DNA of 63,221 bases, counting the filler, from Sandaracinaceae bacterium (GTDB lineage: Bacteria > Myxococcota_A > Polyangia > Polyangiales > JADJQN01), in NCBI GenBank assembly GCA_947483975.1. It is 5 parts of 5 records of this genome, joined end to end, with 100 filler letters (N's around TTAATTAATTAA, not from the genome) between each part and the next. Parts side by side here need not be neighbours in the genome. Positions count along the whole stretch, not along the records: positions 38,060 to 50,593 come from CANKOL010000131.1; 4 more parts are not named here. One strand, written 5' to 3'. Below the pieces are notes generated by a model. The model did not search any database. It was given only the letters and a program-made list of their open reading frames with translations, and had not been told where the DNA came from. The position numbers were made by a program, and so were the translations under genes. Of the stretch, positions 1 through 63,221 are shown one piece after another (within the stretch, counting starts at the first letter, position 1; each line of letters starts with the position of its first letter).

Positions 1-99
1 AGCCTGCGCCGAGGCGTGCGCGGCGAGCGCGAGCAGCGCGGCTCCGACGACGAGCGAGGCGCGCAGCGAGGCGCGCAGCGAGGTTTGGACACGTTCCAT
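1..99 (-). CDS. 5' part of a secreted protein (runs off the window)
   Basis: ATG at 99 reads MERVQTSLRASLRASLVVGAALLALAAHASAQA, a Sec signal peptide with an ASA cleavage site; divergent from the helicase. Confidence 0.6.
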   Translation of the reverse strand, partial: MERVQTSLRASLRASLVVGAALLALAAHASAQA

Positions 100-256
100 G
101 GCGCGGGTCGACACCGCGCAGCCGCCGAGGTTCCCGCTCATGCGCGGCAGCATCGTCCGGGAGTGCCGCGCGTGTCGATGCCGACGACCCAGAACGGCGC
201 GCCGAGGCCGCCGCCCCTTGAACGGATGATCCGTGCGCGCTACTCCGCCGCCGACG

Positions 257-2323
257 ATGGCCCTCAACGAGTCGCAGCGCGCCGCGGTCGAGCACGATGT
301 CGGTCCGCTGCTCGTCTTGGCAGGCGCCGGCAGCGGCAAGACCCGCGTCATCACGCAGCGCATCGCGCGCATCCTCGAGCGCGGCGTGCGCCCCGAGGCG
401 ATCCTCGCGGTCAGCTTCACCAACAAGTCCGCCGGCGAGATGGCTGAGCGCATGACGCCGCTCGTCGGCGAGACCGTCGCGAAGCGCATCGTCCTCTGCA
501 CGTTCCACTCCTTCGGCGTGCGCCTGCTCGGCGAGGAGTGGAAGGCGCTCGGCACCGACGGGCGCTTCGTCATCTTCGATCAGGGCGACACGCTCGGCCT
601 CGTGCGCGAGCTGCTGCGCGCCGACGTGAAGTCCGGCGCCGCGCGCAAGCTCGATCCGGGCGCCCTCCTCGCCCGCATCAGCAAGTGGAAGAACGACTTC
701 CTCTCGCCCGAGGAGCTCACCCTCGGCGAGTCCGCGGCGGCCAAAAAAGCAGCGAAAGAGGGCGTCGAATACGACGACGTCGCGCGCGAGATCTATCCCC
801 GCTACGAGAGCGCGCTCCGCGCCATGCACGCGGTCGACTTCGACGATCTCGTCGTCGCGCCCGTGCGCATCCTCCGCGACCGACCCGACCTGCGCGAGAA
901 GTGGCAGACGCGCTTTCGCTATATGTTGGTCGACGAGTTTCAGGACACCTCGCGCTCTCAGCTCGAGCTCGTGCGCCTGCTCGCGAACCCGCTCCGCAAC
1001 GTCTGCGTCGTCGGCGACGACGACCAATCGATCTACGGCTGGCGAGGCGCGGACGTCGGCAATATCCTCGACTTCGAGACGTATTTCCCTGGCGCGAAGC
1101 TCGTCAAGCTCGAGGACAACTACCGCTCCTACGAGCCGATCCTCGAGGTCGCGAACGCCGCCATCGCGCGCTCGACTCAGCGAAGGCACGGCAAGACGCT
1201 GCGCGCCGCTCGCGGCAAGGGCGACAAGGTCCGCCTCTGCGCGCTCGACGACGGCGAGCTCGAGGCGCGCTTCATCGCCGCCGAGATCAAGACGCTCGTC
1301 GACGAAGAGAAGCGCCGCTACAAGGACATCGCGATCCTCTATCGCTCGAACCTGCTCGCGCGCCCCGTCGAGGAGGAGCTACGCGCCGCGGGCATCCCGT
1401 ATCGCCTCTTCGGCGGCACGCAGTTCTTCGATCGCAAAGAGGTCAAGGACGCCGCCGCGTACCTGCGCGTGATCGTCAACCCGCGCGACGAGATCAGCCT
1501 GCGCCGCATCGCGAATTATCCGACGCGCGGCATCGGCGACACGACCATCGAGCGCGTCGAGCGCGTCGGTCGGGCGCGCGGCATCCCCTTCGCGAAGGCG
1601 TTCGAGCTCCTGCCGACGCTCGACGAGGTGCCCGACGCCGCGCGCCGCGGGGCCGCCAACCTGCTCGAGACGCTCGAGCGCGCCCGCGGGCGCTTCCGCT
1701 CGGGCGGCTCGCTCGCCGGCGCGACGCGCTCGCTCTTCGACGAGGTCGGGCTCAAGGACGCGCTCGAGGACGTCGCCGACAACGCGAAGGCGGGCGCGCG
1801 CAAGGTCGGCAACATCGAGTACCTGCTCGGCTCGATCGACCGCTACGAGCGCAAAGAGGCGAGCGACAAGCCCTCGATGGGGCAGTTCCTCACGCGCATC
1901 ACGATGCGCTTCGATCAAGAGGACGACGACTCGCAGACCAACAAGGTCACGCTCTCGACGCTGCACGGCGCCAAGGGCCTCGAGTTCCCCATCGTCTTCT
2001 TCATGGGCATCGTCGAGGGCGTGCTCCCGCACAGCCGCACGATGGACCCGAAGGCCTCCGACGTGGACGCCGCCGACGTCGAGGAGGAGCGCCGCCTCTT
2101 CTACGTCGGCGTCACGCGCGCGAAGGATCGCCTGTATTTGTCGCGGCCGAAGCGGCGCGTGCTGCGCGGCAAGCCCACGGTGCTCACTCCGTCGCGCTTC
2201 CTCGAGGGGATGCCGCCCGAGCACGTCGAGGTCTACGATCGCGTCGTCGCGCGCGCGATGGACAGCGACGAGATCGCCGACCTCGGCGCCGCGCTCCTCG
2301 CCAAGCTCGCGAGGCGGACTTGA
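257..2323 (+). CDS. UvrD/Rep/PcrA family ATP-dependent DNA helicase
   Basis: LNESQ Q-motif, AGAGSGKT, VDEFQD, VGDDDQSIYGWRGA, LEDNYRS, TLHGAKGLEF, EERRLFYVGVTRAK; ATG 257 preferred over GTG 233. Confidence 0.95.
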   Translation: MALNESQRAAVEHDVGPLLVLAGAGSGKTRVITQRIARILERGVRPEAILAVSFTNKSAGEMAERMTPLVGETVAKRIVLCTFHSFGVRLLGEEWKALGTDGRFVIFDQGDTLGLVRELLRADVKSGAARKLDPGALLARISKWKNDFLSPEELTLGESAAAKKAAKEGVEYDDVAREIYPRYESALRAMHAVDFDDLVVAPVRILRDRPDLREKWQTRFRYMLVDEFQDTSRSQLELVRLLANPLRNVCVVGDDDQSIYGWRGADVGNILDFETYFPGAKLVKLEDNYRSYEPILEVANAAIARSTQRRHGKTLRAARGKGDKVRLCALDDGELEARFIAAEIKTLVDEEKRRYKDIAILYRSNLLARPVEEELRAAGIPYRLFGGTQFFDRKEVKDAAAYLRVIVNPRDEISLRRIANYPTRGIGDTTIERVERVGRARGIPFAKAFELLPTLDEVPDAARRGAANLLETLERARGRFRSGGSLAGATRSLFDEVGLKDALEDVADNAKAGARKVGNIEYLLGSIDRYERKEASDKPSMGQFLTRITMRFDQEDDDSQTNKVTLSTLHGAKGLEFPIVFFMGIVEGVLPHSRTMDPKASDVDAADVEEERRLFYVGVTRAKDRLYLSRPKRRVLRGKPTVLTPSRFLEGMPPEHVEVYDRVVARAMDSDEIADLGAALLAKLARRT

Positions 2324-2336
2324 CGGCGGCGCGGGC

Positions 2337-3566
2337 GTGACCGAGCGGCGCAGCGCTCTCACGGAGCACGAGCGCGAGGCGGAGGCGTTCGTGCTGACGC
2401 TCGCGCAGGCGCTGCACGAGCACGGCGCGTCGGCGCATCGGCTCGAGGGGATGCTGACGCTCGTCGCGCGCAAGCTCGGCGTCGACGCGCGCTTCTTCTC
2501 GACACCGACGGCGGTGATGGTCGCGTTCGGCGCGCCCTCCGATCAGCGCACCGCGCTGATGCGCGTGCAGCCTGGCGGCGTGTCGATCGAGAAGCTTTCG
2601 CTGCTGCAGCGCACGGCGGTCGAGGTCACGCGCGGCAACCTCGACATCGAGGCGGGGAGGGCCCGCGTCCGCGAGATCGTCGAGGCGCGTCCGCGCTGGG
2701 GCGCGCTCCTCTCGGTGCTGGCGTTCGGGCTCTCGGGCGTGGCGATGACGACGTTCCTCGGCGGCGGACCGCGCGACCTCGCCGCAGGGCTCCTCGTCGG
2801 CGTCGCCGTAGGGCTCACCACCGTGCTCTCCGCGCGCTGGTCGACGGGCGCTTCGATCGTCGAGCCTCTCGCGGGCGTCGTCGCGGCGGTGACGGCGGGG
2901 CTGCTCAGCTACGCGGCGGGCGGGCTCTCGACGGGCGTGATCACGCTCGCCGGGGTCATCGTCGTCCTGCCCGGGCTCGGGATCACGACGGCGATGACGG
3001 AGCTCGCGACGCGCAACCTCGCCTCGGGCACGGCGCGGCTCGCCGGGGCCGTGATCCAATTGCTCGGCGTCGCGGTGGGCGTCGCGGTCGGAACGCGCGT
3101 GATGTCCGTTCTCCCCGCGTTTCCTCCACCTTCGCCCACCGCGTGGTCTTCCCTGGTGCTCGCGGCGGCCGTCCTCGTCGCGGCGGGCTCGTTCACGATC
3201 CTGCTCCAGGCGCGGCCCCGCGACTTCGGCTGGATCGCGCTCGGCGCCGCGGTCGCGTTCGTCGGCGGGAACCTCGGCACGCACCTCTTCGGGCCGGAGC
3301 TCGGGGCGTTCTTCGGGGCGCTCGTGCTCGGGCTCGCGGGCAACCTCTTCGCCAACGTCTTCGACCGCCCCTCGGTGATCGTGCTCGTGCCCGGGCTGAT
3401 CGTGCTCGTGCCCGGCAGCCTCGGCTTCCGCGGGCTCGTCTCGATGCTCGAGGCGGACGTCGTGCGCGGCGTCGACACCGCGTTTCACACGATGCTGGTC
3501 GCGCTCGCGCTCGGCGCCGGGATCATCCTCGCGGGGATACTGCTGCCGCCCCGCCGCGCGCTCTAG
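2337..3566 (+). CDS. Threonine/serine exporter family (ThrE) membrane protein
   Basis: N-terminal LHEHGASAHRLE...FFSTPT motif, about 10 TM helices, duplicated LPG/VPG motifs. Confidence 0.85.
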   Translation: MTERRSALTEHEREAEAFVLTLAQALHEHGASAHRLEGMLTLVARKLGVDARFFSTPTAVMVAFGAPSDQRTALMRVQPGGVSIEKLSLLQRTAVEVTRGNLDIEAGRARVREIVEARPRWGALLSVLAFGLSGVAMTTFLGGGPRDLAAGLLVGVAVGLTTVLSARWSTGASIVEPLAGVVAAVTAGLLSYAAGGLSTGVITLAGVIVVLPGLGITTAMTELATRNLASGTARLAGAVIQLLGVAVGVAVGTRVMSVLPAFPPPSPTAWSSLVLAAAVLVAAGSFTILLQARPRDFGWIALGAAVAFVGGNLGTHLFGPELGAFFGALVLGLAGNLFANVFDRPSVIVLVPGLIVLVPGSLGFRGLVSMLEADVVRGVDTAFHTMLVALALGAGIILAGILLPPRRAL

Positions 3567-3630
3567 CCGCGCGCTCTAGCCGCGCGCTCGCGGCCTACGG
3601 CGCCGCGCGCTCTAGCGCCGCGCTCGCAGT

Positions 3631-4473
3631 CTACGGCGCAGCGGCGAGGAACGCGCTCGCGGCCGCCGCGCCGACGCGCGCAGCCTCCGCCCGCGACTCG
3701 AGCGGGGCGACGCGGTTCGTCGCGCCCTCGAAGAAGACGTACGTGACCTCCGCGAGATCGACGCCGCCCGTGGTCGGGCTCGGGGAGACGCCGAGCGCCT
3801 CCGCCATCGCGTACGAGGCCTCGCCGATGCTCGTGCTCGGCCCGACGTCGCCGAGGACGCCGTAGAGCACTCGGTCCTGGTAGATGACCGCGACGGACTG
3901 CCCGCCGCGCAGGCCATACGAGCGGTAGTCGAAGCCCGCTCGCACGCCCGGGAGCACGACGAACGGCACGGTGTTCGCGTCGATGGCGCGACCCGTCGAG
4001 TCGCTGAAGGCGGTGTCCGGGAGGTAGTCGGGGTCGGCCATGCACGTCGCCGCCCGGCCTCCGTCGCAGTCGACGTCGAGGTCCGCGCGGAACCAGAGCG
4101 CGCCCGAGCCTTCGCAGAGCTCCACGGTCGCCGTGCCGCCCGAGTCGAGCGCGTAGAGCGGCGCGCCTGCGATCGTCGGGCACGCCGCGGTCGCGGTCAG
4201 CAGCGCCGCGGCGGTCGGCCCGCTCGGACCCGCGTCGACGTCCATGCCCGCGTCGCTCTCGGGGCCCGCGTCGCTCTCGGGGCCCGCGTCGCCGTCCATG
4301 CCCGCGTCGCTCTCGGGGCCCGCATCGACGTCCGCGCCCGCGTCGTCGCCGCCGTCGGTCGGACCCGCGTCTGGACGCAGCCCGGAGTAGTCGCTGGTCT
4401 TGCACCCCGGCAAGGCGAGCAGCAGCGCGACGGCGAGCAGAGCGAGAGGGCGAGCGCGGTCGAGGCTAGACAT
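3631..4473 (-). CDS. Glycoside hydrolase family 75 (chitosanase) lipoprotein
   Basis: Lipobox LPGC, DAG-rich linker, DLDVDCDG, DANTVPFVVLP, GDVGP, IGEASY motifs of GH75. Confidence 0.85.
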   Translation of the reverse strand: MSSLDRARPLALLAVALLLALPGCKTSDYSGLRPDAGPTDGGDDAGADVDAGPESDAGMDGDAGPESDAGPESDAGMDVDAGPSGPTAAALLTATAACPTIAGAPLYALDSGGTATVELCEGSGALWFRADLDVDCDGGRAATCMADPDYLPDTAFSDSTGRAIDANTVPFVVLPGVRAGFDYRSYGLRGGQSVAVIYQDRVLYGVLGDVGPSTSIGEASYAMAEALGVSPSPTTGGVDLAEVTYVFFEGATNRVAPLESRAEAARVGAAAASAFLAAAP

Positions 4474-4598
4474 CGGCGGAGCGTACACCGCCGCGGGCAC
4501 GCTCCGCGGCGGTCGTCAGGTCCTCGCTCCGTACGCGCCCGGGCAGGTGTCGCAGCGCGTCGGACCCGCGCTGAGTTCAACGCCCGCTGGCCCGCTGC

Positions 4599-7500
4599 TC
4601 AGAACGAGTACTGCAGCAGGTTCTGGAACAGCTCGACCGTGTCGAGCGTCGCGTCGCCGTCGTTGTTCGTGCGCTGGAAGTCCCACGGCAGGAAGCCGAG
4701 GACGAGCGTCTTGTGGGCGTTGGCCGTGACGATGGCCGCCGCGCCCGACGCCGAGTCGAACGTGCAGAGGACCTCGCCGCCCGCCGTCGAGGTGAGGAGC
4801 TGCCCGTTGATGCCAGCGTCGTCGGTGCTCGTCAGCGGCGCCGGGAAGACCTGCGATGACGTGAAGAAGTTCACGCTCGCGCCGGTGCGCGGGTAGACCG
4901 GTCGCGGCGTGCTGAAGTCGCTCGTCGTGACCTGCAGGGCAGCGGCGAGGGCCGGGTCCGAGCTGAGCTTCCTCCAGCTGAAGATCAAGGGCAGCCCCGA
5001 GGCGATCCGCGCGAGCACCCGCGCGCGCACCTCCGCGGGGAGCGCCGGGCCGGGCACGTCGATGACGACGACGCCCCAGCCGCCCGCGTCGTACGCCGTC
5101 GCGAACGTCGCGCCGCTCGTGTGCGCGCTCACCGTGCGACCGAGGGCCGTCGCCGCCGCGCCCGCAGGCTCGACGGGCGTGCTGAAGGAGTCGTAGTAGA
5201 CGAGCACGCGCGGCGCGATGCAGGCACCCGCGCTGCACGTCGTGCCGCCCGTGCAGATGTTCCCGCAGGCGCCGCAGTTCGTGGCGCTCGAGAGCACGTC
5301 CGTCTCGCAGCCCGCGGCGATCGTGCAGTCGCGGAAGCCAGCGTTGCACGCGAAGCCACAGCTCCCCGAGGTGCACGCCGGGCTCGCGTGCGCCACCGCG
5401 GGGCAGACGACGCCGCAGGCGCTGCAGTTGGCCGGATCGAACGACAGGTTCGTGCAGGTGCCGCCGCAGTTCGTGGTCCCGCCGACGCAGGTGAGCACGC
5501 ACGAGTTGGTCGCGACGTTGCAGACTTGGCCGCCGGTGCAGGTCGTGGTCCCCGCGTCGCAGCGGTCGGTCGCCTCGTTGCACGTCTCGGTGCCGTTGCA
5601 GCTGACCGCGTCGGCACAGCCGCGCGCGCTCCCCGCCCCACAGACCGCGGCCGCCGAGCACGTCTCGCCCATGGTGCAATAAGCGCCGTCGTCGCACGTC
5701 GCGCCAGTGCGCGGCGACCACCCGCTGCTCGAGGTCGCGGTCTGACAACTCTGGCACTGGTTGGCCGGGTTGACCGCGCCCGCGGCCTGGCAGACCCCGC
5801 CGATGGTGCAGCCGCTGCAGGTGATGGTGCACGCGTTCGTCGCCGTGTCGCAGACCTCGCCTGCGAGGCAGGTGCTGCTCCCGGCGTCGCAGCGGTCGGC
5901 CGCTTCGTTGCACGTCTCGGTGCCGTTGCAGGTCACGGCGTCGGCGCACACGCGCGTCGTGCCGACGCACACCGCCGAGGCGCTGCAGGCGTCGATAGCC
6001 GTGCAAAACAGGCCGTCGTCGCAGCTCGCGCCGGTGTTCGCGCTCCAGCCGGTCGTCGACGTCGCGGGCGCGCAGATCTGGCACTGGTTCGCCGGGTTTC
6101 GCGTCGAGGCGGCGTAGCAGGTGCCGCCGATCACGCAGCCGCTGCACGCGGTCACACAGGCGTTCGAGCTCGGATTGCACACCTCGCCCGCGCCACACGT
6201 CGTCGTACCCGGCGAGCAGCTGTCAGTCGCCTCGTTGCACGTCTCGGTGCCGTTGCACGTCACGGCGTCGGCGCAGAAGTTGGTCGCGGAGCTGCCCGCG
6301 CAGAGACCGCCTGAGCAGCTGTCGGCGGTCGTGCAGAAGAGCCCGTCGTCACAGCTCGCTCCGTCGTTCGCGCTGAAGGCCGCGCGCGACCGCGCCGTGT
6401 CGCAGACCTCGCAAGGGTTCGCGGGGTTGCGGGTCGCGTTCGCGTAGCAGACGCCCCCGATGACGCAGCCGGCGCACGCAGCGACACAGGTGTCGAAGTT
6501 GGTGTTGCAGACCTCGGTGGCCGCGCACGTCGACGTGCCGGCGGCGCACGAGTCGGCGGTCTCGTCGCAGGTCTCGGTGCCGTTGCACGCGACACCGTCC
6601 GAGCAGATGCGCGCCGTGCCGCTGCAGGCTCCCGCGCGGCAAGTGTCGCCGTCGGTGCAGAACGCGCCGTCGTCGCAGCGCGCGCCCGCGTTGTCGCTCC
6701 AAGAGGTGCGCGACGAGGCGACCGTGCAGACCTGGCAGGCGTTCGTCGGGTTCACCTGTCCGGCGCCGAAACAGCTGCCGCCGATCACGCAGCCGCTGCA
6801 GGTCGCGACGCAGGTGTCGGTCGTCGGGTCGCAGAGCGCGCCGCCGCTGCACGTCGTCGTGCCAGCGGCGCAGGCGTTGGTCGCCTCGTTGCACGTCTCG
6901 GCGCCGTTGCAGGCGATGCCGTCGCCGCAGCTCCGCGCCGTGCCTCCGCAGGTCGTGCCCGTGCAGAGGTCGCCGTCGGTGCAGAACGCGCCATCGTCGC
7001 ACGTCGCGCCGTCGTTCGTGCTCCACGCGGAGCGCGAGGATGCGGTCGCACAGACCTCGCACTGGTTCATCGGATTGCGCTGACCGGCGCCGAAGCAAGT
7101 CCCGCCGATCACACACCCCGTGCACGTCGCGATGCACGAGTCGGTCGCGATGTCACAGAGCTGGTCGGGGCTGCAGGTCGTCGGCCCCGAGGCGCACGCG
7201 CTCGCTGCCTCGTCGCAGCTCTCGACGCCATCGCAGGCGACCCCGTCGTCACACCCGCGCGCGCTCCCGCCGCCGCAGGTGCCGTCGGCGCACACGTCGC
7301 CGACCGTGCAGAAGAGCCCGTCGTCACAGGTGGCGCCGTCGTTGGCGCTCCACGCGGTGCGCGAGGTCGCCACCGCGCACACCTCGCAGCGATTCAGCGC
7401 GTTGACCTGCCCGTCGCCGTAGCAGGTGCCGCCGACGAGACAGCCGGCGCACTCGAGCACGCAGGTACCGCTCAGCGCGTCGCAGAACTGGCCGCCGGTG

Positions 7501-7958
7501 CACGTCGAGGTGCCGACTCGGCAGGCGCTCGCCGCTTCGTCGCAGGTGGCGACTCCGTTGCACGCGATGCCGTCATCGCAGACCTGCGGAGAGCCGCCGC
7601 ACGCCCCGTCCGCGCAGACGTCGCCGTTCGTACAGAACATCCCGTCGTCGCAGCGCGCGCCATCGTTCGGGCTGAACGCCGTGGCGCTGAGCGCCGGGGC
7701 GCAGATCTGGCAGAGGTTCGTCGGGTTGAGCACGCCGTCCGGGAAGCAGGTCCCGCCGACGAGGCAGCCCGCCGGGCAGTCCGTCGGCGGTGGTCCACCA
7801 TCTGGCGCGGGCCCGAGGTCGAGGCCCGCGTCCGTGACGACCGCGCCCGCGTCCCCACCGCCGTCCGGGTCGCCGACAAAGCGCGCGCCGCACGCCCCGA
7901 GCGTGAGCGCGAAGGCGAGCACCGTGAGCAAGTTCGTCGATCCGTGGGCGAGCCGCAT
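4599..7958 (-). CDS. Giant Cys-rich repeat lipoprotein
   Basis: GGAGG RBS, lipobox LGAC, seven ~108-111 aa units with 16 Cys each, two DPANCxxCG-type modules, Cys-poor C-terminal domain. Confidence 0.85.
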   Translation of the reverse strand: MRLAHGSTNLLTVLAFALTLGACGARFVGDPDGGGDAGAVVTDAGLDLGPAPDGGPPPTDCPAGCLVGGTCFPDGVLNPTNLCQICAPALSATAFSPNDGARCDDGMFCTNGDVCADGACGGSPQVCDDGIACNGVATCDEAASACRVGTSTCTGGQFCDALSGTCVLECAGCLVGGTCYGDGQVNALNRCEVCAVATSRTAWSANDGATCDDGLFCTVGDVCADGTCGGGSARGCDDGVACDGVESCDEAASACASGPTTCSPDQLCDIATDSCIATCTGCVIGGTCFGAGQRNPMNQCEVCATASSRSAWSTNDGATCDDGAFCTDGDLCTGTTCGGTARSCGDGIACNGAETCNEATNACAAGTTTCSGGALCDPTTDTCVATCSGCVIGGSCFGAGQVNPTNACQVCTVASSRTSWSDNAGARCDDGAFCTDGDTCRAGACSGTARICSDGVACNGTETCDETADSCAAGTSTCAATEVCNTNFDTCVAACAGCVIGGVCYANATRNPANPCEVCDTARSRAAFSANDGASCDDGLFCTTADSCSGGLCAGSSATNFCADAVTCNGTETCNEATDSCSPGTTTCGAGEVCNPSSNACVTACSGCVIGGTCYAASTRNPANQCQICAPATSTTGWSANTGASCDDGLFCTAIDACSASAVCVGTTRVCADAVTCNGTETCNEAADRCDAGSSTCLAGEVCDTATNACTITCSGCTIGGVCQAAGAVNPANQCQSCQTATSSSGWSPRTGATCDDGAYCTMGETCSAAAVCGAGSARGCADAVSCNGTETCNEATDRCDAGTTTCTGGQVCNVATNSCVLTCVGGTTNCGGTCTNLSFDPANCSACGVVCPAVAHASPACTSGSCGFACNAGFRDCTIAAGCETDVLSSATNCGACGNICTGGTTCSAGACIAPRVLVYYDSFSTPVEPAGAAATALGRTVSAHTSGATFATAYDAGGWGVVVIDVPGPALPAEVRARVLARIASGLPLIFSWRKLSSDPALAAALQVTTSDFSTPRPVYPRTGASVNFFTSSQVFPAPLTSTDDAGINGQLLTSTAGGEVLCTFDSASGAAAIVTANAHKTLVLGFLPWDFQRTNNDGDATLDTVELFQNLLQYSF

Positions 7959-8050
7959 GGGAGACCTCCTGGCCCGCGGGCCGTTGAGCGAGCCGGGCCT
8001 GGGGCCGCGACCACCGCCGACCGAGGGTATCCGAGCGCCGCCCGCCGCCC

Positions 8051-8135
8051 TAACGAAAATTCATAGATGACGGATTTTACGTACTTAGGTTGGATTTATG
8101 GAGACGCGAGCGGCCAAGCCGTCCTATAAAACAGA
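8051..8135. promoter_or_regulatory. AT-rich divergent promoter region
   Basis: Markedly AT-rich stretch in GC-rich DNA between divergent genes; no specific element assigned. Confidence 0.4.
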
Positions 8136-8183
8136 CCTTCGCCGCTCACGGTGCACGGGAGCGGCCCAAAGCGAGAAGACACG

Positions 8184-9560
<1,377 letters not shown>

Positions 9561-9957
9561 TCCGCTGCGGCGCGGGGCTTCGTCGGGCGCCGCGGTAGCG
9601 CCCTGGGTCGCGGCGTGCCCGCGCGAGGTCGCGGGGCTTCGTCGGCGCGCGCGGCCGCCCTCCGGGCCGGGCTGCGACACTTCGCGCCGCCCGCTCCTCG
9701 ATCTCGGCACGCTCAATCCCCGCTTCCATGGATGGAACGCCCGGCCGAAGGGCGGATGGTGAGCTTCGAGTGAGGAGCGCGCCCCGCCTGAGAGCGAGGG
9801 GCGTCCCCTCTCGGCACGCAAGCTCAGGTCGCTCGCAGCGTCGGGGCTCGTCCACGGGTGCGGAGCCGTCGGCACCTCTGGATTGGCTAGTTGGCATTCG
9901 TGGTCCGGAGTTGCCGGCGCTGCGGACGCACCACCCAAGCACGGGAGAAATCACATC

Positions 9958-12591
9958 ATGGACAACGAAAAGCGATTGCAGCGCGAGGTTCCCAACCAAG
10001 CATCACCTCGGTTGGAGTTCGCCGGGGCACGCGCCGCTCGAGCGATTTCGAGCCGTTCATCCTCCCGCGGGGCTGAGTCCTGGAGTCGCCTGCGCGCTGG
10101 GCTCCTCGTCGCGGTAGTCGCCAGCGGTCTCGCGGTCCTGGCGCTCGGCTGCGGCAGCACGAACAACACGGGCGCTTGCGCCACGGGCTGTGTGGTCGAC
10201 GGCGTTTGCTACGCCAACGGGGAAGTGGACCCCGGGAATCCCTGCTCGTTCTGTGATCCGCTCGCGTCGCACATCGCGTTCAGCGCGAACGACGGCGTCA
10301 GCTGCGACGACGGGAAGTTCTGCACCTTCGATGACGTCTGCGCGGCGGGGGTCTGCACGGGCGCCGCCCTCAGCTGCGACGATGGGATCGCCTGCAACGG
10401 TGTCGAGACGTGCAGCAACACCGTCAGCGCCTGTCGAGCGGGCACTCCGACCTGCGGCGAGAGCGAGCTGTGTGACGCGCTGAGCGGCGACTGCGTCGCG
10501 GTGTGTTCCGGCTGCGCCATCGAGGGCACTTGCTGGGGCGAGGGACAGTTCAACCCGCTCGCGCCGTGCCAAATCTGCGCGCACGCCGTCTCGTACGTCG
10601 CGTGGAGCGACGCCGACGGTCGGAGCTGCGACGACGGCCTCTTCTGCACCGCGGATGATGTGTGCACGCTCGGTGTCTGCGTCGGGGCGAGCGCGCGCGA
10701 CTGCGGCGACGGCGTCGCCTGCAATGGCGCGGAGACCTGCGACGAGGGCACCAACTCGTGTGTGTCTGGAGAGACGGAGTGTGGCGTCGACGCCGTGTGT
10801 GACGCGACGCTCGACGCGTGTATTCCGTCCTGCACGGGCTGCGTGATCGGCGGCACTTGCTACGGCGCGGGGCAGCCCAACCCGGCCAATCCCTGCCAGG
10901 TCTGCAGGGTCGCGACCTCGCGCACCGCCTTCAGCCCGAACGACGGCGCCTCCTGCGACGACGGCGCCTTCTGCACGACGAACGACACCTGCGCGGCGGG
11001 CGTCTGCGCAGGCTCCGCGTCGGACTTCTGCAACGACTCGGTCTCGTGCAACGGCACCGAGACGTGCGACGAGACGGCCAATCGCTGCCAGCCGGGCGGC
11101 ACGACCTGCGCCGCAGGGCAGGTCTGCAATCCGGTCGCAGACCTCTGCGAGACGACGTGCACGGGCTGTGTCATCGGCGGTGTCTGCTACGCGACCGGCA
11201 CGAGCAATCCGATGAACCAGTGCCAGAGTTGTACTCCCGCGCTCACGCGCGCTGGCTGGTCCCCGCGCACGGCGGGAGCCTGCGACGACTCCCTGTATTG
11301 CACGGTCGGAGAGACCTGCTCCGCCGGAGCGGTCTGCGGCGGCGGAGTTCCGCGCGCCTGCGCCGACGCGGTCGCCTGCAATGGCACGGAGACCTGCAGC
11401 GAGTCGGCCGATCGCTGCGAGCCGGGCACGTCGACGTGCGCCGCGGGGCAGGTCTGTAACTCCACCAGGGACGTCTGCGAGACGACGTGCAGCGGCTGTG
11501 TCATCGGCGGCGTGTGTTACGCGTCGGGCACGACGAGCCCCGCGAATCAGTGCCAGATCTGCACTCCCGCGCTCTCGAGCACGGGCTGGTCCCCGCGGAC
11601 CGGCAGCGCCTGCGACGACTCCCTCTACTGCACGGTCGGCGAGACTTGCTCCGCGACCGCGGTCTGTGACGGCGGCACCGCGCGCACCTGCGCGGACGGG
11701 GTCCGCTGCAACGGCGCAGAGACCTGCAACGAGACGGCGGACCGCTGCGAGCCCGCCCTGCCGATCTGCACCGGCGGGCAGGTCTGCGACACGGCGACCG
11801 ACACCTGCGTGCTCACCTGCGTCGGCGGCACGACGCTCTGTGACGGGACGTGCGTGAACACCTCGTCCGACCCGGCCCACTGCGGCGCGTGTGGAACTCG
11901 CTGCGACGCCGGCGAAGCCTGCGTGAGCGGCACCTGCAGCGAGCTTGGCTCGCACATGTTCACGACGTGTGGCGCGCTCGGCATCGCTGGCCCGACCACC
12001 TCCGAGTGCACGGCTGAGTACGTGGGCACGACGCTCGAGGGCGAGGTCGTCGTCACCCTCGGCATCCAGGAGTGGCTCGTCCCCGCGACCGGCACCTATC
12101 GCATCGAGGCGTTCGGCGCGCAGGGCACGAGCGCATCGGCTGGGCGAGTCGGCGGGCGCGGCGCACGCGTCCGAGGCGACTTCGCCCTCACCGCGGGGCA
12201 GCGCCTGCGCATCATCGTCGGGCAGATGGGCACGGCTGACGGCACCAGCGGCGGTGGCGGCGGCGGCTCCTTCGTCGTCGACGCGGTGACTGGCTCGCCT
12301 CTCCTCGTGGCCGGCGGCGGCGGCGGCACGCGCTGGCGCCTGAGCCAGGACGGTTGTGGCGGCCGCATCACCGAGCTTGCTGGACTCGGCAGCGGCAGCG
12401 CCGCGACGTCGACCTGTGAGGGGAAGGCGAACGGCGTGACCTTGGGCGGCGTGCTGAGCCTCGCGTCGTACGGCTCGGCGGGCGCCGGACTCATCGGCAA
12501 CGGCGCAGCGGACGCCGACTTCGGCGGCGGCCTCTCGTACTCGTTCGTCAACGGCGGGAACGGCGGCAACTGCTCGGCGTACGGCGGCTTC
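9958..12591 (+). CDS. Cys-rich repeat lipoprotein with C-terminal ALK/LTK-like glycine-rich domain (3' truncated at contig end)
   Basis: GGGAG RBS, lipobox ALGC, five 16-Cys repeats, DPAHCGACG module, then FTTCGALGIAGPT...GIQEWLVPATGTYRIEAFGAQG...GGGGGGSFV...PLLVAGGGGG. Confidence 0.85.
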
Positions 12592-12691
12592 NNNNNNNNN
12601 NNNNNNNNNNNNNNNNNNNNNNNNNNNNNNNNNNNTTAATTAATTAANNNNNNNNNNNNNNNNNNNNNNNNNNNNNNNNNNNNNNNNNNNN
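12592..12691. other. Artificial contig linker
   Basis: N run + TTAATTAATTAA (stops in all six frames) + N run, 100 bp. Confidence 0.99.
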
Positions 12692-12950
12692 CCGTGAAGA
12701 TCGGCCACTCCGTCGTCGGCACATCGTGCAGCGCGGCCTGCGCGGCTTGCCGCGAGGCGACGCGCTCCCGGGCCCACGCTTCGATCTTCGGCGTGAGCGC
12801 CGCGTGCAGCTCGCGGGCGCGCGCCGGGATGCCGGGGCCTTGGAGCGCGGGATCGCGTAGGTCGCGCACGAGCAGGAGGCCCGGCCAGAGGAACGTCGGC
12901 AGAGTGAGCAAAGCCGCGAGAAACAGGAGCCAGCGAAGAGTGCGCGCCAT
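12692..12950 (-). CDS. 5' part of a membrane-anchored hypothetical protein
   Basis: GGAG RBS; MARTLRWLLFLAALL... TM helix; ends TEWPIFT at the contig edge. Confidence 0.6.
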
Positions 12951-13207
12951 CAGTCGTCTCCGTGCGAGGGGTACACGGCGGACTCTTCGCGGGGCGGTCG
13001 GCCGCCGCCTCACGCGTCGACTCGAGCGGTCGCGCGAGGGCGCTGAGCGGTCGCCGCGCGGACTGAGCGGTCACCGCTCGATGGCCTCGAGAGCCGCTCC
13101 GCACCGTCCGCGCCTGAGGCGGAGTCTCCACCTCCACGTGGACTCCCGCGCGCGCGAGGCAATCGGCCTCTCTTGCCCTCGTAAATCGGAGACTTATTGA
13201 TGTTGGC

Positions 13208-13681
13208 GTGAAACGAGACTCGAAATGGGCTGTCGCCCTGCTGTGCGTGAGTGTCGCGTTCACCTCTGTGGCGATGGCGCAGGTGCCCGCGCCTCCGGGC
13301 CCCGCGCCCGACCAGGGCCCTCCCTATCTGGTGTCCATCCTCGTCAAGGGGTTGCATATCGGAGGCCGCGTGTTCGGCGGCATCTACCGCGACGCCGAGC
13401 TCTGGACGGAAGAGGGCGGCGCCGTCTCGACCTGCTCGGTGCGGGTGCGCGCGCATCAGGCGATCTGCACGTTCTCCGTGCTGCGGCCGGGGCGCTACGC
13501 CGCAGCGTTCTTTCACGACTGGGACGGCGACGGCGTGATCGACAAGAACTTCCTCGGCATCCCCACCGAGGGATATGCGTTCTCGCGCGACGTCAGCGCG
13601 GTCTTCTCGGCGCCGGCCTTCGGGCGCGCGGCCTTCGACGTGCCGCTCCGGTCCGTCGTGTCTGCGACGATGCGTTATTGA
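13208..13681 (+). CDS. DUF2141 family secreted protein
   Basis: Signal peptide; PGRYAAAFFHDWDGDGVIDKNFLGIPTEGYAFS signature. Confidence 0.85.
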   Translation: MKRDSKWAVALLCVSVAFTSVAMAQVPAPPGPAPDQGPPYLVSILVKGLHIGGRVFGGIYRDAELWTEEGGAVSTCSVRVRAHQAICTFSVLRPGRYAAAFFHDWDGDGVIDKNFLGIPTEGYAFSRDVSAVFSAPAFGRAAFDVPLRSVVSATMRY

Positions 13682-13692
13682 CGGAGCCGGCC

Positions 13693-15357
13693 ATGGACGA
13701 ACCCTGGTGGAAGCAGACGACGACCTACCAGATCTACCCGCGCTCCTTTGCAGACTCGAACGGTGACGGCATCGGGGACCTGCGTGGCGTGATCGACAAG
13801 CTGGATTACCTGCAGTGGCTCGGGGTGGAGACGCTGTGGCTGTCTCCGTTCTTCGAGAGCCCGCAGGCGGACTTCGGCTACGACATCAGCGACCACTTCG
13901 CGATCGCTCCCGAGTACGGCACGCTCGCCGACGTCGCGGAGTTGCTGCGCGAGGTGCACGCCCGCGGGATGAAGGTCGTGCTCGACATGGTGCTGAACCA
14001 CACCTCCGCGCAGCACCCGTGGTTCTTGGCCTCGAGGCGCGACCGCGCCGACCCGAAGCGCGACTGGTATCTCTGGCGCGACGGCGCGAAGCCCAACGGC
14101 AAAGCGCCCCCGAACAACTGGCGCTCGATGCTCGGCGGCAGCGGTTGGCACTACGACGACGCGAGCGGACAGTGGTACTTCGCGAGCTTCCTCGGCTTTC
14201 AGCCGGACCTCAACTACCGCAATCCACAGGTGAAAGCGGCCATGCTCGACGTGGTGCGGCACTGGCTGCGGCAGGGCGTCGACGGGCTGCGACTCGACAT
14301 CTTCAACGCGCTCTTCAAGGACGAGTCGTTCCGCGACAACCCGTTCTCGTTCCGCGCGCTGCCGTCGGAGTCCAACCCGCACGGCTTCTTTCAGCGACAT
14401 CGGCACACGATCGATCACCCGGACACGCTCGCGTTCGCGCGGGAGTTGCGCTCCGTAGTCGACGAGTTCTCGGACCCGCCGCGCTTCCTCGTCGGCGAGG
14501 TGTTCGGCGACGCGGAGATGCTCCAACAGTACTGCGGCGAGGCGGCCGATGGACTGCACCTGGTGTTCCTCTTCGAGGCGCTGACGACGCGCTACTCAGG
14601 TCGCGCCGTGCGCGGGATGGTCGCCGGCTTCGAGCGCGCGTTCCCTGATCCCTTCACGCCGACCTATGTGTTCGGGAACCACGACCGCCCGCGGTTCGGC
14701 CATCGGCATGGCGGAGACCGCGAGAAGTCGAAGCTGCTCGCGACTCTGCAGCTCACCGCGCGGGGAGTGCCGTTCATCTACTACGGCGAAGAGCTCGGCA
14801 TGGAGAACCACGACATCCCGCTCCACGAGGGGCTCGACCCCGTCGCGGCGCGCTTTCGCGGAGTCCCGCAGGCGCTCGCGAGCTGGCTGCGCGGGCGCGG
14901 CATCTTGATGAACCGCGACGAGTGCCGCTCACCGATGCAGTGGGATGACGGACCGAACGCTGGCTTCACTGCCCCCGGGGTCGTGCCGTGGCTCCCCGTC
15001 GGGCACAACAGCGCGACCCTCAACGTCGCGACGGAGCAGCGCGACCCGGAGTCCCTGCTGCGCTGCTATCAGGGCCTCTTCGCCCTGCGGCGCGAGCAAC
15101 GCGCGCTGCGCTCCGGTGCGCTCGAGTGGCTCGAGGGAGCGCACGAGGACGTCGTCGCCTATCGGCGCACCTTCGAGGGCGAGCGCGTCGACGTCTTCCT
15201 CAATTTCTCGAGACGCCCGCGCACCGTCACGATCGAGGAGCATGAGCATCGCGTCGTCTTCAGCAACGTCCGCGGCGAGCGCCGAGACGCTACTGCGACG
15301 CGGACGCTGCTGCCTCACGAGGGCGTCATCGTGACGCGTCGCGCTGCGTTGTCGTGA
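13693..15357 (+). CDS. GH13 alpha-glucosidase / oligo-1,6-glucosidase
   Basis: WWK..YQIYPRSFADSNGDGIGDL, DMVLNH, GLRLD, VGEV, GNHD, RDECRSPMQW; GGAG RBS before ATG 13693. Confidence 0.93.
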   Translation: MDEPWWKQTTTYQIYPRSFADSNGDGIGDLRGVIDKLDYLQWLGVETLWLSPFFESPQADFGYDISDHFAIAPEYGTLADVAELLREVHARGMKVVLDMVLNHTSAQHPWFLASRRDRADPKRDWYLWRDGAKPNGKAPPNNWRSMLGGSGWHYDDASGQWYFASFLGFQPDLNYRNPQVKAAMLDVVRHWLRQGVDGLRLDIFNALFKDESFRDNPFSFRALPSESNPHGFFQRHRHTIDHPDTLAFARELRSVVDEFSDPPRFLVGEVFGDAEMLQQYCGEAADGLHLVFLFEALTTRYSGRAVRGMVAGFERAFPDPFTPTYVFGNHDRPRFGHRHGGDREKSKLLATLQLTARGVPFIYYGEELGMENHDIPLHEGLDPVAARFRGVPQALASWLRGRGILMNRDECRSPMQWDDGPNAGFTAPGVVPWLPVGHNSATLNVATEQRDPESLLRCYQGLFALRREQRALRSGALEWLEGAHEDVVAYRRTFEGERVDVFLNFSRRPRTVTIEEHEHRVVFSNVRGERRDATATRTLLPHEGVIVTRRAALS

Positions 15358-16183
15358 CCGACTTGGTGTTGGAGCCGAGCGCGAACGACACGACGTGGTC
15401 GAAGGTCCAGTCTTCCATCTCGTGAAGTTCGGTCTTCAGCGGCGTCGACGCCTCGGGGTGGAGGTCGAAGTAGGTCTTCCACCACGCCGCCGAGCCTCCG
15501 GTCAGGGTCGTCGTCGCCTGCCAGGGCTTCTGCAGCAGGTAGTGGATGATCTTGACGTCCCGCTCGAGCGTGGCGTGCAGCGTCTCGTGCGCGCGCAGAA
15601 ACTGGTAGATGAATGAGGCCATGTTGTAGCCGACCGGCAGTCGATGCTCGACCGGCAGCGAGTACCACTCGGAGTAGAAGGCGTTGAGAAAGCCCTGGTC
15701 GCCGCCGTCGTACGTCGGATGTTCGGAGAGCGCCCTCATCATCCGCGCGAACGTCTGTGCCGAGGGCTCGAGGACCATCACTCCTGAGTTGAAGTGGTCC
15801 GGCAGGAGGAAGTCCGGTCCCGCAGCAAATCCGGTGCGCTCGAACAGATCGTCGACGTTCTGGAGCACCAGCGTGTCGGCATCGAGCAGCACGACGCGGT
15901 CGAAGTCCACCAACTCCCACGCTCGGAGCTTCGTGAACACGTTGGCAAACCGCGGGAAGAGCAGCGTGTCCTGCGTCGGGTTGCCGATGGACTCCACCTC
16001 CCGCAGTCGCCAGCCCTGGTCGAACAAGCAGCGGCGCGCCCGCGCGCTGACGTCGCGCGTGACCATGGCCAGTCGCGTCTGGGTGCTGCCGCTCGCGACC
16101 AGCGACTTGCCGAGCACCTCGACCCCGGGCAGGTAGCCGTCACCGCCGCAGAACGCCGTGACATAGGCGGTCTTCATCGCCAT
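15326..16183 (-). CDS. Glycosyltransferase family 8, glycogenin-like
   Basis: AYVT, TKLRAW, LDADTLVLQNVDDLF, FNSGVMVLEPS, DGGDQGFLN, LPVGYN, IIHY..QKPW. Confidence 0.9.
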   Translation of the reverse strand: MAMKTAYVTAFCGGDGYLPGVEVLGKSLVASGSTQTRLAMVTRDVSARARRCLFDQGWRLREVESIGNPTQDTLLFPRFANVFTKLRAWELVDFDRVVLLDADTLVLQNVDDLFERTGFAAGPDFLLPDHFNSGVMVLEPSAQTFARMMRALSEHPTYDGGDQGFLNAFYSEWYSLPVEHRLPVGYNMASFIYQFLRAHETLHATLERDVKIIHYLLQKPWQATTTLTGGSAAWWKTYFDLHPEASTPLKTELHEMEDWTFDHVVSFALGSNTKSVTTTQRDASR

Positions 16184-16645
16184 ACCCCACCGCCCAATCC
16201 GTCGGCACGCTGGCGGCGCGGGGCCTCGGTCTGCGAACCGGCGCGGGGCCTCGGTCCGCCGGACGCCGGACGCGCTGTTTGGGCCTTCGAGTCAACCCGT
16301 CTCATGGATTCCCCCTTCTGCGCGACGTGCCATGTTCGACCGCGACCGAGCACGCCTCGCGGAGGACCGCGACGATGGCGCCAGAGTGTCTACTGTTCGA
16401 CCCCGTGCGACGCTCGGTATCCGGGAGAATGGGTATTCGTCTCGCCGAAGTCGGGGGTATTGGCCAGGCGCCATCGCGTAGCGCGCCGCAGCACGACGCG
16501 AGGAGAAGGCAGACCGCGCGCCGCGCGGAGCACGCAGAGAGTCCGTGCGTGAAATCGCGCGAGCGGCGCCTATGTAGTGATTGCGCGCGGGGGCGTTCGC
16601 GGGGGGCGATCGGCCGACGGTCGTTGATTTCAACAGGAGGCGGTC

Positions 16646-17065
16646 ATGCGAGCAATCGACATCATGAGCGACAAGGTCACGACCATTCGCGCGACGCAGA
16701 GCCTCGCCGACGCGATCGACGCCCTGTCCGAGACGAACACTCGACACCTCCCGGTGCTCGGCGACGCCGGGCAGGTCGTCGGGATGGTCAGCGACCGCGA
16801 TCTCCGCTCGCTCGGCCTGGTGCGCACTCCGGACCTGCAGACCCTCGGGCGGTTGCATGACCGACTCCGCACGGCGGTCTCGTCCGCGATGAGCGCCGAC
16901 GTCGCGACCGTCGGCCCTCAAACGGACGTGAAGGAGCTGATCGACACGATGCTCGAGGCCGGCGTCGGCGCCGTGCCGGTGGTCGACGACGTCACCGACG
17001 AGCTCGTCGGGATCGTCAGCTACGTCGACGTGCTCCGCGCGCTGCGCGACGCCGGCGAGGCCTGA
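16646..17065 (+). CDS. CBS domain pair protein
   Basis: AGGAGG RBS; RHLPV...GMVSDRDL and GAVPVVD...GIVSYVDVL. Confidence 0.9.
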   Translation: MRAIDIMSDKVTTIRATQSLADAIDALSETNTRHLPVLGDAGQVVGMVSDRDLRSLGLVRTPDLQTLGRLHDRLRTAVSSAMSADVATVGPQTDVKELIDTMLEAGVGAVPVVDDVTDELVGIVSYVDVLRALRDAGEA

Positions 17066-17210
17066 GGCCTGGGTGAGCCGAGGCTGAGCGGCCGTCGTGG
17101 CGCCTCCGCTCGGGCGGCGCGCGAGGCGGTCAGCGGGTCCCGGCGTCACTCGACACTCGGACGGTCGTGCGTACGTGTGTTAGGCGTCCGCGAGGCGCGC
17201 TTGGGGGGAT

Positions 17211-18470
17211 ATGCGTAAGATCTCGATGGTGCTCGTGGGAGGGCTCTTGTTCTCGCTGGTGGGCTGTGTCGTCGAGGCGCGTCGACTCGCGCTCTGCGAC
17301 ACGGTCGACGGCTGCGAGAGCGGCGAGGTCTGCGACTACCCGCAGGGGGACGCCTGCGGACACCAGGGGTCGTTCGGCCTCTGTCTGCCGCGCCCCGAGG
17401 TCTGCCCCGCCTACGCGGCGCCTACCTGCGGCTGTGACGGGGTCACCTACGCGAACCCGTGCCTCGCGCAGGCCTCGGGAGTCGACGTCGCCCGCGCCGG
17501 AGCGTGCGACGACCCCTGCGTCGAGAGCGACGCTCACGCGGTCGGCTTCTGTCGCCTGTTGCTCGGCTACTATTGGGACGGCGGCGCCTGCTACGGCTTG
17601 TCGGGTTGCCGCTGCGTCGGGATCGACTGCGCGGCAGGTTTCGCGACGCGAGAGGCCTGCGAGACTGCCCACATGAGCTGCGCGCTGCCGGGCGCGTGCG
17701 GGGCCGCTGCGCCTTGCGGCGCTGCCGAGTGGTGTGACTTCGAGGAGAGCCCCACCTGTGGCGGCAGCGGCGTGTGTCGCCCGGTGCCGGAGGCGTGTCC
17801 GCCGGTGATCGCGCCGGTCTGCGGCTGCGACGGCGAGACGTACGCGAGCTCGTGCGACGCGAACGTCGGCGGCGCGGACGTCGCCTACGCGGGCGAGTGC
17901 AGCTCCGTGCGCGTCTGCGCCGGTATCGCGGGCCTCGCGTGCCTGGCCAACGAGTGGTGTGACTACCCTTCGGAGGCCGTCTGCGGTCTCGCGGACCAGT
18001 TGGGGTTCTGTCGGACTCGACCGGAGGCGTGCATCGCGCTCTACGCTCCGGTCTGTGGCTGCGATGGGACGACCTATGGCAACGAGTGCACGGCGAACGC
18101 GATGGGCGTCGACATCGCACACTCCGGGGCTTGTGGCGTGGATGCCCGCTGCGGGGCAGGCGAGGGGACCTGCGCGGCGAGCGAGTGGTGTGACCTCGCG
18201 GTCGGGGCGGAGTGCGCGAGCGCGGGCGAGTGTCGGCCGGGCCCGATGGCGTGTCCTGAGTACTATTCGCCGGTCTGCGGCTGCGACGGCGTGACGTACG
18301 ACAATCCGTGCTTCGCGCAGGGAGCGGGCACCGACGCCGCCTACGAGGGAGTGTGCGCGACTCCCGCAGACTGTCGCACGCTCGGCTGCGCGGGGACGGA
18401 CCACTGCTTGTCATGTCTGACCGCCACCGGAGTGGACTGGGTTTGTATGCCGGAAGGGGACTTCTGCTGA
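17211..18470 (+). CDS. Multi-Kazal-domain Cys-rich lipoprotein
   Basis: Lipobox LVGC; four P(V/T)CGCDGxTYxxxC units and one YYWDGxxC...F.TREAC Kunitz-like unit. Confidence 0.85.
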   Translation: MRKISMVLVGGLLFSLVGCVVEARRLALCDTVDGCESGEVCDYPQGDACGHQGSFGLCLPRPEVCPAYAAPTCGCDGVTYANPCLAQASGVDVARAGACDDPCVESDAHAVGFCRLLLGYYWDGGACYGLSGCRCVGIDCAAGFATREACETAHMSCALPGACGAAAPCGAAEWCDFEESPTCGGSGVCRPVPEACPPVIAPVCGCDGETYASSCDANVGGADVAYAGECSSVRVCAGIAGLACLANEWCDYPSEAVCGLADQLGFCRTRPEACIALYAPVCGCDGTTYGNECTANAMGVDIAHSGACGVDARCGAGEGTCAASEWCDLAVGAECASAGECRPGPMACPEYYSPVCGCDGVTYDNPCFAQGAGTDAAYEGVCATPADCRTLGCAGTDHCLSCLTATGVDWVCMPEGDFC

Positions 18471-18591
18471 CGGCGCGGTCGAGGGGTTCTCCGCGCCGAC
18501 GCTGTGCCGTGAGTGACTGTGAACAGCCGCTGGTGCCGGGCGAAGGTGGGCGTCAGCGCCTGCCGAGCCGTACCCACAAGTCGACAGGGGG

Positions 18592-18948
18592 ATGAACATG
18601 AGTGCTCCGACGACAGACGCGAAGACCAACGGGAAGGCCGACGGGAAGGCGGACACCACGGCCTACACGGCGGCCGAGATGGGGCCGTTCTGCCAGAGTT
18701 GCGGGATGCCGCTGCACAAGCCCGAGGACTTCGGCACCAGCGCGGAGGGCTTTCGCGTCAACGACTACTGCAGCTTCTGCTTCGGTGATGGGGTGTTCAC
18801 CGAGCCGTCCCTGACGATGCGGCAGATGATGGAGAAGTGCGTGCCCTTCATGGCCGAGGCGGGCATACCCGAGGTGCAGGCGCGCGGCCTGATGGAGGCG
18901 ATCATGCCGAAACTCAAGCGCTGGCGCGGGCCGTCCACGGCGCCTTGA
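18592..18948 (+). CDS. Zinc-ribbon domain protein (Zn_ribbon_2-like)
   Basis: FCQSCGMPL...DYCSFCF.DG.F...PKLKRW. Confidence 0.85.
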   Translation: MNMSAPTTDAKTNGKADGKADTTAYTAAEMGPFCQSCGMPLHKPEDFGTSAEGFRVNDYCSFCFGDGVFTEPSLTMRQMMEKCVPFMAEAGIPEVQARGLMEAIMPKLKRWRGPSTAP

Positions 18949-19020
18949 GGTGGCATTCGGCTGCGCGTCGACTGTGCGTAGTTGGCCAGTCGATGCGCCG
19001 TGAGCGGCGGTACAGAGAGC

Positions 19021-19677
19021 TCAACTGCTCGCGCGCTTCGGGTATCCGACCGTCTGTGCGAGCAGGACCTGCTCGTCGTGGCCCAGACCGAGCGCTGTGG
19101 CCAGCGCCTCGCGGTCGAGCCAAGCGCGGATGACGGTCGAGAGCCCAGCGGATGCGCAGTAGAGATACACGTTCTGCGCGATGGCGCCCGCGCTCGCCGC
19201 CGCAAAGAGCTGCCGCTGCGCCACCGGCACCATCCCGAGCCGGGCGTGGTCGGCGACGAGCACCAGGTCGAGGGGAGCGCCGTCGACGAAGTCTTGATAG
19301 CCAGTGACGCGGCGGATGTCGTGGGAGACCACGAGGTCGAGTCGATGCTGCTCGGGGTCGTAGCGATAGGCCCCTTCGGGCAGCGCGACGTAGACGCGGA
19401 CCTCCTGCGCGTCGAGCGCGGAGGGCGCGGTGCGCCCGTGGGAATCGGGACGATTCACGCCGAAGGCCGCCCAGAGCAGGTTGGAGAGCACGTTCTCCGG
19501 CAGCGCATCGGGGCGGAAGTCGCGCTCTGAGCGGCGCTCGCGGAGCGCGTCCATGAGGGGCATTCCGCCCTCCGTCGCGGGAGTCGGTAGCTGGATGGTC
19601 TTCGTGGCGGGCCCGCGGGGAGGCGCGGGCCGGAGCTTCCCCATCAAGCCGAGTGCGAGCTTGGTCAAAGTGCGCAT
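19021..19677 (-). CDS. Nitroreductase family (SagB/ThcOx-like subgroup) flavoprotein
   Basis: RRSERDF, LSNLLWAAFG, RTAPSA, GAIAQNVYL, QTVGYP. Confidence 0.88.
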   Translation of the reverse strand: MRTLTKLALGLMGKLRPAPPRGPATKTIQLPTPATEGGMPLMDALRERRSERDFRPDALPENVLSNLLWAAFGVNRPDSHGRTAPSALDAQEVRVYVALPEGAYRYDPEQHRLDLVVSHDIRRVTGYQDFVDGAPLDLVLVADHARLGMVPVAQRQLFAAASAGAIAQNVYLYCASAGLSTVIRAWLDREALATALGLGHDEQVLLAQTVGYPKRASS

Positions 19678-19718
19678 GGTGATGACGACCTACGCACAAC
19701 TCCCATTCGCGCCAACGC

Positions 19719-20447
19719 TCAGAGGCCGAGTCGCTGTCGCAGGCGGCGCGCCTCTTGTCGGGAGACGGGCACTTCTTCGCCGCGCCGCGTGAGGGCGACA
19801 TAGCCGCCCGTCGGCAGGGGGCGCAGGCGCTCGACGTGCGCGAGGTTGAGGAGCGCGCGCCGGTGCACGCGCAGAAAGTCCGCGCCTGCGAGCCGGGACT
19901 CGAGCTCTTGCAGGCTGAGGTCGGTCCACACGAGCTCTTCGCCGACGCGGAGTCGCACGAGCTCGCCCTCGAGCATCGCGTGCTCGAGCTCAGCGTGCGC
20001 GAAGAGCCGGACCTCGCCGCGCACCGTGACGGCCAGGCGCCCGAGGGGAGGCGCAGCGTGCGGCGGGCTCCCTCGTTCGGTCCGCGTGACGCGCGCCCTC
20101 GCGCGCTCGATCGCCAGCGCAAGGCGGTCGGCGTCGACCGGCTTGAGGACGTAGTCGACGACGCCATGCGCGTAGGCGCTCACCGCGTGCTCGGCGTGCG
20201 CCGTCGCGAAGATCACCTCGACGCCGAGGTCGGCTGCCGCCGCGGAGACGTCGAGCCCCGTCAGCCCGGGCATCTGCACGTCGAGCACGGCGACGTCGAC
20301 CTCGAGCGTCTCGAGCGCCGAGAGCGCCGCGTCGCCCGACGCGCACTCGGCGACGACCTCCACGTCCGGCAGCGCGGCGAGCAGCCGCCGCAGGCGCTTG
20401 CGGGCCATCTCCTCGTCGTCTGCGAAGAGCACGCGCAGCTTGCTCAT
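19719..20447 (-). CDS. LytTR family response regulator
   Basis: ADDE, LDVQMPG, FATA, DYVLKP receiver; FLRVHRRALLN and VPVSR LytTR domain. Confidence 0.93.
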   Translation of the reverse strand: MSKLRVLFADDEEMARKRLRRLLAALPDVEVVAECASGDAALSALETLEVDVAVLDVQMPGLTGLDVSAAAADLGVEVIFATAHAEHAVSAYAHGVVDYVLKPVDADRLALAIERARARVTRTERGSPPHAAPPLGRLAVTVRGEVRLFAHAELEHAMLEGELVRLRVGEELVWTDLSLQELESRLAGADFLRVHRRALLNLAHVERLRPLPTGGYVALTRRGEEVPVSRQEARRLRQRLGL

Positions 20448-21499
20448 CGCGCGGCCTCCGGGCGCGCGCGCGGCAGGCGCACGGCGACGCACGTCGTGTC
20501 GTCAGTCGAGTCGATCGTCAGGCGCACGGCAGCACCGTACGCGAGCGCGAGGCGCCGCTCCACGCTGCGCAGTCCCTCGCCGCCCTCGCGTGGCCCGCCG
20601 AAAGCGCCCGGATTGTGGACCTCGACGAGCGTCTGCGTCGGCTGCGCGGCGATGCGCAGCGTGACCGGCCCGGTGTGCCCCGCCGCCGGACCATGCTTGA
20701 CCGCGTTCTCGAACAGCGGCAGCAGCAGCAGCGGCGGCACCTCGCGCGCTGTGTCGGCGGCGTCGACGTCGAAGTGAAACGCATATCGCGTCGCGTCGCG
20801 CGCGGCGTAGAGCGCGGCGAGCTGCCGGAGCAGAGCGACCTCTCGCGCGAGGGACCAGCCCGGCGTGCGCAGCGCGTCGAAGACCGAGCGAAGCAGCGCG
20901 GCGAGGTCGAGCGTCGCGCGCTCGGCGACGACGGGATCTTCGCGGCACCACTCGGCGATCGCGTTGAGCGTGTTGAAGAGAAAGTGCGGATCGAGCTGCG
21001 CGCGGAGCGCGAGGATCTGCGCCTGCTCTGCGTCGATCGCGAGCCGCTCCGCGCGCGCTCGCTCGCGCACCACGCCCGCCTCGAGCTCGATGTCGCGCCC
21101 GAGCCCCCAGCCGCCGACGAGAAAGAGCACGACGAGCACGCCGAGCGAGCGCGGCTCGCTCAGGTACGTCCAGCGCACGCCGAGCACGGGCGGCAACAGC
21201 ACCGCGAGCGCGCCGACGATCAGCGCCGCCGCGAGCGAGTAGAGCGTCCACGCGCCGACGTGCGCCGCGAGCGAGCGTGGGTCCTCTGCGAAGAGCGCGC
21301 GCCACAGGGCGGGCGCCGACGCGCAGAACGCGGCGAGCAGCACGGCGTCGAGGAACACCGCGACGAGCGACGCGCTCGCGAGCCACTCCGCCGAGAGCAG
21401 CGACAGCCCGACGAGCGCGAGCGGCACGGCGCGCCGCGGGGCGACGAGCGCGCGGAGCGTCGGCGTGAACAGCGCCGACGCGCGGGGCGGGGAGGGCAT
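20444..21499 (-). CDS. LytS-type sensor histidine kinase
   Basis: N-terminal TM helices; AQLDPHFLFNTLN, LFENAVKHG, GEGLRSVERRL; stop overlaps the regulator start. Confidence 0.92.
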   Translation of the reverse strand: MPSPPRASALFTPTLRALVAPRRAVPLALVGLSLLSAEWLASASLVAVFLDAVLLAAFCASAPALWRALFAEDPRSLAAHVGAWTLYSLAAALIVGALAVLLPPVLGVRWTYLSEPRSLGVLVVLFLVGGWGLGRDIELEAGVVRERARAERLAIDAEQAQILALRAQLDPHFLFNTLNAIAEWCREDPVVAERATLDLAALLRSVFDALRTPGWSLAREVALLRQLAALYAARDATRYAFHFDVDAADTAREVPPLLLLPLFENAVKHGPAAGHTGPVTLRIAAQPTQTLVEVHNPGAFGGPREGGEGLRSVERRLALAYGAAVRLTIDSTDDTTCVAVRLPRARPEAAR

Positions 21500-21550
21500 T
21501 CGGCAGAGCGTACGACGCTGAGCACGATCCGGGGATGGGCTCAGCGGCGG

Positions 21551-21639
21551 GGAAGCGTCGCGCGTGCGGAGCGCCGCGCCCTGGAGCGTCGAAGAGGCGC
21601 GAGGCTTCCCGGAAGCGTCGCGCGTGCGGAGCGCCGCGC
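21551..21639. repeat. 29-bp direct repeat, two copies
   Basis: GGAAGCGTCGCGCGTGCGGAGCGCCGCGC at 21551-21579 and 21611-21639. Confidence 0.9.
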
Positions 21640-21660
21640 GCGATGGCTGCGGCGGACGGC

Positions 21661-22212
21661 TTATGCAGCGACTTGGACGCGGGGAAACACGAGGGTTCCG
21701 AGCTGCGTCCAAGCCAGCGTCAGGACCACCACCGCGAGGATCGACGGGCTCCGGAGCAGCGACCCGTCGCGCACGAGGAAGAACGGCAGCCAGAGAAGCC
21801 CGGCAGCCGGCGCGAGTCTGATGCCGCGGTCCTTGAGTGCAGCGGCAGCGCCGGCGCTGAGGCACGCGAACACCGTGCCGAGGACGAACGCCTCCTGCGG
21901 TACCTCGCCAGCGATATGCACCGGGAGCGCCATCGCGATCACGACGAGCGCGAGCCACGACCCGAAGGCCGCGGCGAGCCCATCGCGGAGCCCACCGCGA
22001 ATCGCGGCGATCATCGGTATCGCGAGCATGAAAGGCGCGATGATCGGCTCATCGAGCGTCACCTGGTCGAGCATCAAGCGCTGAACGATGGCGAGCGCCA
22101 GCGTGGTGCCGATGGCCGCGAGGTCCACAGGCGTGAGGCGCGGACGGTCGATGCCACGAGCCGCGAGGAACGCGAGCACCAAGAGAAACGCCCAAGGCTG
22201 AAGCATGTTCAT
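21661..22212 (-). CDS. Hypothetical integral membrane protein
   Basis: Multiple hydrophobic helices; ATGA overlap with the upstream gene stop. Confidence 0.7.
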   Translation of the reverse strand: MNMLQPWAFLLVLAFLAARGIDRPRLTPVDLAAIGTTLALAIVQRLMLDQVTLDEPIIAPFMLAIPMIAAIRGGLRDGLAAAFGSWLALVVIAMALPVHIAGEVPQEAFVLGTVFACLSAGAAAALKDRGIRLAPAAGLLWLPFFLVRDGSLLRSPSILAVVVLTLAWTQLGTLVFPRVQVAA

Positions 22213-23573
22213 CGTCCGTCTCCCGTGGGGGCCTGTTCGCTGCCTGGCGTCGGTGTGCTGGTCGGGGCGGCGGCTGGAGGCAACGCGCCAGTGTTGCTGT
22301 TGTCCGCGTTGCGCGGAGCCCACTCGATCGTCGCGATGTTCCAGCACGCGTCCTTCGTGGACCAAATCATCGAGATTTCGTCCGGCACACCCGTCAACCC
22401 GTCGCCGATGGCGTTCCAGCGCAGCTTGGCGCGGGCGTGGTCGCGTCGGATGAGGTCGCGTCCGCCGTGTCCCACGATCTGGAGGCTGCGAACTGTGTAG
22501 TCCGACGTGCCGAACGCGGACATGAGGAGACGTTGCGCCAGGCGCACTCCGTTGAGTTCGACGAAGACGTCGTGGCCCGTCACGAAGTCCTCCCGAGTCT
22601 TGTTCGTGATCTCGGCGCGCTCCGCGGGCGTCAGTTGCTGCAGCCCGAGACGCTCCGCGAGCGTCGATGGATCGTTCTCGATCGCGTCTGAAGTTACCAA
22701 CATCGCTCTGTCTTCTGGAGCGAGCGCAGCGAAACCCTGCTCGCGCACGTAGCGTCGGTGGCTCTGAAGGTCGACGGCTCCGCGCTCGGACCACGGCAGT
22801 TGCCGAAACGCTCGTTCGCCCTCCCGCGTGACCCGATCGCGCAAGCGGGAGACGGCGCGTAGGCCCTCGTCGACGCGCCTCTGGGCAAGGTCCGCGAGGG
22901 CCGGGTCAGCCGCGACGGTCGGGTCAGTCACGTCGCGGTCACCGAGCAGCGTCTGGTCCTCCGCGGTGAGAGCGACATTGCCGAGCTGTCGAATCAGCGC
23001 GACGGCCGAGGGCTCGGCCAAGAGCGCGGCGCAACCGCCCACGCCACTTGCCTCCGTCACCTGGGGTAGCCCGTGCTCGCAGACCCAGTCGTTGTGGCTC
23101 TGCCGGTTCACCCAGCGCTGCTGATCGGATGTGAGCCGGGCGAACGCGATGGCTCCGCCGCTCTCGAGCGCGTTCGCGATTCGGTTGAGCTCTACCCGAC
23201 CAGCTTGAGCGGCTCGGTCATAGATCTCGATCACACGGCGGTAGTCGGCGTCGCCGAGCTCCGCGACGAGGGTGTTGATCCAGGCGCGCGCCCCGATCTT
23301 TTGCTCGCTCCGCAGCTTCGCCACATCGCCCTGGGACATCGCCGCCGCCCACTGGCGAATCGTCGTCGTGGGGTGTGAGTAGGGGAGATAGCCCAACGCA
23401 GCCAGTAGGAGGCCGAACAACAGCGACGCGCTGCCTGTCCAGAGGGCGGGGCGACGCCAGAGCGGCGGCGCGGCCCGAGGGGGCGCCGTGATGGAGGCGG
23501 CTGCCGACGCTGACTCCGGTAGCGGGCCCGGCCCTGCACGCAAAGCATCATCCCAAGATTCTTCGGACATCAT
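22209..23573 (-). CDS. Hypothetical single-pass membrane protein with internal helical repeats
   Basis: AGGAAGG RBS; one TM; duplicated GxxAFxxL...QSHxx(W/Y)VxExG segment. Confidence 0.7.
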   Translation of the reverse strand: MMSEESWDDALRAGPGPLPESASAAASITAPPRAAPPLWRRPALWTGSASLLFGLLLAALGYLPYSHPTTTIRQWAAAMSQGDVAKLRSEQKIGARAWINTLVAELGDADYRRVIEIYDRAAQAGRVELNRIANALESGGAIAFARLTSDQQRWVNRQSHNDWVCEHGLPQVTEASGVGGCAALLAEPSAVALIRQLGNVALTAEDQTLLGDRDVTDPTVAADPALADLAQRRVDEGLRAVSRLRDRVTREGERAFRQLPWSERGAVDLQSHRRYVREQGFAALAPEDRAMLVTSDAIENDPSTLAERLGLQQLTPAERAEITNKTREDFVTGHDVFVELNGVRLAQRLLMSAFGTSDYTVRSLQIVGHGGRDLIRRDHARAKLRWNAIGDGLTGVPDEISMIWSTKDACWNIATIEWAPRNADNSNTGALPPAAAPTSTPTPGSEQAPTGDGR

Positions 23574-23880
23574 CGAGCCTTCCTGTGTAGAGAGCGCCGA
23601 CGGCAGGCGCAGCTGGGTACAACCGTCGAGTCCGGGCGCTCGCGCTCGTCGAACACCCGAGCGGCGCGCCCCCGGGACCGCGATCCGCCTCGTCCCGCCG
23701 GTCGCGCTGGTGCAACCGCCGGTCCGCCCCATCAGAAGAACGATTCAATCACCAGCGTGAGAATAAAGCAATCACGGAAGAGCTGGGTCGGTGCGGCGCG
23801 ACGCCCGCGAGGGGAAAGCCCGACGTGCCACGCCCATCGATGCTAGCCTCGGGCCCGCGTTCTTCCAGGAAAGGCATTGC

Positions 23881-25278
23881 GTGCAGCCAGGTCTCGTCAT
23901 CGCTGGCAAGTACGAGCTGATTGCGCCTCTCGGTGAGGGCGGGATGGGGGTCGTTTGGCGCGCGCGTCACCTCGGGCTCGGGCGCGAGGTCGCCGTGAAG
24001 CTGATTCACGGGGAGGTGCTCGACGCCAACTCGGTCGAGCGCTTCCTCCGCGAGGCGCGCAACGCCGCCCGCGTGCGGCACCCCAACGTGCTCGATGTGA
24101 CCGATGTCGGGCAGACCGAGTACGGCGAGCCGTATCTCGTGATGGAGCTGCTCGAGGGCGAGAGCCTCGGCGCGAGGCTTTCGCGCGGGCCGATGTCGGT
24201 CGCTGAGGTCGTCAGCACCGGCGCAGGCATCCTGCGCGGGCTCGCGGCGGTGCACGAGGCGGGGCTGCTGCACCGCGACCTCAAGCCGGACAACGTGTTC
24301 CTCGCGCGCGTCGCGGGCGAGACCGTCGTCAAGCTCGTGGACTTCGGCATCTCCAAGCACGTCGAAGATCCCGCCGCGCGCACCAAGCTCACGCAGACCG
24401 GCACGATCGTCGGGACACCGCACTATATGTCGGTCGAGCAGCTCTGCGGCGCTCCGGATCTCGACGGTCGCAGCGACCTGTTCTCGGTCGGCGTCATCCT
24501 CTACGAGGCGCTCGGCCGGCAGCTTCCGCACGATGGGGATTCGCTCACCGCCGTCATCGCGGCGAAGCTCGAGCGCGAGCCGGAGGCGCTCGCCGTGCTC
24601 CGGCCGGACGTCCCCCGAGCGCTCTGCGCCGTGGTCGAGCGCGCGCTCGCCCGGCGACGCGAGGCGCGCTTCTCGACGGCCACCGAGATGCGCGACGCCT
24701 TGCTCGGCGCCAGCATGGTCGGCGCAGCGACCCTCGTCTCTCCCGCGCACGCGGGCTTTGCGCCCACCGTGCAGTCGATGCCGACGCCGATCGCCAGCGC
24801 GCGACCTGCGCCGGCTCCAAGTCGCGGACCGCAGGCACCGCCGAGGATGGTGTCCGCTGCGCCGCTCGCGCCGACTGGGGGCGGGCGTTCCGGGCCGCTG
24901 CTGCTCGGCTTCGGCTTGCTCGGGGTGCTCGGACTCGGCGCGGTCGGTGGCGGGCTGCTCTGGCTCGAGCGCGGGCGTGGGGTCGAGCCGCCGCCGTCCT
25001 CCGCGCTGCCGCTCGCGCCGCCAGTGGTCGTTCCGCCTGTCGAGCCTCCGGGCTGGACCATCGGTCCGCCGATGGACCTCGCGACGCTCGCCATGCGCTG
25101 GCGCTCGCTCGGCGCGGGGACGGCGCGCGACTCCGTGCGGTTCCTGCCAGCCGTGGGCGGAGGATATGTGCCCGCGCTGCCTGCGGAGACCGACGAAGCC
25201 AGCGCCGCCACGCTCGCCGTCGCGTTCGGTGGGGCCGTGACGCGCGGCCCGGCGCCCGCCGCGGACGCGCTCGCGCCG
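23881..25278 (+). CDS. Hanks-type Ser/Thr protein kinase, membrane-bound (3' truncated)
   Basis: LGEGGMGVVW, VAVK, HRDLKPDN, DFG, GTPHYMS, DLFSVG; Pro-rich linker and TM. Confidence 0.95.
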
Positions 25279-25378
25279 NNNNNNNNNNNNNNNNNNNNNN
25301 NNNNNNNNNNNNNNNNNNNNNNTTAATTAATTAANNNNNNNNNNNNNNNNNNNNNNNNNNNNNNNNNNNNNNNNNNNN
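25279..25378. other. Artificial contig linker
   Basis: N run + TTAATTAATTAA + N run. Confidence 0.99.
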
Positions 25379-26751
25379 GCCTCGGGCACCTCCGCGACGA
25401 ACCCCGCCCAGTCGAAGCGGCGTCGGAGCGCGCCGAGGTCCTCGTCTGCCTCGAGGAGCGCGCGCGTGAGGCCCCCGGCGGCGTTGGCTCGACGCAGCCA
25501 GCTGAGCGCGTCGTCGAGCTGCTCGGCGCGCGCGAGCGAGCACGCGACGTTGAACGCGTCGCGCCCTGACTGCGTGCGGGCGAAGAGGCGCTCGCCGAGC
25601 TTGGCTGAGGCGCGATATCCGGACTCGCCGTGTGCCTCCGAGACGAGGGCCGCGTAGACGTCGTCGGTGAGCAAGCCGTCGATCCGCGGCTCGCTCATCG
25701 CCTCGAACAGGCGGTCCCACTCGTGCGCGCGCAGCAGCGCCTCACAGAGCCGCGCCGCGACCTCCGCGCCCGGGCGGCGCGAAAACTCGCGCGCGAACGC
25801 GGCGACGGCGTTCTCGAAGTGCCCGTTCTCGAAGTCGACGATGCCGCTCAAGAGCGGATCGACCTCCGCGCCCTCGGGGTACGCGCCGAGCAGCTCCGCG
25901 GCGCGCGCGTAGTCCTGCGTCGCGACCGCCGTCCACGCGAGCAGCTCGATCGCCTGGAGCTGCACGGCGCTCGTCTTGGCCTCGCTGCGCACGCCCTCCG
26001 CGAGTACGCGCGCGGTGGGGAAGTCCCGCGCGTCGAGCGCAGCGCGCGCCTGCGCGAGGCGAGCAGTGAGCGCGCTCTCTGCGCCGGCTGCGCCCTGCCC
26101 GCGCAGGCCCATCACCGCTTGAAACACGAAGTACGCGGCCATCGCCGCGCCGAACGTCGCGTGCGCGTAGAGCGCGAGCAGGCAGACGACGCCGCCTATT
26201 CCGACCGTCACGCGCAGCGCCCAGGTGCGCCCGTTGCCCGGGCTCACGAGGTCGAAGAGCGACGCCATCACCTGCCCGCCGTCGAGCGGATAGACGGGGA
26301 TCAGGTTGAGCAAACCCCAGCCTGCGTTCACCCAGAGCACGGACGCGACGAGGTACTCGGCGTGCGTGGCGCGCGACCAGATCCCGTCGAACGACATCCC
26401 GGACCCCAGCGCGATGCCGAGCGTCCCGAGGCCGAACGCGATGCCCGCGAGCGGCCCAGCGAGCGACACGGCGAGGCGCTTCCACGGGCTCGGCGCGGTG
26501 CCCTTCGTCATCGACCACGCGGTCAGCCCGCCCATCCCGTAGAGCTCGATCGACGGCGAGAAGCCGAACGCGCGGACGACGACGGCGTGCCCGAGCTCGT
26601 GCAGGAGCACGCCGCTGAAGACGACGCCCACCCACATCGCGAGACGCTCCGGATGCCCGAGTTCCGAGAATTGCAGGAAGAGCGTCAGAAACCAGAAGCT
26701 CGGCGTGACGACGACCGGAATGCCGAAGAGCCGAAACCGCAGAGCGCCCAT
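25379..26751 (-). CDS. Site-2 protease (M50) with C-terminal TPR-like region (stop beyond contig edge)
   Basis: HELGH, SLAGP, NLIPVYPLDGG; C-terminal FNVACSLAR...EDLGALR. Confidence 0.9.
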
Positions 26752-26858
26752 CGCGTACCGTAGCAGCCCGCGCCCGCGTAGCTGCCGCAGCCCCAAAGTG
26801 ACGGACCGCACGGCGGACACCGCGACGAAGCGGCGCGGTCCAGTACCCTCGGCCGCCT

Positions 26859-28502
26859 ATGACGACGACCGCCCTCTCCTTCGAAACGCACCCGAGCCGC
26901 TATCGCCACTGGAAGCTGTCGGTGGACGGCGAGCTCGCCACGCTGACGATGGACGTCGATCCGCAAGGCGGGCTCAAGCCCGGCTACGAGCTGAAGCTCA
27001 ACTCGTACGACCTCGGCGTGGACATCGAGCTCGCGGACGCCGTGCAGCGCCTGCGCTTCGAGCACCCCGGCGTGCGCTGCGTGATCGTCGAGAGCGCGAA
27101 CGAGCGCGTGTTCTGCGCGGGCGCGAACATCCCGATGCTCGGCGGCTCGACGCACGCGTGGAAGGTCAACTTCTGCAAGTTCACCAACGAGACGCGCCTC
27201 TCGATCGAGGACGCGTCGCGGCACAGCGGGCAGAAGTACCTCGCGGCGGTCGCGGGTCCGTGCGCGGGCGGCGGCTACGAGCTCGCGCTCGCGTGCGACG
27301 AGATCATCCTCGTCGACGACGGGGCGAGCACGGTGAGCCTGCCGGAGGTGCCGCTCCTCGGCGTGCTCCCGGGCACCGGCGGGCTCACGCGCCTCGTCGA
27401 CAAGCGCAAGGTGCGCCGCGACCGCGCGGACGTGTTCTGCACGACGAGCGAGGGAGTGCGCGGCAAGCGCGCCGTCGAGTGGAAGCTCGTCGACGCCGTC
27501 GCGCCGAAGAGCAAGTTCGCCGAGGCGAAGCGGGCCCGCGCGCTCGCGCTCGCGGCGCAGTCGGCGAGCAAGGCGAAGGGGCCGGGCGTGACGCTCGAGC
27601 CGCTCTCGCCGACGTTCGACGGCGACGTCGTCCGCTATCAGTACGTCACGTTCTCGGTCGACGCGGAGAAGCGCCGCGCGAACGTCACCGTGCAAGGGCC
27701 GAAGGGCGCGCAGCCTCAGACGGCCGACGAGATCCAGGCGGCGGGCTCCGCGCAGTGGTCGCTGCGGGCGTACCGCGAGCTCGACGACGCGCTGCTGCGC
27801 CTCCGCGCGCTGCACCTGACCATCGGCCTCGTCGTGCTCGAGACGCGCGGCGATCTCGAGGCGGTGCGCAGCGTGGACGAGGCGCTCTACGCCGCCCGCG
27901 AGCACTGGCTCGCGAACGAGATCATCGCGTTTCAGGCGCGCGTGCTCCGCCGCCTCGATCTGACCTCGCGCTCGATCTTCGCGCTCGTCGACGAAGGCTC
28001 GTGCTTCGCCGGCGCGCTCTTCGAAGCGGCGCTCGCGGCGGACCGCATCTACATGCTCGCCGACGACGCCGGCAAGGTCGCCGTCCGCACCTCGGCGCTC
28101 AACGGCGGCGCGCTGCCGATGACGCACGGCCTCACGCGCCTCGAGACGCGCTTCCTCGGCGACGCGGCGCAGGTCGCGCGCGTGCTCGCGACGGAAGGCG
28201 CCATCGCGACGACCGACGCCGACGAGCTCGGGCTCGTCACGGTCGCGCCGGACGCGATCGACTGGGAGGACGACGTGCGCATCGCCCTCGAGGAGCGCGC
28301 GAGCATGTCGCCCGATGCGCTCTCCGGGATGGAGGCGAGCCTGCGCTTCGCGGGCCCGGAGACCGGAGACAGCAAGATCTTCGCGCGCCTCTCGGCCTGG
28401 CAGAACTGGATCTTCCAGCGGCCGAACGCCGTCGGTCCGCAGGGCGCGCTGACGAAGTACGGGCAGCCCGACCGCCCCGTCTTCGACTGGACGCGCTGCT
28501 GA
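26859..28502 (+). CDS. boxC: 2,3-epoxybenzoyl-CoA dihydrolase
   Basis: FETHPSRYRHW, YELKLNSYDLGVDIELADAVQRLRFEHP, KVNFCKFTNETR, WQNWIFQRPNAVG. Confidence 0.96.
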   Translation: MTTTALSFETHPSRYRHWKLSVDGELATLTMDVDPQGGLKPGYELKLNSYDLGVDIELADAVQRLRFEHPGVRCVIVESANERVFCAGANIPMLGGSTHAWKVNFCKFTNETRLSIEDASRHSGQKYLAAVAGPCAGGGYELALACDEIILVDDGASTVSLPEVPLLGVLPGTGGLTRLVDKRKVRRDRADVFCTTSEGVRGKRAVEWKLVDAVAPKSKFAEAKRARALALAAQSASKAKGPGVTLEPLSPTFDGDVVRYQYVTFSVDAEKRRANVTVQGPKGAQPQTADEIQAAGSAQWSLRAYRELDDALLRLRALHLTIGLVVLETRGDLEAVRSVDEALYAAREHWLANEIIAFQARVLRRLDLTSRSIFALVDEGSCFAGALFEAALAADRIYMLADDAGKVAVRTSALNGGALPMTHGLTRLETRFLGDAAQVARVLATEGAIATTDADELGLVTVAPDAIDWEDDVRIALEERASMSPDALSGMEASLRFAGPETGDSKIFARLSAWQNWIFQRPNAVGPQGALTKYGQPDRPVFDWTRC

Positions 28503-28657
28503 GCGCTCCCGCGCACTGGTGAGAACCGTCACTCCGCCGCCTCGTGGAGCGCCTCTTCGTGAGCGCGCACACGAGGCGATTTGGCTCGTGGCCCCTACAG
28601 TTTGACCTCCAACCATTTCGCCGCGCTCCCACCGCGCGGCTCGAAGGCTCCACGTCC

Positions 28658-30085
28658 ATGTCGCTGACTGACTCCATCCCGAACAACGTCGACCTCGCCT
28701 CCGATCCGAAGCTCCTGCGCGCGCTCGAGAAGTGGCAGCCGAGCTTTCTGCAGTGGTGGCGGGACATGGGGCCCGACGGCTTTCAGGAGGATCTCATCTG
28801 GCTGCGCACCGCCGTCAGCGTCGATCCGGACGGCTGGGCGCACTACGACTACGTGAAGATGCCCGACTATCGCTGGGGCATCTTCCTCACGCCGCAGAAG
28901 GGCGGCGGCATGATCAAGTTCGGCGATCAGCAGGGCAAGCCGACCTGGGATCAGGTGCCCGGCGAGCTGCGCGGCATCCTGCGCCGCATCATCGTCACGC
29001 AGGCGGACACGGAGCCGGCGAGCGTCGAGCAGCAGCGGATGCTCGGAAAGACCGCGCCGTCCCTCTACGATATGCGCGCGCTCTTTCAGGTGAACGTCGA
29101 AGAGGGTCGGCACCTCTGGGCGATGGTGCACTTGCTCCATCAGTACTTCGGCAAGGACGGGCGCGAAGAGGCGGAGGGGCTGCTCGAGCGGCGCTCAGGC
29201 GACAAGGACAAGCCGCGCATCCTCAGCACCTTCAACGAGAAGACCGAGGAGTGGCTCTCGTTCTTCATGTTCACGATGTTCACCGATCGTGACGGCAAGT
29301 ATCAGCTCGCCTCCCTCGCGGAGTCGGGCTTCGATCCGCTCGCGCGAGCGACGCAGTTCATGCTCACCGAAGAGGCGTTCCATCTCTTCACGGGCGAGAC
29401 GGGCGTCGACCGCGTCGTCAAGCGCTCCTGCGAGCTGACCAAGCAGGACCCGAACGGCGACGCGCGCGCGCAGGGCGGCATCGATCTGCCGACGATCCAG
29501 AAGTGGATCAACTTCTGGTTCTCGAGCGCGGTGGAGCTCTTCGGCGGCGAGATCTCGTCGAACGCCGCGGACTACTTCGCGACGGGCCTCAAGGGCCGCT
29601 ACAAGGAAGACAAGTACGCGGACCACCGCGCGCTCGAGGGCGTGTACTCGGTCGACGTGCTCGAGAACGGGAAGCTCGCCAAGCGCGAGGTCGCGCTGCG
29701 CAACGCGCTCAACGAGGTGCTCCGCGACGAGTACGTCGACGACTGCGAGCGCGCGGTACGCAAGTGGAACAAGACGATCGAGGCGGCGGGCCTCGAGTAC
29801 CGCCTCGCGCTCCCGAGCCGGCGCTTCAACCGCTCGATGGGGATGTACGCGGGCCTGCACTTCGCGCTGACCGGCGAGCCGATCACGGCGGAGGAGTTCG
29901 AGGGCAAGCGCAGCGAGTGGCTGCCGACGCCGGAGGACCGCGCGTTCGTGAAGTCGCTGATGGTGCCCGTCACCGAGCCGGGCAAGTTCGCGAACTGGAT
30001 CTCGCCGCCCGCGCAGGGCGTCAAGGGCACGCCCGTCGAGTTCGAGTACGTGAAATTCCACGGCGCAGGCGGCGACGCGGAGTGA
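28658..30085 (+). CDS. boxB: Benzoyl-CoA 2,3-epoxidase diiron subunit
   Basis: IPNNVDL, YVKMPDYRWGIFL, DTEPASVEQQR, VEEGRHLWAM, TDRDGKYQL, TEEAFH. Confidence 0.96.
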   Translation: MSLTDSIPNNVDLASDPKLLRALEKWQPSFLQWWRDMGPDGFQEDLIWLRTAVSVDPDGWAHYDYVKMPDYRWGIFLTPQKGGGMIKFGDQQGKPTWDQVPGELRGILRRIIVTQADTEPASVEQQRMLGKTAPSLYDMRALFQVNVEEGRHLWAMVHLLHQYFGKDGREEAEGLLERRSGDKDKPRILSTFNEKTEEWLSFFMFTMFTDRDGKYQLASLAESGFDPLARATQFMLTEEAFHLFTGETGVDRVVKRSCELTKQDPNGDARAQGGIDLPTIQKWINFWFSSAVELFGGEISSNAADYFATGLKGRYKEDKYADHRALEGVYSVDVLENGKLAKREVALRNALNEVLRDEYVDDCERAVRKWNKTIEAAGLEYRLALPSRRFNRSMGMYAGLHFALTGEPITAEEFEGKRSEWLPTPEDRAFVKSLMVPVTEPGKFANWISPPAQGVKGTPVEFEYVKFHGAGGDAE

Positions 30086-30159
30086 GGCTGGGCGGTCGAG
30101 CCGAGCGCGCCTGTTCGCCCGCCTCGCGCGCGTCCTGCGCCTGATAGGATGCGCGCCGC

Positions 30160-31886
<1,727 letters not shown>

Positions 31887-31890
<4 letters not shown>

Positions 31891-32162
31891 GCGACGCGCG
31901 AGACGACGACGACGAGCGCGTGCTCTCGGTGCACTACGGGCGGAGCGCGAATTGCTCGTCGATCGGGAGCGTCGTCGACGTGCTCTTCGTCAGCGGCGTC
32001 GCCGGCACGGCGGTGCTCGCGTCCCTCGCGGTGCTGCTCGGCAAGCGCGAGGCGGCTGTGAGCGCGGTCGATCGCGGCGCTGTCGACGGCGGCGCTGTCG
32101 AGAGCGGCGCTGTCGATCGCAACGCTGTCGACAGCAGCGCGCCGAGCGACGAGTCGACGTGA
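31887..32162 (+). CDS. Small membrane protein, candidate radical SAM substrate or partner
   Basis: ATGA overlap with the M14 stop and GTGA overlap with the rSAM start; [13 protein letters not shown] motif, one TM, AV(D/E)xx pentapeptide repeats. Confidence 0.7.
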
Positions 32163-33352
32163 AGCTGCTGCGCGCGCGCGCCGAGCGCTTCGGCGCCATC
32201 GTCGCGACGGAGGAGCCGCCCGCGCTGCTCTCGGTGACGCGCGGGCTCGCGCGGAGGCTCGGCGTCGAGGGCGCCGCGCTCTGGGAGGGCGCGTCGCCGG
32301 GGCTCGACGTCGCGGTGCTGAGCGGACCGACGGAGGTGCACGTCTCCGTCACCGAGCGTTGCCCCGCCGCGTGCACGGGCTGCTACGCGAACGCGACGCC
32401 CGACGGGCACGAGCCGCGCGCAGAGGACCTCCGCGCGCGCCTCGACGCGCTCGCGAAGCTCGGCGCGTTCTCGGTCGCGTTCGGCGGCGGCGAGGCGGCG
32501 CTGCGGGAGGATCTGCCTGAAATTGCAGGCTACGCGCGGTCGCTCGGGCTCGTGCCGACGGTGACGACGAGCGGGCTCGGGATGACCGCCGAGCGCGCCG
32601 AGCGCTTTCGCGTCTTCGCGCAGGTCAACGTCAGCCACGACGGCGTCGCGGACGTCTACCGTGACGTGCGCGGCTACGACGGCGCGCACCTCGCCGAGCG
32701 CGCGATCGCGCTCCTGCGCGCGGCGGGCGTGCCGGTCGGCGCCAACACGCTGCTGACGCGCGGGAGCTTCCCGCACCTCGAGGCGACGGCGGCGCACGTG
32801 GAGTCGCTCGGCTGCGTCGAGCTGCAGCTGTTGCGGCTCAAACCCTCTGGGCGCGGGCAGCTCGAGTATCTCGACAAGCGCCTCGACGAGGCGCAGGTCG
32901 CGTCCTTTGGTGGGGTGCTCGCGCGGCTCTCGACGACGCGCGCGCTGTCGGTGCGCATCGACTGCGCGCTCTTGCCGTTCCTCGCGGGCTCCGGCGAGAC
33001 GACGGCGGAGGACGTGCGCGCGTTCGGCGTGATGGGCTGCGAGGCGGGGCGCTCGCTGCTCGCGACGCGCGCCGACGGACGCGCGGCGCCGTGCAGCTTC
33101 TGGCAGAGCGAGGTGCGCGCGCAGCCGACGGCGACGGAGGGCGCGCTCGACACGGCTTGGCGCGACGACGCGACGCTCGGCGAGTTCCGCGCCTATCAGG
33201 CGGCGCTGCCCGAGCCGTGCGCGTCGTGCAGCTTTCGCGCGAGCTGCCGCGGCGGCTGTCGCATCGTCGCCGCGGCGGTCGGCGTCACGCCGTGGGCGCC
33301 GGATCCAGAGTGCCCTCGCGTCCGCTCCCACGCGCGCGGTGAGCCGCTGTAG
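32159..33352 (+). CDS. Radical SAM / SPASM domain protein
   Basis: CPAACTGC, FGGGE, GCEAG...ADGRAAPC, CASC...CRGGC. Confidence 0.92.
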   Translation: MKLLRARAERFGAIVATEEPPALLSVTRGLARRLGVEGAALWEGASPGLDVAVLSGPTEVHVSVTERCPAACTGCYANATPDGHEPRAEDLRARLDALAKLGAFSVAFGGGEAALREDLPEIAGYARSLGLVPTVTTSGLGMTAERAERFRVFAQVNVSHDGVADVYRDVRGYDGAHLAERAIALLRAAGVPVGANTLLTRGSFPHLEATAAHVESLGCVELQLLRLKPSGRGQLEYLDKRLDEAQVASFGGVLARLSTTRALSVRIDCALLPFLAGSGETTAEDVRAFGVMGCEAGRSLLATRADGRAAPCSFWQSEVRAQPTATEGALDTAWRDDATLGEFRAYQAALPEPCASCSFRASCRGGCRIVAAAVGVTPWAPDPECPRVRSHARGEPL

Positions 33353-33362
33353 GATGCAGCGC

Positions 33363-33794
33363 ATGACGACACGCTCTCTGCGCCAAGCCGCTCGCCTCGC
33401 CGTCGCTGGGCTCGCGCTGACTGCGCTCGCGCTCGCGGGCCTCGGCGGCTGTGGGGGCGCGGTGGACCATACGCAGACGCTCGCGGAGCTGCGCGCGGCG
33501 ATCGACGAGCCGGTGACGACGCCGGGCGATCGGCAGCTGCACAACGACCTCGTCGTACGCGTCGCCGAGGAGGGCGCGCTCGAGGGGTTGCGGCGCGACG
33601 AGGTGACCACGAAGATCGGGCGCGGTCGAGATTGCAGCGAGTTTCCGCTCTGCCTCGAGCGCGAGTACGACGCCGACGACTGGGTCTACGAGGTCGGCAC
33701 CGATCCGAGCGGGAGCGTCGGGCATATGCCGACGCTGCTCGTCGGCTTCGACGCGTCCGGGCGCGTCGCGCGCACGACCTACATCACGCGCTGA
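33363..33794 (+). CDS. Small lipoprotein, hypothetical
   Basis: Lipobox LGGC; WVYEVG...LLVGFDASGRV resembles SmpA/BamE-type small domains; start could be 33354. Confidence 0.7.
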   Translation: MTTRSLRQAARLAVAGLALTALALAGLGGCGGAVDHTQTLAELRAAIDEPVTTPGDRQLHNDLVVRVAEEGALEGLRRDEVTTKIGRGRDCSEFPLCLEREYDADDWVYEVGTDPSGSVGHMPTLLVGFDASGRVARTTYITR

Positions 33795-33813
33795 GCGGGT
33801 CGCTGCGCGCAGC

Positions 33814-33846
33814 AAAAAGCCCCGACTCCCTCGCGGGAATCGGGGC
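33814..33846 (-). terminator. Rho-independent terminator
   Basis: Minus strand GCCCCGATTCCC-GCGA-GGGAGTCGGGGC followed by TTTTT, just downstream of the 33869 stop. Confidence 0.85.
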
Positions 33847-33868
33847 CTCGCGCTTCACTGAATCGGAC

Positions 33869-34468
33869 TCAGGGAACGCCCGCGTCCGCGGTCAGGCAGC
33901 ACGACGTGCCGACGCCAGGGCCACACGAGTACTCCGGTGCCGGGGTGCCGCCCGCGCACGCGCCGGGAACCACCGCGACGCAGGCGCCGCCTGCCTCTGC
34001 ACAGGTCGGGACCGGACCCGCGTCCGCGGCCGGACCCGCGTCGGGGATCGTGCCGGGCATACAGCACTGCACGCCGACGCCGGGGCCACACGAGTCAGCC
34101 GTCGGAGTGCCGACGCACGCGCCGGGATAGACCGCGACGCACAGGCCACCGGCGGCCACGCAGCCAGCGGTCTCGGGGATGCAGCAGCCCGAGCCCTCGA
34201 GGCCGCAGGAGTAGATGCTCGACAGCGTTCCGCCGTCCATGCAGGAGGTCGCGGTCAGCGGCTCGCAGGTGCCGCCGGCGCCCTCGCACGAGGCGATCGG
34301 ACCCGCGTCGTCGGAGGGACCGAGATCGACGTCGGGCATGCCGAGATCGGGCTGACTGAGATCCTGCCCGCCACCGTCGACGGCGGGGGGCGGAGTCTCC
34401 TCGTCGTCGCCACAGCCGACGACCGCGAGACCAAGAGCGAGCACCAAGGCACAGGTAAGCTTTTTCAT
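33869..34468 (-). CDS. Lipoprotein with three 6-Cys beta-defensin-like repeats
   Basis: Lipobox VVGC; three C-x6-C-x7-C-x8/11-C-x6/7-CC units. Confidence 0.8.
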   Translation of the reverse strand: MKKLTCALVLALGLAVVGCGDDEETPPPAVDGGGQDLSQPDLGMPDVDLGPSDDAGPIASCEGAGGTCEPLTATSCMDGGTLSSIYSCGLEGSGCCIPETAGCVAAGGLCVAVYPGACVGTPTADSCGPGVGVQCCMPGTIPDAGPAADAGPVPTCAEAGGACVAVVPGACAGGTPAPEYSCGPGVGTSCCLTADAGVP

Positions 34469-34582
34469 GGAACGTTCTCTCCGGGAAAAGGTGTCGGCCG
34501 CGTGCCGACACCGTGTCACGAGGGCCGAGCTTAGCCCAAAGTTCGGCTTGACGCACCGCGTTGCCGGGGTACACGGTCGATC

Positions 34583-34596
34583 TGAACCGCCGTTCA
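34583..34596. promoter_or_regulatory. Palindromic candidate operator TGAAC-N4-GTTCA
   Basis: 5-bp inverted arms in the divergent intergenic region, 50 bp upstream of the acyl-CoA dehydrogenase. Confidence 0.4.
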
Positions 34597-34645
34597 TTCG
34601 TCGGGCGCTGAGGCGCTCGCTGAGCCCGTCGCGAGGAGGACCCCT

Positions 34646-36484
34646 GTGCCGCAGCCGCTGAACCGCTACAAAGCCGATCTCCGCGAAATCAAGTTCGTCC
34701 TGTTTGAGCAGCTTGGCCTCGCCGAGCTATTGCAGGGTCGCTACGGCGACTGGGACGAGGACACGACGAACGCCGTGATCGACGAGGTGTATCGCTTCGC
34801 GTGCGAGATGAGCGGCCCGTACAACGCCATCGGCGACCAGGAGCCCGCGAAGCTCGTCGACGGTCAGGTGATCGCGCCGCCGGGCTTCAAGGCCGCGTGG
34901 GACCGCGTCTATCGCGACGGCTGGAAGAACCTCTCGGGCCCTGAAGAGTACGGCGGCCAGGGCGCGCCGCACGTCATCAGCGCGGCGGTCGAGGAGTTCC
35001 TCAGCGGCTCGAACACGGCGTGGAGCATGTACCCGGGCCTGACGGCCGGCGCGGCCGAGGTCATCAGCCACTTCGGCACCGAGCGCCAGAAGAAGCTCTG
35101 GGTCGGGCGCATGATGAACGGCGAATTCGCCGGCACGATGTGTCTCTCGGAGTCGCAGGCGGGCTCGGACGTCGGCTCGGCGACGACGACGGCGTACAAG
35201 CAGCCGGACGGCACCTACAAGATCAAGGGCACCAAGTGCTGGATCTCGGGCGGTGATCACGACCTCGCGAACAACGTCGTGCACCTCGTGCTCGCGCGCA
35301 TCGAAGGCGCGATGAGCGGCACGAAGGGCCTCTCGCTCTTCATCGTGCCGAAGATCCGCGTCGGTGAGGACGGCACGCTCGGGCAGCGGAACGACGTCAC
35401 GGTGCCGAGCATCGAACACAAGATGGGCATCAACGGCTCCTCCACCTGTGTGCTGCAGTTCGGCGACGACGACGCCTGCCTCGGCGAGCTCGTCGGCGGC
35501 GCAGAGCATCAGGGGATGCGGCAGATGTTCCTGCTGATGAACTTCGCCCGCATCGGCGTCGGCATTCAGGGCATGGCCATCGCGTCGACGGCGTACCTCA
35601 ACGCGCTCGAGTACGCGAAGGAGCGCAAGCAGGGCTCCTCGATCAAGAATTTCAAGGACCCGGCGGCGGCGCGCGTCGCGATCATCGAGCACCCGGACGT
35701 GCGCCGGATGCTCCTCGACATGAAGGCGCGCGTGGAGGGCATTCGCATGCTCATCCTCAAGCTCGCCATTCACCAGGACCGCGCCGACTCGCTCAAGGGC
35801 AAGGACGACGCGGGCGCCGCGTACCACACCTCGCAGATCGATCTGCTGACGCCGCTCGTCAAGGCGTACGGCTCGGACCAGGCGTTCCGCGTCTGCGAGA
35901 GCGCGATTCAGGTCTACGGCGGCGCGGGGCTCACGCGGGACTTCCCCGTCGAGCAGTACTGCCGCGACTCCAAGGTGTTCTCAGTCTACGAGGGCACGAA
36001 TCACATCCAGGCGCTCGACCTCGTCGCGCGCAAGCTCGGGCAGAACGCGGGCGCCGGGACGCAGGCGTTCCTCGGCGACATCGCGAAGTTCTGCGCGGCG
36101 AACAAGGACCACGCGGAGCTCGGGGTCGCGGTCGCGAACCTGAGCAAGGCGCACGAGTCGGTCGCCGGCACGGCGATGCAGTTCCTGATGTGGTTCCAGG
36201 GCGGGCAGATGGAGCGCGTGCCGCTCGTCGCCAACCGCTTCCTCGAGATGATGAGCGAGCTCGCGGTGGGCTGGCTCTTGCTCGACGCGGCCGCGATCGC
36301 CTGCGAAAAGACGAAGACGGTCGCAGCGGGGCACCCGGACGCGGCGTTCTACGCGGGCAAGAAGGCGGCCGGCATCTTCTTCGCGCGCAACGTGCTCCCG
36401 GGCGTCGTCAACAGCGCGAAGATCATCGCCGCCGGCGACACGAGCCCGCTCGACATCCCGACCGACGGCTTCGCGACCGTCTGA
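34646..36484 (+). CDS. Acyl-CoA dehydrogenase (long ~600 aa type)
   Basis: GAGGAGG RBS; GTMCLSESQAGSD, GTKCWISGG, IEHKMGI, QVYGG, VYEGTNHIQ. Confidence 0.93.
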   Translation: MPQPLNRYKADLREIKFVLFEQLGLAELLQGRYGDWDEDTTNAVIDEVYRFACEMSGPYNAIGDQEPAKLVDGQVIAPPGFKAAWDRVYRDGWKNLSGPEEYGGQGAPHVISAAVEEFLSGSNTAWSMYPGLTAGAAEVISHFGTERQKKLWVGRMMNGEFAGTMCLSESQAGSDVGSATTTAYKQPDGTYKIKGTKCWISGGDHDLANNVVHLVLARIEGAMSGTKGLSLFIVPKIRVGEDGTLGQRNDVTVPSIEHKMGINGSSTCVLQFGDDDACLGELVGGAEHQGMRQMFLLMNFARIGVGIQGMAIASTAYLNALEYAKERKQGSSIKNFKDPAAARVAIIEHPDVRRMLLDMKARVEGIRMLILKLAIHQDRADSLKGKDDAGAAYHTSQIDLLTPLVKAYGSDQAFRVCESAIQVYGGAGLTRDFPVEQYCRDSKVFSVYEGTNHIQALDLVARKLGQNAGAGTQAFLGDIAKFCAANKDHAELGVAVANLSKAHESVAGTAMQFLMWFQGGQMERVPLVANRFLEMMSELAVGWLLLDAAAIACEKTKTVAAGHPDAAFYAGKKAAGIFFARNVLPGVVNSAKIIAAGDTSPLDIPTDGFATV

Positions 36485-36497
36485 CGGGTACGCCTGA

Positions 36498-37959
36498 GTG
36501 TTCGAGGCGCTCGGCCGGCTAGCGCTCGCGCGGCGATGGACCGTCATCGTCGCGTCAGCGCTGGCGCTGGTCGGCTCGGGGCTCGTCATCGCGCGCGGGG
36601 GCGTACTGAGCTCCGGCGAGACGCACGGCACCGAGGCCGATCTCGGGCGTAAGTTGGTCGACGCCGAGCTTCACCTGCCCGGCGCGACGTCGTTCACCGT
36701 CGTCTTCTCGAGCGCGACGCTCTACGCCGATGACCCCGAGTTCGTCGACGCGATGCACCGCGCGCTCGCGCCGATTCGCGCGGACGCGCACGTCGCGTCG
36801 GTGCTCTCGGCGGACGACGCGCCGGACATGGTCGCCGCGCGCCTGCGCTCCGAGGACGCGCACCACGCGCTCGCGGTCGTCACGCTGAAGGACGCGTATC
36901 GCGAGGCCTCGCGGCTCTATCCGGCGCTGCGCGAGAAGCTGCGTCCGGGCCCGCTCTCGATGGCGATCACGGGGTACCTCGCGTTCCGCAGCGACCTCGA
37001 TCGCACGCTCGAGAAGGACCTGCTGCTCGCCGAGGCGGTGAGCCTGCCGCTGACGCTGCTGATCTTGCTGCTCGTGTTTCGCACGCTGGTCTCCGCGACC
37101 CTGCCCGCGTTCGTCGGGAGCCTGTCGGTGACGATGGGCATCGCCGGCGTGATGGCGCTCTCGCACGTGATGGACGTCGCGACCTATGCGATCAACGTCG
37201 CGTCGCTGATCGGGCTCGGCGTCGCCATCGACTACTCGCTGTTCATCGTCACGCGCTATCGCGACGAGCTCGCGCGCGGCGAGCCGTACGACCGGGCGCT
37301 CGTCACGGCGATGAACACTGCCGGGCGAGCGGTCGCGTTCTCGGGGCTCGCCGTCGGCGTCGGGCTCTCGGGGCTCGTGTTCTTTCAAGGCTCGTTCCTC
37401 GCGACGATGGGGCTCGCGGGCGCGATCGTCGTGCTGCTCGCGGTCGTCTTCGCGCTGACGTTCTTGCCGGCGCTGCTCGCGGTCCTCGGTCCGCGCATTC
37501 ACGCGGGGCGAGTGCCGTTCTCGCGCCGCGGTCCGGCGCAGGGCGGAGGGTGGCAGAGGCTCGCGCGCGCCGTGATGAAGCGCCCGCTGCTGGTGCTGCT
37601 GCCGACGCTGACCGTGCTCGTGCTGTTTGGCGGGCCGTTCTTGCACCTGCGCCTCGCGACGGCCGACGTGACGGTGCTGCCGCACAGCGCGGAGGCGCGA
37701 CATGGCTCGGATCTGCTCGCGGAGCACTTCCCCGACCAAGCCGCGAACCGCATCCTCGTCGTCGCGCAGTTTCCGCGCCTTGCTGCGCAGGACCACGGAT
37801 CGGACGACGGCGGCGTGCTGAACGAGCGACGCGCGCTCGCGCTCTACGACCGCAGCGCGTGGCTCAAGACGCTGCCCGGCGTGCGCACCGTCGAGAGCAT
37901 CGTCGACCTCGGCTCGATGTTCGATCGCGCCTCGACCGCCGCCGCCGCGACGACGCCGC
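36498..37959 (+). CDS. MMPL family RND transporter (3' truncated)
   Basis: IGLGVAIDYSLFIVTRYRDEL, TAGRAVAFSG, multiple TMs. Confidence 0.92.
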
Positions 37960-38059
37960 NNNNNNNNNNNNNNNNNNNNNNNNNNNNNNNNNNNNNNNNN
38001 NNNTTAATTAATTAANNNNNNNNNNNNNNNNNNNNNNNNNNNNNNNNNNNNNNNNNNNN
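37960..38059. other. Artificial contig linker
   Basis: N run + TTAATTAATTAA + N run. Confidence 0.99.
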
Positions 38060-39078
38060 ATCGCGTCGGCCTCTTGGGCGGCGCCGAGCAGCTCGCGCAG
38101 GCGCTCGCGGCGATCGGCCTCGGGCATCGCGAGCACGCGCGTCGAGTCGATCGTCAGCATCGGCAGCGGGCCGCTCGACACGACGGGCAGGTGCCCATCC
38201 CAGCGCTGCTGCATCCGGTACTGCAGCACCTCCGGCGTCATGCTCAGCCGCACGATCTCGTTCGCCTGCGCCTCGCCGCGCGCGCGGATCAGCAGCGAGT
38301 CCGCCTCACCGCGCGCCCGCTGACGCGCCGCCTCCGCCTCGCCGCGCGCCGCCGTGATCGCCTGGTCCGCCTCCGCGCGCGTCTGCCGCACGCGGTTCTC
38401 CGACTGGATGGCGCTCTGCGTCGCCTCGATCGCGCGGTTGATCGCGGCGACGACGTTGTCCGGAAGGCGCAGCGCGCTCGCGAACGTCAGCTGATCGATG
38501 ATGAAGCCGTCGGGCGAGAGGCGCGCGGTGATCAGGGCGAGCGCGTCGCGGATCACCTTGGTCTTGCCGGGGCCGTAGATCTCTTGCACGGGCAGCGCCG
38601 ACGCGACCTCGCTGATCGCCTCGCGCACGACGTTGCGCACATAGCCGTGGGCGAGCACGAGCACGTCGCGCTCACGGAAGCGCGAGTAGAGCTTCGGCGC
38701 CTTGTTTCCCTCGATGTGGAACGCGAGCCCGACGTCCGCGTTGATCGTCACGCCCTCGGACGACGCGAACGTGATCGACTCGTCGACGGGGCTGCCCTCG
38801 TTGATGTCGCGCGTCCAGACGATGTTCTGCACGTTCGTCGGGAACTCGATCACCTGCTCAGTGAGCGGGTTGTAGACGACCCAGCCCGTGACGATCGGCG
38901 CGTTCTGCACGCCGCGCTCCGAGCCCGCGAGCCGGATGCGAATGCCGACGTGCCCGGGCTCGACGCGCGAGCAGCTCGCCGAGCCGATGATCACGGCGAG
39001 CACCAGCACGACGACCGTGATGACGACGCTGATGATGCTGCCGCGGGAGGGGAGTGTGGTCGTCCGATAGGTGGTCAC
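38060..39078 (-). CDS. SPFH / prohibitin (band 7) domain protein (3' end at contig edge)
   Basis: N-terminal TM, VEPGHVGI, coiled-coil AEA..A..ARGEA repeats, RWDGHLP. Confidence 0.9.
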
Positions 39079-39144
39079 GCGGCCGACTATGGGCCGTGGG
39101 TGTGCGCGGGGGTAGCGGGTCGCGCTGGCAGCAGCGCCGCGCGC

Positions 39145-40128
39145 TCAGCGGTTGACGCCCGCCATGATCGCCGTCGGATAGCGCTCGCCCGCGGCGGCGC
39201 CCTTCGGCGCGAGGGCGTCGAGGCGCGTGAGCTCGTCGGCGCTGAGCGTCACCTCGAGCGCGCCGAGGTTCTCCTCGAGGTAGCGCACGCGCTTGGTCCC
39301 GGGGATCGGCACGAGGTCCTCGCCCTGCGCGAGCACCCACGCGAGCGCGAGCTGCGAGGGCGTGACGCCGCGCGCCTCGGCGAGCGCGGCGATCGCCTCG
39401 ACGAGCGCGAGGTTCTTGGCGAAGTTCTCGCCCTGAAAGCGCGGCGAGTGCCGGCGGTAGTCGTCCTCGGCGAAGTCCTCGTAGCGTCGGATGGCGCCCG
39501 TCAGAAAGCCGCGCCCGAGCGGGCTGTACGGCACGAAGCCGACGCCGAGCTCCCGGCAGGTCGCGAGCACGCCGTCCTCGGGCTCGCGGCTCCAGAGCGA
39601 GTATTCGGACTGCAGCGCCGTGATCGGGTGCACCGCGTGCGCCCTACGCAGCGTGTCGGCGCTCGCCTCGCTCAGCCCGAGGAAGCGCACCTTGCCCGCG
39701 GCGACGAGCCCCGCCATCGCGCCGACGGTCTCCTCGATCGGCACGCTCGGGTCCACGCGGTGCTGGTAGTAGAGGTCGATCGTCTCGACGCCGAGGCGAC
39801 GCAGGCTCGCGTCGCACGCCGCCCGCAGATACTCGGGGCGCCCGCTCACGCCGCGCACGCTCACGTCGGCGCGGTCGCGCAAGATGCCGAACTTCGTCGC
39901 GAGCACGAACCGCTCGCGCCGCCCGCGCATCGCCTTGGCGAGCAGCTCCTCGTTGTCGCCGAAGCCGTACATATCGGCGGTGTCGAAGAACGTCACGCCG
40001 AGGTCGAGCGCGCGGTCGATCGTCGCGAGCGACTCCGTCTCGTCGCGCCCGCCGTAGAACTCGGACATCCCCATACAGCCGAGCCCGAGGGCAGAGACTT
40101 CGAGCGCACCGAGCTTGCGGGTCTTCAT
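39145..40128 (-). CDS. Aldo/keto reductase
   Basis: [41 protein letters not shown]. Confidence 0.95.
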
Positions 40129-40228
40129 CGGCGTCTTCCTACTCGCCGCACGGAGCGGCGCAATAGCCTCGGTGGTGCCTGCGAGCAGGATGTGCGCGTC
40201 GCCGCTGCGCCCGAGGGACTCGGCGCGC

Positions 40229-41455
40229 TCAGACCACCGGCAGGCACCGCAGCGGGCTCCCCGCGGGGTTCGGCGAGAGCGGCGGCTCGGCGGAGTCGAA
40301 CGGCTCGAGCACGAGGTCGAACACGCCGTGATCGAACGGGCGCCCCGGCGCCAAAGACAGCGGCACCAGGCGCTCGCGCAGGCCCTTCTTCTGCAATTCG
40401 AGCGCGCGATGGTGGCAATACGGGTTGTTCCCCGGGCGCCCGAAGAGCACGTGCGAGCTGCCGAGGCAGCCCGCGCGGCAGTCCTCTGCGTAGTAGCAGT
40501 CGGCGCAGAAGCCCCAGAGGTCCGAGGTGCCTCGCTCACGCGCGTAGCGCACGCGCGGGCTGCCGTCGTAGAGCGCCCGCAGGGACGTCTCGCGCACGTT
40601 GCCGCCGACGTACGCGCCCGACGTCATCGAGAGGCAGCCCTTGACCCCGCCGTCGGACTCGATCCCGAGGATGTCGCGCCCCGCGCGGCAGCCGGAGTGG
40701 TAGGCGCCCGGGCGGATCGACCCGCGGATCAGCCCCTCGAGCGGGCCGAAGTAGCCGACGTTGTTCCCAGGCCAGAGGCGCACGCCGCGCGCCCGCCCGC
40801 GCTCGGTGAGGTCCGCGAGCTTCGGCATCACCGTCAGCAGATCGTAGGGCTGCAGCAGCCACTCGGGATGATCCGCGGCGCCGCCCATCGGGAAGGTCAG
40901 CTGCACCTGCCACGCGTGACAGCGCGGCGCGATCACCGTGTCGAAGAGCCCGTCGAGGTCCGGGAGGCTGAGGCGGTTGATCTGCGTGTTGACGCACACC
41001 GGGACGCCCGCCTCGCGGAGGTTGTCGAGCGCGCGCACGCCCGAGTCGAACGCGCCCGGCACGCGCCGCAGCGTGTCGTGCGCTGGCTGCAGGCCGTCGA
41101 TGGACACCGACACGCTCTGCACGCCCGCGTCCGCCGCGAGCCGCGCGCGCTCGGGCGTCATCCCGCGCCCGGCCGTCGTCATCGTCACGGCGAGCCCCGC
41201 GCCGCGGAGCGCCCGCACGATGTCCGTCCAGCCCTCGTGCAGGTACGCCTCGCCGCCCATCAGCGTCACCTCGCGCGCGCCGAGGTCCGCGATCTGCGCG
41301 GCGACCTCGAGCGCCTCCGCCACGCTCAGCTCACGCTCGCGCGGCCGGCCAGCGCGCGAGCCGCAGTGCCCGCACGCGAGATCGCAGCGCAGCGTCAGCT
41401 CCCAGACCACGTACGCGGGGCGAGTGCCGTCGAGGCTCGCAGAGAGTCGGTCCAT
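40229..41455 (-). CDS. Radical SAM/SPASM peptide maturase, PlpX (splicease) / Y_X(10)_GDL-associated type
   Basis: [54 protein letters not shown]...[14 protein letters not shown]. Confidence 0.85.
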
Positions 41456-41540
41456 GGCAGCCAGTGGGCGCTTGGATAATTGCCGTGATGTTGACCTGCC
41501 TCAACTCGGTCGCTGGGCGCCCGCTGTTACCGTGGTCGGC

Positions 41541-41828
41541 ATGAGCCTCACGACCTGCGTCCACTGCGCGCGCCACGTCCGCGTCACCGAGACTCGCTGC
41601 CCGTTCTGCGAGGGTGATCTCGGCGCGACCACGCCTTCGGTGCTGGCGCGCGGCGTGCGCGCGGCCGTCGTCGTCGGCCTGCTCGTCGGCACCGGCGTCG
41701 CGCTCTCTGCCTGCTACGGCTGCCCGACGCCGGGCTGCTACGACAACGACTTCGGCCCGGACGACGCCTCGCAGGACGCCTCGCAAGACGCCACGGCCGC
41801 GCCCACGGACGGCGCCACGGTCGACTGA
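41541..41828 (+). CDS. Small Zn-ribbon lipoprotein, candidate splicease precursor
   Basis: CVHC...CPFC, hydrophobic stretch, lipobox LSAC followed directly by YGCP; divergent from the rSAM gene. Confidence 0.8.
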   Translation: MSLTTCVHCARHVRVTETRCPFCEGDLGATTPSVLARGVRAAVVVGLLVGTGVALSACYGCPTPGCYDNDFGPDDASQDASQDATAAPTDGATVD

Positions 41829-41927
41829 GCGGCGCGCGGTTCGGTCGGTCGGCAGGCCGACGCGAGGGCTCCCTCGTCGCCGGCGGTGGCGTCGTCGAGC
41901 CGCCACCTGCTGTGCTACCGTGCCAGT

Positions 41928-42200
41928 ATGCGCCCTGGCCGAACCAAGACGACGAGCTTCTCGCTCGACGACGCCACGCTCGCCAACCTGAAGGCGCTCG
42001 CGCGCCGCCGTCACCAAGGGAACGTCTCCGCGCTGCTCGCGGAGGTCGCCTCCCGCGAGGCGAAGTTCGCGGCCGCAGAGGCGTACTTCGAGAAGTACGC
42101 GATCCCGCCGCTGACCGACGACGCGGTCGAGCGCATCGAGGCCGAGTGGCGCGGCGAGCCGCTCCCCAAGCCAAAGGCCAAGCGGAAGCGCGCCGCCTGA
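41928..42200 (+). CDS. vapB: Ribbon-helix-helix antitoxin (VapB-like)
   Basis: TTSFSLD strand plus two helices (GNVSALL); stop overlaps the PIN toxin start. Confidence 0.8.
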   Translation: MRPGRTKTTSFSLDDATLANLKALARRRHQGNVSALLAEVASREAKFAAAEAYFEKYAIPPLTDDAVERIEAEWRGEPLPKPKAKRKRAA

Positions 42201-42571
42201 TGTTCACGTTCGACACGGGGATGCTGATCGCGCTCGAGCGTCGGAAGCGCCGCGCGACCGACGCCTTTCGCAACCTCGTGCGCCGCGGCTATCTGCCCAT
42301 CGTCCCTGCGGTCGTCTACGTCGAGTGGTGGCGCGGCCGCACCGACGTCCGCGAGGCGCTCCTCGCGGCTGTCGTCGTCGAGGGGATGCCGCCCGCGCTC
42401 TGCCGCGCCGCCGGAGAGGCGCTCGCCGCAGTGCGCGGGTCCACGTTGGCCGACGCGATCGTGATGGCCTCCGCCGCGCTGCGTGGCGGCGGGATCGTCT
42501 ACACGAGCGACGTGGACGACCTTCTGCGGTTGCAGCAGCACTTCCCGTCGGTCCGCGTGCTTGGGGTCTAG
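42200..42571 (+). CDS. vapC: PIN domain toxin (VapC-like)
   Basis: FDTG, VYVEWW, LADAIV, YTSDVDD acidic residues. Confidence 0.88.
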   Translation: MFTFDTGMLIALERRKRRATDAFRNLVRRGYLPIVPAVVYVEWWRGRTDVREALLAAVVVEGMPPALCRAAGEALAAVRGSTLADAIVMASAALRGGGIVYTSDVDDLLRLQQHFPSVRVLGV

Positions 42572-42683
42572 CTGCACGTCGGCGCGTCGCAGCCGCGAGG
42601 TCGAGTGGGCCGCCGGGCAAGCGACGAGTGCAGCCTCGCGCCCGCCACCCGATCACCGGTGCCTCGACCGCCGCCTGCCGTCG

Positions 42684-42881
42684 CTAATACCCGATCGGCA
42701 CGCCGCCCTCTCTCGCGCGCAGCCGGACGTGCGTCGGCGCGTGGCGCAGCCGCGTCGAGCACGGGATCACGAGCACGTCGCTCGCGCGCTCGTTCCGATA
42801 GTCGGGCGAGATGACCAGCACCGGGCGCCGCCTGTCGAGCCGCGCCCAGTAGACGTAGCCGCGGCGCGGCGTGGCCGTCAC
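42684..42881 (-). pseudogene. mazF: Truncated MazF/PemK toxin
   Basis: RRGYVYWA...RRPVLVIS...VLVIPCST is the N-terminal half only (65 aa); no C-terminal half seen in other frames. Confidence 0.75.
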
Positions 42882-42982
42882 TCGTAGCTCACGCGGCGCG
42901 CGCGGCTTGAAGCTGCGGCCCCGCAGCGCAGAATCCTCCTGCTTATCGCTCGTGGGTCCTGCTCGAGCCTTTGGGGGGGCTG

Positions 42983-44603
42983 ATGCGCTTCCTGTCGATT
43001 CGCTCTCTTGTCTTCGTGTTCTGTGTCTTCGGTGCGGCGAACTGCGAGGGGTGCGCGCGCGGGTGTTTCAGCCCGGACTTCTCCGGGGGTGGGTGTTTCG
43101 CCGCCGACGCACCGCCTGGCGCGGAGGGGTGAGCCGTGCTCCGGTTGGGGGCGCTGTCTCGAAGGCCTTCGGTGCACGAGTAGCTGCTCTGGCGGGACCT
43201 GTGAAGGTCCACCCAGCGGTGACGCGGGGCACCTCCCGGACGCCGACCCCTACTGGCACGCTCCCTGTCGGCTCACGTCCGAGTGCGGCGCCCGATCGTT
43301 CTGTGGACCGCAGCGGGTCTGCGATACCGCCGGTGTTGCAGCGCTCGATGACTTCTGTGAGTCGACGGCCGATTGCGCCCATGGCCTCGTCTGCGCGATC
43401 GTCGGTCTCTCGACCCGGTGCGCGACGGCGGGCGACGGGGAGCTCGGCGCGTCCTGCGCAGGGGACGCAGATTGCCTCGCGGGCCTGTCGTGCTTCAACG
43501 GAGGCCGCTTCCCCGTGTGCAGGAGCGCTCCCGTCCAGCCGGTCGGATCCCGCCCTCTCCCCGTGGCGAGCTCTTGGGCGGGCGTGAGCTGCGAGGCCAA
43601 GGCGCCCGAGGCGCGCGCGTACTTCGACGTGCCGCGCGCTCCGGCGACCGACGGCGACTTCTATCGCCTCCCCTATCCCAACGACGCGCGGCGCACGGCG
43701 GCGGGGGTCGATCTCGCCGCGGAGGGCCCGGACTTCCTGGAGCTCAACGGGCGCATCGCGCTGCCTATCTTTCAACAGGGTATGCCGCCCTATGCGGAGC
43801 CCGAGGACGGCGGCGCGATCGAGCGCGACGCGGCAGGTGCGCCGACCCTCGCGCGCACGGAGAACGTCTGCTTCGCGCTCACCGTCCCGAAGGCGACGAT
43901 GCCCACGGGCGGCTGGCCGCTGCTGATCTACGCGCACGGGACGGGCGGCTCGTTCCGCGGCGCGGCGTCGGAGCTCGCGGCCGATCTGTCGGGCCCGACG
44001 GCGACGGTGCAGGCGGCGACGCTCGCGATCGATCTGCCGGAGCACGGGGCGCGTCGCGGGGCGAGCACGCGGTCTCCCGCAGACCTCTACTCGCTCCTCA
44101 CGCGCGCGCAGCCTGTGAACACCGCGGCCGTGCTGCCCTTCGCGCTGCGAGATCTCGACGCCACGGGCCACCTCGCGGCCGGCGAGTGGCACCCGGTGCT
44201 CGGGCTCTTCCAGCAGTACTTCGACAGCGTCGACCCGGTGAACTACGCGCGCCGCTTCGCCGCCGAGCCGCCGACGGGCGACACCGGCCGGCACCTCTTC
44301 ATGACGTACGGGCAGGGCGACACCTACTCGACCGAGCCGACGATGCAGTCGCTCGCGCGCGCGGCGGGCTTCCCGATCGTGCGCCCGGTGCTCGTCACCT
44401 TCGGCCTCGGGGAGGTGGACGCGCCGCTCACCGGGAACCGCACGATCGGCACGGCGACGCGCACGCAGGGGCTCCGGCAGTACGCGCCCGATGGCACGGA
44501 CGACGGGCACTTCGTCGCGACGCGCACCGTGCGAGGCCGCGAGGACACGCTGCGCTTCGTGCGCGGCGCCCTCGCGGGAGAGACGCCCGTCATCGGGCAG
44601 TAG
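42983..44603 (+). pseudogene. Degraded Cys-rich lipoprotein / alpha-beta hydrolase-like gene
   Basis: Signal peptide (GAANC) from ATG 42983 stops at 43130; removing one G from GGGG (43126-43129) joins it to the long frame; YAHGTGG present but no GxSxG. Confidence 0.6.
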
Positions 44604-44819
44604 CAGCGCGGCTCAGCGCGGGGCGCGTCGTGCTGCGCGTCGACGGCCTCACCGCGCGCGTGAACGCTTGTGTTTCCGACCGGCCTCGCGTAGCGTCTGA
44701 GTTACAGGGGGCGTGGAAAGCTACACGGCAAAATGCGCGTCGGTGGTCTGCCTTTTCACGCGCACATCGCAGTGTCGTTGGCCTCGGTCCTCCATCTCAT
44801 CGAACTGAGGAGGCATTGA

Positions 44820-45653
44820 ATGAATAAGGTGATTCGTTTGTCGGTTCTCGTTTCGTTGGCGCTTTCGCTCAACGGCTGCGCAGGCATCCTGGCAAGCCTC
44901 TCCAATGGGAATCAAGGCGGATCCCAGGCGAGCTCGAGCGATGCGACCGCGAGCGGCAACGCTCCGTTTGACCCCGCGACGACGTGCGAGCAGCTCACGA
45001 CCGCGTGGAGTAACCAGCGTCAAAGTGGCTCGGTCGAGGCCTGGAACCAGGACAAGGTCGTCTATGTTCGTCGCGCGCTCGAGTGCAACAACTCGGAGGC
45101 TGTCTTCGCTGGGATGTTGCTCGGGCCGATCTCGGAGCCCAACGGCTCGAATCTTCTCGGGGTCGAGCAGGCGGGCGTTCCGCTGAAAGCCGCGTTCGAG
45201 TCTTGGCTCGTCAGCCGAGGCACTGGTCCTGTCGGGCAGGGGTTCCGCTACAACGGAGTGGAGCGTCAGGACTCGCTGCTCGAGACCATGACGTGGGCCG
45301 GCAAGGCTGGCTACGTCGACCTCGGTGAGAAGATCGCTGCCTTTGCCGCGGCCCAGGACTCGCTCGTGCAGTACACGTCGCTGGCGTTCTTCTTGGAGCT
45401 TCGCGAACGCGGCGTCGCGGGCGAAGGTATCGCTCAGACGCTGCTGTCGGACACGAACCCGGACGTTCGCGCGTCAGCCTGCAATGGGCTCCGCACGTTC
45501 GGCACGGCGGCTTCGCTCCGCAAGGTGCAGATCATATCCGAGACCGACAGCTACCAGACGGTTCGCGATGAGAACGGCTACGGCGTTCGGGTCTATCCCG
45601 TTCGCGAAGCCTGCGCTGCGGCGCTGGGTCAAATCCAGCTGCGCGCGGAGTAG
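44820..45653 (+). CDS. Lipoprotein with C-terminal HEAT-like repeat, hypothetical
   Basis: GAGGAGG RBS, lipobox LNGC, LLSDTNPDVRASACNGL and VREACAAALG. Confidence 0.8.
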   Translation: MNKVIRLSVLVSLALSLNGCAGILASLSNGNQGGSQASSSDATASGNAPFDPATTCEQLTTAWSNQRQSGSVEAWNQDKVVYVRRALECNNSEAVFAGMLLGPISEPNGSNLLGVEQAGVPLKAAFESWLVSRGTGPVGQGFRYNGVERQDSLLETMTWAGKAGYVDLGEKIAAFAAAQDSLVQYTSLAFFLELRERGVAGEGIAQTLLSDTNPDVRASACNGLRTFGTAASLRKVQIISETDSYQTVRDENGYGVRVYPVREACAAALGQIQLRAE

Positions 45654-45993
45654 CGCAAGACTTCCGAACGTTTGGCGCGCCGGCACCCCGAAGCACCATC
45701 GCAGCGCGGGAGGACGAACGAAGGCGACCGTCCCGTTCCTGCTCATGCCCGACCTCAGCCGCGCAGCGCGCTCCCCCTCATCGCCTCGAGCAGCGGAGGG
45801 CGGGTGACGAGCGGAGCACCCGTGCGCTCGACGAGCGACCTTCGCTCAGGCCGTCTGAGCGGCGCTGCGCAGAACCTCGCGAGTGGATGCGCCACGGGTG
45901 GCGAGCACGTCACCCGGCCGACGCGGTCACGTAGGGAGCCCCGCAGACCCGCGGCTGGCCTCGGCGGCGCCGTGGTCACGCAGGTGTCACGCA

Positions 45994-46201
45994 GCCCCCC
46001 GCGTCGCCCGCCTGATCTCCGCGCGCGTCATCGGCCCACGCAGATACGACATCGCCCAGCGCGGCTGCAGCAGGCACGCGCCCGTCTCGCTCTGCGCGTC
46101 GCGCACCACGAACCAGCGCGCCGCGAGGTCGCGCAGCACGCGGTCGAGGGCGTCGTGCTGCGCGCCACGGAGGCCACCGAGCGCCTCGACGACGCGCTCG
46201 C
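45994..46201 (-). repeat. Duplicated 3' end of the HerA-like ATPase gene (direct repeat copy A)
   Basis: 208 bp matching 47859-48066 with 3 mismatches. Confidence 0.95.
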
Positions 46202-46249
46202 CTGCTTTGTCAGGACCACGATGTGCGACGACCGCGCTATCGCTCCATT

Positions 46250-46278
46250 TTGACAACGCACCAAACGATAGCTATAAA
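46250..46278 (+). promoter_or_regulatory. Near-consensus sigma70 promoter, probably leaderless
   Basis: TTGACA (46250-55), 17 bp, TATAAA (46273-78); ATG 7 nt downstream; inverted repeat GCTATCG/CGATAGC flanks the -35. Confidence 0.8.
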
Positions 46279-46285
46279 ACCAATC

Positions 46286-46831
46286 ATGGCCCGCGACGAA
46301 CGACGGATCCTCGACGGCGCGCTCATGCGCGAGGCGCTGCGCGCGCTCGACGCGCACCTCGAGAAGCCGCTGCACCTCATCATCGGCGGCGGCGGCGCGA
46401 TGGTCCTGGCGTACGCCATCCCGCTGCACACGCAGGACGTGGACGCCTTCCCGGTAGAGCCGGGCCAGCTCGCCGCGGTCCAAGAGCGGGCGAGCCTCGT
46501 CGCCCGCGAGCTCAACATCGCGCCGGACTGGCTGAACCAGCACTTCGAGACGTTCACGTTCGTCCTGCCCGGTGACTACGCCTCGCGCCTGCGGAGCGTC
46601 TTCCAAGGTCAATGGCTGCGGGCGGACGCGCTGGGTCCCGAGGATCTGCTCGTGATGAAGTGCATGGCCGGGCGCGAGAAGGACCGCCCTCACGCCCGTC
46701 GCCTGATGCGGGAGCGGTGCGACCTCGACATCGTCGATCGGCGCCTCTCGGAGCTCGCGCAGAAGGGCGTCGCCAAGGCCGCGCAGGCCTGTGACTTCTT
46801 CGACGACCTCAAGGAGGAGGTCGGCGCGTGA
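46286..46831 (+). CDS. Nucleotidyltransferase (DUF6036 / AbiEii-like) putative toxin
   Basis: IIGGGGAM...TQDVD, DWLN, EDLLVMK...REKD motifs of Pol-beta-like NTases. Confidence 0.8.
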   Translation: MARDERRILDGALMREALRALDAHLEKPLHLIIGGGGAMVLAYAIPLHTQDVDAFPVEPGQLAAVQERASLVARELNIAPDWLNQHFETFTFVLPGDYASRLRSVFQGQWLRADALGPEDLLVMKCMAGREKDRPHARRLMRERCDLDIVDRRLSELAQKGVAKAAQACDFFDDLKEEVGA

Positions 46832-47817
46832 CGCGGCTGCTCCTGCACGCGCCGACCGAGGACGAGCTCGCGCGTATGTATTGGGAGCTCGCCAAGCTCG
46901 GCGCTCCGGGCGCGGGGGCTCAACGACCATGGGAATACGAGCCCACGTCGCGCGAGGAACTGACCTGCCTCGCCGCCGAGATGTGCCGCTACGACGCGCG
47001 GCTCCTCACGATCCTCGTCTCGTGGCTGGGGCAGCGCTGGGCAGAGCTCAACCCCTTGAGGCTTCGCGTCGAGATGCGCCGTATGCGCGCGCCGCAGGCG
47101 CTCTGCGTCGTGCTGGCGTTCGTGCGGAGCGCCGCCGTCGACCCCGAGCTTCGCAGGCTGGTCGCCTACGTCTCCGCGGGCGTTCTACCCGCTCGACCCG
47201 TCGAGCGTTTCTTCTTCGACAGCGAGCGCCCCGGCAGCCGCCTCGCCGAGCGGAACCTCGGTCGCAGCCTCATCGAGTACTCGCGCTGGGGCTTCCTAGG
47301 CCTCGAGCGTCCCCAGACCGACGTCTTTCGGAAGACGGACGTCGGGCGCTATGACCGCGCGAGCCGCGTCGACCTGCTGCGCCGCCTCGCCAAGCAGCGC
47401 GGCGAACTCACCCTGGCGACCTACGTCGCTGAGCTCGACCACGCTGTCAGCCGCCCGCAAGCCGTCAAAGACGCGCGCGCGGCGGGGCTCCTGCTTCGCG
47501 GCACCAAGCGCGGCGGCAAGTGGCTCTGGCCGGTCCCGGGCCTGCGGGTCACCCTCGGCCCTGCGCCGCTCGTCGCGCACACCGCGAGGGGCGAGGCCCG
47601 CGCAGACCAGCTCGCCGACGAGCAGGGCACGCTGCTCTCCGAGCCCGACGAGCACGGCTGGATCGGGGTGCGCGCCGGGGGGCGCAGCTGGCGCTTGAAG
47701 GCGGCGAGCCTGAGGGTGATCGACGCCGACGCAGCCCTCCCGCGCGCCCCGCGCAGCGACGAGCCTGCTGCGCGTCGTCGGCCGAAAGCGGCGAAGCTCG
47801 CTGTCGTCTCCCGATAG
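46828..47817 (+). CDS. Hypothetical partner of the NTase with winged-HTH-like segment
   Basis: GTGA overlap with the NTase stop; LTLATY...VSRPQAVKD...GTKRGGKW resembles a wHTH. Confidence 0.7.
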   Translation: MTRLLLHAPTEDELARMYWELAKLGAPGAGAQRPWEYEPTSREELTCLAAEMCRYDARLLTILVSWLGQRWAELNPLRLRVEMRRMRAPQALCVVLAFVRSAAVDPELRRLVAYVSAGVLPARPVERFFFDSERPGSRLAERNLGRSLIEYSRWGFLGLERPQTDVFRKTDVGRYDRASRVDLLRRLAKQRGELTLATYVAELDHAVSRPQAVKDARAAGLLLRGTKRGGKWLWPVPGLRVTLGPAPLVAHTARGEARADQLADEQGTLLSEPDEHGWIGVRAGGRSWRLKAASLRVIDADAALPRAPRSDEPAARRRPKAAKLAVVSR

Positions 47818-47851
47818 CCCATGCCAGCCAGCAGAGCCGCCCTCGCGTCGC

Positions 47852-49240
47852 CTACCGCGCCCCCCGCGTCGCCCGCCTGATCTCCGCGCGCGTCATCGGC
47901 CCGCGCAGATACGACATCGCCCAGCGCGGCTGCAGCAGGCACGCGCCCGCCTCGCTCTGCGCGTCGCGCACCACGAACCAGCGCGCCGCGAGGTCGCGCA
48001 GCACGCGGTCGAGGGCGTCGTGCTGCGCGCCACGGAGACCACCGAGCGCCTCGACGACGCGCTCGCGGTCGGCGTCGGTCTGCAGGCGCCCGAGGCACCA
48101 GAGGCCCGCGTTGCCGAGGGCGCGGTAGTCGAGGTCCATCGGGTTCTGCGTCGCGAGCACGCAGCCGACGCCGTACGCGCGCGCTTGCTTCATCAGGGCG
48201 ACGAGCGGGCGCTTCGTCGGCGGGTTCGCGGGGTGCGGCGGCAGATAGCCGTAGACCTCGTCGAAGACGACGAGCGCGCGGAGGCGCCCGGAGCCGGGCA
48301 GGCTGCGCACCCACGTCAGGACCTCCTCGAGCAGCAGCCCGAGCACCAGCGTGCGCTCGTCCTCGTCGAGGTGCGCGACGCTGACGATCGTCGCGGGCGT
48401 CTTGCCGTCGGTCGGCGTCATCCACGCGCCGACGTCGAGGCTGACGCCCTGCCGCCACGACTGAAACGACGGCGCCGCGAGCAGCGTGTTGAGCCGCGCC
48501 GCAAGCTCGCCGCGCGCGCGCTGCGACAGAAACGCCTCGAGCGGCAGCGCGCCGATCGTGTCGATGGGCGGCTCGAGCACGTCGGCGACGAGCGCGCCGA
48601 GGTCCGCCGTCTGCCCCGCGCGCAGGCGCCGCTCGGCGAGCACCGACAGCAGCGCGTGCTCGCGGCTGCGTCCCGGCTCGGCGTCGCGCCCGAGCAGGCG
48701 CAGCACGAGCGACACCGTCGCGCCGAGGGAGGTGCGCGCGCGCTCGACGTCCGTGTCCCAGAGGGTTGAGCGCCGCTCGAGCGACGACAGCAGATGCAGC
48801 AGCTCGCCGGCGTCCGCGCCCGGCGTCAGCACGCGCACGCGCGTCTTTTGGGCGAAGTCCGCGAGGTCCGCCTCGCCGAGGTGCCAGCACTCGAGCCCGT
48901 GCCGCCGCGCCTCTGCGGCCGCCTCGACGAGCGGCGCGTCGGCGACGCCGTCCTCGTCGTCGGGCGCCGCCTCGACCCAGGGCGCGAGGGCGTCGGCCGA
49001 GAGCGTCGGCAGCGCGAGCGCGAGGTTCGGCAGATCGCCCTTCACGTCGAGCATCAGCACCGGCACGCCCGCGCGCAGCGCCTCCTCGACGAGCACCGTG
49101 ACGAGCCCCGTCTTGCCCGAGCCGGACATCCCGACGACCACGCCATGCGTGACGAGGTGATGCGCCGGCAGGGCGAGCGGCCCCAGCTCGGTCGATCCAT
49201 CCAACGAGCAACTGCGACCGAGCTGGAGCGTGGGGTTCAT
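47852..49240 (-). CDS. HerA/FtsK-superfamily (DUF87/DUF853-like) ATPase
   Basis: HGVVVGMSGSGKT Walker A, DVKGD, VFDEV Walker B, KQARAYGVG..LATQNP. Confidence 0.9.
   Translation of the reverse strand: MNPTLQLGRSCSLDGSTELGPLALPAHHLVTHGVVVGMSGSGKTGLVTVLVEEALRAGVPVLMLDVKGDLPNLALALPTLSADALAPWVEAAPDDEDGVADAPLVEAAAEARRHGLECWHLGEADLADFAQKTRVRVLTPGADAGELLHLLSSLERRSTLWDTDVERARTSLGATVSLVLRLLGRDAEPGRSREHALLSVLAERRLRAGQTADLGALVADVLEPPIDTIGALPLEAFLSQRARGELAARLNTLLAAPSFQSWRQGVSLDVGAWMTPTDGKTPATIVSVAHLDEDERTLVLGLLLEEVLTWVRSLPGSGRLRALVVFDEVYGYLPPHPANPPTKRPLVALMKQARAYGVGCVLATQNPMDLDYRALGNAGLWCLGRLQTDADRERVVEALGGLRGAQHDALDRVLRDLAARWFVVRDAQSEAGACLLQPRWAMSYLRGPMTRAEIRRATRGAR
47859..48066 (-). repeat. Direct repeat copy B (within the ATPase 3' end)
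   Basis: Matches 45994-46201 at offset 1865 bp. Confidence 0.95.
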
Positions 49241-49270
49241 GGCGGGTCTCCGGGGTGCGTGCGCGACGAC

Positions 49271-50206
49271 TCAGTGCGAGATGAACGGCGACGCCCCCGG
49301 CAGGCCGGGCGCGATCGGCGGCGCAGCGGGCGCCGCGGGGGCGGCGATGACGGGCGTCACAGGGTCGGTGGCGATGGGCGTGCCGATGACCGGCGTCGCG
49401 ATGACGGGCGTCGGCGCATCTGCGGCCGGCGCGTTCTGCCCGTTGCGCTTGCCGCGCCCTGCCCAGAGCGACGGCGCGATCGACTCCACGTCGCCCTCGG
49501 TCCAGCGCAGGTACATCACGGCGCGCCGCACCTGATCGTAGAGATCGACGAGCATGGTGAACGCGCGCTGCCGAAGCTCACCGAGCACGCCCGCCTCGGC
49601 CGCGACCGTCTCGCGCTCGCTGAGCACGCGCGCGAAGCGCTGCGCGAGCTGCTCCGCGCGGTCGAGGTCGGCGAGCTTGACGCCCGTGTGTCCTTCAACC
49701 TCGGGCCAGTGCTTGCGGTAGAGCGTGACGAGCTGGAAGACGTCGAAGATCTGGTTGGCGAAGCCGACGTTGCCGCGCAGCTCCCCGAGCTCGCCCGCTT
49801 GCAGCAGCTTGCGCTTGACGAGCGTACCGGCGTCCGAGACGAGCACGTCGCGCTCGGCGACGACCTCGTCGGAGAGCTTCTGCACGTCGGTCGGCGCGAG
49901 CGCGATGAGGTACTCGGAGTGCGCCTGAGCCATCGCCTGCGCGAAGATCGGGAGCTCGTCGATGTTCACCGCCATCGCCTCCCCGAGCATCGCGGCGATC
50001 GCAGGCCGCAAGGCCCGGAGCAGCGGCAGCGCCCCCATGACCGTCAGGATGATGGTCGCGATGTCGAGGTTGATGATCCGCAGCTTGGCCGTCGGGAGCG
50101 CCATGAGTCTCGGGCGCACACTCTCGAGCGCGGCTGCGTTGCTGGTCGTCGTCGTGTTGCTGTTGGTCGCCGGGTTGGTGTTCGTGGTCGGTTCGGTGGG
50201 TGCCAT
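49271..50206 (-). CDS. Hypothetical alpha-helical protein in an operon with the ATPase
   Basis: AAAGGAG RBS; T/N-rich N-tail, helical core, TPVI-repeat Pro-rich C-tail; 30 bp before the ATPase start. Confidence 0.85.
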   Translation of the reverse strand: MAPTEPTTNTNPATNSNTTTTSNAAALESVRPRLMALPTAKLRIINLDIATIILTVMGALPLLRALRPAIAAMLGEAMAVNIDELPIFAQAMAQAHSEYLIALAPTDVQKLSDEVVAERDVLVSDAGTLVKRKLLQAGELGELRGNVGFANQIFDVFQLVTLYRKHWPEVEGHTGVKLADLDRAEQLAQRFARVLSERETVAAEAGVLGELRQRAFTMLVDLYDQVRRAVMYLRWTEGDVESIAPSLWAGRGKRNGQNAPAADAPTPVIATPVIGTPIATDPVTPVIAAPAAPAAPPIAPGLPGASPFISH

Positions 50207-50364
50207 GATCGTTTCTCCTTTTGTGGTTTCGTAGCGTTGAGTTACGCGGGGCTCCGCGTGTTTGGCGCTCTTCTCGGAGCGGCGACGCCCGGAGTTGCGG
50301 GTTGGCAAAAAGAATCTTCGGGCAGCCGAGAATCGGCGCCGGCGGTGCAAAACAACGTGGAAGA

Positions 50365-50593
50365 CCAGGTCACCTGGGCGCGAACGAAGGTCGCTCCGTG
50401 GCGCAAGCCAGGTCAGGTGCGCGCCAACGAACGTCGCCCGGCGGCGCAAGTCAGGTCAGCTCAATCGGCGCGAAGCGCGCGACCACGCGGCTCGACCTGA
50501 CCTGTGCGCCAACGGTCATGCGCATCGGAACCCAGCCAGGTCACCTGGGCGGGGTAGCGGTCATGGACACCACCGGCGCGGCAGGTCACCTGG
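50365..50593. repeat. Phased array of palindromic CCAGGTCACCTGG-like motifs, ~43-bp period
   Basis: Motif starts at 50365, 50408, 50451, 50493, 50536, 50581; array runs into the contig end. Confidence 0.8.
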
Positions 50594-50693
50594 NNNNNNN
50601 NNNNNNNNNNNNNNNNNNNNNNNNNNNNNNNNNNNNNTTAATTAATTAANNNNNNNNNNNNNNNNNNNNNNNNNNNNNNNNNNNNNNNNNNNN
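50594..50693. other. Artificial contig linker
   Basis: N run + TTAATTAATTAA + N run. Confidence 0.99.
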
Positions 50694-50903
50694 CTCCGCG
50701 AACGCGCGCGCCGTGCGTCTCACGCGCTGCAGCGCGGGCGAGAGCGTCACGGTGTCTTGCTCCCACGCGTCGAGCGGCGCGTACTCGACGAGCGCCCGCA
50801 CCAGCCGCGGCAGCCGCGCGAAGGCGGTCCGCGGCGAGAGCGCGCTGCCCGGCGGCGCGTGCCCGCTCAGGTGAGTCGGCGGAACTCTGCGGCGCTCAGT
50901 CAT
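50694..50903 (-). CDS. 5' part of a probable acyl-CoA dehydrogenase
   Basis: LSPALQRVRRTARAFAE resembles the ACAD N-terminal helix; start overlaps the preceding ACAD stop. Confidence 0.55.
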
Positions 50904-52023
50904 GGAGGCGCTCCCACTCCGCGACCATCAGCGTGAGCTCGCGCGGGCTCCCGGCGAGCGCGCGCAGCGAGTTCACGTCCCGGACGACCTTCTCGGCGCC
51001 GGTGTCTTTCATGTAACCGAGCCCACCGAACGCCTGAAGCGCCCCGTTCGCCGCGTCTGCCAGCTCCGGCTGGGCCCGCGCCCGCAGACCGAGCACGCGG
51101 GGCAGCGCGTCGAGCCCGAGCGGTCGAGCGCTCAGCCCGTCGAGCTGCGCGCGGCAGCCATGCAGCGTCGTGCTCCCGCGCCCGAGCAAGCCGAGGACGG
51201 CGTCGTGCCGGTCGATCGTCGCGCCGCCCTGATGTCGCTGCGCCGCATACCTGCGCGCCTGCGCGTGCGCGCGCTCGACGGCGCCGAGCGACAGCGCGAC
51301 GAGCGCGAGCTGATGCGCCAACACCGCCGCTGTGACGCGCGCGAGAGAGGCCTCACGCGGCAGCGCGTCGAGCGTGCCCGGCTCGCGCGGCCGCACCTCC
51401 GCCGTCTCGAGCTCATCGAGCCCGTGCGCGTGCGGGTGCACGCTCACCTCGAGCTGCGCCCGGGCGTGCAGCTGCCAGCGAAGCGCGCCGTCGGCGTCGA
51501 CGCACGGCGTCAGCAGCCCCGCGAAGCCAGGGTCGAGCGGCAGCACGCGCACCGCATCGCGCGCATAGACATCGGCGAGGAGCGCGCGGTCCTCGGCGTC
51601 GAGCGGCGCCCCGAGCAGCGCCCGCACGAGCCCGAGCCGACCGAGCCCATATCCACCCTGCGGCGCGATGGCGAGCGGCCCATCGACGAGCCTCTCCAAG
51701 CCCGTGAGTCGCGCGACCACGCGCCCGAGCGCGCGCTGATGCACGACGAAGGCGAGCGCGGTGTTGGCCCGCGAGAGCCGCGCGAGCACCGCGAGCGTCC
51801 CGCCCAAACCAACGTCCTTTTCGAGAGCCTCCCACGGCGCCAAGCCGCTCGGCTCCTCGTCGCTCCCCGCCAAGCCGAGCGCTTCCGCTTCGGCGAGCAG
51901 CGCCGCGAGCGCACCGCGGCTGAGCGGAGCCTCTGGGCGCGCGACCGCGGGCTCCACGCTGCGCTGCGCGAAGCGGTCGACCTCTGTGGACAGCGCCTGC
52001 TGCTCTGTCGGCGGGGTGCTCAT
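50896..52023 (-). CDS. Acyl-CoA dehydrogenase family protein (divergent)
   Basis: YAAQRHQGG..I, ALQAFGGLGYMKDTGAEKVVRD; degenerate middle domain. Confidence 0.8.
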   Translation of the reverse strand: MSTPPTEQQALSTEVDRFAQRSVEPAVARPEAPLSRGALAALLAEAEALGLAGSDEEPSGLAPWEALEKDVGLGGTLAVLARLSRANTALAFVVHQRALGRVVARLTGLERLVDGPLAIAPQGGYGLGRLGLVRALLGAPLDAEDRALLADVYARDAVRVLPLDPGFAGLLTPCVDADGALRWQLHARAQLEVSVHPHAHGLDELETAEVRPREPGTLDALPREASLARVTAAVLAHQLALVALSLGAVERAHAQARRYAAQRHQGGATIDRHDAVLGLLGRGSTTLHGCRAQLDGLSARPLGLDALPRVLGLRARAQPELADAANGALQAFGGLGYMKDTGAEKVVRDVNSLRALAGSPRELTLMVAEWERLHD

Positions 52024-52114
52024 GATTTGTGCTCGTGTTGGCAAGAGGGAACTCATGCGCTCGATCAGTTCGCTGAGAGGGATCGCACGCCGCCCCCCCC
52101 GAGAGCCACTCACC

Positions 52115-52128
52115 TTGACGCACGTCAA
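52115..52128. promoter_or_regulatory. FNR/CRP-family binding site
   Basis: TTGAC-GCAC-GTCAA matches TTGAY-N4-RTCAA with perfect inverted arms, centred about 61 bp upstream of the had ATG. Confidence 0.75.
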
Positions 52129-52182
52129 CTGCGCGAGCTTCCGGAAATGCGAACGAAGGACTGGCCTTTCGAGGGGTCAATC

Positions 52183-53241
52183 ATGCGCGCTCAAGCCTAC
52201 GTACTCACCAAGCCCGGAACGCCGCTCGCCCAGGAATCGATCGAACTCGGCGACCTCACGCCCGGGCAGGTCGTCGTCGAGGTCCTCGCCTGCGGCCTCT
52301 GCCACACGGATCTCGGGTTCGCCGATGGCTCCGTCGCGCCGAAGCACGCGCTGCCCCTCGTCCTCGGCCACGAGGTCGTCGGCAAGGTCGTCGAGGCGGC
52401 CGCCGGAGCCGAGTCGCTCCTCGGTCGCAACGTGATCGTGCCGTCGGTGATGGCGTGCGGTGAGTGCGCCTATTGCCGCGCGGGCCGCAGCAACATCTGC
52501 CCGAAGCAGATCATGCCCGGCAACGACGTCAACGGCGGCTTCTCGACGCACATGATCGCGCCCGGGCGCGCGCTCGTGACGCTCGATGATCTCCCCGCGT
52601 CCGTGCGCCTCGACTCGCTGAGCGTCGTCGCTGACGCAGTCTCCACCGCCTATCAGGCGATCCGCCGCAGCGGCCTGCAGCGCGGCGATCTCGCCTTCGT
52701 CGTCGGCGCGGGCGGGGTCGGGGGCTTCGTCGCGCAGATCGCGCACGCGCTCGGCGCGTACGTGGTCGTCTGCGACGTGAGCGACGAGCGCCTCGCGATG
52801 GCGCGCACCCTCGGCGCCGACCACGCCGTCAACGTCGGCGGGCGCGAGCAGCGCGAGGTCCGCAAGGAGCTGCAGGGCGTCGCCAAGGAGCAGCGCATCG
52901 CGTCGCTCGGCTGGCGCATCTTCGAGTGCAGCGGCACCACGCCCGGTCAGACGCTCGCATACTCGCTGATCGGCGCCGCCTCCACGCTCGTCGTGACGGG
53001 CTTCACGCGCGAGCCCGCGAGCCTGCGCCTGTCGAACCTGATGGCCTTCGACGCCACGGTGCACGGCACCTGGGGCGCGCCGGGCGACTCCTATCCAGGC
53101 GTCCTCGAGCTGATCGCCAAGGGCGCAGTGCAGATCGAGCCAGTGATCGAGCGCGCGCCGATGTCGCGCCTCCCCGAGCTGATGGGCGCCCTCGCGCGCC
53201 ACGAGCTCGGCAAGCGAATGGTCTTGGATCCGAAGTCCTGA
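52183..53241 (+). CDS. had: 6-hydroxycyclohex-1-ene-1-carbonyl-CoA dehydrogenase
   Basis: Zn-ADH motifs CGLCHTD, GHE, CGECAYC..C; MPGND, SVVADAV, IFECSG, LSNLMAFDA; operon context. Confidence 0.92.
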   Translation: MRAQAYVLTKPGTPLAQESIELGDLTPGQVVVEVLACGLCHTDLGFADGSVAPKHALPLVLGHEVVGKVVEAAAGAESLLGRNVIVPSVMACGECAYCRAGRSNICPKQIMPGNDVNGGFSTHMIAPGRALVTLDDLPASVRLDSLSVVADAVSTAYQAIRRSGLQRGDLAFVVGAGGVGGFVAQIAHALGAYVVVCDVSDERLAMARTLGADHAVNVGGREQREVRKELQGVAKEQRIASLGWRIFECSGTTPGQTLAYSLIGAASTLVVTGFTREPASLRLSNLMAFDATVHGTWGAPGDSYPGVLELIAKGAVQIEPVIERAPMSRLPELMGALARHELGKRMVLDPKS

Positions 53242-53267
53242 ACAGCGACGTTTTTCGAGGAGAATCG

Positions 53268-54404
53268 ATGCCTGAGCTCAAGAATCACGAACTGGTCGCC
53301 GGTCACGAGTTCCGCCACATCCGCTACGAAGAGCGCCCCGTGTTCGACACGGCGGGCAAGCCCGTCGAGGGCCTGCACCAGGTCCTCATCGCGCTCGACA
53401 ACGAGAAGCAGCTGAACTCGTACACGACCGCTGCGGTCAAGGACGTCATTCTCGCCTTCCGGCGCGCGAGCATCGATCGCGCCGCGGTCGCCGTCGTCTT
53501 CACCGCGGCGGGCGATCAGTCGTTCTGCACCGGCGGCAACACCGCCGAGTACGCGTCGTACTACTCGAATCGCCCCCTCGAGTATCTGCAGTACATGCGG
53601 CTCTTCAACGACATGGTCACTGCGATCTTGCTCTGCGACAAGCCCGTAGTCTGTCGCGTCAACGGGATGCGCATCGGCGGCGGCCAAGAGATCGGCATGG
53701 CGTGCGACTTCACCGTCGCCGGCGATCACGCGCGCTTCGGCCAAGCGGGTCCGAAGCACGGATCCGCCCCCGACGGCGGCGCGACGGATTTCCTCGACCT
53801 CTACGTCGGCTGTTCGGCTGCGGCTGAGTCGCTCGTCCTCTGCGAGCCGTGGTCCGCGCACAAGTCGATGCGCCTCGGCCTGATCAACGAGTTCGCGCTC
53901 GTGCACAAGACCAAGGACGGCACCTTCGTGCCGAACCCGTGGGTCGTCACCGACCGCTACATCGACGACCGCGGGCAGGTCGTCTATGGCGACTGGAAGA
54001 CCGGCGCGGCGCGCGACGACGCCAAGAAGGCGGCCGCCGAGCTGACGGTCGATCTCAAGCCGCTCGACGAGGCCTGTGAGCGCCTCGTCACGAAGCTGAT
54101 GTACACGTTCCCGGACTGCACGCGAAAGACGCTCGAGAGCCTCCGCAAGAAGAAGCTCGACTGCTGGACGCGCAACGCCGAGAGCAACCGCTCGTGGCTC
54201 TCGCTCAACATGGCGACCGAGGCGGCGGCGGGCTTCCCGGCGTTCCATTACGGCGACAAGAAGAGCGGGCGCGAGATCGACTTCGTGCTCCTGCGTCGTC
54301 GCCTCGCCGAGGGCGTGCGCTTCGAGGAGGCCCTCATCGACGAGGTGCTCCCCGCGGGCGCTCGCGCGGCGCGCGCCGCTGCGCGCAGCGAGTCCGAGAA
54401 GTGA
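53268..54404 (+). CDS. oah: 6-oxocyclohex-1-ene-1-carbonyl-CoA hydrolase
   Basis: QLNSYTT, FCTGGNT.EYA.YY, RVNGMRIGGGQEIGMACD, GQAGPKHGSAP. Confidence 0.95.
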   Translation: MPELKNHELVAGHEFRHIRYEERPVFDTAGKPVEGLHQVLIALDNEKQLNSYTTAAVKDVILAFRRASIDRAAVAVVFTAAGDQSFCTGGNTAEYASYYSNRPLEYLQYMRLFNDMVTAILLCDKPVVCRVNGMRIGGGQEIGMACDFTVAGDHARFGQAGPKHGSAPDGGATDFLDLYVGCSAAAESLVLCEPWSAHKSMRLGLINEFALVHKTKDGTFVPNPWVVTDRYIDDRGQVVYGDWKTGAARDDAKKAAAELTVDLKPLDEACERLVTKLMYTFPDCTRKTLESLRKKKLDCWTRNAESNRSWLSLNMATEAAAGFPAFHYGDKKSGREIDFVLLRRRLAEGVRFEEALIDEVLPAGARAARAAARSESEK

Positions 54405-55189
54405 GCGTGACTGAGGCTGTCCGCGCAGAGCTGCGCGAGAGCGGGAGTCTGCTCGAGCTCGTGATCGATGTGCCGAAGGGCAACATCCTCTCGGGCGCCG
54501 TGATGCGCGCGCTCGACGCGCACCTCGTCGAGCACGCGAGTCGTCCGGAGCTTCGCCTCGTCACGCTCCGCGGCGAGGGGAAGAACTTCTCCTTCGGCGC
54601 GTCGGTCGAGGAGCATCGCCGGGACGCTGCGCGCGAGATGCTCACGACGTTTCACGCGCTGATTCGGCGCATCGCCACTTACCCGGTGCCCGTCGCGACC
54701 CTCGTCGACGGGCGCTGTCTCGGCGGCGCCTTCGAGGTCGCGCTCGCGGGGCACTTCGTGCTCGCGACGAGCAAGGCGATCTTCGGCTGTCCGGAGATCA
54801 AGCTCGGCGTGTTTCCGCCCGTCCTCGCGGCGCTCGGGCCCTCGCGGCTCGGCGGCGCGCTCAGCGAGCGACTCCTGCTCACCGGCGCGGAGCTCGGCGT
54901 CGACGCCGCGCACACCGCGGGCTTCGTCAGCGTGCTCGTGCCCGACGGCGTCGCGCTCGAGACCTTCGCCCGCGACTGGTACCGCAGCACGCTCGCGCCG
55001 CTCTCCGCCAAGGCCCTGCGTCATGGCGTGCGCGCCGCGCGCTGCGGGGCCCAGCTCGATCTCTGCCTCAGCGAGATCCTCAACGAGGTCGAGGGCCAAT
55101 ACCTCGATGATGTCGTAGCAAGTCACGATGGCAACGAGGGCATCGAGGCCTTCATCGCGCGCCGTGAACCCGTCTGGAGAAACGCATGA
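54401..55189 (+). CDS. dch: Cyclohexa-1,5-diene-1-carbonyl-CoA hydratase
   Basis: PKGNIL, FSFGASVEEH, CLGG, PEIKLGVF crotonase motifs; between oah and bcrC. Confidence 0.9.
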   Translation: MSVTEAVRAELRESGSLLELVIDVPKGNILSGAVMRALDAHLVEHASRPELRLVTLRGEGKNFSFGASVEEHRRDAAREMLTTFHALIRRIATYPVPVATLVDGRCLGGAFEVALAGHFVLATSKAIFGCPEIKLGVFPPVLAALGPSRLGGALSERLLLTGAELGVDAAHTAGFVSVLVPDGVALETFARDWYRSTLAPLSAKALRHGVRAARCGAQLDLCLSEILNEVEGQYLDDVVASHDGNEGIEAFIARREPVWRNA

Positions 55190-56403
55190 CTACTGCCCAT
55201 CCGAGCGAATCGACCGCGACGGCGACTCCGCATGATCCCGCCGCGGCGATGCTCGAAGAAACCCGAGGTCTGATCGACGACCTCTCGCTCGGCGCCGTGC
55301 ATCAGTGGAAGGCAGAGCATCCCGGCGGGCTCGCCATCGGCTATATGCCGATCTACGTGCCGCGCCCCTTCATGGAGGCGATGGGTTGCCTGCCCGTCGC
55401 CGTCTTCGGCGGCGGCGATCAGACGGATATCATCCGCGGCGACTCGTACTTTCAGTCGTACATCTGCCATATCCCGCGGAGCACCCTCGAGCTCGCGTTC
55501 TCGAAGCGACTCGACGTGCTCGACGGAATGCTCTTCCCCTCGATCTGCGACGTGATCCGCAACCTCGGCGGCATGTGGCAGATGCTCTTCCCCGAGCGCT
55601 ACTCCGCCTACGTCGACCTGCCGCAGGACTTCGACGAGACCCGCGGCGGGCTGTTCTACGCCTACGAGATCAAGCGCATCGCCGCGGACCTCGTGCGCCT
55701 CGGCGCGCGTCCGCTCACCGATGACGCGCTCCGCGCCGCGCTCGCGCAGGAGAATCTGCGGCGCACCGCCCTGATGAAGCTCGACGAGCTGCGTCGGGTC
55801 GAGCCTTGGCGCGTGCGCGCGTCCGAGGCGTACATCATCGCGCGCGCCGGCAGCGTGCTGACGACCGAGGCGCACACCGCGCTCGTCAATCGCTTCCTCG
55901 CGCGCGCCGCCGAGCGTATCCCGCGCGCCTACGACAACGTCCGCGTCGTCGTGCGCGGCAGCTTCTGCGAGCAGCCGCCGCTCGCGCTGATCCGCACGCT
56001 CGAGGCGTCGGGCTGCGACATCGTCGACGACGACCTCCAGCTCGGACTCCGCTTCATCGAGGGGATGTTCGACGAGAACGCGGCCGACCCGCTGATGGAG
56101 CTCGTGCGCGGCTATCTGCGGCACGGCGTCGCGACCGCGTCGCGCTACATCGGCACCGACGTCAAGGGCGAGGCGCTCGTCAAGCGCGTGCAGGCGTGCG
56201 GCGCCGAGGGCGTGATCTTCGCCGCGGCGTCGTTCTGCGATCCCGCGCTGCTCGATCAGCCGATGCTCGAGGCTGCGCTCGACCGCGCCGCGATCCCGCA
56301 CACGGGCCTCAAGTACGGTGAGAATACGGGTCAGTTCCAGGTCATTCGTGAACAAGCCGGCGCGTTCTCCGACGCCGTGAAGCTGTGGGGTAGTGCGGCA
56401 TGA
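55186..56403 (+). CDS. bcrC: Benzoyl-CoA reductase subunit C
   Basis: RGDSYFQSYICHIPRST, FPSICDVIRNL, FCDPALL, ENTGQFQVIREQAG. Confidence 0.95.
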   Translation: MTTAHPSESTATATPHDPAAAMLEETRGLIDDLSLGAVHQWKAEHPGGLAIGYMPIYVPRPFMEAMGCLPVAVFGGGDQTDIIRGDSYFQSYICHIPRSTLELAFSKRLDVLDGMLFPSICDVIRNLGGMWQMLFPERYSAYVDLPQDFDETRGGLFYAYEIKRIAADLVRLGARPLTDDALRAALAQENLRRTALMKLDELRRVEPWRVRASEAYIIARAGSVLTTEAHTALVNRFLARAAERIPRAYDNVRVVVRGSFCEQPPLALIRTLEASGCDIVDDDLQLGLRFIEGMFDENAADPLMELVRGYLRHGVATASRYIGTDVKGEALVKRVQACGAEGVIFAAASFCDPALLDQPMLEAALDRAAIPHTGLKYGENTGQFQVIREQAGAFSDAVKLWGSAA

Positions 56404-57716
56404 CTACGATTCCGATTCTCGATCCCGTCAAGCCCGCAGCGAGCACCGGCAGCTCCAAGGACGACAGCCAAGTCCGGCAGAAGGAGATGATCGGCGATCA
56501 CTTCGAGCGGCTCTCCACCGCCAAGGAGGATGGCCGAAAGGTCGTCTACACCTTCGTGCCGGGCAACCTGACGGAGCTCCTACGCTCCCTCGATCTGCTC
56601 CCGGTTCTGCCCGAGATCAACGCGCTTCAAGCGGGTATGCGCAAGCAGTCCGGCGCGTTCATCGCAGAGGCAGAGAAGCTCGGGCACTCCGAGGATGTCT
56701 GCACGTACGTGAAGTGCGACATCGGCATGATGAAGTCGGGCGGCATCGGGCCGACGGGCAAGCGCCTGCCCGAGCCTGACCTACTCCTGCTCTCCTATAC
56801 GGGCTGCTTCACCTTCATGAAGTGGTTCGAGCTGCTCCGCGAGCAGTACAACTGCCCCGTCGTGATGCTGCACGTGCCCTATCAGGGCGAGGGCAAGATC
56901 ACGCCGGAGATGCGCAAGTACGTCGTCGATCAGCTCGAGCGGGACGTGATCCCCGCGCTCGAGAAGCTCGCCGGCAAGAAGCTCGACATGAAGGACCTCG
57001 CGCGCCGACTCGACCTCTCGCGTCAGGCCGAGGACGACCTCGTCAAGGTGTGGGAGTCCGCGAAGCACCGCCCGTCGCCGATCGACGGATACTTCGGCGG
57101 CGTCTACTACATCGGCCCGATCTTCAGCGCCTTCCGCGGCACCGAGGAAGCGGTCGAGTATTACAAGCTGCTGCGCGCCGAGGTCGAGGAGCGCATGGCG
57201 CGCAACGAAGGGCCGATGACGCCCGACGGCCCTTCGACGAAGGAGCGTTATCGCCTGGTGATCGAGGGGCCGCCCAACTGGACGAGCTTCACGGACTTCT
57301 GGCGGATGTTCAGCCGTGAGGGTGCGACGGTGGTCGCGAGCACGTACACGCGCGTCGGCGGTCTCTACGACGACGGCTTCCGGCACGACCCGGAGAATCC
57401 GCTCGAGAGCCTCGCGGACTACTGCCTCGGCTGTTACACGAACCACAGCCTCCCGGCCCGCACGGCGATGATCGAGAAGTACGTCCGCGACTACGAGGCG
57501 GACGGCTTCCTCATCAACAGCGTGAAGTCCTGCAACTCCTTCTCGGCAGGGCAGTTGCTCATTCTTCGCGAGATCGAGAAGCGCACCGGTGTTCCGGGCG
57601 GCTTCGTCGAATCCGACCTCGTCGACCCACGTTATTTCGGAAAAGCCAACATCGAGAATCGTGTGCAGAGCTATCTGCAGATGCTCGAAGCACGCAAGGA
57701 TCGGGGCGCCACATGA
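56400..57716 (+). CDS. bcrB: Benzoyl-CoA reductase subunit B
   Basis: TFVPGNL, GHSEDVCTYVK, YTGCFTFMKWFE, NSVKSCNSFSAGQL, ESDLVDPRYF. Confidence 0.95.
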   Translation: MTTIPILDPVKPAASTGSSKDDSQVRQKEMIGDHFERLSTAKEDGRKVVYTFVPGNLTELLRSLDLLPVLPEINALQAGMRKQSGAFIAEAEKLGHSEDVCTYVKCDIGMMKSGGIGPTGKRLPEPDLLLLSYTGCFTFMKWFELLREQYNCPVVMLHVPYQGEGKITPEMRKYVVDQLERDVIPALEKLAGKKLDMKDLARRLDLSRQAEDDLVKVWESAKHRPSPIDGYFGGVYYIGPIFSAFRGTEEAVEYYKLLRAEVEERMARNEGPMTPDGPSTKERYRLVIEGPPNWTSFTDFWRMFSREGATVVASTYTRVGGLYDDGFRHDPENPLESLADYCLGCYTNHSLPARTAMIEKYVRDYEADGFLINSVKSCNSFSAGQLLILREIEKRTGVPGGFVESDLVDPRYFGKANIENRVQSYLQMLEARKDRGAT

Positions 57717-59077
57717 AGTGCGTAGTCGGCATCGACCTGGGCTCGACGACCACCAAAGCCGTCCTCCTCGACGAGGGCGGCGAGGTGATCGGTCGCGGCA
57801 TCACGAACAGTCGCAGCAACTACGAGGTCGCCTGCGCGGTCGCGCGTGAGGAGGCTCTGCGCGCTGCGCGCTTCACCGTCCTCGAGCGCGCGCTCGTCGC
57901 CGAGGCCCAGCACGGCGTCCCCGAGGCCGAGCGCTGGAATCGCACGCTGCGCGATCAATTCCGGCTCGAGCTCTATCTCGACGAGCTCGGGGAGCTGCGC
58001 GAGGAGATCGTGCGAGTCCTGCGTTCCCTCAGCTATCACCGCGACCGGGAGGTGCTCACGGCCGCGGCGCACGAGGTGATCGACGGGATCGTCGCGGAGG
58101 CGCCCGCGCTGTTCTCCGAGGTGGGCGCGCGCCGAAGCGACTTCTTCCGCGATCTCGCGGCGGCGGGCTTCATGGCGGGCGCAGAGAAGATCGCGTCGCG
58201 GGACGGCATCGGCTTCGAGCGCCTCGTCGGGCTCTTCGATCGGGCCATCCTCGACGTCGAGACGCGCCTCACCGCGCGTCCGTTCGGCGCGCTCCTGACG
58301 CGCGCCGGGGCGCGGCTCCTCGGCACCGAGAGCGACGAGCTGCGGCGCACGGCGCTGACCCGCGCCATCGGGCGCGCGGCGGCGGAGCCGATCGAGGAGA
58401 TCTCCTTCGTCGGCACGGGCTACGGGCGGCAGACGCTGCCGTTCCCGAAGTCCGCCGTGAAGAGCGAGATCCTCTGTCATGGGCGCGGCGCACACCGCGT
58501 GTTCCCGGGCACGCGCACCGTGCTCGACATCGGCGGGCAGGACACGAAGGCGATTCAGGTCGACGACGCCGGAGTGGTCACCTCCTTCCAGATGAACGAT
58601 CGCTGCGCGGCGGGCTGTGGGCGCTATCTCGGCTACATCGCGGACGAGCTGAACCTCGGGCTGCACGAGCTAGGTCCGCTCGCGCTCGAGGCGCATCGCG
58701 TCGTGAAGGTGAACTCGACGTGCACCGTGTTCGCGGGCGCGGAGCTCCGCGAGCGGCTCGCGCTCGGCGAGCGCCGCGAGGACATCCTCGCGGGGCTCCA
58801 CCGCTCGATCATGCTGCGCGCGATGTCGCTGATCGCGCGCTCGGGCGGCGTGGACAACGAGTTCACGTTCACGGGCGGCGTCTGCCGCAACCCGATGGCG
58901 ACCAAGGTCCTCGGCGAGCTCGTCGAGGAAAACTACGGCGCTGGGATCACGATCAACGCGCACAGCGACTCCATCTTCATGGGCGCGCTCGGGGCAGCGA
59001 TGTTCGGTCTCGACGACGTGCGCGCCGGGCGTCCGGCGGTGATGCCGAGCTTCGTGCAAGCGGCGATGGCGCAGTGA
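57713..59077 (+). CDS. bcrA: Benzoyl-CoA reductase subunit A (ATPase)
   Basis: GIDLGSTTTK, GITNSRSNY, large insert, SEILCHG, DIGGQDTK, MNDRCAAGCGRYLGY. Confidence 0.95.
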   Translation: MKCVVGIDLGSTTTKAVLLDEGGEVIGRGITNSRSNYEVACAVAREEALRAARFTVLERALVAEAQHGVPEAERWNRTLRDQFRLELYLDELGELREEIVRVLRSLSYHRDREVLTAAAHEVIDGIVAEAPALFSEVGARRSDFFRDLAAAGFMAGAEKIASRDGIGFERLVGLFDRAILDVETRLTARPFGALLTRAGARLLGTESDELRRTALTRAIGRAAAEPIEEISFVGTGYGRQTLPFPKSAVKSEILCHGRGAHRVFPGTRTVLDIGGQDTKAIQVDDAGVVTSFQMNDRCAAGCGRYLGYIADELNLGLHELGPLALEAHRVVKVNSTCTVFAGAELRERLALGERREDILAGLHRSIMLRAMSLIARSGGVDNEFTFTGGVCRNPMATKVLGELVEENYGAGITINAHSDSIFMGALGAAMFGLDDVRAGRPAVMPSFVQAAMAQ

Positions 59078-59105
59078 TCAGCCTAGAGAAGAAGAGGAAC
59101 GCGCC

Positions 59106-60002
59106 ATGACCCAGAGCAAGAACGGACACCTGACGGTCGGTATCGACCCCGGCGCGAGCCACGTGAAGGTCGCCCTGATGCGCAGTCGGGCGGGGGCGGA
59201 GCCGGAGCTGCTCGGCACCACCGTGCAGCGCATTCGGCGCCGCAACGTGTACGAGGTCGTCAAGCTCGCCTTCGCGGAGACGTGCACCGCGGCGGGCGTC
59301 GATCCGGCGCAGCTCGACTACATCGCCAGCACGGGAGACGGCGACAGCGTCGAGTTCCGTACGGGGCATTTCTACAGCATCACCACGCACGCGCGCGGGG
59401 CGCTGTTCTTGAATCCCGCGGTGCGCTCCGCGCTCGACGTCGGCGCGCTGCACGCGCGGGCGCTCGCCATGACCGACGAGGGGCGCGTCGTCTCTCATCG
59501 CATGACGAGCCAGTGCGCGAGCGGCAGCGGGCAGTTCCTCGAGAACATCGCGCGCTATCTCGGCGTCCCGCTCGAGGACGTCGGCGAGATCTCGCGCGCC
59601 GGCGCCAATCCAGAGAAGGTGTCGAGCATCTGCGCGGTCCTCGCGGAGACGGACGTCATCAACATGGTCGCGCGTGGCATTCCCACGGCGGACATCCTCA
59701 AGGGGATTCACATCAGCATCGCAGGGCGGCTGCTGCAGCTGATTCGCGCGGTCGGCGCGGAGGGCACCGTGATGATCACGGGCGGACTCTCGCGCGACGT
59801 CGGGCTCGTCGCCGCTGTCGTCGAGCTTGCGGACGAGGAGAAGCCCCGCAAGGGCCGTCCGCAGCACACGCTCGTGTTCGAGACGCACCCCAACGCCGTT
59901 TACGCAGGCGCGATCGGCGCTGCGCTGCTCGGCGCGTTCCGGCACGATCAGCTCGCCCGTCGTGGGCAGGCGCTCATGAAGCCCGTCGTCGCGCTCGCCT
60001 GA
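59106..60002 (+). CDS. bcrD: Benzoyl-CoA reductase subunit D
   Basis: GHFYSITTHARGA, MTSQCASGSGQFLENIARYL, SSICAVLAETDVINMV. Confidence 0.95.
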   Translation: MTQSKNGHLTVGIDPGASHVKVALMRSRAGAEPELLGTTVQRIRRRNVYEVVKLAFAETCTAAGVDPAQLDYIASTGDGDSVEFRTGHFYSITTHARGALFLNPAVRSALDVGALHARALAMTDEGRVVSHRMTSQCASGSGQFLENIARYLGVPLEDVGEISRAGANPEKVSSICAVLAETDVINMVARGIPTADILKGIHISIAGRLLQLIRAVGAEGTVMITGGLSRDVGLVAAVVELADEEKPRKGRPQHTLVFETHPNAVYAGAIGAALLGAFRHDQLARRGQALMKPVVALA

Positions 60003-60013
60003 AATAGCGCGTT

Positions 60014-60065
60014 CTCAACCTGGGGGTGTGCGTGATGCTCGTCACGCGCACCCCCATTCGTTGAG
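60014..60065 (+). terminator. Strong stem-loop after bcrD (terminator or mRNA-stabilising hairpin)
   Basis: TGGGGGTGTGCGTGA / TCACGCGCACCCCCA 15-bp stem extended by CTCAAC/GTTGAG; weak U-tract. Confidence 0.6.
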
Positions 60066-60122
60066 TCTGCGCAAACAGAAGCGCCCGGCGCACGTCAAGA
60101 CGAGCGCACGCGGAGGTTCTCG

Positions 60123-63100
60123 GTGGCGCTCGCGTTGGGGATCGATGTGGGGTCGACGACGGTGAAGGTCGTCGCGGTCGATGACCGCGCGCGGCTGCGT
60201 TGGGCTGCGTCCGCGCGGCACGCAGGGCGCCCCTTCGAGCTCGTCGCGACGCTGAAGCGCGCCGCTCAGGAGGTCATCGGCGAGACCCGCGTCGGCTACA
60301 CGGGGACGCTCGGCACGATGCTCGCGGAGGCCGCGCGCGCGACGGCGGTGCACGAGGTGCACGCGGTGACGCTCGCGGTGCGGGTGCGGGCGCCTCACGC
60401 GCGCACGATCGTGGAGCTAGGCGGGCAGGACGCGAAGGTGATCTGGCTCGACCGGGACTCGGCGCGCTCGGAGATGAACGACCGCTGCGCGGCGGGCACG
60501 GGCGCGACGCTCGACCGCATCGCGCGCCGCCTCGCGCTGACGGAGGCGGAGGTGCGCGCCGCCGTGCCGCGAGACGATCTCCGCGTCACGGCGCGCTGCG
60601 GGGTGTTCGCCGAGAACGACGCGGTCAACCTCGTGCAGCTCGGCGCGGGTCGGAGCGACGTCTTCGGCGCGGTCGCGCGGGGCGTCGTCGCGCAGTGTCT
60701 GTCGGCGCTGATGAAGGGGCGCCTGCCCGAGGCGCCGGTGGTCTTGCTCGGCGGTCCGCACGTGCATGTGCCGGCGCTGGCGACCGCGTGGGCAGACGCG
60801 CTGCGCGGTGTCTGGTCGCGCGAGCTGGAGGGCGACGACGTGACGGTGCCCGCTGCCGCGCACCTCTTTGGGGCGATCGGCGCGGCGCTGCATGTGCTGC
60901 GCGGAGGCGGCTCGCTCGTCGTCGCGCGCGGCGTGACCTCGGGCGAGCGCCGCGTGCCCCCGCTGGTCGAGAGCGAGGCCGACGCCGAGGAGATTCGAGC
61001 GCTGACCGAGTCGTTGCAAGGCCCCGCGCGGACCAAGGGGAGCCGCGCGAGCAAGCGGCCCGTGCACGTCGGCGTCGACGCGGGCACGACCACCTGCAAG
61101 GCCGTCGCCGTCGACGCAGAGGGCCGCGTCCTGGCGAGCTCCTACGTCCCCTCGACGGGTGATCCGGTGCTCGACGCGCGCGCCGCGCTCGAGCAGCTCG
61201 GCGCCGCCGCCCGGCAGGTCGCGACGCTGGGAGTGACCGGCTACGGCGCGCCGCTGGTGGCGAAGGCGCTCGGCGCGAGCGCCTCGATCGTCGAGACGGA
61301 CGCTCATGCGCGCGGCGCACGCGCGGTCGCGCCGGACGTGGAGGTGGTCGTCGACGTCGGCGGCACGGACGTGAAGGTCCTTCGACTCCGCCCGGACGGC
61401 GTCGGCTCGTTCTACGTATCGAGCCAGTGCGCCGCGGGGCACGGCGCGTTCGTCGCGGCGACCGCCGCAGAGCTCGGAGTGCCCGTCGCCGAGATCGCCG
61501 AGCGCGCGTTCTCCGCGACGCGTGCGCCGCGCTTCGCGATCGGCTGCGCGGTGTTCATGGACACGGACCGCGTCAGCTTTCAGCGCGATGGCTATAGCCC
61601 CGCGGAGATCCTCGCGGGGCTCTCGTCGGCGGTCGCGCGCAGCGTCTGGGAGCACGTCGTCGGTGTGCCGCCCGCGCGCCTCGGACAGCGCTTCCTGCTC
61701 ACCGGCGGCGCGCACCGCAACGTCGCGATCGCCTGGGCGCAGCTCCGGCACCTGCGGGAGCGCGTGCCGGGCGCGGAGGTGCGCCTCGCGCCTCAGCCCG
61801 AGCTGGTCGGCGCGCTCGGCGCTGCGCTCGTCGCGCGCGACCTGCGAGCGGGCGACGCGCCGCTCGCGTGGCACTTGGGGGCACACGTCGAGGTCTTGCG
61901 CTCCGTCGCGCCCCACTGCGCCGGCTGCGACCTCGGCTGCGAGCGCACGGTCGTCGAGGTGCGCCGCGACGAGTCCGTCGAGTCGCTCGTCCTCGGCGCA
62001 GCGTGCGAGCGCGGCGCGACGGTGGGGACGCTCGGTCGGCGGAGCGCGCGGCACGCCGCGGACCTCTTCGATGACGAGGCGCGCCGGCTGTTTCGGCCGG
62101 GGCTCGCGCCGCCGCCGGGCCCCATCGCTCCGCGCACTCCCGTGCTGATGTTTCCTCGCGTGATGGGTCTTTACCGCTGTGCCCCGCTTCTCCAGGGTTA
62201 CCTGAGAGCGGCAGGTTTGCCCGAGTCGCATGTGCGCTTCGGGCCGCCGACCTCGCCGGAGCTCCTCGACGCCTCGCGCGTCCGCGCCGCCAACGACCCG
62301 TGCTTCCCAGCCAAGTCCGTCGCCGCGCACGTCGACGCGGCGCTCCGCGCGCACTCGACCTCGCCCTTCGATGTGCTCGTGCTCCCTGCCGTCACGCACG
62401 CGCACGTCGAGGCGTGCGGGACCGCCGACAACGCGTCGTGTCCGCTCGTCACGGCGTCCGGGCACACCGCGCTCGTCGCGGTGCGTCGGCAGGTCGACCG
62501 CCTCGCGGAGAGCGGCGTCTCCGTGTTGCAGCCGGAGCTCTGCTTGTCCGTGCCGACGCGCCTCGGCGAGCAACTCTTCGAGTCGTTTGGCCCCGTCCTC
62601 GGCCTCGACCGCGCGCGTCACGAGAGCGCGTTCGCGCACGCGCTGCGCTCGGTCCGCGCCTACCGCGAGGGCGCGGCTCGTCGCGGCGCCATCGTGATCG
62701 AGCGCGCCAGGCGCGAGGGGCGCACCGTCGCCGTGATCCTCGCGCGCCCGTATCTCTCCGACCCGGGCTTCTCGCATGGGATCTCGATGGAGCTCGCCGC
62801 GCGGGGCATTCCGGTGCTGAGCGTGCTCTCGCTCCCGGCGACCGACCGCGCGCTCACCGACCTCTCGGACCTCGCGCCGACTCTGACGAACTCCGGCAGC
62901 GCCGAGAAGCTCTGGGCCGCTCGCGTGATCGCGCGCGATCCGACGCTCGTCGCCGTCGATGTCTCGAGCTTCCGCTGCGGGCAGGACGCGTCGATCCTCG
63001 GGACGCTGACCGACCTGCTCGACGCCGCCGACAAGCCCTGGCTCGCGCTCCACGACCTCGACGAGCAGCGCCCCGCCGCGACGCTGCGCATGCGCATCGA

Positions 63101-63161
63101 GACGTTCGCGGCCGCCGTCCGGCGCTACGAGGCGCGCGCGCTCTCCAGGCCCGTCCCATGA
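60123..63161 (+). CDS. Multi-domain CoA-substrate enzyme activase (two BadF/BadG/BcrA/BcrD ASKHA domains plus dehydratase-like region)
   Basis: GIDVGSTTVK...ELGGQDAK...MNDRCAAGTG; second GVDAGTTTCK...DVGGTDVK...QCAAGHG; CFPAK and SSFRCGQD. Confidence 0.85.
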   Translation: MALALGIDVGSTTVKVVAVDDRARLRWAASARHAGRPFELVATLKRAAQEVIGETRVGYTGTLGTMLAEAARATAVHEVHAVTLAVRVRAPHARTIVELGGQDAKVIWLDRDSARSEMNDRCAAGTGATLDRIARRLALTEAEVRAAVPRDDLRVTARCGVFAENDAVNLVQLGAGRSDVFGAVARGVVAQCLSALMKGRLPEAPVVLLGGPHVHVPALATAWADALRGVWSRELEGDDVTVPAAAHLFGAIGAALHVLRGGGSLVVARGVTSGERRVPPLVESEADAEEIRALTESLQGPARTKGSRASKRPVHVGVDAGTTTCKAVAVDAEGRVLASSYVPSTGDPVLDARAALEQLGAAARQVATLGVTGYGAPLVAKALGASASIVETDAHARGARAVAPDVEVVVDVGGTDVKVLRLRPDGVGSFYVSSQCAAGHGAFVAATAAELGVPVAEIAERAFSATRAPRFAIGCAVFMDTDRVSFQRDGYSPAEILAGLSSAVARSVWEHVVGVPPARLGQRFLLTGGAHRNVAIAWAQLRHLRERVPGAEVRLAPQPELVGALGAALVARDLRAGDAPLAWHLGAHVEVLRSVAPHCAGCDLGCERTVVEVRRDESVESLVLGAACERGATVGTLGRRSARHAADLFDDEARRLFRPGLAPPPGPIAPRTPVLMFPRVMGLYRCAPLLQGYLRAAGLPESHVRFGPPTSPELLDASRVRAANDPCFPAKSVAAHVDAALRAHSTSPFDVLVLPAVTHAHVEACGTADNASCPLVTASGHTALVAVRRQVDRLAESGVSVLQPELCLSVPTRLGEQLFESFGPVLGLDRARHESAFAHALRSVRAYREGAARRGAIVIERARREGRTVAVILARPYLSDPGFSHGISMELAARGIPVLSVLSLPATDRALTDLSDLAPTLTNSGSAEKLWAARVIARDPTLVAVDVSSFRCGQDASILGTLTDLLDAADKPWLALHDLDEQRPAATLRMRIETFAAAVRRYEARALSRPVP

Positions 63162-63221
63162 GCGCGCTGCCGCCTCACGACGACCTGCTCGTGCTCGGGC
63201 TCGGGGCGCCGCACGACGACC
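63158..63221 (+). CDS. 5' start of the next coupled gene (probable dehydratase-component partner)
   Basis: ATGA overlap with the activase stop; only 21 codons visible. Confidence 0.45.
   Translation, partial: MSALPPHDDLLVLGLGAPHDD

Follow-up and report, generated by a model that had tools for sequence, protein, structure and literature searches.

A gene pair in the window, by which we mean the whole 63,221-nucleotide stretch of Sandaracinaceae bacterium DNA that was analysed (filler included), is predicted to form a two-gene, Y-less spliceotide-type system whose product would be a lipopeptide with a first residue that is both lipid anchor and keto-amide. The splicease reaction removes C8H9NO (135.07 Da) and forms a keto-amide. 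Judging from motifs and conservation, tyramine splicing at C58-Y59-G60 of the precursor is highly probable, and LSAC is quite likely to be a functional lipobox; that the site is spliced in the cytoplasm and the same Cys then lipidated, so that one molecule carries both modifications, is given a probability of roughly 0.45. The system appears to be one subtype of a family, by its sequences widespread in Myxococcota, that combines a Zn ribbon, a hydrophobic helix, a lipobox Cys and Tyr-Gly sites, and whose usual form has distal, repeated YG; this family had been missed by the sequence-only reading that preceded the analysis.

The enzyme ORF, P0002 (40229..41455, minus strand; 408 aa, radical SAM/SPASM, splicease clade), and its partner, the putative precursor P0001 (41541..41828, plus strand; 95 aa), diverge from an 85-bp intergenic region (41456..41540) in which no sigma-70-type promoter consensus was found. 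ORF calls and coordinates agree with the sequence-only reading on this divergent pair, its 85-bp spacing and all the motifs described. The absence of an adjacent PqqD/PlpY gene, also claimed there, holds as well, the neighbours being an aldo-keto reductase and an RHH/PIN pair; PF05402 (PqqD/PlpY-type) was not found in the host genome, an 81%-complete assembly. The locus lies on contig C131 of the host genome. The pair is not an assembly artefact, since in each of two other studies, both of lake metagenomes, the two genes lie together on one contig. Contig X6 shows 6 differences from the window locus, and X10 shows 64, without gaps. Change between strains is mostly synonymous among the differences listed, 16 of 19 in the enzyme and four of five in the precursor falling on third codon positions, counts that exclude 40 further strain differences.

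The best NCBIfam matches of P0002 are TIGR04103 (465.3 bits; curated cut-off 725) and TIGR03913 (440.1 bits; cut-off 591.75), with TIGR04133 next (141.2 bits; cut-off 425), and its Radical_SAM and SPASM Pfam matches are both above cut-off. Membership of the splicease family, as earlier proposed, thus divided: the two expected families did rank highest and trees support placement in the clade, but membership of TIGR04103 or TIGR03913 itself fell away, both scores lying below the curated cut-offs. For calibration, a true TIGR03913 member scored 439 bits on TIGR04103, less than the 465 of P0002, and a true TIGR04103 member 414 on TIGR03913. P0002 is 47% identical to each of the two references, over 389 aa in the case of the Nostoc type I enzyme; the locus of this TIGR04103 reference (853 bits) is a full type I set, in which a Y-like gene accompanies a Nif11 precursor that has LYGLPP at its end. 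In trees, P0002 falls in the group that holds both references, apart from more distant SPASM enzymes; the references are family members rather than the characterised enzymes, and PlpX itself was not among the sequences compared. We regard P0002 as splicease-like by clade and context, and as belonging to neither curated family. The CxxxCxxC radical SAM cluster motif (C24, C28 and C31; 41363..41386, minus strand) and the seven Cys of the SPASM region (PF13186; C256, C274, C317, C320, C326, C330 and C347; 40415..40690, minus strand) are all intact, and these ten cluster Cys are invariant in 56 aligned enzymes. The confident structure model (pLDDT 87.6) matches SPASM/twitch maturases, its nearest solved folds being SkfB, PqqE, SuiB and a sactipeptide maturase; neither sequence nor fold search found a solved splicease structure.

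P0001 opens with a four-Cys Zn ribbon (C6xxC9...C20PxC23; 41556..41609, plus strand) that is the proposed enzyme-binding module on the cytoplasmic side. After R37 and R40 come 17 uncharged residues (41-57) predicted to form a hydrophobic helix that ends in the lipobox L-S-A (41661..41711, plus strand; mean hydropathy 2.2 over 16 residues). There follows C58-Y59-G60 (41712..41720, plus strand), in which conservation and motif statistics point to the lipobox Cys as X of a predicted XYG splice site, within the run L55-S56-A57-C58-Y59-G60-C61-P-T-P-G-C66. According to the strain comparison and the structure model, the mature part (41721..41825, plus strand) consists of a strain-variable segment, residues 61-70, with two Cys and then an acidic, low-confidence tail. 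The segment directly after YG (41721-41750) varies among close strains; the ribbon and helix barely do. The idea that X would be the lipobox Cys itself is supported by a large subfamily in which YG is conserved directly after this residue. YG follows [AG]C at only 3 of 2084 interior sites of the host genome and in none of its 280 heuristically called lipoproteins, which makes the C58-Y59-G60 arrangement more than chance. The suggested CPTPGC disulfide loop did not hold up: the four closest homologous proteins read SPTPCC, and 56 of 120 Cys-Tyr-Gly (CYG) precursors, among the matches listed, have no Cys within 12 residues after the site. The loop was rejected as a conserved feature, close variants keeping two Cys after the site at other spacing.

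The subfamily was collected with a profile of 12 precursors (8 CYG, 4 C-A-YG), which gave 182 matches, the best 120 of them listed. Conservation of YG in precursor homologues, whose loss the sequence-only reading had named as evidence against itself, was found throughout: CYG occurs in 117 of 117 new homologues among the matches listed (116 by pattern, 1 by eye), a count that is partly circular because the search was seeded with CYG and C-A-YG rows. A second YG is missing from 107 of the 116 new CYG homologues among the matches listed. The non-circular test of the subfamily is the linkage of precursor to enzyme. A search with precursors only, over 301 genomes of the order, found a match of either subtype in 132 (best 14 candidates scored per genome). 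CYG is present at all of the best 30 precursor loci, and at 27 of them the enzyme lies no more than 1.5 kb away (two of the matches are cut by the locus edge, and the enzyme search had already yielded four of the loci; without the unpublished genome G122 the count is 26/29). Two of the other three have an enzyme ~3.6-4 kb away, bringing the total to 29 of 30 within ~4 kb; in the third genome (locus L143) there is no enzyme within ~9 kb of the CYG precursor, and a close CYG-type enzyme is encoded elsewhere. Kin are not independent, and no p-value is therefore attached to the linkage. No enzyme was found within 2.5 kb of a metagenome CYG gene, L136.

Residues after the site point the same way. 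A/G and then P follow YG in 85/120 and 79/120 CYG precursors among the matches listed, compared with 217/306 and 243/306 distal sites, a match that makes CYG most likely the target of the enzyme. Cys is never X at distal sites, and its invariance in CYG hence calls for a second role or another cause. A subtype precursor occurs in the cultured species Sorangium cellulosum (WP_129344297.1), which would make the subtype testable in a native host. In two genomes of one genus a 1134-aa gene stands between CYG precursor and enzyme (L170:10206-13607 and L171:10111-13512). A metagenome scan with the window's precursor gave no match, and a DNA pattern scan for CYG precursors gave 17 loci, one of them in the right frame.

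Beyond the subfamily, a close homologue of the enzyme was found in 18 of 41 genomes searched, host included. A ribbon ORF with YG stands at 88 of 110 enzyme loci, some of which overlap or repeat, and 134 distinct precursors were obtained. With the YG filter lifted, 129 of 137 ribbon ORFs still have YG; of the eight misses, five run off a contig end and two appear to be frameshifted. Gly follows 288 of 335 Tyr in the mature parts of the YG-filtered set, and a Cys after 11 uncharged residues is found in 120 of the 134 precursors and, by eye, in 11 of the 14 misses, leaving three without; in one precursor row (L029) parsing picked the wrong Cys. Most of the 134 have distal, repeated YG, six have C-Y-G and five C-A-Y-G. 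Cys is X at six of 318 sites, all six being lipobox sites and none distal. The host genome encodes a second splicease-like enzyme, L002 (C451:2342-3475; 51% identity, other subclade, near a contig end), for which no second ribbon precursor was found in the assembly. Ten distant splicease-like enzymes (P0045, P0052, P0053, P0054, P0061, P0075, P0083, P0104, P0130 and P0154) are fused to a helix, a lipobox-like Cys and a repeated-YG tail, and are candidate self-splicing lipoprotein precursors; the seven of these fusions placed in the tree form a more distant group.

The sequence-only reading had also suggested that the Zn ribbon serves as recognition leader, and this gains indirect support from fusions: the precursor-ribbon profile matches 17 of 155 related enzymes, 14 at the C-terminus, two at the N-terminus and one internally. 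The 14 C-terminal tails sit on TIGR03913-like enzymes, and P0002 itself carries no ribbon. Spliceases are described as being activated when PlpY or the RhaA leader is fused to their C-terminus (PMC11414181). Generic four-Cys ribbons of the host genome also match the profile weakly, and homology of the enzyme-fused to the precursor ribbons is for that reason likely rather than proven. The ribbon Cys are invariant in 57 aligned precursors, and the ribbon is modelled with pLDDT ~80; its best fold matches are RanBP2/NZF fingers, none of them at E<=0.001. On a Tropicibacter plasmid (L122:2219-3841) and in P0010, a ribbon at the enzyme N-terminus lies upstream of trypsin-like and M23 peptidase genes, and no precursor was identified there.

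Several statistics argue that the Cys is a lipoprotein anchor. A/G stands at -1 in 117 of 120 family precursors against a background of 25%, and the make-up of +2 resembles that of the host's heuristically called lipoproteins (p=0.18) and differs from that of interior [AG]C (p=2e-37). All 120 CYG precursors among the matches listed fit a PROSITE-like lipobox; the strict form fits 39 of these 120, most having Met at -2. P0001 itself matches [LV][ASTVI][GAS]C with LSAC, and C58 is invariant in 57 aligned precursors. The n-region is net positive in 110 of 117 relatives, and their tails are acidic; between ribbon and helix of P0001 the net charge is 0, though R37 and R40 flank the helix. PF11617 was counted by eye on ~72 of the 120 CYG matches listed. 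Searches of the host genome gave, above the cut-offs, 8 matches for lgt (two of them pieces of one frame), 2 for lspA and 2 for lnt; two tandem lspA adjoin an lgt (C343:3458-5512), and over this and other contigs lgt occurs at about seven loci and lnt as two genes. The length of the signal is unusual. It would be 57 residues in P0001, and lipoprotein signal peptides are typically given as 16-26 (PMC8689077); no clear precedent for so long a signal was found in the literature searched. The enzyme fusions may show that long cytoplasmic heads before such motifs recur, those too being candidates.

These features suggest an order of events. P0002 has no signal and needs Fe-S clusters and should thus act in the cytoplasm, where the ribbon, emerging first from the ribosome, would fold and dock on the enzyme in place of a PlpY or RhaA leader. 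Basic residues before the helix and the acidic tail would put YG outside after membrane insertion, and splicing would then have to precede export. The helix would insert N-in/C-out with the ribbon remaining inside, Lgt would add diacylglycerol to the thiol, LspA would cut Ala57|Cys58, and Lnt would acylate the amine. A free amino-ketone is unstable, and Lnt, encoded in the host genome, would cap it. In the splicing reaction as reported, X keeps its side chain and the bond that precedes it (PMC10533398, PMC9811515); here these are the thiol and the bond before Cys, the features that Lgt and LspA use (PMC8689077). The product would be a lipopeptide, short and acidic, that presents an electrophilic keto-amide on the surface of the membrane, and would most likely inhibit envelope or membrane proteases, a role suggested by the protease inhibition reported for tested spliceotides (PMC11626197). 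The main doubt is that Lgt, LspA and Lnt may reject a ketone next to Cys, together with the 57-residue signal; co-translational insertion could also outrun the enzyme, and no example of a splicease accepting Cys as X was found in the literature searched.

The first of these doubts leads to a different outcome, in which the site is spliced but the keto-amide blocks or inhibits Lgt/LspA, so that spliced and lipidated forms are alternatives and the spliced form is held by the uncut helix. The ketone would lie one atom from the side chain to be lipidated and beside the bond that LspA cuts (pathway as outlined in PMC8689077), and the presence of more than one copy each of lgt (several), lspA (two) and lnt (two) might serve self-protection or provide a copy dedicated to the system. 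Such multiplicity may not be specific to this system, however, and neither the thiol nor lipobox positions -3 to -1 would be altered by splicing, with Thr/Leu/Ala at -4/-3/-1 nearly invariant in the CYG subfamily; we consider this trap or switch unlikely. A peptide that is spliced and never lipidated, its helix being an uncleaved anchor or an enzyme-binding leader helix and its Cys kept for some other reason, would explain why the Cys lies at a median position of 57-60 in the family, far beyond the median of 22 in called lipoproteins (called with a pattern that covers residues 1-42), and a leader helix is known to activate spliceases (PMC11414181). Against it, the -1 and +2 statistics match lipoproteins, the same helix-Cys-YG-repeat tail recurs as a fusion on distant enzymes, and the precursors, the P0001 leader included, showed no likeness to Y proteins, which together make it distinctly improbable.

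Splicing itself may be questioned on the enzyme side. The CYG enzymes form one fully supported clade with diagnostic residues, among them H73-x-G75 after the GGE motif (41231..41239, minus strand), which reads R-x-D in distal-site enzymes and is fixed in all eight members, all full length, of the P0002 sequence cluster. All 25 enzymes of the clade have H73, G75 and S267, and Phe for W332, a residue that is Trp in 99% of distal-site enzymes. P0002 shares H73, G75 and S267, has Gly332, departs at five other diagnostic columns and, Gly332 aside, differs at 13 columns whose conservation is 85% or more, on a long branch (0.44). V271 was rejected as a diagnostic residue, six of the seven other cluster members having Ile. 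FastTree grouped P0002 with C-A-YG enzymes, and IQ-TREE, given additional CYG rows, placed it as the sister of the CYG clade (support 99/93 and 98/90); dropping ten diagnostic columns left the placement without resolution, and the alternative was not rejected (p-AU 0.116). CYG in the window's pair may thus reflect shared descent or convergence.

Such departures in CYG enzymes, more so in P0002, could mean other radical chemistry, in which the thiol intercepts and a Cys-Tyr or Cys-backbone thioether, chain cleavage or some other product results. SPASM enzymes also form thioethers, and the nearest folds include SkfB and a sactipeptide maturase. On the other hand, Tyr-Gly and its A/G-P context are kept as at distal sites, and many X residues are tolerated by PlpX (PMC5995677, PMC9811515), so a changed reaction is judged unlikely. 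The long branch and many departures would also fit a window copy that is not a working pair, in which the enzyme is decaying or has been redirected and its neighbour is a small lipoprotein of the usual kind, as would the lack of any match at E<=1e-80 in a same-genus genome that is 94% complete. This is very improbable given the ten intact cluster Cys, mostly synonymous strain differences among those listed, eight full-length cluster members and a precursor-enzyme pairing that holds across the order.

Splicing followed by lipidation of the same residue would set the system apart from its known relatives. Its enzyme is 47% identical to a member of TIGR04103, and the family's distal sites read like the LYG core of type I spliceotides (PlpX/PlpY/PlpA, PcpXYA; TIGR04103, IPR026482); unlike these, it has neither a Y gene nor a Nif11/double-glycine leader, but a ribbon, membrane helix and lipobox, with Cys as X. 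The two-gene layout and a leader that presumably activates the enzyme recall the binary Y-less spliceotides (RhaX/RhaA, RcsX/RcsA, RasX/RasA; Scott et al. 2022), among which a disulfide is present in the cores of RcsA and RasA (PMC11626197). According to the supplement of PMC11414181, the leaders of types II, III and V are Y-like and are cleaved at a double glycine, whereas the leader of P0001 has no Y likeness. TIGR03913 GDL-motif/DUF1843 systems share 47% enzyme identity and the same ribbon, there at the enzyme C-terminus and accompanied by short DUF1843 precursors that lack a signal, in contrast to the precursor-borne ribbon of the window. YG occurs in two of five copies of the DUF1843 precursors of TIGR03913-type enzymes at L120 and L121, the rest having YA or no such site. 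By family name, TIGR04133/TIGR04134 likewise pairs a radical SAM/SPASM gene with lipoproteins, but P0002 is far below the TIGR04133 cut-off and P0001 has no TIGR04134 match. As in canonical bacterial lipoproteins (Lgt/LspA/Lnt), there are basic residues, a hydrophobic helix, an L-S-A-C lipobox and a disordered tether; the folded 23-residue ribbon before the helix, the 57-residue signal, Tyr-Gly at +2/+3 and the lack of a folded mature domain in the window's copy are not canonical.

No ribbon-lipobox splicease substrate is described in the titles and abstract openings searched, which lay outside most subscription papers and imply no absence from print. The distinctive feature of this spliceotide-type system is the splice site on the anchor Cys; Scott 2022, with 27 tested and 939 predicted systems (PMC10533398), may already include this type of precursor and predict Cys as X. 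What spliceotides finally become in their native hosts is stated to be unknown (PMC9811515), and a lipid-anchored product would give a defined place to look, the membrane fraction, and would bring its own handle. Should a single Cys carry the two modifications, this would be a new anchor chemistry and would couple backbone splicing to Sec export, with Lgt and LspA handling a 57-residue signal whose head is folded and whose bond at +1/+2 is not a peptide bond. Carried by the precursor in some systems and by one or the other terminus of the enzyme in others, the ribbon would represent a recognition module new to radical SAM maturases. A more tentative and rather doubtful proposal is that the widespread myxobacterial subfamily and its own enzyme clade make gene-encoded lipopeptides with an N-terminal S-diacylglyceryl-cysteine keto-amide, a single residue modified by two machineries in separate compartments. 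With the lipid as its side chain, the keto-amide residue would make these lipopeptides mimics of the lipoprotein N-terminus that could inhibit LspA and Lnt of prey or rivals. The keto-amide alpha carbon is described as enolising (PMC10533398), so the peptide could also be freed of its lipid by beta-elimination, leaving as a reactive enone.

The surroundings of the pair offer some further observations. On the precursor side lies an RHH and PIN toxin-antitoxin-like pair (41928-42571), with further small pairs that may run up to 42881; it was rejected as a component of the system, as the X10 contig diverges after 41838 and the pair is not adjacent there. On the enzyme side (36498-40128) are an aldo-keto reductase, an SPFH/Band 7 protein and an MMPL transporter cut by an N gap, with no sign of membership. 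Part of a P-loop ATPase gene (47852-49240), the stretch that codes for its C-terminus, occurs twice ~1.9 kb apart (45987-46256 and 47852-48128), and the two copies flank a two-gene unit (46223-47817) in what looks like an insertion with duplication.

Follow-up and report, generated by a model that had tools for sequence, protein, structure and literature searches.

A phased palindrome array upstream of genes for a helical protein and a HerA/YjgR-like ATPase points to a possible undescribed DNA-address-plus-motor module in a Sandaracinaceae bacterium

The locus described here lies in a 63,221-nt stretch of DNA from a Sandaracinaceae bacterium (assembly GCA_947483975.1), referred to as the window. 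The window is a chain of contigs, one of which, C131, terminates inside a repeat array. Inspection of this region reveals the following genes and upstream features, where the two genes are separated by 30 nt.

47852 to 49240, minus strand: P0002, 462 aa, P-loop ATPase of the HerA/FtsK superfamily, probable YjgR/DUF853 type (profile and structure matches)
49271 to 50206, minus strand: P0001, 311 aa, helical protein (gene call; AlphaFold2)
50271 to 50298, minus strand: promoter-like box GCAAC-N17-CGAGAA, conserved, 92 nt before the start codon
50307 to 50311, minus strand: T-tract (TTTTT on the gene strand), putatively UP-element-like, present in most paralogues and orthologues
50365 to 50593, no strand assigned: phased array of six CAGGT-type cores (direct reading, Tandem Repeats Finder)

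The initial annotation described six palindrome-related motifs spaced by ~43 bp, and direct reading confirms both their number and their spacing. Core starts fall at 50365, 50408, 50451, 50493, 50536 and 50581, giving spacings of 43, 43, 42, 43 and 45 bp. All six are CAGGT-type sequences; only three of the six are truly palindromic, while the remaining three retain the CAGGTCA half-site, one of them inverted. CCAGGTCACCTGG is read at 50365 and 50536, and GCAGGTCACCTGG at 50581, from which it continues into the N gap at 50594. The variant cores are CCAGGTCAGGTGC at 50408, TCAGGTCAGCTCA at 50451 and ACCTGACCTG at 50495, the last of which matches the 50409 variant exactly when reverse-complemented. 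Tandem Repeats Finder (TRF) reports a period of 43, 2.3 copies, 81% matches and a score of 131. Because the cores recur every four helical turns, all of them lie on one face of the DNA. A pattern search of the window allowing at most two mismatches returns three sites (six strand-matches), all within 230 bp, against an expectation of 1.12, and six matches were attained in 1 of 100 shuffles. In the whole 5.29-Mb assembly CAGGTCACCTG occurs three times, every time in this array, and a search of 300 other genomes of the order gives no match beyond GC-rich stretches of 20-60 nt. The reported contig break within the array is also borne out, where contigs from four other runs continue 323-521 nt past 50593. 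Half or more of the sequence words of the stretch occur in each of 16 lake runs, and none of the 23 public runs listed for it is an RNA run. In sum, the array is genuine, its motif is unique to it and its cores are in phase.

The type of array is less restricted than its motif. A whole-genome histogram of TRF periods peaks at 41, 42 and 43 (12, 43 and 11 rows), with neighboring periods scarce (3 rows at 40 and 2 at 44). Merging gives 52 arrays, 41 of them non-coding, with about 25 different cores in the genome. Sub-families with common palindromes across loci exist, such as CTGCGGCGCAG on six contigs, and the repetition in most arrays extends to the full 42-bp unit. About 30 non-coding arrays, hereafter solo arrays, sit between housekeeping genes with no gene of the helical-protein family within 3 kb; the neighbors of 20 of these are housekeeping genes (gmk, pgi, valS, lon and metH among them) or a tRNA, and several lie between convergent genes. 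With some 41 non-coding arrays of the same class, the array type is genome-wide even though the present motif is not. The question raised at the outset of whether this is a dispersed REP element thus has a divided answer, namely three copies at one locus for the motif and genome-wide occurrence for 41-43-bp arrays. A literature search, conducted outside subscription journals, returned nothing on ~42-bp arrays in myxobacteria or on this module, and the ~40 intergenic 41-43-bp arrays per genome constitute a repeat class that we did not find described for Myxococcota.

REP/BIME, MIRU and BOX elements are intergenic, palindrome-containing units that are often tandem, vary in copy number and lie after gene ends, and the solo arrays of this genome resemble them. 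The array might accordingly be one of a set of lineage-wide ~42-bp intergenic tandem palindrome repeats (VNTR/BIME/MIRU/BOX-like), self-spreading or self-expanding, for which the helical-protein genes are merely a favored neighborhood and whose protein neighbors act on something else. We consider this somewhat unlikely. It would account for the period peak, the 41 of 52 arrays that are non-coding, the housekeeping and tRNA flanks of the 20 solo arrays and the palindrome common to six contigs. REP families, however, place one sequence at tens to hundreds of sites and are paired with a RAYT transposase. Here CAGGTCACCTG is not found at many intergenic sites but is confined to one locus, the genome has about 25 cores and the arrays are linked to one gene family. 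The single match to PF01797 (Y1/RAYT transposase) in this 81%-complete genome, at C47:14140-14364, lies beside a different 40-bp array.

The linkage to the helical-protein family weighs against a freely spreading repeat. In this genome, a TRF-detected array of the class is found at 6 of 8 testable paralogues versus 19 of 3152 crude gene calls, an enrichment upstream of the family of over 100-fold. The homologue comparison proposed in the initial annotation is likewise positive. An upstream periodic array (period 40-45 bp, or an 82-87-bp double, within 700 nt upstream) occurs in 29 of 45 homologue loci from seven families of the order, compared to 148 of 2000 random windows, and 16 of the 45 lack one by this definition. 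The linkage persists despite array sequences that are locus-specific, each with its own, unrelated palindrome (e.g., CTACCGGTAG, GAACTCCGAGTTC and GATAGCnnGCTATC), and the array keeps a constant position and side, upstream of the conserved promoter-like box. The ATPase is more dispensable: it is the next gene in 15 of 46 loci and missing from 31, such that the anticipated co-occurrence of array and ATPase stands for the array and reduces to an optional partnership for the ATPase. No other conserved gene, regulators included, was found upstream of the arrays at homologue loci. The family has 10 members in this genome, 1 in the sister species G001 and up to 12 matches in G057, and the ATPase has 5 paralogues in this genome, on different contigs. 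The closest pair of helical-protein paralogues, C51/C304, is 40% identical with unrelated array units, and no paralogue pair similar in both array and protein was found within this genome. A possible second motif common to the arrays of Sandaracinus-like genomes, GATTTCnGAAATC, was rejected as a general feature, because a regular expression matches it at least twice in only 2 of 45 loci.

Comparison of orthologues reveals which part of the repeat unit is retained. The L036/L089 orthologues, 86% identical by blastp and 88% in a second comparison, share 20 of the 21 positions of the 21-bp core and 3 of the 23 spacer positions, with core counts of 11 versus 6. Palindromes are also kept in the orthologue pairs L035/L096 and L037/L092. 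Conservation of cores while spacers drift implies selection on the cores, as expected for protein-binding sites and contrary to repeats that merely spread. Asymmetric cores occur in both orientations in this array, in L003 and in L073, which fits recognition of double-stranded DNA and not of RNA. The array-gene linkage is conserved, and the cores are under selection and tolerated in either orientation.

These observations also bear on the initial suggestion of a repeat-spacer RNA array, in which the array would be transcribed and processed into ~43-nt hairpin RNAs unlike those of CRISPR. The odd-length palindromes could give short hairpins with triloops, and conserved "repeats" are separated by more variable inter-core DNA. 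In contrast, three of the six cores are unable to form a hairpin, one of them being inverted, and the inverted asymmetric cores of L003 and L073 present the same difficulty. Most arrays repeat the whole 42-bp unit and hence have no unique spacers, a core change in G113 is uncompensated on the other arm, no Rfam match is found at E<=1, and the array sits on the upstream side of the promoter-like box. We regard an RNA array as very improbable. No cas families are found among the genes of the contig, and the array, in which whole units of 42-43 bp recur, does not combine identical repeats with unique spacers as CRISPR does.

Between the array and P0001, the T-tract sits just upstream of the conserved GCAAC box. 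A strict regular expression for the box matches 14 of 45 homologue loci versus 39 of 5000 control windows. We take the box to resemble ECF-sigma promoters (-35 AAC, -10 CGA). Scans of the locus for sigma-70 promoters and terminators found none, and inspection by eye of the aligned upstream regions revealed no sigma-54 promoter (GG-N10-GC). Between the last core and the box lie 33 to 158 nt, depending on the locus, with no apparent spacing constraint. The constant placement of the array upstream of this box raises the possibility that it is an operator or enhancer of the module promoter, acting via an unlinked regulator or phased DNA bending, with repeat number serving as an expression rheostat; helical phase would be retained because each unit comprises four turns. 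Confinement of the period to 41-43 bp, variation in core number between orthologues (11 versus 6) and the occurrence of A/T-centered palindromes in 6 of 41 array units versus 14 of 2050 shuffled units are in keeping with such a role. Nonetheless, cores are unrelated between the roughly 10 modules of one genome, so each locus would require its own unlinked regulator, and no regulator gene is conserved nearby. Solo arrays in promoterless positions between convergent genes and the variable array-to-box spacing further weigh against an operator or enhancer, which we judge unlikely.

A different origin for the linkage would be a mobile cassette, where the array is the end or landing pad and the promoter and gene, with or without the ATPase, are inserted or exchanged beside pre-existing arrays. 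A contig from run X11 switches to other sequence precisely at 50364, where the array ends on its gene-proximal side, with a depth of 218 for the array part versus 121 for the gene, but this branch may be strain variation or an assembly-graph repeat. Module remnants near two solo arrays (C38 and C56), the copy number of 10 here versus 1 in the sister species, and loci with inserted TA cassettes and a duplicated ATPase 3' end are compatible with movement. Set against these, the G045 and G113 orthologues lose similarity past the gene-distal edge of the array, which indicates that the array there travels with the gene, and the module contains no recombinase. We judge a mobile-cassette origin improbable.

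For the gene products, the coordinates, lengths and order of a 311-aa helical protein upstream of a 462-aa ATPase are as originally annotated, and the assignment of the latter as HerA/FtsK-like is upheld by matches to HerA_C (7e-11) and DUF87 (3.7e-7). P0002 has a Walker A motif at residues 37-44 and is without the N-terminal barrel domain. PF05872 scores 41.9 bits (Pfam cut-off 22), with alignment limited to positions 14-66 of 502, and the best solved relative, 11kk YjgR (8e-10), matches the P-loop region only (residues 31-85). Overall, matches to known HerA/YjgR proteins are confined to residues 23-85, which hold the P-loop, or to the C-terminal ATPase half. PADLOC gives partial matches for P0002 (mad8, 4.2e-13; HerA models, 4e-10 or weaker) and none for its partner P0001. 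The NCBIfam HerA_antiphage model reaches 26 bits versus a cut-off of 800, no curated NCBIfam cut-off is reached, and CbiA/ParA scores 16.1 bits, below its cut-off of 25.4. A literature search outside subscription journals found no function for YjgR.

The AlphaFold2 model of P0001 is all-helical (pLDDT 86). A variable, low-complexity N-terminus precedes a helical bundle (residues 23-243), which is followed by a conserved LRWxEGDxxxIAPSLWAGRG segment, a Pro/Ala/Thr-rich disordered linker and a conserved C-terminal tip, APGLPGASPF. P0001 has no family in Pfam, NCBIfam, PADLOC or PHROG, yet its own family comprises 4370 cluster representatives (50% identity clustering) at E<=1e-3. Structure prediction thus confirms the helical character, whereas Pfam and structure comparison detect no DNA-binding fold, whether HTH, RHH or another. 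Foldseek against the PDB gives an E-value of 0.24 at best, and the best VIA-align Z is 9.0, with matches to generic four- and five-helix bundles, although a novel DNA-binding fold could go unmatched. The folded part of the family is mildly acidic (median pI 5.8, net charge -3; 35 members). Across loci the helical protein is 22-41% identical versus 57-70% for the ATPase, with 58-69% in an alignment of 13 partner loci. The C-terminal tip is associated with a neighboring ATPase gene. An xPF terminus is found in 14 of 14 complete ATPase-adjacent family proteins versus 12 of the 26 that have no ATPase next to them, six incomplete loci having been excluded. The 276-aa protein encoded upstream of the ATPase paralogue on C47 is unrelated to the family and shares the PF tip alone.

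Comparison with known systems places the layout near, and outside, several of them. The F-plasmid sopC centromere, of a type Ia partition system, consists of 12 direct 43-bp repeats (PMC3177203). Each includes an inverted repeat of 16 bp to which a dimeric adaptor binds, and the adaptor in turn recruits an NTPase. The present array shares the period and the single palindrome per unit. In contrast, the single sopC of a replicon is plasmid-borne and follows sopAB, whereas this array is upstream in one of ~10 modules per chromosome; the Sop proteins are an HTH protein of the ParB type (SopB) and a Walker-type ParA (SopA), whereas here the candidate adaptor is helical without a known DNA-binding fold and the motor is of the HerA/FtsK type. 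The locus has an array of candidate binding sites adjoining an operon, as plasmid partition loci do, but neither their ParA-type, actin-like or tubulin-like NTPase nor their single locus per replicon. In ParMRC of plasmid R1 and other partition loci with an upstream centromere (ParR/parC, pSK1 Par, StbA/stbDR), a repeat array at or upstream of the operon promoter is both centromere and operator, and the motor is docked by a disordered C-terminal peptide of the adaptor. The upstream array and the disordered C-terminal part of P0001 recall this arrangement, and the repeats differ, being 42 bp here and 6-11 bp in those plasmid-borne, single-copy loci with their ribbon-helix-helix ParR and actin-like or ParA-like motors. 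Plasmid iterons are 17-22-bp direct repeats, unlike the present period of 42-45 bp, and no Rep initiator family is found on the contig. The proposed centromere- or iteron-like array is sustained in being phased and core-conserved, and weakened by its ~10 copies per genome, the solo arrays and the lack of a recognized DNA-binding fold in P0001; with 10 members, the multi-copy module fits a centromere or iteron of one replicon poorly.

NurA-HerA, Sir2-HerA, MADS mad8 and YjgR share the P-loop core with P0002, whose partner is no nuclease, Sir2 or methylase but the helical, PF-tipped P0001; the full-length HerA match and effector partner of HerA defense systems (Sir2-HerA, DUF4297-HerA, MADS) are both lacking. 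In FtsK-KOPS and Streptomyces TraB-clt, short DNA words in repeated copies steer a motor of the HerA/FtsK type, and the motors read these words through a winged-helix domain of their own. Here the motor is conserved while the words differ per locus, and so the ATPase, unlike FtsK and TraB, cannot be the specific reader. The layout of array, helical protein and ATPase points to a possible undescribed DNA-address-plus-motor module.

The explanation we tentatively prefer, while holding it at less than an even chance, is that a cis-acting address array operates with an adaptor specific to its locus and with a YjgR/HerA-like motor of generic type. Such a module would be ordered as four-turn-spaced palindromic cores, an A/T tract, a GCAAC-N16/17-CGA promoter, the fast-evolving helical protein and, at roughly one locus in three, the well-conserved ring ATPase. 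A sequence-specific, probably dimeric protein would occupy the cores cooperatively. As the sole locus-specific product, the module's own helical protein is the most economical candidate for this binder, and its PF tip may dock the generic ATPase. As likely outputs, the module would regulate its own promoter, load the motor at a defined DNA address, or do both. By analogy, this logic would be that of ParR/parC-ParM or SopB/sopC-SopA, except that the motor is of another class and each chromosome has many addresses. The modeled helical protein counts against a binder role in having no recognized DNA-binding fold and a mildly acidic folded part, as do, for the scheme overall, the ~30 solo arrays, the 16 of 45 arrayless loci, the ATPase missing from 31 of 46 and the variable core-to-box distance.

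An extension of the addressable-motor explanation, which we think decidedly unlikely, is that thousands of fast-diverging helical adaptors each read their own address through an unrecognized fold and feed one ATPase through the PF tip, such that the ~30 solo arrays, whose cores recur in module arrays, would serve as additional addresses on the chromosome. If true, this would be a new way to load a DNA translocase at chosen sites, with uses in chromosome organization, in marking self versus foreign DNA or in gene mobility, and would give the first functional handle on the uncharacterized YjgR clade. YjgR-type ATPases are widespread, and the conserved cis-element and ATPase-tracking tail motif offer starting points both for them and for the uncharacterized helical family. 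A metagenome scan with P0001 as the single query returned no relative, whereas one with a small family alignment returned six loci.

The assembly comprises 5.29 Mb in 524 contigs (81% complete, 71% G+C). In the window, contigs are strung together with N/TTAATTAATTAA linkers, and the locus occupies the terminal part of contig C131. Reading of this region gives the following features.

47852-49240, minus strand: gene for P0002, the HerA/FtsK-type ATPase (462 aa), thirty nt beyond the P0001 gene
49271-50206, minus strand: gene for P0001, the helical protein (311 aa)
Upstream of P0001: ribosome-binding site
50271-50298, minus strand: conserved box GCAAC-N17-CGAGAA, upstream of P0001
50307-50311, minus strand: T-tract, upstream of the box
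From 50365: array of six cores at 42-45 bp spacing, upstream of P0001 (higher coordinates), by direct reading

The initial annotation had described a palindrome-related array with ~43-bp phasing upstream of a two-gene unit, and direct reading confirms it. The palindrome (C/G)CAGGTCACCTGG occupies three of the six cores and the direct-repeat variant CAGGTCAG(G/C)T two, where the remaining core is the exact reverse complement of this variant. Chance clustering is ruled out at the locus, with three motif sites within 230 bp versus 1.12 strand-matches expected over the whole window. All three occurrences of an 11-mer of the motif in the whole genome fall within the locus array, so the motif is not dispersed like a genome-wide REP element. 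The contig break inside the array is also real: C131 breaks off within core six, and contigs from four other public lake-water runs extend the array side by a further 323-521 nt. The array DNA has no counterpart among 300 other genomes of the same order. In one run (X11), contigs reach a depth of 218-348 across promoter and array (50269-50593), with 218 for the array, versus 121 over the gene, and one contig joins different, unrelated sequence exactly at 50364, directly before the first core. The junction and depth shift could reflect an alternative context or strain variation.

P0001 has no family match in Pfam, NCBIfam, PADLOC or PHROG. All 41 relatives from a near-length search are unnamed or "hypothetical", and the closest Atlas clusters consist of Myxococcota proteins that are likewise unnamed. 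The family counts 4370 members at E<=1e-3 in a profile search covering 1.84 billion representatives, and 1742 members when the threshold is tightened to E<=1e-30. From N- to C-terminus, the family alignment reveals a variable low-complexity stretch, a ~230-aa core terminating in LRWxEGDxDxIAPSLWAGRG, a linker rich in Pro, Ala and Thr, and the conserved tip [AV]PGLPGxxPF. The AlphaFold2 model predicts a helical bundle for residues 23-243 (mean pLDDT 86) with both ends disordered. Foldseek against the PDB returned nothing better than E 0.24, and exhaustive VIA-align reached a best Z of 9.0, against the bundles of catenin, vinculin and talin, a score that the tool itself rates as within the chance range for helical proteins. 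The folded part of the family is mildly acidic (median pI 5.8). Two stretches match in each of three longer members (P0044-P0046, 570-613 aa), which makes these proteins tandem fusions with a pair of family domains.

Relatives of P0001 are present in 20 of 61 related genomes, with ten family members in the genome under study (HMM search of all ORFs) and one match in its sister species (protein search). Inspection of upstream DNA shows that nearly every paralogue has its own periodic array, unrelated in sequence between paralogues, and further arrays accompany homologues in other genomes.

C123 paralogue, upstream: array of 42-bp units
C206 paralogue, upstream: array of ~43-bp units
C304 paralogue, upstream: array of 42-bp units
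C102 and C196 paralogues, upstream: degenerate cores CTCGGAGT or GATGCTGGCA
L002, other genome: array core CTACCGGTAG
L003, other genome: array core CTCACCGGAG, both orientations
L004, other genome: array core CGGTTTTGAAACCG
L009, other genome: array core GATAGCnnGCTATC
L010, other genome: array core GAACTCCGAGTTC

An array was scored where the strongest self-match offset, <=700 nt upstream, was 40-45 or 82-87 bp with >=10 8-mers. Arrays were found at 29 of 45 homologue loci (L029, whose upstream DNA is missing, being left out) versus 148 of 2000 random 700-nt windows, a control inflated by coding repeats, and the positive loci represent seven families of the order. TRF arrays of the class accompany 6 of 8 testable paralogues in the genome under study versus 19 of 3152 crude gene calls. 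At the locus of a metagenomic homologue with 53% identity, a 42-bp array carries GGCACAACGAGTGCC in both orientations, the promoter box is unchanged and the ATPase has an internal deletion. Of 46 loci, 15 have the ATPase immediately after the helical gene, and 12 of these have an array; the array therefore tracks the helical gene, not the ATPase. The co-occurrence for which the initial annotation had proposed a test extends to array and helical gene in most homologues, but to an adjoining ATPase in a minority. This pairing of cis-element and gene family is real and conserved, and apparently undescribed; the literature searched on HerA, on tandem repeats in Myxococcota/myxobacteria and on YjgR yielded no description of the module. 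The promoter-like element at 50271-50311 (minus strand; an A/T tract, then CGCAAC, N16-17 and CGA(G/T/C)(A/G)(A/G)) recurs in many members of the family from several genomes, 60-95 nt ahead of their start codons. Sub-families with TTGACC/TTGACA-type promoters (L011-L013, L043, L044) are array-negative by the self-match criterion.

Four orthologous pairs were compared between G045 and G113, two genomes of the same genus. For L036/L089, whose proteins are 86-88% identical (86% by blastp), 20 of 21 positions match in the core CGAT(G/A)GGTCCGACCCATCCC and 3 of the other 23 unit columns do. Unit length is held at 41-43 bp, core number is 11 versus 6, and similarity ends past the gene-distal array edge. 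That the array is a cassette end or landing pad strikes us as improbable. Palindromes are retained in L035/L096 (87%) and L037/L092 (93%), and the specific cores differ in L006/L094 (80%). Because a ~20-bp word is selected, fixed-length spacers are free and either orientation is tolerated, the cores would be sites that a sequence-specific protein recognizes in double-stranded DNA, every four turns and on one face. The same features speak against an RNA hairpin, as do three of six locus cores unable to fold, one inverted core, and a core change in G113 without compensation on the other arm. Between the two options that the initial annotation had offered, core selection favors a binding-type array, and a transcribed repeat RNA is very unlikely.

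Upstream of the arrays there is no further conserved gene, and the helical protein is therefore the module's only locus-specific product. An xPF end followed by up to 10 residues occurs at the C-terminus of all 14 complete ATPase-adjacent family proteins (10 by regular expression, and 4, with APF, RPF or LPF, by reading ends) versus 12 of 26 without an adjacent ATPase; six incomplete loci were dropped, and the relatives are not independent, such that any p-value would overstate the link. A non-family protein encoded on C47, ahead of an ATPase paralogue, nevertheless has exactly the same tip (hhalign, 18 columns, E 1.9e-6). P0002 itself is a HerA/FtsK-superfamily P-loop ATPase (HerA_C 7e-11, DUF87 3.7e-7, PADLOC mad8 4e-13; best solved relative YjgR 11kk, 8e-10), where every match spans part of the protein only and none reaches an NCBIfam cut-off. 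Across loci, ATPases are 57-70% identical versus 22-41% for helical proteins.

We tentatively propose an adaptor-motor-address module whose helical protein would itself bind the array cores and, through its PF tip, dock the generic ATPase. Binder identity is the weakest step, since P0001 has no recognizable DNA-binding fold and its core is acidic. It is an unlikely alternative that the array serves the shared promoter as an operator or rheostat to which an unlinked factor binds. The initial annotation is partly supported overall: the array and its conserved pairing with the gene stand, while the mechanism of the module is one that we infer. Upstream-centromere partition loci are close in design. 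The nearest design analogy is F-plasmid sopC, with 12 units of 43 bp in which SopB binds a 16-bp inverted repeat per unit (PMC3177203). The module differs from plasmid partition systems in NTPase class and copy number. The fold searches on its adaptor candidate matched neither an HTH nor a ribbon-helix-helix protein, a result that would still allow a new DNA-binding fold. At least one defining feature each of CRISPR, iteron, REP/RAYT and HerA-defence systems is absent.

Arrays without a module complicate this module-bound picture. Whole-genome TRF analysis gives a sharp period excess at 41, 42 and 43 (12, 43 and 11 rows) versus 3 at 40 and 2 at 44. Merging yields 52 arrays, 41 of them non-coding (flat codon-position G+C), with double units of 83-85 bp also among these. 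A consensus unit with a palindrome (arms >=5 nt) occurs in 28 of the 41 by raw count, and ~30 are solo, set between housekeeping genes. Examples of non-coding arrays are as follows.

C8:17815-18084
C41:18132-18435
C147:3044-3348
C218:1961-2349

The 20 fetched solo arrays sit next to ordinary genes that are arranged in tandem, divergently or convergently, including gmk, pgi, valS, lon, carboxyltransferase, metH, glpK, carbonic anhydrase and tRNA. Module remnants lie <=3 kb from two solo arrays only (C38 and C56). Several solo arrays have cores in common with module arrays: CTGCGGCGCAG occurs in the module array of C123 and in five solo arrays, and GGGTCCCGGGACCC with GTTTTCAAAAAC in that of C304 and in three solo ones. 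An intergenic repeat class that propagates itself, with the helical gene family as its favored neighbor, is a doubtful reading. On either side of the C147 array stands a diverged copy of a ~20-nt word, CTCAGAGCGGCAG(G)TTG(G)CCG. Because the downstream copy, read by eye, is where the convergent carboxyltransferase gene truly ends, this solo array, too, looks like an insertion with gene-end duplication. The single Y1/RAYT-like transposase match in the genome (C47:14140-14364) adjoins an array of a different kind (C47:14451-14685; 40 bp x 5.7), which has a GGGCGGGC...GCCCGCCC hairpin. This arrangement is classically REP/RAYT-like and lies 2.4 kb downstream of an ATPase paralogue.

A 208-nt direct repeat, 99% identical, occupies 45994-46201 and 47859-48066 of the window, where the former copy duplicates the ATPase gene 3' end (residues 393-461). 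Between the copies lie genes for a DUF6036 nucleotidyltransferase (46223-46831, plus strand) and a 329-aa protein (46828-47817, plus strand), a pair that looks like a two-gene cassette inserted in the ATPase 3' end with target duplication. The C47 ATPase paralogue has the same 3'-end duplication pattern, with a DUF433 and DUF5615/PIN pair. In two metagenome contigs (L073:3657-4113 and L074:3927-4414) the ATPase downstream of a 53%-identical helical gene has lost its middle, joining residues ~29-101 to ~341-425, and the array and helical gene are intact. PIN-domain toxin-antitoxin-like genes adjoin modules or arrays at window 41912-42571, L024:4792-5169, L025:429-830 and L062:1081-1488, which suggests that these all lie in variable, cassette-rich regions.
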